A stretch of 17,775 bases of DNA from Delftia acidovorans NBRC 14950 (GTDB taxonomy: Bacteria > Pseudomonadota > Gammaproteobacteria > Burkholderiales > Burkholderiaceae_C), in NCBI RefSeq assembly GCF_001598795.1, contig NZ_BCZP01000047.1, forward strand, positions 1-17,775. Direction: 5' to 3'. How positions within the stretch are numbered: position 1 is the first letter of the stretch; every line of letters starts with the position of its first letter. The position numbers and the translations under genes are program-made. Of this stretch, positions 1 through 17,775 are shown piece after piece. The notes under the pieces are model-generated. The model searched no databases and was not told where the DNA came from. It was given only the letters and a program-made list of their open reading frames with translations.

Positions 1-141
1 GTGCAGCACGTTGGCTGCGATGCGGCCCGTGGAGATGTTCTCCCAGGCCTCGGGCTCGGGCGTGCCCCAGCCGTCTTTGCCTCCCGTCTTGCGCTGGATG
101 TGGATGCGGTCTCGAAGGGTGCCGGCGCGGAGCGTGGTCAT
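1..141 (-). CDS. Head-closure / head-tail adaptor protein (SPP1 gp16-like), N-terminal 47 codons only; runs off the window
   Basis: Not in the ORF track. The minus-strand ATG at 139-141 overlaps the upstream stop as ATGA. Translation is MTTLRAGTLRDRIHIQRKTGGKDGWGTPEPEAWENISTGRIAANVLH, which resembles the opening of head-closure proteins. Position directly after the gp6-like connector gene fits. Confidence 0.65.
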   Translation of the reverse strand, partial: MTTLRAGTLRDRIHIQRKTGGKDGWGTPEPEAWENISTGRIAANVLH

Positions 142-479
142 AGGCCCTGCACCTTTCGATGAGGCCGCAGCAGATCGCGCGAGCCGTTGGGCATGGCGAA
201 GGACTGCGCCCCCACCACCACATCCTCACGATTGGCGAAGAGGTGTCCGCAGATCAGCAGCATCGCCGCTTTCACCGAGTAGGTGGCCACCATCGGCAGC
301 TCACCGGCCTCGCCCGCAGCCACCGCAGCGTCAAGCTCGGCCTGGTCGGCGTACACCTTGCGGCCCAGGTACTCCTGGGCGGCGTCGATGGCAGCACCGA
401 GGTACAGCTCGACCATCGCGGCGTCCTCCGGGTCAGCCCGGCAGTGGTCGATGGCCGTCTCGATGGTCAAGATGGGCAT
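138..479 (-). CDS. gp6-like head-tail connector / DNA-packaging protein
   Basis: ORF 138..527 trimmed to the internal ATG at 479. MPILTIETAIDHCRADPEDAAMVELYLGAAIDAAQEYLGRK is the typical opening of gp6-like connector proteins. The trimmed start lies 1 nt after the stop of the preceding small ORF. Confidence 0.7.
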   Translation of the reverse strand: MPILTIETAIDHCRADPEDAAMVELYLGAAIDAAQEYLGRKVYADQAELDAAVAAGEAGELPMVATYSVKAAMLLICGHLFANREDVVVGAQSFAMPNGSRDLLRPHRKVQGL

Positions 480-480
480 G

Positions 481-645
481 CTACGACTTCGCCTTATCTG
501 TACCAGCGGTGGCCTTCTTTTGCTCAACCGCGCCCAGCTCGATCGCGGCAGCTTCGAGTTCGGCCGGGATCTCCTCTCCCGCCTCGAATACGGTGGGATA
601 GATTTCTCCGTCCTTCACGCCTTTGAATTGCCTGGTTGCCTTCAT
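481..645 (-). CDS. Small hypothetical head-module protein (54 aa)
   Basis: Below the ORF-track cutoff. The ATG at 643-645 is preceded by AGGAGA. Translation is MKATRQFKGVKDGEIYPTVFEAGEEIPAELEAAAIELGAVEQKKATAGTDKAKS. Third-position G/C is high, and the ORF exactly fills the capsid-connector gap. Confidence 0.5.
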   Translation of the reverse strand: MKATRQFKGVKDGEIYPTVFEAGEEIPAELEAAAIELGAVEQKKATAGTDKAKS

Positions 646-664
646 CGTCTTCTCCTGAAATGGA

Positions 665-684
665 GAAAGGGCCGAAGCCCCTTC
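665..684 (-). terminator. Stem-loop with UUCG tetraloop just after the capsid gene stop (attenuator or RNA-stability element)
   Basis: The minus strand reads GAAGGGGC-TTCG-GCCCTTTC. That is an 8-bp stem including one G-U pair. It lies 5 nt downstream of the capsid TAA (689-691). Only a weak T tract follows. Confidence 0.4.
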
Positions 685-688
685 TTGG

Positions 689-1930
689 TTACGCCGACAC
701 CTTCATTGCACGCAGGCACTCGGGGTTCTGCACGCCGCCGCCCACGCGCTTGGTCGTGTAGAAAAGCACGTAGGGCTTCTTGGTGTAGGGATCACGCAGC
801 ACGCGCACCCCCATGCGGTCGATGATCAGGTAGCCGCGCTTGAAGTCTCCGAACAGGATCGGCACGGCATTGGCTGCCACATCAGGCATGTTCTCGTCTT
901 CGGCAAGGCCGTATCCGTAAAACGTTGCCGGTTGACCAGCCTGCGCAGACGGTTGCCACAGGTAATTGCCCTGGCCGTCCTTGAGCTTGCGCAGCTTCGC
1001 GATGGTCAGGTTGTTGGTCAGGAAACGCGCGTTTTGGCGGTACTTCTTGGGCAGGGCATAGATCAGGTCCAGCGCGGCATCGGAGCTGATGTCGGCCGCA
1101 GCGCCGCTGTTGGTGACCTTGATCGCGCCAAAGGGATGCTTGGTCGCATTGGCGCCACCGGTGACGTAGGTCAGGATACCGGCAGGCTTCTTCACGCCAT
1201 CGCCACTGATGAAAGCCAGGCCTTCCTGCTCTGCGAACTCTGCCTGTACTTCGCTGGCAAGCCATGCCTCAATGTTGATCTCGCTATCGTCCAGAATCTG
1301 CTGGGTCGCAGCCGGGTTGGCATAGATCTCGCCATGCCCAAAGCCAAGGGCGGCCAGCACCGGAGTGGCCGTCTCGGGCCGCTGGTCGGTCTCGCCAACC
1401 CAGCCGGAGCCCGTGCCACCCATGTTGAACAGCTTGGTCCAACCAGCCTTGCTGGTGGGCTGCACCTGGGCCAGCTCGCGCATGGGCGACTCGTCCCGCA
1501 GCTTGTCGGTGATGGTGCGATCCCACTCGACCGGGGTCAGGTAGCCGCCTTCTTCAGCCGTACCCTTGTTGAGGCTTGCCTGCACGTCGCCCTTGCGCAT
1601 GTGCGCATCGAAGGAGGCGCTGTACTCCTTATCGCGCAGAGCAACGCCAGGCGCGCCCATCTGAGCTGCGGCGATCTTGGTGTGCGCGTCTTCGCTTTCA
1701 CGCTGAAGCTTGTCGAGCGCTGCATTGATCTGCGCCAGCTTTGCCTCCTGATCGGCGCCAGACTTGCCGGCCTTGATCTCCTCCAACTGCTTGGTGTGCT
1801 CTGCCCGGAAAGTGGCGAACGTCTGCTGCAGGCCATCAATCAACGCCTTGACTTCGGCGTTGCTGGGTGCCTCGGCACGAACGGACATGATGCCGCGGGG
1901 AACGGGACGTGCGGTGTGTTGCTTTGCCAT
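689..1930 (-). CDS. Major capsid protein, HK97 family
   Basis: 413-aa ORF. It has an N-terminal coiled-coil delta-like region (AEVKALIDGLQQTFATFRAEHTKQLEEIKAG) followed by an HK97-like body (GGYLTPVEWDRTI, GNYLWQPS). It lies directly downstream of the prohead protease and portal genes. AAGGG lies 7 nt before the ATG. Confidence 0.9.
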   Translation of the reverse strand: MAKQHTARPVPRGIMSVRAEAPSNAEVKALIDGLQQTFATFRAEHTKQLEEIKAGKSGADQEAKLAQINAALDKLQRESEDAHTKIAAAQMGAPGVALRDKEYSASFDAHMRKGDVQASLNKGTAEEGGYLTPVEWDRTITDKLRDESPMRELAQVQPTSKAGWTKLFNMGGTGSGWVGETDQRPETATPVLAALGFGHGEIYANPAATQQILDDSEINIEAWLASEVQAEFAEQEGLAFISGDGVKKPAGILTYVTGGANATKHPFGAIKVTNSGAAADISSDAALDLIYALPKKYRQNARFLTNNLTIAKLRKLKDGQGNYLWQPSAQAGQPATFYGYGLAEDENMPDVAANAVPILFGDFKRGYLIIDRMGVRVLRDPYTKKPYVLFYTTKRVGGGVQNPECLRAMKVSA

Positions 1931-1956
1931 GGTGTGGCCCTTTCAGAAATGACAAA

Positions 1957-1973
1957 GCCGCCTCAAGGGCGGC
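1957..1973 (-). terminator. Hairpin between the protease and capsid genes
   Basis: gccgcc (1957-1962) pairs with ggcggc (1968-1973) around a 5-nt loop. On the minus strand it is followed by TTTGTCATTT. Confidence 0.4.
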
Positions 1974-1998
1974 CGATTGGGTTGGTGGTTGCTGTGGT

Positions 1999-2844
1999 CT
2001 ACACGCGCATCGTGTCCAGCAGCGATTGCAGCGAGGCTGCGACTTCAAGGCCAGCGCGCGGCGTGGCCTCAGGATCGGCAGCGCCCGGCGTGCCGTTGGA
2101 AAACAGGGCTTTGAACGCATCTCTGCGCGCATTGCGGGAGTAGCCGGCCTTGGCCATGGAGGCCTCGATCAGCGCCAGCGGCTTGCGCGCGCCAGATGCT
2201 TGGGCCGTGCGGGTGATCTCCGAACTGGGCAGCAGGCCAGTGGCAAAGCCGTCATCGACAGCCTGCTGGGCGCCGATCCAGGTTTCGCGATCCATCAGCA
2301 TCGCGGCCTCGGCCTCGGTGATCCCGGAGCGATGGGCGTACAGCGCAGCCATCGCGGCATCGAACGGCGCCAGCACGGCGGCTGTGTCGGTCATGTCGTG
2401 GCGGTTTCCGACGGCCACGGCCCAGGCGTTGTGGATCATCAGGAACGAGCCATCACCCATCAGGATCTCGTCGCCGGCCATGGCGATCACCGAAGCCACC
2501 GAGGCGGCCACGCCCAGCACGCGGATGGTCACCTTTGCCTTGTGCTCGCGAAGCAGGTTGTAGATGGCCATGCCCTCGAAGAAGTCGCCGCCCGGGGAGT
2601 TGAGGTTGACCGTCACGTCGCGCGCACCGATGTTGCGCAGTGCGGCGCCGATGCGCTTGGCCGTGACGCCCGTGCCCTCCCAGTTCTCCCCGATGGAGTC
2701 GTAGATGGAGATGCTCGTTTCCGCGTCGCTGGCCGAGGCTCGCACCTCGGGCTCCCAGCGGTCCACAGCATCGGGCCGCAGATCGAATCCAGCCTTGGAC
2801 AGCCGGTGATCCGCGCGGATCTCAGGTAGTTGCTTGAGGCTCAT
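1999..2844 (-). CDS. Prohead maturation protease, ClpP/S49-like serine protease
   Basis: ORF 1999..3060 trimmed to the ATG at 2842-2844 (MSLKQLPEIR). The core reads VNLNSPGGDFFEGMAIYNLL...VLGVAASVASVIAMAGDEILMGDGSFLMIHNAW. It overlaps the portal 3' end by 23 nt. Confidence 0.85.
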   Translation of the reverse strand: MSLKQLPEIRADHRLSKAGFDLRPDAVDRWEPEVRASASDAETSISIYDSIGENWEGTGVTAKRIGAALRNIGARDVTVNLNSPGGDFFEGMAIYNLLREHKAKVTIRVLGVAASVASVIAMAGDEILMGDGSFLMIHNAWAVAVGNRHDMTDTAAVLAPFDAAMAALYAHRSGITEAEAAMLMDRETWIGAQQAVDDGFATGLLPSSEITRTAQASGARKPLALIEASMAKAGYSRNARRDAFKALFSNGTPGAADPEATPRAGLEVAASLQSLLDTMRV

Positions 2845-4063
2845 TGCTTGCTTTCTTCCCCGAGGGGTCGCCCAGGGTGTTGAACTTCGGGTTCGGGTCT
2901 GCCGGGTACTCAGCCAGGTCGCGGACCTCGTTGGCCGTGTGCCATGGCTGGTGGCCACCGGCGCCCAGCGCCTTGGCGAAGTAGTCCGCCTGGTCCTTGA
3001 GCGTGCCGCGCAGCAGCGCGCGCTCGTTGAACTTGAAGTAGTAGTGCCCCCGCTCCGCATCCGTCAGCAGCGAGCGCTCCAGGGCCTGCTCCCAGGCCGT
3101 GAAGCGCGGCGTCATCGTGAACTGCACGAAGAAGATGGCCAGTTGCTCGATGCCGGAGCCCCAACTGGTGTCATCCATCATCAGCAGCGGGCGGGGCACG
3201 CCGTACAGGCGGGCCACCTCCTCGATCTGGTGGTTTCGACTCTCCAGCTGCTGGCCGTCCTTGGCCGTCGAGGTGAAGGGATTGGCCTTGGCCCCCTCCT
3301 CCGCGATCATCCATTTGTTGACGTTCTCGGAGCCGCTCAGCCCCTGGTCCAGCGAGGCCCGCATGCGGTTGTACGCCTGGTCTGAGAGAGCATTCGGCGT
3401 CTCGATAGCGCCCCCAGCCATCACGCCGGTCTTGAAGATGTTGCCGGCCGCGCGCTGCGCCTGCTCAGCCAACTCGAAAACCTCGGTGGACAGCTGCCGC
3501 TTGGATAGACCCAGAATGCCGTCGAAGGAAAGTTCGCGCACATGCAAGATCTCCTCCTGGTCCAGCGTGATCTGACCGCCGTTCTCCGTCGTGCAGCGGT
3601 ACTGCATGCGCCAGTTGCTGCCCAGCTTCGCGTCCACCTTGCCCTTTTCGAAGGGGATCAGGTGGATCGGGCGGCCAGCGGCGCGGATGATGCGCGCGTA
3701 TGCGTTGCCCTCGGTCTCCAGCAGCAGCTGCATCTGGCTCTTGAACTCCATCGGCGTCTGCCAGGGGTTCGGCTTGTAGCGCAGCAGCTTGTGCGCCGGG
3801 TGATCCTTGGCAACCTCCTTGTCGTCGCCGGCTCGGTAAAGGCTGGTGGGCAGCATGCCCAGGCCATTGCCGATCAGCGAGAGACAGCGCAGCGCCGAGG
3901 TGTTGCGCAGCATCCGGTTTGATGCACCCATCTGGCCATTGCGGATGAACTCCAGCAGCGCCGGGTCGTCCAGGCCCTGGAAGGTGATTCCTTCCGCACT
4001 GGCTCGCGGGCGCGACTGAGCCTCCGGCCCATCTCGCCGGAACAGCTTGTCGAATATCTTCAT
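2822..4063 (-). CDS. Portal protein, HK97 family
   Basis: 413 aa, located between TerL and the protease. Portal-like stretches include NPWQTPMEF, LLETEGNAYA and FFVQFTMTPRFTAWEQ. Confidence 0.85.
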   Translation of the reverse strand: MKIFDKLFRRDGPEAQSRPRASAEGITFQGLDDPALLEFIRNGQMGASNRMLRNTSALRCLSLIGNGLGMLPTSLYRAGDDKEVAKDHPAHKLLRYKPNPWQTPMEFKSQMQLLLETEGNAYARIIRAAGRPIHLIPFEKGKVDAKLGSNWRMQYRCTTENGGQITLDQEEILHVRELSFDGILGLSKRQLSTEVFELAEQAQRAAGNIFKTGVMAGGAIETPNALSDQAYNRMRASLDQGLSGSENVNKWMIAEEGAKANPFTSTAKDGQQLESRNHQIEEVARLYGVPRPLLMMDDTSWGSGIEQLAIFFVQFTMTPRFTAWEQALERSLLTDAERGHYYFKFNERALLRGTLKDQADYFAKALGAGGHQPWHTANEVRDLAEYPADPNPKFNTLGDPSGKKASNEPQATT

Positions 4064-4074
4064 GTGGTCGTGCC

Positions 4075-5784
4075 CTATAGAAAGCGCATTCCGCGCGTCT
4101 CGTAGACGGATGGCCCTTTGGCCTGCGGGTTGGTCGCCATGAGCGTGACAGCGTTGAGGGAGGCCATCAGCGGATCGATCTTCCCTGTGCCGCTGGCCTG
4201 CTTCGTGATCAGCGAGGCATTGCCCGAGGGCACCACCTTAGCATTGCCCACACACCAGGCCATGAGAGGCTGTGCCGCGTGGGTAAGACTCCCATCCTCC
4301 AGGCCCCGCTCCGCGACAGCCATGGCGCCGGTGAGCTTCCAACCCTGCGAGATGCCGATGATCATTTCCTCCGGTATCCCGGCATCAATGAGCGCCTGGT
4401 ACACCACCTTGTGCGTGCGCTCCGGGTCCAGGCCTATACGCGCCAGCAGGCCGGCGTCGTAGATCTCCTTGCAGATCGCCGCAAGCTCCTCCAGATCCTG
4501 CCCCGGGCGCTCCACCACGACCAGGTCGCCGTCGCGCTCGAAGTCTCGGTATCTCGGCTCCTCCGACTTACGCCGTTCGATGCCAATGGGGTGGATCCAT
4601 GCCTTGTTCCAGAGCGCGCAGCGAGTCACGCCTCGGTGACGCCCCTCGACAGCTAGGCCCAGCAAGTCATCCAGCCCGCCACCGTCGATCCCGACCACAA
4701 CGACCTCGCACTCGCGCAGGATGTATTCGAGCGAAATGCGGCGGTTCCCACGAAGCTCCCAAAACTCGGCGCCGGCCCAGCTGTTGGAACGCTGCTTCAG
4801 GCCGACCTCAACGTTGCCGTACTTGGCCAGCATGCCTTTGAGCGACTCCTTGCCCTCCTGCTGCGCCTTGCGAAACTCGCGCTCCAAGAATGGCCGGTCC
4901 ACCGAGTACCCCAGATTGGGGTTCACCATGGCCAGGTTCTCCAGGAGCATGCAGCCCTCGTTCTTCACCAGCTCTGGCGGGTGCTCGAACAGTATGGGCA
5001 GGAACTCGGGATCAATGATGGTGCCGTCGCGCACACCCCTCGCGTACTCCAGCTTCTCCTTGAAAACGCCCGCAGGTTCCTCGTCGCTCTGGGTGGTGAT
5101 GTAAAGGATGAAACCTTCGGGACGCGCAGCCAACCCGCCGCCAGCCTCTCGCAGCATGTCCTTTGCCTTGGCGATCTTTCCGAACAGCCAAAGCTCCTCC
5201 ACCAGCAGCACTGCAGACTTCTTGCCGGAAACGGTATTCGTGTCCGCCGCGATTACCTTCAGTTTCGCGCCCATGCTGCGATGGGTCAGGATCCGCTGGC
5301 TGTCCTGCACATGGATCAGTTCCGCCAACTCGCTGTAGGGCTCCTCATCCTCTTCCTCGCTCTCTTCGAGGTACTGCACCATGTCTTTGGCCGGAGTAAA
5401 GCTGTTGTCAGCCACTTCCTTTGTTGGCGCCAGGATGGTGAACTCGGCCGACCGGCGCCAATTGCGCACCAAGCAGGTGAGCATGATGGATGCAGCCAAC
5501 CCGGACTTGAAGTTCTTCTTCGGCAGCATCACGAACCATTCCTTGATGAGCCTGCGGCCACTCTGGGCGTCGTAGGCTCCGAAGATGGATCCAGCCAGAT
5601 CAAAGATCCACTGTCCGCAGGCGTCAGCCATGCGTGGGCTTCCCGGGGCGTCCACGATGCGCAGATCCCGCATCACGGCCAGACCCGCCTCGGCCTCCTC
5701 AGGAAAGATCGGCGGCGGGATGATCGAGCGCCCCTCCCGGATCCGCTCAGCCCAGTCAACGCATGCGGTAGACCATTCAGGCAT
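4075..5784 (-). CDS. terL: Terminase large subunit
   Basis: 569 aa. It has a P-loop-like segment LPKKNFKSGLAA and a Walker-B-like segment AVLLVEELW, with a nuclease-type C-terminal half. AGGAGGT precedes the ATG. It follows TerS and precedes the portal gene. Confidence 0.9.
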   Translation of the reverse strand: MPEWSTACVDWAERIREGRSIIPPPIFPEEAEAGLAVMRDLRIVDAPGSPRMADACGQWIFDLAGSIFGAYDAQSGRRLIKEWFVMLPKKNFKSGLAASIMLTCLVRNWRRSAEFTILAPTKEVADNSFTPAKDMVQYLEESEEEDEEPYSELAELIHVQDSQRILTHRSMGAKLKVIAADTNTVSGKKSAVLLVEELWLFGKIAKAKDMLREAGGGLAARPEGFILYITTQSDEEPAGVFKEKLEYARGVRDGTIIDPEFLPILFEHPPELVKNEGCMLLENLAMVNPNLGYSVDRPFLEREFRKAQQEGKESLKGMLAKYGNVEVGLKQRSNSWAGAEFWELRGNRRISLEYILRECEVVVVGIDGGGLDDLLGLAVEGRHRGVTRCALWNKAWIHPIGIERRKSEEPRYRDFERDGDLVVVERPGQDLEELAAICKEIYDAGLLARIGLDPERTHKVVYQALIDAGIPEEMIIGISQGWKLTGAMAVAERGLEDGSLTHAAQPLMAWCVGNAKVVPSGNASLITKQASGTGKIDPLMASLNAVTLMATNPQAKGPSVYETRGMRFL

Positions 5785-5794
5785 CCGGCACCTC

Positions 5795-6091
5795 CTACTG
5801 CAGGTTCGGCGGTGTGGCCGACGCGTACTTTCCGCTCTTTGCCCGGGTAGCGGCAGCGCCAGCGCGCGCAGCCTTCTTGCCCCCGTTCTCGCCGCGGCGA
5901 ACCTCGGCCGACAGCAGAGCTTTCGCCGCGTCGATCCGCAGCTTGGCCTCCGTGCCGCTGTCGTTCATCACCGCCTTCAGGAACTTGGCGGGCTCATCGT
6001 AGGTGACGCTCAGGTTCAGGTATGCGGGCTCTTTCGGTGGACGGCCGGCGCCCGGACGCGCGCCGCCGCTGCGCCCTTTGACTCCGGACAT
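5795..6091 (-). CDS. terS: Terminase small subunit
   Basis: ORF 5795..6412 trimmed to the ATG at 6089-6091, with GGAG 6 nt upstream. MSGVKGRSGGARPGAGRPPK...LRIDAAKALL is a typical small-terminase opening. It lies immediately upstream of terL. Confidence 0.75.
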   Translation of the reverse strand: MSGVKGRSGGARPGAGRPPKEPAYLNLSVTYDEPAKFLKAVMNDSGTEAKLRIDAAKALLSAEVRRGENGGKKAARAGAAATRAKSGKYASATPPNLQ

Positions 6092-6336
6092 AGCAACTCC
6101 ATTTGAATTATTTGAATAGGGGGAAATTTCTTGCGCGTGCGGAACAGGGCGGTCTAGAGGCCGAAAGCCTGGGAACTTTGCATAGCCCCCTCTCGTCCCA
6201 TCACATTGCCGATGGCCCTGGCACGCGCATAGAAGCCCTGTACAGGGCAAATGCCAGTCGGCTGACGTGCGACGGTATGCCCGCCCTACGCCTGTCCAGA
6301 GCCATCTATCATCAACACCGACCAGAAGGAACACCG

Positions 6337-6618
6337 ATGCAATACGCAATCTTCGACACAGGCCCGGGTTTCCTACAGTGGATGGGCGAAGCCGCTGATC
6401 CCGCTTCTGCAATCAAAGCGCTGCACGAGGAAGCCAAAGAGTTCGGCGCGGATGATCAAGACCCGAGAGAAGCATTCATCGTCATCTACGAGCTGCAAGA
6501 TCAAGAGGTCGCGAAGCTGGACGAGCTGCTCACGAAGGGTGAGCACATCTATCAGGACTTCGAAGACGAAGGCCAAGAGTTCACATTGGCAGAGGTTCGC
6601 AAGATCGCGGGGCTATAA
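6337..6618 (+). CDS. Small, strongly acidic hypothetical protein (93 aa), oriented opposite to the late operon
   Basis: ORF 6103..6618 trimmed to the ATG at 6337, preceded by AAGGA 7 nt upstream. It begins MQYAIFDTGPGFLQW. By my count it has 22 Asp+Glu against 7 Lys+Arg. Its TAA (6616-6618) abuts the HNH gene's TAG (6613-6615). Confidence 0.65.
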   Translation: MQYAIFDTGPGFLQWMGEAADPASAIKALHEEAKEFGADDQDPREAFIVIYELQDQEVAKLDELLTKGEHIYQDFEDEGQEFTLAEVRKIAGL

Positions 6619-6951
6619 GCCTCGGCGCGCTTCCTCGCGCTGCTTGTCTCGGGAATGGTGGGTGGCGCACAGCGGATCCCAATTGCTGTGATCCCAGAAC
6701 AGGGTCTGATCGCCTCGATGTGGCAACCGGTGATCGACCACCGTCGCGGCTTCCACCCTGCCCTCTGCCTGGCAGCGGATGCACAGGGGATGGGAGCGCA
6801 GGAAGCCCTCGCGGGCCTTCTGCCACTTGTAGCCGTAGCCGCGCTGTGCTGCCGTCTGATCGCTGGTGCGCCAGCTGCCGGCCTGCATCGTCTGCACGCG
6901 GCGGGTGTCCAGCACGGGCAGCGTACTCTTCAATGTCTGGAGCTTTGACAA
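6613..6951 (-). CDS. HNH endonuclease, terminase-associated type
   Basis: CIRCQAEGRVEAATVVDHRLPHRGDQTLFWDHSNWDPLCATHHSRDK shows the CxxC...DH...N...CxxHH pattern. The start as drawn is TTG and is uncertain. Confidence 0.85.
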   Translation of the reverse strand: MSKLQTLKSTLPVLDTRRVQTMQAGSWRTSDQTAAQRGYGYKWQKAREGFLRSHPLCIRCQAEGRVEAATVVDHRLPHRGDQTLFWDHSNWDPLCATHHSRDKQREEARRGL

Positions 6952-7028
6952 AGGATGCCGCCTGCCTATGGCCGCCAGTTAAGATGCATCTTTAAACCTA
7001 CTGGGATAAATTTTTGAACAATGAACGT

Positions 7029-7253
7029 ATGGATGTGCTCGCCGGTGAACTGAGCGCGCTGGCCACTGTCGTGGTGCGGCTGATTGAGACCATCACACCT
7101 GAGCAAGCGGCCCACGCTCATGAGGCGCTTCTGATTGACCGAGACGCCATCCGCATCGGAACTTCTACCGGTGGCCCAGAGTTGGAGCTCGCGACAACCG
7201 AACGCGCTCTTGACAACTACCTTTCCCTGCTCATTGACGTAGCAGAGAGCTGA
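7029..7253 (+). CDS. Hypothetical small helical protein (74 aa from the ATG; the track used a TTG at 7014)
   Basis: Codon third positions are biased to G/C in this frame, and a 7-bp hairpin follows the stop. There is no clear Shine-Dalgarno sequence. No family was recognised. Confidence 0.45.
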   Translation: MDVLAGELSALATVVVRLIETITPEQAAHAHEALLIDRDAIRIGTSTGGPELELATTERALDNYLSLLIDVAES

Positions 7254-7442
7254 GCGATTCGGCGGCGAGTGCCGTTGCACACTCGCAAGCCTCGCATACC
7301 CCATGCTATCCATGCTTTGCATGGATACGTCTGGTGGCGGCGGAAACGAGAAAGCCACCCGAAGGTGGCGCAACCACTGTGCGAACATGTGTACTCCCCC
7401 GGTCTGGGATGAGTCACTTAACGTTCTCTATAGACTGGTCCG

Positions 7443-7811
7443 ATGACCGAGCCATTCGACCACGCCGATACAAACGCCATCCGGCTGCGGCTACGCAGCT
7501 ACGAGGAGCGTTGCACGCTACTGTTGCGCGCAATCGGCGACAACAAAACGGTCACAGCACGGGTCGAACAGATCAGGGACCAATACATCGCGCTCAAAAG
7601 AGATCTCAAGGCCGATGCCGCTGCCACGCGTAGCGCCGGGAAGGACCCAGCTTGCGCAGTTGCTGAATTTTTTTCCCCTGCAGTTAATGAGGCCGCTCTG
7701 CACCTGAAGCCAACCTCCGGCTCTCATCCGATAGCGGGAAATTGGTTGTCTGCGGTGTATGACGCGCGGGTTGATATCTGCCACTATCTTGCGCAGCTTG
7801 ACCGCAACTGA
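7443..7811 (+). CDS. Hypothetical protein (122 aa)
   Basis: Clean ORF with coding-like composition. TATAGA lies 8 nt upstream of the ATG, so the mRNA may have a very short leader. The gene is convergent with the 7943..8266 gene, with hairpins in between. No family was recognised. Confidence 0.5.
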   Translation: MTEPFDHADTNAIRLRLRSYEERCTLLLRAIGDNKTVTARVEQIRDQYIALKRDLKADAAATRSAGKDPACAVAEFFSPAVNEAALHLKPTSGSHPIAGNWLSAVYDARVDICHYLAQLDRN

Positions 7812-7837
7812 CCAAGTAGCGCCAGCGGGATCACTGC

Positions 7838-7870
7838 AAAAAAAACCTACCAAGGCAAGCCAGGGTAGGT
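7838..7870 (-). terminator. Intrinsic terminator for the minus-strand gene 7943..8266
   Basis: acctacc (7845-7851) pairs with ggtaggt (7864-7870). The A8 run at 7838-7845 gives a U tract on the minus-strand RNA. Confidence 0.65.
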
Positions 7871-7872
7871 AA

Positions 7873-7892
7873 CTGCTGGACGGATCCAGCAG
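7873..7892. terminator. Perfect 8-bp hairpin between convergent genes
   Basis: ctgctgga (7873-7880) pairs with tccagcag (7885-7892) around the loop cgga. There is no U tract on either strand. Confidence 0.45.
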
Positions 7893-7942
7893 GGGAGGGA
7901 TACGAAGCGTATCAAGAAGAATTTAAGGCAGGTAGGACGCCT

Positions 7943-8266
7943 TCAGGCCTCACGCGCAGCTGTCGCAATACCCATTGCCTCTCCGGCTCCAGCGCCTATC
8001 AAGCCTCCAAGGGCGCCGCCAACAAAAATCCCTGCAGGGCCAGCAGCTACGGCGCCGACTCCCGCCCCCACCACTGCGCCAACCACCATGAAGCCGGCCA
8101 CCATGGTTGACTTTAATTCCCGGACTGACTCCTCTTTGGTCATCCGAATCTGTGCCAAGGGATCAGGATCTTGCGAGGGCACACCATGCCCCTGAACAGC
8201 TTGCTCAGCAAGATCCGGGTCAACAGGCCGCCCCAGCAGGTACTTAAGCGAAATAGATGAAGTCAT
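7943..8266 (-). CDS. Small membrane protein with a C-terminal glycine-zipper 2-TM region (107 aa)
   Basis: ORF 7943..8311 trimmed to the ATG at 8264-8266, preceded by GAGGAG. The C-terminus is MVAGFMVVGAVVGAGVGAVAAGPAGIFVGGALGGLIGAGAGEAMGIATAA, made of GxxxG/AxxxG repeats. Confidence 0.65.
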   Translation of the reverse strand: MTSSISLKYLLGRPVDPDLAEQAVQGHGVPSQDPDPLAQIRMTKEESVRELKSTMVAGFMVVGAVVGAGVGAVAAGPAGIFVGGALGGLIGAGAGEAMGIATAAREA

Positions 8267-8418
8267 GGCGCTCTCCTCAGAGATGAGGAAGATAGAAGCA
8301 CCTCGCCTCACCTTCGTTGTACTCCCTGCTGCTCACTCGCACCTGTGGTCCAGTCAGCCGGCGCAGCGTAAGGGAAAGCGCTCTCCCTCCTTCGCACCAT
8401 TCATTCGCTCTGTACCCG

Positions 8419-8451
8419 GAAAAACAAAGCCCGCGGGCATTGCCAGCGGGC
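8419..8451 (-). terminator. Intrinsic terminator about 125 nt downstream of the Q-like gene (tR'-like)
   Basis: agcccgc (8427-8433) pairs with gcgggct (8445-8451). On the minus strand it is followed by TTGTTTTT. Confidence 0.7.
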
Positions 8452-8569
8452 TAGTGATCTTTAGGCGCGTGTTTCCCCATCGCTTCAATGTCTTGCCAGA
8501 CTCACCGCCTGGGGACGTTTACCGGGGTGAGCGCGGGCGGGATCGTTTGCGCCTGCGCTCTAGGCACGC

Positions 8570-8597
8570 AGTATACATCACCCTTTCCCGGCTGCAA
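8570..8597 (-). promoter_or_regulatory. Candidate late promoter (PR'-like) overlapping the 3' end of the Q-like gene
   Basis: The minus strand reads TTGCAG (8592-8597), a 16-nt spacer, then TATACT (8570-8575). The -35 matches the consensus at only 3 of 6 positions. Confidence 0.35.
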
Positions 8598-9234
8598 CCA
8601 CCTTCAGGCCCTTCATCCGCCTGAGCGCGGCGATGGTGCCCGAGCGGGCGCGGTCCACATGTTCAGCGATGTGCTCGGAGATCAGCAGGCCCTCTGCTTC
8701 GTGTGGCACTTCGCGGGTGCCGAAGCCCTTGCAGGTCTCGCAGATCGCCATCTCGCCCAGCTTGACCCCGCCACAGCCTGGGCACTTGCGGTCGCACCAC
8801 CACAGCAGCACGTCGGTCAGCTTGGCACGGGCGTCCTTGATGCCCTGCGCCCGCACCCAGGGCAGAAAGCCGGCGTGCGCATCCGTCAGGCGGGTGAAAT
8901 GCGGCAGGCCGCGCAGGATCTCCATGCGGCGCTCCATGTGCCAACGGCCCTCGGCCACGCGGGCGCCCACCATGTCGAGTCGGCCCCTGCTCTTTCGCGG
9001 AAGCTGCTCGGCCACGCGCTGCAGCTGCTCATCGGTCAATGGGCGCGGCTTCTCGCGGCGGTCCCATTCGCAGATCAGTTGCTGGACCAGCCGGCCCAGG
9101 CCTGCACGCTGGATGCCAGCGGCGATTAGGTAGTCGGCGTCGCCGCGCTTCTCGATATTGACGGAGAGGTCGCCGCTCTTGCTCGCGCTGGTCAAGCGCT
9201 CTTCGATGGTGGCGCGCGTTGGTGCTTCGATCAT
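8578..9234 (-). CDS. Lambda-Q-like late-gene antiterminator candidate (CxxCxGxG zinc-finger protein)
   Basis: 218 aa. KCPGCGGV and ICETCKGFG are two CxxCxGxG repeats, as in lambda Q (CRDCHGTG and CGRCKGVG). It is the last gene of the early-right operon and is followed by a promoter-plus-terminator pair. Confidence 0.55.
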   Translation of the reverse strand: MIEAPTRATIEERLTSASKSGDLSVNIEKRGDADYLIAAGIQRAGLGRLVQQLICEWDRREKPRPLTDEQLQRVAEQLPRKSRGRLDMVGARVAEGRWHMERRMEILRGLPHFTRLTDAHAGFLPWVRAQGIKDARAKLTDVLLWWCDRKCPGCGGVKLGEMAICETCKGFGTREVPHEAEGLLISEHIAEHVDRARSGTIAALRRMKGLKVVAAGKG

Positions 9235-9250
9235 TGGTTGCTCACTTTCT

Positions 9251-9511
9251 TCAGTTGCCCATCAAGCGCTGCACGGTCACATTCAGCGCGTCCATTTCGT
9301 CCATCTTTCGGATTGCCCAGGAGCGGCGCTGTCCGTGCAGACCCAGCAGCGGGCCACGGTGGCAGCTCTCGCACAGCGCAATGCACACGTACTGGCGGTG
9401 CTGCTTGACGTGGTGCGCCTCGCTCGGACCTGGGGCATCGCACACACTGCAGGGCAGCTCCTTCACTGCGGCCAGGTGCTCGCGCTCGCGGTCGTTGAGC
9501 CTGTTCAGCAT
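9251..9511 (-). CDS. Ref-family (RecA-dependent) HNH-like nuclease
   Basis: ORF 9251..9574 trimmed to the ATG at 9509-9511, preceded by GGAGGTG. REREHLAAVKELPCSVCDAPGPSEAHHV...ALCESCHRGPLLGLHG matches the pattern of short prophage Ref proteins. Confidence 0.6.
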   Translation of the reverse strand: MLNRLNDREREHLAAVKELPCSVCDAPGPSEAHHVKQHRQYVCIALCESCHRGPLLGLHGQRRSWAIRKMDEMDALNVTVQRLMGN

Positions 9512-9846
9512 GGGGACACCTCCACGATCACGCGACCGCCCGGGGTGTCGCCGCGCGCAATGCCCAAGCTCCAATGCTTGTCATCCACGCCCAGCACGTC
9601 CGCCAGCCCGTCCAGGCCGGCTTTCATGCGCGCGAGAGCGTTGTCGAGGTCGTAGGCGCGGCGAGTCGGCGCGTGGAACGTCAGCGCCAGGTGCAGCTTC
9701 TGTACCGGAATGCGGCGCACGCCCTGCTGCACGGCGGCGTATGCGCAGGCGTGGCGGTAGTTCTTCTTGGCCTTGGCCAGGCTCGCCCAGTGCAGACGGG
9801 CGTTCGGGCTCAGCTCCTTCGGGGGCCATGGGAGTTCGAACTTCAC
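9505..9846 (-). CDS. rusA: RusA-family Holliday junction resolvase
   Basis: It begins (GTG)KFELPWPPKELSPNARLHW and contains AYDLDNALARMKAGLDGL. A GTGA overlap joins it to the upstream gene. Confidence 0.85.
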   Translation of the reverse strand: MKFELPWPPKELSPNARLHWASLAKAKKNYRHACAYAAVQQGVRRIPVQKLHLALTFHAPTRRAYDLDNALARMKAGLDGLADVLGVDDKHWSLGIARGDTPGGRVIVEVSPC

Positions 9847-10109
9847 GATGCGGCCACTCCCTTGCCGGCCTGCACCATGTCGCCCAGCTCGTCGGAGGCC
9901 TTGACCCCGTACTGCAGTTCCAGCGCCAGCTGCGCGTAGTGGATGACCTTCTGCAGGTCCTGGGCGCCGCCCTTGGACTTGTGCCGGGTCACGTACTTCA
10001 CGATGTTCCCCTGGAAGAAATCGAGGTCGTTCGCGTGGATGTACTGGATCGGCTGGATGGCGCAGCCCTTGTAGTGGTCGCCGCCTGCTTGCGTGTCGAG
10101 CGCGCTCAT
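9843..10109 (-). CDS. DUF3310-family phage protein
   Basis: QAGGDHYKGCAIQPIQYIHANDLDFFQGNIVKYVTRHKSKGGAQDLQKVIHYAQL matches the DUF3310 signature. Confidence 0.75.
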   Translation of the reverse strand: MSALDTQAGGDHYKGCAIQPIQYIHANDLDFFQGNIVKYVTRHKSKGGAQDLQKVIHYAQLALELQYGVKASDELGDMVQAGKGVAAS

Positions 10110-10405
10110 GCTGTCACCGCCTTCGCTTGGCCGAGAGAGCGCAGGATCGCGTCGCGGACCACGCCATACACAGCCGCACGGCGCCTGCTACTGCCTTGAG
10201 CGCCGTAGAGCACGACATTTGTTGGCCGGTCGAGCTGCACCACCCACTTTGGCTCTTCGTGACCTGCTCCAATGGCGCGCTGCCCATCAGGGAGATAGAA
10301 GCCTTCAACTGGTGCGCGATACAGCACCGTCAACGTGTGCCCATCGCCAGAAGTTCCAGAGTTTTCGACTACGGCGCGGTCGCCTGGATTGCAGTTCAAC
10401 TTCAT
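10106..10405 (-). CDS. Hypothetical protein (99 aa)
   Basis: ORF 10106..10477 trimmed to the ATG at 10403-10405, which forms an ATGA overlap with the dnaB stop. Its stop forms an ATGA overlap with the next gene. Confidence 0.6.
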   Translation of the reverse strand: MKLNCNPGDRAVVENSGTSGDGHTLTVLYRAPVEGFYLPDGQRAIGAGHEEPKWVVQLDRPTNVVLYGAQGSSRRRAAVYGVVRDAILRSLGQAKAVTA

Positions 10406-11814
10406 TCCATCCCCCTGCTTCGGGCAGCGCCAGCGGGCGCAGCGATTGGACTCAGGGTCGGCACATCGCCACCCCACGATTCAAAAGTGGTGGTCTCGCC
10501 CCGGTAGTACAGGTGCATGTCACCGGTGCGGCCTTGGCGATTCTTGGCGATGCGCAACATGGCGTAGTTGGTCCACTTGGGATCCAGCTGCAGGTTGGCC
10601 ATGATCGGGCGGTGGATGAACGCCACCACGTCGGCGTCCTGCTCTATGGCCCCCGAGTCGCGAAGCTCATGCAGGCCCGGGGGCTGCATGGCCTTCTCGG
10701 CCGCGCAGCGGTTCACCTGGGCCAGGCAGACCACAGCGATATCCAGCTCCTTGGCCAGGGCCTTGAGGCCTCGGCTGATCTCTTCGATCTGGTAGGCGCG
10801 CGACTGCTTCTTGTCCACTCCCTCCATCAGCCCGATGTAGTCCACGATCAGCACGTCGAGCTTCTTGGTGCGCTTGAGCTTGCGGGCCATGCTACGGACC
10901 TGCTGGATGTTCAGCCCGCTGCGGTCGCTCACGAACCAGCGCAGGTTGCGCGACATCTCCACGGCGTCCACGATGCGGCTGTAGTCGAGCGTCTCGCCAC
11001 TAGCGTTGGGCTTGTTGGGGCGCTTGATTGCGCTGATGGCGATGCGGCCCAGGATCGCCGCCTGGCGGTCGCGCACATCGTTGTGCGGCATCTCCATGGA
11101 CAGCATGCCAACGCACTGCTGCGAGGCCATCGACAGGCCCACAGTCATGGCAAACGCTGTCTTGCCCATGGAGGGGCGCGCGCCGATCACGATCAGGTTT
11201 CCACGAACCAGGCCGCCGTCGAGCATCTCATCGAAGCCATAGAGGCCGGTGGGCATGCCCGAGACCTTGCCCTCTTGGCGAGCCTCCAGCAGCTCGGTGT
11301 GAGCCATGGCTGCGGTGTAGGCATCCACCCAGTCATCCTCGCCGCCCTGCACTTCCAGCGCCTGGATGGCGGTCTGCGCCTGGTCGATGCGGTCAGACAC
11401 CGGGCCGTCACCATGGGCCAGCTCGGAAATCTTGAAGCCCACGGCACGCAGCTGGCGAGACTTGTGCAGGTCCACCAGGGTGTCCACATGGCGATGGATA
11501 CCCCTGGCGCTGAAATCGTTGCTCGACAGCACGCCATGTACGTAGCCAGAGTCCATCTCGTCCGCAAGCGCCAGCACCACCGACACCACGTCCATGCCGC
11601 GACGGGCCAGGATCTGCTGCTGAAGCACCTGGAAAATCCTGCGATGCTCATCGCCCGCGAAGCAATCGGCGGTCAGCCGGTCGCAGATCTCGTCGTAAAC
11701 GTCAGGGAAGTTCGCCAGCACTGACAGCACGGCTTGCTCAGTGCCATCGGACGACAGCACAGGCGCGGCCTGCGCCTCTGGGAAATCCTCGAAGGGAGCC
11801 TCGAAGCCGTTCAT
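10402..11814 (-). CDS. dnaB: Replicative DNA helicase, DnaB family
   Basis: 470 aa. Walker A is GARPSMGKTAFAM and Walker B is LDVLIVDYIGLM, and a DnaB-type N-terminal domain is present. An ATGA overlap joins it to the initiator gene. Confidence 0.92.
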   Translation of the reverse strand: MNGFEAPFEDFPEAQAAPVLSSDGTEQAVLSVLANFPDVYDEICDRLTADCFAGDEHRRIFQVLQQQILARRGMDVVSVVLALADEMDSGYVHGVLSSNDFSARGIHRHVDTLVDLHKSRQLRAVGFKISELAHGDGPVSDRIDQAQTAIQALEVQGGEDDWVDAYTAAMAHTELLEARQEGKVSGMPTGLYGFDEMLDGGLVRGNLIVIGARPSMGKTAFAMTVGLSMASQQCVGMLSMEMPHNDVRDRQAAILGRIAISAIKRPNKPNASGETLDYSRIVDAVEMSRNLRWFVSDRSGLNIQQVRSMARKLKRTKKLDVLIVDYIGLMEGVDKKQSRAYQIEEISRGLKALAKELDIAVVCLAQVNRCAAEKAMQPPGLHELRDSGAIEQDADVVAFIHRPIMANLQLDPKWTNYAMLRIAKNRQGRTGDMHLYYRGETTTFESWGGDVPTLSPIAAPAGAARSRGME

Positions 11815-12659
11815 GCCACCTCCCGCTGGTAGTTGCCCTGCAGGACCTTCGAGAAGTTGTCGGACTTCACCAGCCAGCCGAGGTCAGCCGTCCAGCTGCG
11901 GTCGTTGGCGCCGGTCAGGTGTGGGCACTTCTCGGCGACGTAGGCAAAGAACCGGCCGAACCACTCCAGCGCCGACGCCCTGTCCGTCGCGTAGGGCTGA
12001 CCAGCATGCTCGCCCTTGGTCTTCTTCGCTGTCAGCACCCAGACCCAGCGGGCACGCAGGCTCTTGGCCCGCTGGCCGTCCCACAGCTCCGCCTTTGGCT
12101 GAGGCAGCGCAGGCAGGTGCATGGCAAAAAGTTTGATGATCTCGCCGTGCGGGCAGTCGGGCAGCTCGCTGGCCGACAAAGAAGCGTTAGCTTCTTCTTT
12201 ATCTGTATCTGTATCTGTATCTGTACGCGTGACATTCGTACCTGTCACGCGTGACGCATCCGTGCCTTCTTCGTGACCTTGCGTGACATCGTTGCCTGGC
12301 GCGGCTTTCTCGGCCTTTTGGCGTTCGCGCTGGCGTTGCTTGCGCACGGCTGCCGTGGTGTCCACGTCACTCTGCATTTGCAGCACCGCCCACTTCACGG
12401 GCTGCAGCGTTTCCTGCTCGATCAGGCCCACTTCGGCCAGGCGGCGGGCCACCTCTTCCAGGCTGCGCACGTCCAAGCCCAGCTTCACGGCAACCTTGCG
12501 CATCAGCAGGCTCGGGGTGTCGGCCTTGTCCAGCAGGCCCTCGCCTTTCAGGCACAGCAGCGCCACGAAGTGCCACCGATCCTCGAAGGCCAGCAGCTTG
12601 AGCTTGTCGTCATCGACCATCCGCGTGTACAGGCGGAGCCATGGAAGTCGCTTGCTCAT
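11811..12659 (-). CDS. Replication initiator (lambda-O-like role): N-terminal winged-helix-like domain, low-complexity linker, C-terminal domain
   Basis: 282 aa, located immediately upstream of dnaB. The linker reads DVTQGHEEGTDASRVTGTNVTRTDTDTDTD and is encoded by repeat DNA. The exact family was not recognised. Confidence 0.7.
   Translation of the reverse strand: MSKRLPWLRLYTRMVDDDKLKLLAFEDRWHFVALLCLKGEGLLDKADTPSLLMRKVAVKLGLDVRSLEEVARRLAEVGLIEQETLQPVKWAVLQMQSDVDTTAAVRKQRQRERQKAEKAAPGNDVTQGHEEGTDASRVTGTNVTRTDTDTDTDKEEANASLSASELPDCPHGEIIKLFAMHLPALPQPKAELWDGQRAKSLRARWVWVLTAKKTKGEHAGQPYATDRASALEWFGRFFAYVAEKCPHLTGANDRSWTADLGWLVKSDNFSKVLQGNYQREVA
12201..12224. repeat. Hexanucleotide microsatellite (ATCTGT)x4 inside the initiator gene
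   Basis: Read directly as atctgt atctgt atctgt atctgt. It encodes the TDTDTDTD linker on the minus strand. Confidence 0.95.
12225..12289. repeat. CGTGAC iteron-like cluster (candidate ori) inside the initiator gene
   Basis: ACGCGTGAC occurs at 12225-12233 and 12247-12255. GCGTGACAT occurs at 12227-12235 and 12281-12289. TCGTGAC occurs at 12271-12277. A 12-bp palindrome GTCACGCGTGAC lies at 12244-12255. Confidence 0.5.
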
Positions 12660-13120
12660 TGCGAACCCCCACGGATGGATTGCAGGAATTCGCCTGCGGC
12701 CTTCATCAGCGCCAGCACGAACGGCTCCATGGTGCGGCGGTCCTCGGCGCAGAAATGGCCATCCGCCGCCGCAGCAGAGGTCACGGTGACGGTCTTGCCC
12801 GCCTTGCCGGCCAAGGCCAGGAACAGGCGCATGGCGTCCGCAGGGTCGCGGGGCTCCAGCTCGAAGTCCATGGGCACCTGGCCGACGAGATGCGACAGGG
12901 CAAACACCGTGCGCTTGGCCTGGGCCAGCACGATGATCTCCAGAACGGCGCTCATGGACGGTGGTGCGGATTCGTGGTCGGGGTTGATCCCGTTGGCCAG
13001 CGTGTTGCCGTTCATGTCCAGATGCTTGGCAATGGCACTGATGCCGCCAGGGAACTCCTTGGCGTCTGCCTGCAGCGCCAGGAACAGCGCGCGGTGGGTT
13101 TGCTTGATGGGTCTACGCAT
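12656..13120 (-). CDS. Phage regulatory protein, 186-CII (CP76)-like
   Basis: ORF 12656..13468 trimmed to the ATG at 13118-13120. ISAIAKHLDMNGNTLANGINPDHESAPPSMSAVLEII parallels 186 CII (AERAGMNVQTLRNKLNPEQPHQFTPPEL). An ATGA overlap joins it to the initiator gene. Confidence 0.6.
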   Translation of the reverse strand: MRRPIKQTHRALFLALQADAKEFPGGISAIAKHLDMNGNTLANGINPDHESAPPSMSAVLEIIVLAQAKRTVFALSHLVGQVPMDFELEPRDPADAMRLFLALAGKAGKTVTVTSAAAADGHFCAEDRRTMEPFVLALMKAAGEFLQSIRGGSQ

Positions 13121-13270
13121 AGCGAATGCCTCGTGAGATTCGCCTACCGCTGGCAGGCTGGGGAAACGAAACTCGCTGCATGAAAACCAAAACAACGAGT
13201 GAGAGAGGTGCCCGCCACACCCTGGGCTATGCTGGAAGCTCCTACACAACCAGCGCCAAGGAGGGCGGAC

Positions 13271-13486
13271 ATGAAAATCGACAAGGAACTGATCGGGCCA
13301 GCAGCCACACTGGCCGCCGCGATCCTCTCGAAGGTCGAGCGACAGCATTCGGAGTTCGATCGGGACGTCATCGCCAGCGCGTTCGAAGAGGCGTACTTCA
13401 CGCTGCTGGAGGGCATCCAGCGGGTCGAGAAGGAGCTGGCTCGGACAGAAAAGCCAACCGAGTACCAAGTGCTCTTCCCGAAGTAG
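13271..13486 (+). CDS. Small hypothetical protein (71 aa), oriented opposite to the early-right operon
   Basis: ORF 13199..13486 trimmed to the ATG at 13271, preceded by AAGGAGG. Third-position G/C is high. It begins MKIDKELIGPAATLAAAILSKVERQHSEF. Confidence 0.6.
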   Translation: MKIDKELIGPAATLAAAILSKVERQHSEFDRDVIASAFEEAYFTLLEGIQRVEKELARTEKPTEYQVLFPK

Positions 13487-13625
13487 GCTGCTCAGCTTCC
13501 AGCCGATCCCGTATGCCCCGCTTCATGCGGGCGTACAGGCTGGAAGCACGGAACCGGCGCCTGTCGCGCAGGCGCTGCACGGACTCAGGAATGGGGCCGC
13601 CAAAGCGGTATCGCTGCTCAGCCAT
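13398..13625 (-). CDS. Small Arg-rich hypothetical protein coupled to the cro-like gene; the 3' end overlaps the convergent gene
   Basis: The ATG at 13623-13625 is preceded by AGGAGG and overlaps the cro-like stop. It begins MAEQRYRFGGPIPESVQRLRDRRRFRASSLYARMKRGIRDR. G/C bias at third positions is lost over the last ~30 codons, where it overlaps 13271..13486. Confidence 0.4.
   Translation of the reverse strand: MAEQRYRFGGPIPESVQRLRDRRRFRASSLYARMKRGIRDRLEAEQPTSGRALGTRLAFLSEPAPSRPAGCPPAA
13495..13547. other. Long imperfect hairpin (about 20 paired positions) between the cro-like and CII-like genes
   Basis: gcttccagcc (13495-13504) pairs with ggctggaagc (13538-13547). An inner stem pairs gtatgccccgc with gcgggcgtac around the loop ttcat. 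Confidence 0.6.
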
Positions 13626-13875
13626 GGGTGGCCTCCTGGATCTGGGGGGTGGTGGGTTGCGCCAGCTCGGGCAGAGGGGCGTCGCCGTACAGGTGATCGA
13701 ACGTCAGCACCAGCCCTAGCCCGCCTGCGTACTCGATGAGCCGCCGCGCACGCGGGGTGGGCATCATCTGCCCGTGCTCGTAGTAGCCAATGTTCCCCTG
13801 GGTGCAGCCGATGACTTGGCCGAGCGCCTGCTGGGTGAGGCCAAGACGCTTGCGAATGGGCTTGAGGTTCTTCAT
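13618..13875 (-). CDS. Cro-like XRE-family HTH protein
   Basis: It begins MKNLKPIRKRLGLTQQALGQVIGCTQGNIGYYEHG and is divergent from the CI-like gene. The ATG lies 7 nt after the -10 element, so the mRNA is probably leaderless. The track start at 13887 falls inside the -10. Confidence 0.8.
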   Translation of the reverse strand: MKNLKPIRKRLGLTQQALGQVIGCTQGNIGYYEHGQMMPTPRARRLIEYAGGLGLVLTFDHLYGDAPLPELAQPTTPQIQEATHG

Positions 13876-13882
13876 GCCCAAT

Positions 13883-13921
13883 ATCATAAGTCGGACTGAT
13901 AACTAATTCAACAGTCCGACT
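13883..13921 (-). promoter_or_regulatory. PR-like promoter with two 9-bp palindromic operators AGTC(C/G)GACT
   Basis: The minus strand reads TTGAAT (13906-13911), a 17-nt spacer, then TATGAT (13883-13888). The operators lie at 13889-13897 (in the spacer, touching the -10) and at 13913-13921 (1 nt upstream of the -35). Confidence 0.75.
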
Positions 13922-13958
13922 GTTTTGAATTCATGAGCCCTACTAATACCCTCAGTGA

Positions 13959-14480
13959 ATGCCCGCTTTGCCCCTGACCCTCGAACAAAAAGAAGACGCC
14001 GCGCGCCTGAAAAAACTCTTTCTGACCTGGAAGACGGACCGCAAAGCCCGGGGCGAGCCCGCGTCTCAAGACGCCTTCAGCGACCTGGTGGGCATCACTC
14101 AAAGCGCCGTCAGCCAGTACCTGAACGGCGCCATCCCACTGAACCCCGCTGCCGCGGCGAAGTTCAGCAAGGTGCTCGGCTGCCAGATCAGCGAGTTCAG
14201 CAGCACTGTTGCCAGCCTGGCCAGCGAAATCGGAGAGGCGGCAACTCCGATGGCGTCGAGTGATTCGCCTCCGCGCATGGACATCACAGAGCTGTCCCGA
14301 GCGGAGGCGCAGCTTGTACTGACGTTCCGCGAACTACCCGAATCAGCCCGGGATCAACTCGCGGCCTTCGCCGGCCAACTCCACAAGGAGTCGGGCACCA
14401 AAGCTCAGCGCGCGGCCACGGCGCCGAAGCCAGCAGCCGCGAAGCGTTCTCGCAGAGTGGCCGAGCCAGCCGACCACTAA
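13959..14480 (+). CDS. Lambda-CI-like repressor: N-terminal HTH domain and no S24 peptidase domain
   Basis: LKKLFLTWKTDRKARGEPASQDAFSDLVGITQSAVSQYLNGAIPLNPAAAAKFSKVLGCQISEFS parallels the lambda CI N-terminal domain. The C-terminal ~80 aa lack the Ala-Gly and Ser-Lys peptidase motifs. There is no SD sequence, and ACTAAT lies 11 nt before the ATG. Confidence 0.8.
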   Translation: MPALPLTLEQKEDAARLKKLFLTWKTDRKARGEPASQDAFSDLVGITQSAVSQYLNGAIPLNPAAAAKFSKVLGCQISEFSSTVASLASEIGEAATPMASSDSPPRMDITELSRAEAQLVLTFRELPESARDQLAAFAGQLHKESGTKAQRAATAPKPAAAKRSRRVAEPADH

Positions 14481-14719
14481 ATTACCGCTCGACCAGCGCC
14501 CAGTACGTGCGGAATTTCATCCCAGTTGAGAACCGGGACCAGCTGAGTAGATCGCCGCCTGACCAACGCGCCCAGCGCCACCAGGTCTTCGATCTCCTCC
14601 GGCGTCAGCTTTGGGGACAGCTTCGCCACCACCTCCGCATACACGTCGATCACGAAACGGGGCTTGGGAAGCGGCCCGTTGTGCTCCTTGATCATCTCGA
14701 TCAACTGCGCTGCATCCAT
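14477..14719 (-). CDS. Hypothetical protein (80 aa), second gene of the SOS-box operon
   Basis: The ATG at 14717-14719 is preceded by AAGGAGGA. G/C bias at third positions is strong in this frame. Its stop overlaps the CI-like stop codon (14477-14480). Confidence 0.65.
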   Translation of the reverse strand: MDAAQLIEMIKEHNGPLPKPRFVIDVYAEVVAKLSPKLTPEEIEDLVALGALVRRRSTQLVPVLNWDEIPHVLGAGRAVI

Positions 14720-15005
14720 TTGTCCGATCCTCCTTGACCGCCTCTAAGCCGCGGGCTTGTATCAACTCCCCTATCGCAAGCTGCCGATAGGGCTCACCGA
14801 AAAGCAATGTGTGCGCACAGGCACAACACATCGCCGCCAATCCAGCCAGCTGGTGCGCTGTGGGCGAGCTCTCGCCCCGCTCCCATTTGGAGATGGTCTG
14901 GCGCGTAACCTGCAGCGCTTCAGCCAAATCATCCTGTGACAGCGTCACCTTCGTGCGGGCTGCCTTCAGTCGTTGGCCGAACAGCTTCTTTGAATCGTGG
15001 TTCAT
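14517..15005 (-). CDS. XRE-family HTH protein; 3' boundary doubtful
   Basis: ORF 14517..15083 trimmed to the ATG at 15003-15005. The HTH core is LFGQRLKAARTKVTLSQDDLAEALQVTRQTISKWERGESSP. The frame stays open about 200 nt into the next gene, but there it lacks G/C bias at third positions. Confidence 0.6.
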   Translation of the reverse strand: MNHDSKKLFGQRLKAARTKVTLSQDDLAEALQVTRQTISKWERGESSPTAHQLAGLAAMCCACAHTLLFGEPYRQLAIGELIQARGLEAVKEDRTNGCSAVDRDDQGAQRAASQAPFRDRRVCGGGGEAVPKADAGGDRRPGGAGRVGQAAIYSAGPGSQLG

Positions 15006-15013
15006 AAGAATAC

Positions 15014-15029
15014 CTGTTGTTTTATACAG
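15014..15029. promoter_or_regulatory. LexA (SOS) box CTGT-N8-ACAG overlapping the promoter of the HTH gene
   Basis: ctgt (15014-15017), tgttttat, acag (15026-15029). On the minus strand this reads CTGTATAAAACAACAG, which contains TATAAA, and it lies 8 nt upstream of the ATG at 15005. Confidence 0.7.
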
Positions 15030-15077
15030 TTTTGCACAGACCCTGACCCGGTGCAACAGCAATTTGCCCGCAGCGGC

Positions 15078-15117
15078 ACGCAACGCAACGCCCCGTTGCG
15101 CAACGCACAGTTGCGTT
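15078..15117. repeat. Cluster of five GCAACG/CGTTGC units forming overlapping alternative hairpins
   Basis: Read directly as acgcaacgcaacgccccgttgcgcaacgcacagttgcgtt. Stem 15084-15090 pairs with 15094-15100 (7 bp). Stem 15099-15104 pairs with 15110-15115 (6 bp). Confidence 0.8.
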
Positions 15118-15179
15118 CCCAGCAGCCCAATGCGGATGCCGTAGGCGTGCTATCAAAATAAGTTACACAGAGAAAAATT

Positions 15180-15219
15180 AGCCGGACTGTTGACTTTTTT
15201 TATAAGTCCGACTGATAAT
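15180..15219 (+). promoter_or_regulatory. PL-like promoter with the same operator layout as PR
   Basis: TTGACT (15190-15195), an 18-nt spacer, then GATAAT (15214-15219). Operators are AGCCGGACT at 15180-15188 and AGTCCGACT at 15205-15213, in the same positions relative to the -35 and -10 as at PR. Confidence 0.7.
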
Positions 15220-15315
15220 TCATCTCAGCGCACCACAGACAGGTTGCGCTGGGCCAAGTGATCGGACCGAGCCCCTCCCCTGGATCCTTAAAAAATGAGA
15301 GCGGATAGAAGAGGC

Positions 15316-15783
15316 TCAGTGTGCAAGCTTTGCGGCAAGGCGCTCCAGCAGGGTGACGTGAGCAAAGTCCTTGGAATCCCTGTACCCCATCTCCATGCGA
15401 GCCATGTTGGTCGCGGGGTTAGCCAGCCAAGTCAGTCCGGTTTCGCCTTCGCGCTGCAGGCGAATGATGGCGGTGTTCAGTTCGTCATCTTTTAGACGAC
15501 TTTCCTGCTCACGAAGCTCCAAAAATTTGCACTTCATCTGCTTGAAGTGCAACTCCTTGGTTGTTGGGTTTAGCAGGAGCGAAACCAGGGCACATGCAGC
15601 AGCCACGGCACTGGCGATACCCATGGCCGTCGGGTACTGACCAACTACGGCAGCTACAGCAGAACACCCTGCCACGAGTTGCACGAAGTTGGTCCAAAAG
15701 GCGGTTCGCCGATGCAACACCTCTTGGAGGCAGTTGTACCAGTAGCCATACCGCACCGCGTGAATTAAGAGATATCGCTCCAC
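15316..15783 (-). CDS. 2-TM membrane protein with a C-terminal coiled-coil region; SLATT-like topology (tentative)
   Basis: 155 aa with a GTG start. The two hydrophobic helices are FWTNFVQLVAGCSAVAAVVGQY and AMGIASAVAAACALVSLLL, followed by KELHFKQMKCKFLELREQESRLKDDEL. The gene lies antisense to, and downstream of, the PL-like promoter. Confidence 0.6.
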   Translation of the reverse strand: MERYLLIHAVRYGYWYNCLQEVLHRRTAFWTNFVQLVAGCSAVAAVVGQYPTAMGIASAVAAACALVSLLLNPTTKELHFKQMKCKFLELREQESRLKDDELNTAIIRLQREGETGLTWLANPATNMARMEMGYRDSKDFAHVTLLERLAAKLAH

Positions 15784-16415
15784 GTTGAAATGCCTTTCTT
15801 TTCCGTCGGCGGTGGCGATGGAGGCGCGCTTGGCGGAACTTGGGTTTTGACGTTGCCAACTTCACTGTTGGTGATATTGCGCATGGGGCCCCTTCTGTTT
15901 GAAGTTTGTGACGTAGGAAATCCAAATGTAACGCAGCAAGCGGGCCCCACCCTCTTCTATCCGCTCTCCCAAGAGATAGCGTAATTGCCAGTTGCAGGGC
16001 GTCCAGCAGCCGGCGCGGGTCAATCCCGTCCCCCATCCTGCGTTATGCAGCCAAGGGCAAGCCGAAGGCCTACGGGCAGGAGGCACGCGGAAAGAAGTGC
16101 AACGCGTGAGACCAGAGCACTGCCGAATCGATGCCGGCGAAAGCATCCCAACCAGGCAGCCACGCGCTGCGAAGGAGAGCACATGCGAGATTGATAGGCC
16201 GGCAGACCCGGCCGCGACTTGGCCGCGCAGTCTCGCGGACATGCGATAGGCGAGTTACCGGGCATGGAGCCATCAGGCACCGGGTACTTGGGAGTGGCGA
16301 CCCCTCAACGCAATCAGTGAAGCCATAGCATGAGACCGGGAAACCGGCGCCGCCCCGAGCGTCATCGGGGCAAACCAAGGGGTTCAGCGCCAGCTGCAGA
16401 GCCACTTGGTTTGAA

Positions 16416-16482
16416 GTCGCGTGCACCCCCTCGGCGGGGTCGGATCTGCAAAAGGTTTGGTGCACACCAGCGACTCTTTTTT
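16416..16482 (+). terminator. Intrinsic terminator inside the non-coding tract
   Basis: gtcgc-gtgcacc (16416-16427) pairs with ggtgcac (16459-16465) and gcgac (16470-16474). TCTTTTTT follows, with the T run at 16477-16482. Confidence 0.55.
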
Positions 16483-16613
16483 CACCCACGGCGAAACCTG
16501 AGCCGCCAGAACGCTCAGGGATCACCCATGGAGGCCGCCATGTAACCGCACCTGCACCACAGAGCAAAGAGTTGATTTTGGGTTGTCCGCCCTGGCGACA
16601 TAAAAGGCCAGGA

Positions 16614-16726
16614 CCATCAAGAAAGAGCGCGGCACTGAAAAACTGCAACCGGGCGTGGAGCAAGGCAATCCGAGATGCCTCCACCGACAAACCGCAAACC
16701 GGGTGATCCGCTCTTTTTCTTGATGG
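16614..16726. repeat. 16-bp inverted repeat closing a 113-nt domain
   Basis: ccatcaagaaagagcg (16614-16629) is the reverse complement of cgctctttttcttgatgg (16709-16726), apart from a 2-nt TT bulge. Confidence 0.85.
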
Positions 16727-16970
16727 CAAATCGTGACAGGTACTTGCCCACCTGCAACCAGTGAAAGTCTGGCGCTTACACGCAGAGGGAAAGCCGGGGC
16801 GAACACGGCAGCCATCAATCCTCATCCCAGTTTCGCCGGGCCAGGGCCTTCACCACCACGCCATCTCTCCCTTGCGCGCCGCCATGCGGCACCGGCCTTT
16901 GTTCACGTCTCGCCCGCACCTCGCAGGCGTTTTGCTTTCGGCCCGATGCGGCCACAACCGGAGATCCCCC

Positions 16971-17657
16971 ATGGAAATCAAGATCGAATTGGACCTGCCC
17001 GCAATCGTCGCCCAGGCCGTCAGCGCCGAGCGCATCCAACCCATCGTAGACAAGGCCATTGCAGAAGCGGTCAAGGATGCAATCAACGATGCCACCGGCT
17101 ATCGCAGCAAGTTCCGCGATGCCATGAAAGAGCAGCTCAGCGAAGCCATGCCGCACGGCCTGCGGATTGATGACGTTGCCAAGTTCCAGCAGGTGCTCAA
17201 TGCAGCGGTTTCCAGCGCGGTGCAGGGCGAGAACGCGAAAGCCGTTCAGACGGCCATCTCGACTGCCGTGGGCACCTTCATGCCGGATCTTCCCTCAAGC
17301 ATCAAGTTGTCGGAATTGCTGCAGAGGGCGCGCAGCGGATTCCACAAGGAATCGCACGAAGCCTTCTTTGCTGAACTTGAAATGAGCGAGTTCAGCAGCG
17401 GTGGCGGCTGGCTTTCGCTTGACGACGACGAATCGCGACGCTACGCGCACTCCGCATCCATGAGGCTCGGGTTTGGCGATGACGGGCACGTCTTTTCTCT
17501 CCGGCTTGACGACAAGCTGGTAACGCCGCTGAGCATGCCCAACGCGGTTGGCGAGTTTGACGCCATCCTGCTCGCGCTGTACGTCGGTCGCACTACCCTG
17601 GAAATCGACATGGATGAGCACGACGTCAAGTCCGCCGCCAGCGAGCAATACGACTGA
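16971..17657 (+). CDS. Hypothetical protein (228 aa), first gene of the early-left operon
   Basis: ORF 16761..17657 trimmed to the ATG at 16971, preceded by GGAG 8 nt upstream. The upstream part of the ORF has junk-like composition. No family was recognised. Confidence 0.7.
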   Translation: MEIKIELDLPAIVAQAVSAERIQPIVDKAIAEAVKDAINDATGYRSKFRDAMKEQLSEAMPHGLRIDDVAKFQQVLNAAVSSAVQGENAKAVQTAISTAVGTFMPDLPSSIKLSELLQRARSGFHKESHEAFFAELEMSEFSSGGGWLSLDDDESRRYAHSASMRLGFGDDGHVFSLRLDDKLVTPLSMPNAVGEFDAILLALYVGRTTLEIDMDEHDVKSAASEQYD

Positions 17658-17661
17658 CCAA

Positions 17662-17684
17662 GCCGCCCACTGAGGCGGTTTTTT
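17662..17684 (+). terminator. Intrinsic terminator after the 16971..17657 gene
   Basis: gccgcc (17662-17667) pairs with ggcggt (17674-17679) around the loop cactga. A T tract follows, ending at 17684. Confidence 0.7.
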
Positions 17685-17724
17685 CATGCCCAGGCCCCAC
17701 GGGCCACATCCCCAGGAGATCCGC

Positions 17725-17775
17725 ATGCTGAGCTACGTGAACATCCACGGGCGGCCCGTGAGCGTCGCCCCCCCC
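17725..17775 (+). CDS. 5' end of a further plus-strand gene (17 codons, runs off the window)
   Basis: The ATG at 17725 is preceded by AGGAGATCCGC, the same RBS context as the 16971 gene. Translation so far is MLSYVNIHGRPVSVAPP. Confidence 0.4.
   Translation, partial: MLSYVNIHGRPVSVAPP

Follow-up and report, generated by a model that had tools for sequence, protein, structure and literature searches.

The locus considered here raises a simple question: how would DNA damage induce a lambdoid prophage whose repressor appears unable to cleave itself? The window, that is, the whole 17,775-nucleotide stretch of DNA that was analysed, is a lambdoid prophage of a betaproteobacterium of the Delftia/Comamonadaceae group. 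A near relative is found in Delftia acidovorans, and a megablast search of GenBank phages with the region gave no match. A Cro-like HTH gene (13618-13887, minus strand; HTH_3 E 1.7e-6 in Pfam, with PHROG regulator matches) heads the rightward early operon, followed, according to PHROG, by cII-like, O-like, DnaB and RusA genes and then by packaging and head genes. Next to it lies OR (13888-13924), where repeat families D1/D2 and a promoter scan locate two operators of CI type, AAGTCGGACTGA at 13888-13899 and AACAGTCCGACTGTT at 13910-13924, the latter a perfect palindrome, both overlapping a minus-strand PR-like promoter, TTGAAT-17-TATGAT. The right boundary of the immunity cassette is OL/PL (15180-15219, plus strand), identified by repeat families, promoter scan and exact-match search. 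Its operators, AGCCGGACTGTT (15180-15191) and AAGTCCGACTGA (15204-15215), sit within a rightward promoter, TTGACT-18-GATAAT, and exact copies of AGTCNGACTG occur at OR and OL only. Among relatives the cassette (13618-15294) is passed on as a single block, which includes, between OR and OL, the module discussed below.

An earlier note on this DNA had claimed a repressor with a lambda-CI-type HTH domain and no LexA/S24 autocleavage domain, and the database searches bear this out. The CI-like repressor of 173 amino acids (13959-14480, plus strand) was recognized by matches of its N-terminal domain in Pfam and in a PDB sequence search, and by a conserved C-terminal motif. Pfam reports HTH_3 alone (residues 36-80), with no match to Peptidase_S24 even at E 0.1, and the PDB sequence search aligns the protein with residues 5-96 of lambda CI only (E 1.4e-8). 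The C-terminal part is short and helical, about 80 residues past the HTH, which is too short and thus leaves no room for an S24 domain. Homology to lambda-type CI is therefore seen in the N-terminal HTH, and the S24 domain with its Ser/Lys dyad is missing. Judged by its sequence, the protein works like CI, yet it is no full member of the lambda-type CI proteins. Its C-terminus is homologous to that of the repressor at a related locus, L036, despite a different N-terminal domain (hhalign 94.7%, E 6e-8), and found no tblastn match in GenBank phages. The repressor of another locus, L027, was considered as a further carrier of the C-terminal motif and rejected, the similarity not being significant.

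If the repressor cannot respond to DNA damage by itself, the response could enter through the convergent operon downstream of it. The sequence CTGTTGTTTTATACAG at 15014-15029 (coding-strand reading CTGTATAAAACAACAG) is the only perfect CTGT-N8-ACAG in the 17.8-kb window, which is the form of the betaproteobacterial SOS box (PMC6595937), and also the sole case of CTG-N10-CAG with an AT-rich spacer. The motif scan thus agrees with the earlier claim that the window's single LexA box lies over the operon promoter: it covers a -10 hexamer, TATAAA (15021-15026), and is 8 nt from the start codon of the first gene. A simple sigma-70 scan called no promoter at the box, the -35 being poor (about 8/12 positions by eye). 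A lone box in one window is not significant (0.23 expected per window; at least one in 41 of 200 shuffles, about 20%), and its significance comes instead from its position and its conservation. It was found at the equivalent place across the related loci that were fetched, apart from L026, whose small gene has neither the box nor the XRE gene described below. The boxed lineages number at least 10 (the window clade, L005, L013, L023, L025/L044, L027, L029, L030, L035 and L036) and are otherwise diverged, with small proteins 32-61% identical, intergenic DNA past alignment and two of them without XRE; scaled from the figure per window, about 0.002 boxes would be expected per 150-nt region. The box is thus real in a comparative sense, and its presence upstream of the small gene in all these lineages makes SOS control of the small-gene family well supported by sequence comparison.

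The operon proved to be built differently from what had been assumed. It was described as an XRE gene followed by an 80-codon gene, both convergent with cI; the convergence stands, and the simple succession does not, as the XRE frame meets no stop ahead of the small gene and overlaps it by 203 nt in a different frame. The XRE-family HTH gene (14517-15005, minus strand; HTH_3 E 3.7e-13 in Pfam) is an open reading frame of 162 amino acids starting at 15005 and ending at 14517. The small gene (14477-14719, minus strand, read from 14719 to 14477) was recognized by third-position-dominated variation, by homologues and by an AF2 model, and its stop codon overlaps that of cI by 4 nt (14477-14480). 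A Shine-Dalgarno sequence, AAGGAGG (14729-14735, minus strand), can be read directly from the DNA, and the ATG lies 9 nt past it. In the overlap, variable columns fall on the three codon positions as 12/7/37 in the 80-residue frame, equivalent to 37/12/7 in the XRE frame, a pattern indicating that purifying selection acts on the 80-residue frame only. The XRE tail thus reads as unconstrained read-through over the small gene, with the functional protein encoded by approximately the first 95-100 codons (14710-15005). Among relatives the XRE frame is 162, 137 or 103 amino acids long. A programmed frameshift producing an XRE-small fusion was considered and rejected because a stop codon in the small frame lies 9 codons ahead of its ATG; the strong Shine-Dalgarno sequence of the small gene, the variable XRE length and the unconstrained tail also disfavour it. 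NCBI annotation shows no small gene because the stop-less XRE frame masks it; Prodigal-type callers instead omit XRE.

The XRE protein shares 94% identity with a Delftia acidovorans protein at NCBI, and its nearest solved structure is the N-terminal domain of P22 C2. Its start codon is preceded by a predicted leader of 8 nt without a Shine-Dalgarno sequence. Motif counting and conservation in relatives point to three GCAA-N7-TTGC palindromes at 15053-15114 as candidate XRE operators. The copies (15053-15067, 15085-15099 and 15100-15114) have their centres near -46, -78 and -93 relative to the inferred transcription start and are the only ones in the window, against 0.26 expected. All 10 XRE-bearing lineages have one to three copies at the same place, and the two XRE-less loci have none. 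An action of XRE at OR was also considered and rejected, its candidate operators being found only upstream of its own promoter.

The small protein is predicted to fold into four helices (AF2 pLDDT 83) and has an extended conserved segment, RS.QLVPVL. Comparison of homologues, found in 26 clusters of which the few named ones are all from Comamonadaceae, indicates that it is a real family, new and rare. The earlier suspicion that neither protein of the operon resembles the antirepressors of 186, Gifsy and N15 proved justified, as no known antirepressor family was matched. The small protein gave no match in Pfam, PHROG, NCBIfam or PADLOC and no fold match, and 17 family members searched together with it showed no ANT, KilA-C, BRO or other Pfam or PHROG match. 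A profile of the family against PDB sequences returned just chance matches to calmodulin (E about 0.1), and tblastn found no match to the protein in GenBank phages. When distant subfamilies were used to scan metagenomes and viral sequences, most scans gave no matches. The sole match to the family in a scan of GTDB genomes, in Ramlibacter, was discarded as spurious, as it consisted of a 'VYAEVVAKL' stretch in a 372-residue open reading frame.

Taken as a whole, the LexA-boxed operon is most likely the route by which DNA damage would induce this prophage. In a lysogen, the 173-residue CI would occupy OR and OL, and host LexA, bound at the box that covers the -10 of a leftward promoter (about 15014-15050), would keep the XRE/small-gene operon silent. 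Transcription from PRM, with no terminator past cI, may cross the operon antisense. Upon DNA damage LexA would be cleaved and the operon transcribed. XRE would probably be poorly translated because of its 8-nt leader without a Shine-Dalgarno sequence, and the XRE protein would bind the three upstream GCAA-N7-TTGC sites and autoregulate the promoter, by either activation or repression; the weak -35 and the proximal site near -46 are compatible with activation. The 80-residue protein, made abundantly from its strong Shine-Dalgarno sequence, would inactivate CI without proteolysis and so free PR and PL, with the short helical C-terminal (oligomerisation) region of CI as its most plausible target. 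Because the stop codons overlap and no terminator is present, the operon transcript would also continue antisense into cI, and CI synthesis should fall. As XRE is dispensable in two lineages, the small protein would be the module's constant effector under SOS control and is the candidate antirepressor. We hold with about even confidence that through this module the SOS response feeds into a lambdoid immunity switch whose repressor does not cleave itself, and consider the module a probable further form of LexA-controlled antirepression.

The distribution of the module among repressor types bears on this proposal from both sides. All of the viral loci with a short-C-terminus CI (11/11) carry the small gene downstream of cI and convergent with it, and in L048/L035 a two-gene insertion separates the two. 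None of six inspected loci in which the same CI N-terminal domain is joined to an S24 C-terminus (L047, L050, L052, L054, L055 and L063) has the module, and no small-gene match was found at any of 16 loci matching the N-terminal domain only. At L036, mentioned above for its homologous repressor C-terminus, the module adjoins the repressor. This association with short-C-terminus CI, together with the absence from S24-bearing relatives, favours an antirepressor role, as far as co-occurrence can speak to function; the co-occurrence may reflect inheritance as a single cassette instead of functional coupling. Other family members keep different company. One adjoins a 127-residue repressor without significant similarity to the window CI (L027), one a Dam methylase/ParB-like operon where no repressor is seen nearby (L029), and one an S24-type, presumably self-cleaving repressor (L030/L031). 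These neighbours count against a strictly CI-specific antirepressor.

They also feed the strongest alternative, namely that the small gene is an SOS-induced accessory gene (moron) whose product targets the host or competing phages and not CI, the prophage being induced by other means. Such a protein could inhibit division, modulate RecA or LexA, or serve in exclusion or anti-defence. Morons classically occupy the slot downstream of cI, as exemplified by lambda rexAB. The small protein is found at 32-38% identity beside unrelated repressors, including the S24-type one of L030/L031 that would not need an antirepressor, and beside the non-immunity genes of L029. The same junction takes other cargo: insertions occupy the slot downstream of cI in L035, and the window has an insertion at 15295-16164. 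The relative L015 carries a second LexA-boxed cargo cassette elsewhere, which fits a cargo reading as well. Against it, no other DNA-damage route for inactivating a peptidase-less CI is seen in the window, and the link to the short-C-terminus CI is strict, with the S24-bearing relatives left out. Moreover, the small protein lacks a transmembrane segment and resembles none of the known SOS effectors, toxins and defence proteins. We regard a moron as possible but unlikely.

Less favoured again is a switch made of RNA, in which the SOS transcript converging on cI would reduce CI synthesis by collision or antisense pairing, the proteins merely tuning the promoter. The overlapping stop codons, the gaps of 13-31 nt in relatives and the lack of an intrinsic terminator near 14480 would suit it, as would the position of the only minus-strand terminator-like hairpin (13994-14008), past cI for an antisense transcript. 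However, the small frame is clearly under purifying selection and its protein family is conserved across lineages, two genes lie between the small gene and cI in L035, the small gene of L029 faces no repressor, and pre-made CI would remain stable unless inactivated. It is quite unlikely that the switch works mainly through RNA. A toxin-antitoxin or abortive-infection system, with an autoregulating XRE antitoxin and a small toxin released by the SOS response, would explain why an HTH gene comes first and a small partner second with translational overlap, and why an operator array precedes the pair's promoter; XRE also matches antitoxin HTH models weakly, below threshold. Those matches are generic to HTH domains and far under family cut-offs, the small protein matches no toxin, defence or Pfam family, and the pairing is not obligate, as the small gene occurs without XRE in L026, L029 and L030, all of which makes this reading very improbable. 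Finally, the LexA box could have arisen by chance and the operon lie outside SOS control, as the counts expected for a single window would allow. This is scarcely credible, as at least 10 diverged lineages have the box in the same position, its half-sites perfect or nearly so while the flanks have changed.

Antirepressors under LexA control are known to mediate SOS induction in a few phages of enterobacteria, and these proteins are mutually unrelated. In phage 186, Tum blocks DNA binding by CI, which does not autocleave. The tum gene is expressed from the LexA-repressed p95, whose box overlaps the -10 and precedes the start codon by about 20 nt (186 annotation, L034). Tum has 146 residues with a DinI-like half and no XRE partner, and its gene lies at the far genome end and is not convergent with cI, unlike the small gene here. 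Nor does the small protein belong to the Tum family (hhalign of the small family against 186 Tum, probability 0.1%, E 0.63; no PHROG at E<=0.01).

Precedents for small LexA-controlled, non-proteolytic antirepressors are GfoA/GftA of Gifsy, Tum of 186 and AntC of N15 (PMC3121763), and by sequence the present locus shares with this class the peptidase-less repressor and the box over a putative promoter. Gifsy-1/-2/-3 of Salmonella (GfoR/GftR/GfhR with GfoA/GftA/GfhA) are among the closest: the repressor is short and uncleaved, and a LexA-boxed operon includes the gene of a small protein, roughly half as large as the 146-residue Tum, that inactivates the repressor without proteolysis and whose gene is likewise not the first of its operon (PMC3121763). 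The small protein of the window, however, has no sequence similarity to them (no PHROG match). The Gifsy operon, dinI-antirepressor-irsA, lies 1.3 kb past the replication genes (PMC3121763), whereas the present module lies within the immunity region, and its first gene encodes an XRE regulator with candidate operators of its own instead of a DinI homologue.

A second comparison is with the TF-smORF modules of linear plasmid-like phages, such as VqmA-Qtip of VP882, TF72-smORF72 of Vibrio phage 72 and the XRE-LuxR-smORF module of Aeromonas (PMC10432266). They too combine an XRE-type factor with an orphan protein of about 50-80 residues without a predictable domain, which in their case inactivates cI non-proteolytically (PMC10432266). 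However, they are SOS-independent, the factor activates a divergent smORF, and cI is autoproteolytic (PMC10432266), whereas here the genes are co-directional and overlapping, share one LexA-boxed promoter and accompany a CI without peptidase. The locus is thus no member of the group defined by Silpe et al. (2023). A similar layout is seen in the lambda immunity region (OL - rexB rexA cI - OR - cro), with CI between operator sets, a divergent Cro-like gene and cargo between cI and OL. Lambda CI, however, is an S24-domain protein that undergoes cleavage with RecA, and rexAB are oriented as cI and are not SOS-controlled, whereas the cargo of the window is convergent with cI and bears a LexA box.

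The module may therefore add a further candidate antirepressor family, from Betaproteobacteria, that is an orphan in both sequence and fold. It has features missing from the enterobacterial systems: a putative XRE autoregulator, co-transcribed and with a recognisable set of operators, a location within the immunity cassette, and a terminator-less convergence on cI. A more far-reaching version, which we consider doubtful, would make XRE and the small protein a self-contained SOS latch limited to Comamonadaceae prophages: a burst upon loss of LexA would be followed by self-activation of XRE through its three tandem operators, while the small protein would bind a portable helical repressor C-terminus and the convergent transcript would silence cI. 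If true, the antirepressors would form a new family whose target domain is defined, transferable and combinable with different DNA-binding domains, and which has a built-in feedback regulator. In any case, confirmation of the antirepressor role would reveal a small protein aimed at a short repressor C-terminal module, and would offer a way into the induction of prophages in Delftia, Comamonas and Acidovorax.

The window belongs to a lambdoid temperate phage or prophage (G+C about 62%), whose major capsid, protease, portal, large and small terminase, RusA, DnaB, O-like and CII-like genes lie on the minus strand, as does a Cro-like HTH gene (13618-13887). Between the Cro-like and CII-like genes, a 75-aa ORF (13398-13625, minus strand) overlaps the cro stop by 8 nt and has no match in Pfam or PHROG. 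The XRE ORF is 94% identical to an NCBI protein from Delftia acidovorans, encoded on a 120-kb contig within a prophage that also has an integrase. The CI repressor (13959-14480, 173 aa) has HTH_3 as its sole Pfam domain and the remainder is too short for S24, in agreement with the earlier note, which held that it lacks an autocleavage domain. Its N-terminal 95 residues resemble lambda CI residues 5-96 (E 1.4e-8, PDB sequence search) and also match CI proteins of many lambdoid phages; past them, nothing matched. CI-type operators (core AGTC-N-GACTG) are restricted to 13888-13924, between cro and cI and overlapping a PR-like promoter, and to 15180-15215, inside a rightward promoter (TTGACT-18-GATAAT). 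The operon of the XRE gene and the 80-aa small gene, which sits between cI and OL/PL, is thus part of the immunity cassette. The block 13618-15294 is common to relatives as a single unit, with mosaic breakpoints on both sides.

The stops of cI and the small gene share 4 nt (14477-14480), and this junction has no detectable terminator. Transcripts initiated under SOS should therefore cross cI in the antisense direction, and those from PRM should do the same to the operon. A terminator-like hairpin with a T-run inside the 5' end of cI (13994-14008, minus strand) could end antisense transcripts of the LexA-box operon shortly before they reach OR/PR, or may mean nothing, as 2.7 such sites are expected by chance in the region scanned. 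At the related locus L035 (3826-5143), the small gene is separated from the CI homologue by two inserted genes, one for a membrane protein of 147 aa and one for a DUF6731 protein of 289 aa, marking the cI 3' junction as a cargo hot spot. Immediately downstream of PL, the window itself has an 870-bp insertion relative to all relatives (15295-16164), the left part lying between the arms of a perfect 18-nt inverted repeat (15297-15314 / 15951-15968). It encodes a 155-aa two-transmembrane protein (15316-15783, minus strand) matching phrog_11791 (E 6e-10) and, weakly, SLATT_1 and the PADLOC "2TM effector", and it looks like small mobile cargo or a defence-type moron.

The repressor, the ORFs converging on it and the LexA box are all present where the earlier note had placed them. 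The XRE and 80-aa ORFs do converge on CI from the minus strand (starting at 15005 and running 14719 to 14477, respectively), with one amendment to the note: the XRE frame runs without a stop into the small gene, as far as 14517, overlapping it by 203 nt in a different frame. Variable alignment columns in the overlap are distributed 12/7/37 over the codon positions of the 80-aa frame, and purifying selection there acts on that frame only. Given this bias and the varying XRE lengths in relatives (162, 137 or 103 aa), the XRE tail is neutral read-through in GC-rich sequence rather than a domain. A frameshift fusion of the two proteins was rejected, as the small frame is closed by a stop 9 codons 5' of its ATG and has an AAGGAGG Shine-Dalgarno of its own. 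The solved structure nearest to XRE is the P22 C2 N-terminal domain, and HTH models gave only sub-threshold DicA/RstR-type matches. NCBI annotation calls the stop-less 162-aa XRE ORF (14517-15005) and leaves out the 80-aa gene (14477-14719), also in L022, whereas Logan and ENA contig gene calls do the opposite. The small-gene family is consequently mostly invisible in RefSeq-style annotation.

The small protein family is a genuine orphan. Among 5.8 billion proteins, close relatives formed only four clusters; searching 1.8 billion representatives exhaustively with an HMM added about a dozen proteins of 77-97 aa, and a profile search returned 26 clusters, the few named ones all being Comamonas or Acidovorax hypothetical proteins. 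The small protein and 17 family members had no match in Pfam, PHROG, NCBIfam or PADLOC; it had no sequence relative in PDB and no tblastn match among 50,697 GenBank phages. An AF2 model (16-sequence alignment, pLDDT 83) has four helices and an extended conserved RS.QLVPVL segment, with no fold relative below E=1 in Foldseek searches of PDB and BFVD. That the protein does not resemble 186 Tum, as supposed from inspection, is borne out by an hhalign probability of 0.1%.

The LexA box, CTGTTGTTTTATACAG (15014-15029; coding strand CTGTATAAAACAACAG), is indeed the single perfect one in the window and also the sole AT-rich CTG-N10-CAG. Delftia belongs to the Comamonadaceae, Betaproteobacteria, and CTGT-N8-ACAG is quoted as the published SOS box for the Betaproteobacteria group in a passage of PMC6595937 citing Sanchez-Alberola 2015. 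The -10 TATAAA falls within the box, whose end lies 8 nt 5' of the XRE ATG; a simple scan called no promoter there, and the -35 is poor. Taken alone, the box is no more than chance (0.23 expected per window; at least one in 41 of 200 shuffles). Genomic context was recovered for the window clade (L001-L022) and for the related loci L005-8, L013, L023, L025/L044-46, L027/28/33, L029, L030/31, L035 and L036, and every one carries a CTGT-N8-ACAG box (CTGT-N8-CCAG in L025/L044) whose spacer is AT-rich. The position of the box is conserved at 8-20 nt 5' of the XRE start, or 82-117 nt 5' of the small gene in loci lacking XRE. In these lineages the small protein is as little as 32-39% identical to that of the window, and the intergenic DNA nearby can no longer be aligned. 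The expectation of about 0.002 boxes per 150-nt region rules out chance as the source of this recurrence. The sole small-gene locus with neither box nor XRE is L026, a 1-kb contig.

Two other loci deserve mention. In L015 (16062-16081), and probably in L022, an additional LexA box close to consensus, CACTGTATATGTGTACAGTA, follows a terminator-like GC hairpin and its T-run and precedes a cassette of three genes (203, 165 and 202 aa, the last apparently membrane-spanning) that is absent from the window. In L029 (800-917), the sequence just 3' of the box, GTATGCTGCTTGA, resembles the XRE gene start of L001, GTATGCTCATGAAC, so the XRE-less arrangement looks as if it arose from the two-gene module by deletion.

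Three GCAA-N7-TTGC palindromes (15053-15067, 15085-15099 and 15100-15114) lie upstream of the LexA-box promoter and are the only ones in the window, where 0.26 would be expected. One to three copies, often spaced by 15 bp, occupy the same place in 10/10 XRE-bearing lineages, and none was found at the equivalent place in the two XRE-less loci (2/2). We take them to be candidate XRE operators, which would make XRE a local autoregulator. With its centre near -46 relative to the inferred start, the proximal one would be compatible with activation by XRE without proving it.

That the small protein is an antirepressor, as the earlier note proposed, is the best single explanation of these arrangements, but it faces real counter-examples and we consider it evenly balanced. 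Counting in favour of action on CI, 27 loci were retrieved from IMG/VR with the CI family, and wherever CI has the short helical C-terminus (L037-L046 and L048, CI identity down to 51%) the small gene is downstream and convergent (11/11), separated from cI by a two-gene insertion in L048/L035. Loci matching the CI N-terminal domain only had no small-gene match (0/16), and six of nine inspected carry an S24 C-terminus (L047, L050, L052, L054, L055, L063). Moreover, in L036 the module adjoins a 154-aa repressor with a different HTH domain whose C-terminus is homologous to that of the window CI (hhalign 94.7%, E 6e-8), pointing to the ITELS..EAQLVL.FRELP...RD motif as a possible target, and no other SOS route was seen within the window. 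Counting against action on CI, the 11/11 association could reflect shared descent of one cassette, and other cargo also enters the cI 3' junction (L035). The counter-examples are L030/L031, where a LexA-boxed small gene without XRE faces a 226-aa S24-type repressor; L027, where the facing repressor, of 127 aa, is not significantly similar to CI; and L029, where the small gene faces a Dam methylase/ParB-like operon.

Functionally, the nearest layouts are the LexA-controlled antirepressors of Gifsy phages and 186 Tum, in which small non-proteolytic antirepressors behind a LexA box act on uncleavable repressors (PMC3121763). As here, the 186 p95 LexA box overlaps the -10, about 20 nt before the start codon. 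The present module differs in its protein family, in its location inside the immunity region, convergent on cI, and in a co-transcribed XRE with its own candidate operators. TF-smORF modules (Silpe et al., PMC10432266) likewise pair an XRE-type factor with a small orphan protein, but they are divergent and SOS-independent and accompany an autoproteolytic cI. Judged by comparison across lineages, the predicted SOS control of this new Comamonadaceae prophage small-protein family is well supported.

Follow-up and report, generated by a model that had tools for sequence, protein, structure and literature searches.

Introduction

To our knowledge, control of transcription elongation by RNA alone is known from very few systems, with the put RNA of phage HK022 serving as the model. 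This RNA acts in cis: it binds the zinc-binding domain of the β′ subunit of RNA polymerase and thereby suppresses terminators. The immunity RNAs of P1/P7 (c4) and P4 (CI) are small structured RNAs originating from the leader of the immunity-region operon, and those of P1 and P4 are released from their leaders by RNase P. The put RNA of HK022 has a size of approximately 70 nt, forms two stem-loops, and occurs just after PL and approximately 270 nt after PR (PMC9378689).

Here, we describe the early-operon leader of a lambdoid-type prophage in Delftia acidovorans NBRC 14950. The entire 17,775-nt stretch of DNA that was analysed is referred to as the window, and related loci are given as L numbers. 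As with put, a lambdoid early operon has a structured RNA in its leader, terminators lie downstream of this RNA, and no antiterminator protein gene is found nearby. However, a conserved element of this leader, motif F, is a four-helix junction of approximately 97 nt that occurs once per phage and has terminators upstream as well. A hairpin (C) and the adjoining stem t1 also form two stem-loops as in put, but the second one is terminator-like. An initial annotation of this DNA had considered a put-like but much larger RNA; the anatomy that defines put (PMC9378689) is not present here, leaving a functional analogy only. As such, put is the closest one, and any action of F on RNA polymerase is putative.

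Other known systems are more distant. At approximately +57 of the PL transcript, the leader harbors a putative boxA-like element (GGAUCCUUA) that resembles in sequence the boxA of lambda-type nut sites and of rrn operons. Unlike lambda-type nut sites, it has no adjacent boxB-type hairpin (the nearest hairpin has a 12-nt loop) and no N-like gene. In contrast to the P1/P7/P4 immunity RNAs, F gave no match to the Rfam C4 models, and its surroundings yielded no complementary target boxes. The leader shares with GOLLD and ROOL RNAs that it is noncoding, highly structured, and prophage-borne; it differs from them in lacking a model match and in consisting of shuffled small modules rather than one conserved large fold.

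Results and Discussion

Genomic setting of the leader

The early region of the prophage and its surroundings comprise the following features:
minus strand of the window: genes for capsid, ClpP-like protease, portal, large terminase, DnaB-like helicase, and a CII-like regulator
13618-13887, minus strand: cro-like gene
13959-14480, plus strand: cI-like gene, diverging with the cro-like gene from a region with operator-like repeats
15190-15219, plus strand: PL-like sigma-70 promoter, TTGACT-18-GATAAT, with operator-like repeats AGYCSGACTG on its flanks
16960-16973, plus strand: GGAG ribosome-binding site and ATG (16971) of a 228-aa early-left gene (phrog_2600)

The region separating the cro-like and cI-like genes (13888-13925) and the surroundings of the PL-like promoter (15181-15216) share operator-like repeats, AGTCCGACTG and variants thereof, as expected if a single repressor controls both. 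The previously proposed position of the tract between a PL-like promoter and the early-left genes is thus supported by the promoter itself and by operators corresponding to those of the cro/cI region. The same DNA is present in two 6.8-Mb chromosomes, GCA_000741825.1 and GCA_016127415.1, in which small genes, a gene for a ParB-like protein, and a DNA methylase gene lie downstream of the 228-aa gene.

On the minus strand (14477-15005), the interval from the cI-like gene to PL contains an XRE-type HTH gene together with an 80-aa gene. The HTH reading frame continues over the 80-aa gene in a different frame. The pair may represent a frameshift or overlapping genes and possibly constitutes a second regulator or an addiction module.

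The leader is noncoding and contains locally stable structures

The region from 15994 to 16970 is a noncoding, untranslated structured leader on the plus strand that extends between the PL-like promoter and the ATG at 16971. We place high confidence in this structural conclusion, i.e., that the leader is noncoding, folded, and read from the plus strand. It is composed of the following elements, listed together with the conserved leader start and an insertion:
15226-15294, plus strand: module P, the conserved leader start, containing the boxA-like GGAUCCUUA at 15282-15290
15295-15968, minus strand: inserted cassette enclosing a 2-TM gene, absent in L005 and outside the RNA modules
15994-16160, plus strand: module A, found by nhmmer in only three related loci
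16160-16351, plus strand: module B, a conserved block with hairpins, including a GAAA tetraloop hairpin at 16336-16347
16352-16371, plus strand: C hairpin, G-CCCCGA / GCGUCA loop / UCGGGG-C, covarying
16372-16413, plus strand: t1, terminator-like stem AAAC...GUUU (AAACCAAGG/CTTGGTTT), directly 3' of the C hairpin
16415-16482, plus strand: t2, branched intrinsic terminator with a 13-bp interrupted stem, an inner hairpin, and CUUUUUU
16483-16590, plus strand: module D, with hairpins at 16497-16519 and 16527-16543
16591-16612, plus strand: H1 hairpin, CCTGGC/GCCAGG
16614-16726, plus strand: H2, a long hairpin with the base CCAUCAAG/CUUGAUGG
16721-16817, plus strand: motif F, a cloverleaf-like four-helix junction (P1-P4) of approximately 97 nt
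16835-16903, plus strand: G-core, Y-shaped, with the outer helix GCCGG/CCGGC, hairpins a and b, and a U-rich run
16911-16938, plus strand: t3, canonical intrinsic terminator, 32 nt before the start codon

Over 16040-16820, the G+C content of the three codon positions is nearly equal (spread of approximately 0.03-0.12, single windows ≤0.20), compared with a spread of 0.3-0.4 in the flanking genes. A 251-aa ORF (16070-16825, minus strand) has no Pfam match. In the 78%-identical homologue L005 it is disrupted by indels that are mostly not multiples of three (1, 2, 6, 10, 26, and 39 bases), and only fragmentary ORFs occur there. As a protein-coding gene, this ORF fails with respect to codon-position composition, retention in homologues, and family match. 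A missed or decayed gene in the tract was similarly rejected on account of the flat codon-position G+C, the L005 indels, and the missing Pfam match. These results agree with the view of the initial annotation that the tract holds no credible gene; codon-periodic conservation, named there as an observation that would speak against an RNA, did not emerge, as the codon signal is absent and the ORF is not kept in homologues. On the plus strand, no ORF with a coding signal was found between 15226 and 16971, and thus no N-like protein is encoded there.

Gene calls for some public assemblies (e.g., GCA_000741825.1) and for two Logan assemblies include the 251-aa ORF, the loci concerned being L143, L145, and L146. 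This gene call within the RNA region is most likely false, and the public annotation is corrected in this respect.

With Rfam 15 covariance models at gathering thresholds, no match was obtained in the whole window; at E ≤ 10, the sole match within 15500-17200 was a chance hit to mir-305 at 15519-15560. ARAGORN identified no tRNA or tmRNA in the whole window, and a phage BLASTN search gave no match to the tract. The Rfam scan, which had been proposed together with the remark that the tract could not be matched to RNase P, tmRNA, group I or II intron cores, or common riboswitches, yielded no family. F, the G-core, and the unit of C hairpin and t1 are absent from Rfam 15, while structured phage early-operon leaders as a general kind are already known.

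All stems and repeats noted previously were recovered at the positions given, among them the GAAA tetraloop hairpin (CCGG-GAAA-CCGG, 16336-16347), the stem CACGCG/CGCGTG (16084-16108), the repeat TCACCCAYGG (16482-16491 and 16522-16531), and the two copies of ACATGCGA..GATAGGC in the tract. Compared to shuffled sequences, the folding energy of the whole tract is not exceptional (z = -0.9 on the plus strand and -0.4 on the minus strand), so that its richness in stems alone is no more than expected of a G+C-rich sequence. Local segments deviate more strongly from the shuffles, with z = -3.6 for 16330-16415, z = -2.2 for 16414-16490 (t2), and z = -4.2 for 16588-16730 (H1 and H2). The description of the tract as packed with RNA-like stems hence applies to these segments and not to the energy of the tract as a whole. 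Likewise, of the region 15784-16970 originally considered to be structured, the part from 15994 onward was confirmed, whereas the first ~210 bases (15784-15993) belong to an inserted cassette.

The orientation of the leader is indicated by several features. The U-runs of all terminators are on the plus strand, and the genes flanking F are co-oriented with F in all loci. Three or four terminators are located between PL and the first early-left gene, without a protein gene in between.

The leader is a mosaic of modules

Related loci were gathered via the neighbouring 228-aa protein, DNA patterns in IMG/VR, GTDB genomes, and metagenomes, and the presence of modules was scored by segment-by-segment nhmmer searches. 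The tract turned out to be a mosaic, as Delftia and Comamonas prophages combine modules A to G in different subsets. L022 has B, C, F, and G and L037 has C, F, and G, both without D; L035 has C, D, F, and G; in L005 and L043, modules A to F are followed by an additional minus-strand ORF and then by G. The mosaic junctions fall at the ends of F and at a repeated GCCATCA. In the leader, modules that fold separately are strung together, and recombination among Delftia/Comamonas prophages has shuffled them. The earlier notion of one large structured RNA had to be abandoned, since homologues hold different subsets of modules and solid covariation is confined to C, F, and G.

Module P is 94% identical in L004 and L005, where it is joined directly to module A, and is also present in L051 downstream of an unrelated promoter. 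An RNA structure in module P was considered and rejected, as the variants in relatives are, in our reading, not compensatory. The boxA-like site in module P (15282-15290, approximately +57 of the PL transcript) compares with GGCUCCUUG in Aquifex and UGCUCUUUA in Escherichia coli by resemblance only, and reads GAUCUCUAACAA in relatives. The boxA changes C6U and G9A have been reported as tolerated, and GGAUCCUUA differs at one position from the variants reported as tolerated (PMC3177189).

Modules A and B are conserved only among close relatives that are too alike to provide more than minimal covariation evidence. For the hairpin at 16084-16108 in module A, L005 retains the stem while the loop is replaced. 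A helix in module B changes from TACCGG/CCgGGTA to TACCAG/CTgGGTA in relatives, with the tip swapped. No deeper MAFFT alignment of modules A and B with other leader types was obtained.

In 3 of 10 related loci scanned, the leader contains a match to the Rfam motif RF02917, Burkholderiales-2, at 80-85 bits (threshold 67.9 bits, 74-position model), on the strand opposite to F:
L035, 1830-1902: Burkholderiales-2
L127, 2931-3005: Burkholderiales-2
L128, 4535-4609: Burkholderiales-2

In each case, F follows in the same leader at a distance of 0.5-1.3 kb. The window itself has no match and carries module A in this position. Rfam models the motif opposite to the operon strand, and counts of wobble pairs provide one argument each way. 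Our literature search found no discussion of the Burkholderiales-2 motif; this orphan motif is now placed in a prophage early-operon leader.

Twelve phages (L016, L018, L021, L023, and others) have two conserved genes 0.1-1.2 kb upstream of F, where they separate t1 from the H1-H2-F unit. They encode a 111-aa protein without a family match and a 163-aa HTH protein. The window holds t2 and module D in their place.

C hairpin, terminators, and the hairpins preceding F

The C hairpin keeps its loop while one stem pair varies between C-G, U-A, and A-U among relatives. The stem t1 retains the AAAC/GUUU base and its pairing with four unrelated stem interiors. Folding of t1 on the plus strand yields 41 G.U pairs compared to 12 on the complement, an excess that fixes the strand as plus. 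In other phages, the unit of C hairpin and t1 is also found 3' of ORFs and upstream of the conserved 111-aa gene.

The internal terminator with a long-range helix that had been noted before was confirmed as t2 (AGTCGCGTGCACC...GGTGCAC..GCGACT followed by U6), and its relatives score as terminators as well. In comparison, t1 and the G-core are only terminator-like, as the U-run is partly inside the stem or the stem is branched. Module D, H1, and H2 each display single compensatory changes relative to related loci. In L005, the module D hairpin at 16497-16519 changes from CCTGAGC/GCTCAGG to CCTGCGC/GCGCAGG. In the H1/H2 segment, the stem extension covaries as AAG/CUU, CAG/CUG, and CG/CG. The base of H2 and helix P1 of F both use UGAUGG, and the two helices are thus mutually exclusive. 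This competition is absent in loci without H2.

Motif F and the G-core are supported by covariation

The structure of F was derived by RNAalifold on 15 variants, and the resulting covariance model was then used for searches. Matches were obtained in approximately 45 IMG/VR contigs and at least 21 metagenome contigs. A pattern scan of 185,579 GTDB species representatives gave mostly chance matches and five real ones, a lower bound, as an exact pattern was needed. The latter were found in Delftia acidovorans, D. tsuruhatensis, Comamonas avium (twice), and a Burkholderiaceae MAG. Among 54 distinct F sequences, 95.7% of cells are paired, and seven covarying pairs have both sides changed in a total of 77 cells; one pair in P2 is found in the four forms AU, GC, UA, and CG. 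The observed covariation score was not reached by any of 500 shuffles, and sliding the partner by 1-3 columns lowered pairing to 22-48%. Compensatory changes in homologues, the check that had been suggested initially, are therefore strong in F and were also found in the G-core, the C hairpin, and t1. Approximately half of the F positions lack a pairing partner and nevertheless hardly vary. The P3 loop UGARAGU, which is closed by a G-C pair, has, as we read it, the form of a T-loop.

F is the sole module common to all loci, partly because later searches were aimed at F; yet L009 retains the G region and the 228-aa gene and lacks F. The motif is conserved in phages that differ in repressors, operators, and immunity regions, as would be expected if its partner is a host factor. 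Its distance from PL ranges from 0.6 to 1.5 kb across phages, and in many of them two ORFs precede F. The window contains a single F, 1.5 kb from PL within 17.8 kb, and no second copy in the PR operon. Across loci, F is followed by mutually unrelated genes. No promoter-like site was found next to F, and the candidate idea of an own promoter for F was dropped.

Two loci carry F in duplicate. L012 has two tandem, diverged H1-H2-F copies (1560-1810 and 1898-2110) between early-left genes; in the first copy, P2 differs, but P3, P4, and, with one C-G to U-A change, P1 are retained. In L133, two F copies are 2.3 kb apart.

Two further pairings were considered. For a kissing interaction of the P2 loop GCCC with the P4 loop GGGC, only C-to-U changes and zero double changes were observed, leaving it unproven. 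Pairing of the C/U-rich G-core loop with the F segment AGAGGGA was rejected, as L105 and L127 lack AGGGA and yet keep the loop.

The G region (16818-16970) follows F, with a gap of 4-12 nt between F and the G-core in the simplest loci. Hairpin a of the G-core has a conserved 25-30-nt, G-less, C/U-rich loop, CUCCUCCCUCCCUC; hairpin b is variable. The loop of the window's own G-core, CCUUCACCACCACGCCAUCUCUCCC, is poorly conserved. Among 14 variants, 96.9% of cells are paired, with four covarying pairs. On the plus strand, the G-core has 10 G.U cells versus 3 A.C cells, and this excess, as in t1, supports the plus strand. In approximately 32 of 46 related loci, a strong terminator immediately precedes the next gene, at a distance of 90-230 nt from F. 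Approximately nine loci have an ORF after F without a clear terminator, and several have terminators on both sides of the F/G unit.

Possible functions of the leader

From this arrangement, we infer that the leader may act as a cis-acting attenuator/antitermination cascade, a reading to which we give slightly less than an even chance. RNA polymerase starting at PL would meet three or four terminators in the leader, and the early-left genes would be reached only by polymerase that is resistant to termination. Such resistance could be signalled by two candidates, the boxA-like element (+57) and the conserved F/G unit; the latter may target the polymerase itself or the two terminators downstream of the unit. 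Since t1 and t2 are located upstream of F, F cannot be what carries the polymerase past these two. A role like that of putL/putR is countered by the occurrence of F once per phage, its absence from the PR operon, and its variable distance from PL. Further points against the cascade are the approximately nine loci without a clear terminator after F, the two ORFs that precede F in many phages, the absence of F from L009, the lack of H2/P1 competition in some loci, the minimal covariation in modules A and B, and the opposite strand on which Burkholderiales-2 is modelled. The anatomy is nearly as compatible with a trans-acting sRNA or with a processing element, and our confidence in the mechanism therefore stays below one half.

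The modules may instead be trans-acting sRNAs cut or terminated from the leader, with F and the G-core forming a phage sRNA of approximately 190 nt whose G-less C/U-rich loop pairs with the Shine-Dalgarno sequence of target mRNAs and whose U-run ends the transcript. We regard this as possible, if on the whole unlikely. It agrees with a G-core that ends in a U-run and displays the conserved 25-30-nt CUCCUCCCUCCCUC loop, with the 4-12 nt separating F and the G-core in the simplest loci, and with the terminators that enclose the F/G unit in several loci; many conserved unpaired bases, as in F, are typical of RNAs with protein or RNA partners. However, no promoter-like site was found upstream of the F/G unit, the corresponding loop of the window (CCUUCACCACCACGCCAUCUCUCCC) is poorly conserved, and no target was identified, the complementarity of CCUCC to any ribosome-binding site being trivial.

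F could also be, though improbably, a processing module that separates the leader from the early-left mRNA, in the form of a new self-cleaving ribozyme or of a tRNA-like RNase P substrate. Its cloverleaf-like layout, with a 7-bp closing helix and three hairpins, the nearly invariant unpaired half of its bases, and the T-loop-like loop would be in line with this role, as would the two copies in L133, the tandem diverged copies in L012, and the release of P1/P4 immunity RNAs from their leaders by RNase P. However, F gave no match to Rfam ribozyme, tRNA, or C4 models even at E ≤ 10, ARAGORN found no tRNA or tmRNA, and a cleavage site cannot be inferred from the sequence.

A riboswitch-like sensor gating the downstream terminators is very unlikely: such a role would suit the compact junction of F with its conserved unpaired bases, the alternative pairing open to the P1 strand in H2, and the terminators that follow, but the genes after F are unrelated to one another, the terminators are 90-230 nt away, and the competing strand is upstream of F and missing in some loci. 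Equally remote is a DNA-level function (recombination linkers or protein binding sites) or a decayed or missed gene as the cause of conservation; despite mosaic junctions at the F ends and the repeated GCCATCA, and despite the public annotations listing the 251-aa ORF, compensatory changes in four-helix and Y-shaped folds and a G.U excess on one strand are unexpected for duplex DNA sites, and the ORF is not conserved and has neither a codon signal nor a Pfam match.

The F/G unit might represent a new class of functional RNA that works without a dedicated protein, either an RNA that renders RNA polymerase resistant to terminators and has an architecture unrelated to put or a new self-cleaving ribozyme, although we consider this rather doubtful. 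If true, Comamonadaceae prophages would use the F/G RNA to gate entry into the early-left operon. The combination of a covariation-supported motif outside Rfam, a clear setting (PL, terminator chain, early genes), and culturable hosts (Delftia, Comamonas) makes the mechanism accessible to direct experiment.

An inserted cassette and variable tracts in the leader region

In the window, module P is separated from module A by a 670-bp cassette; in L005, the two modules are joined directly. Perfect 18-bp inverted repeats (15297-15314 and 15951-15968) bound a 636-bp segment that holds the following gene:
15316-15783, minus strand: 2-TM gene, 155 aa, weakly SLATT-like

SLATT_1 is a 2-TM effector domain of conflict systems. 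The match of the 2-TM protein to SLATT_1 (E = 0.007, 16.9 bits) is below the cut-off of 26.3, and the protein also matches two PHROGs without assigned function. In IMG/VR, only one distant homologue was found, at a locus without RNA modules, and the cassette is missing from nearly all relatives bearing the RNA modules. Given this separate insertion of the cassette and its absence from nearly all of these relatives, no consistent link exists between the 2-TM protein and the modules. The RNA is therefore not a partner of this protein, as had been speculated at first. The cassette could be a mobile or invertible element; alternatively, the arms of the inverted repeat could pair in the PL transcript and loop the insert out of the leader.

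Within the 2-TM coding sequence, at the site of the chance mir-305 match (15519-15560), a strong hairpin is located between an A-run and a U-run and could stop transcription either way, including PL transcripts running antisense through the 2-TM gene.

The length of a C-run at the leader start differs among relatives (window 15270-15281, CCCCTCCCC, versus approximately 12 C; L051 3560-3575). A second variable C-run is located at the start of the gene that follows the 228-aa gene (window 17765-17775; L052 approximately 1000-1012). Both may be slippage-prone tracts.
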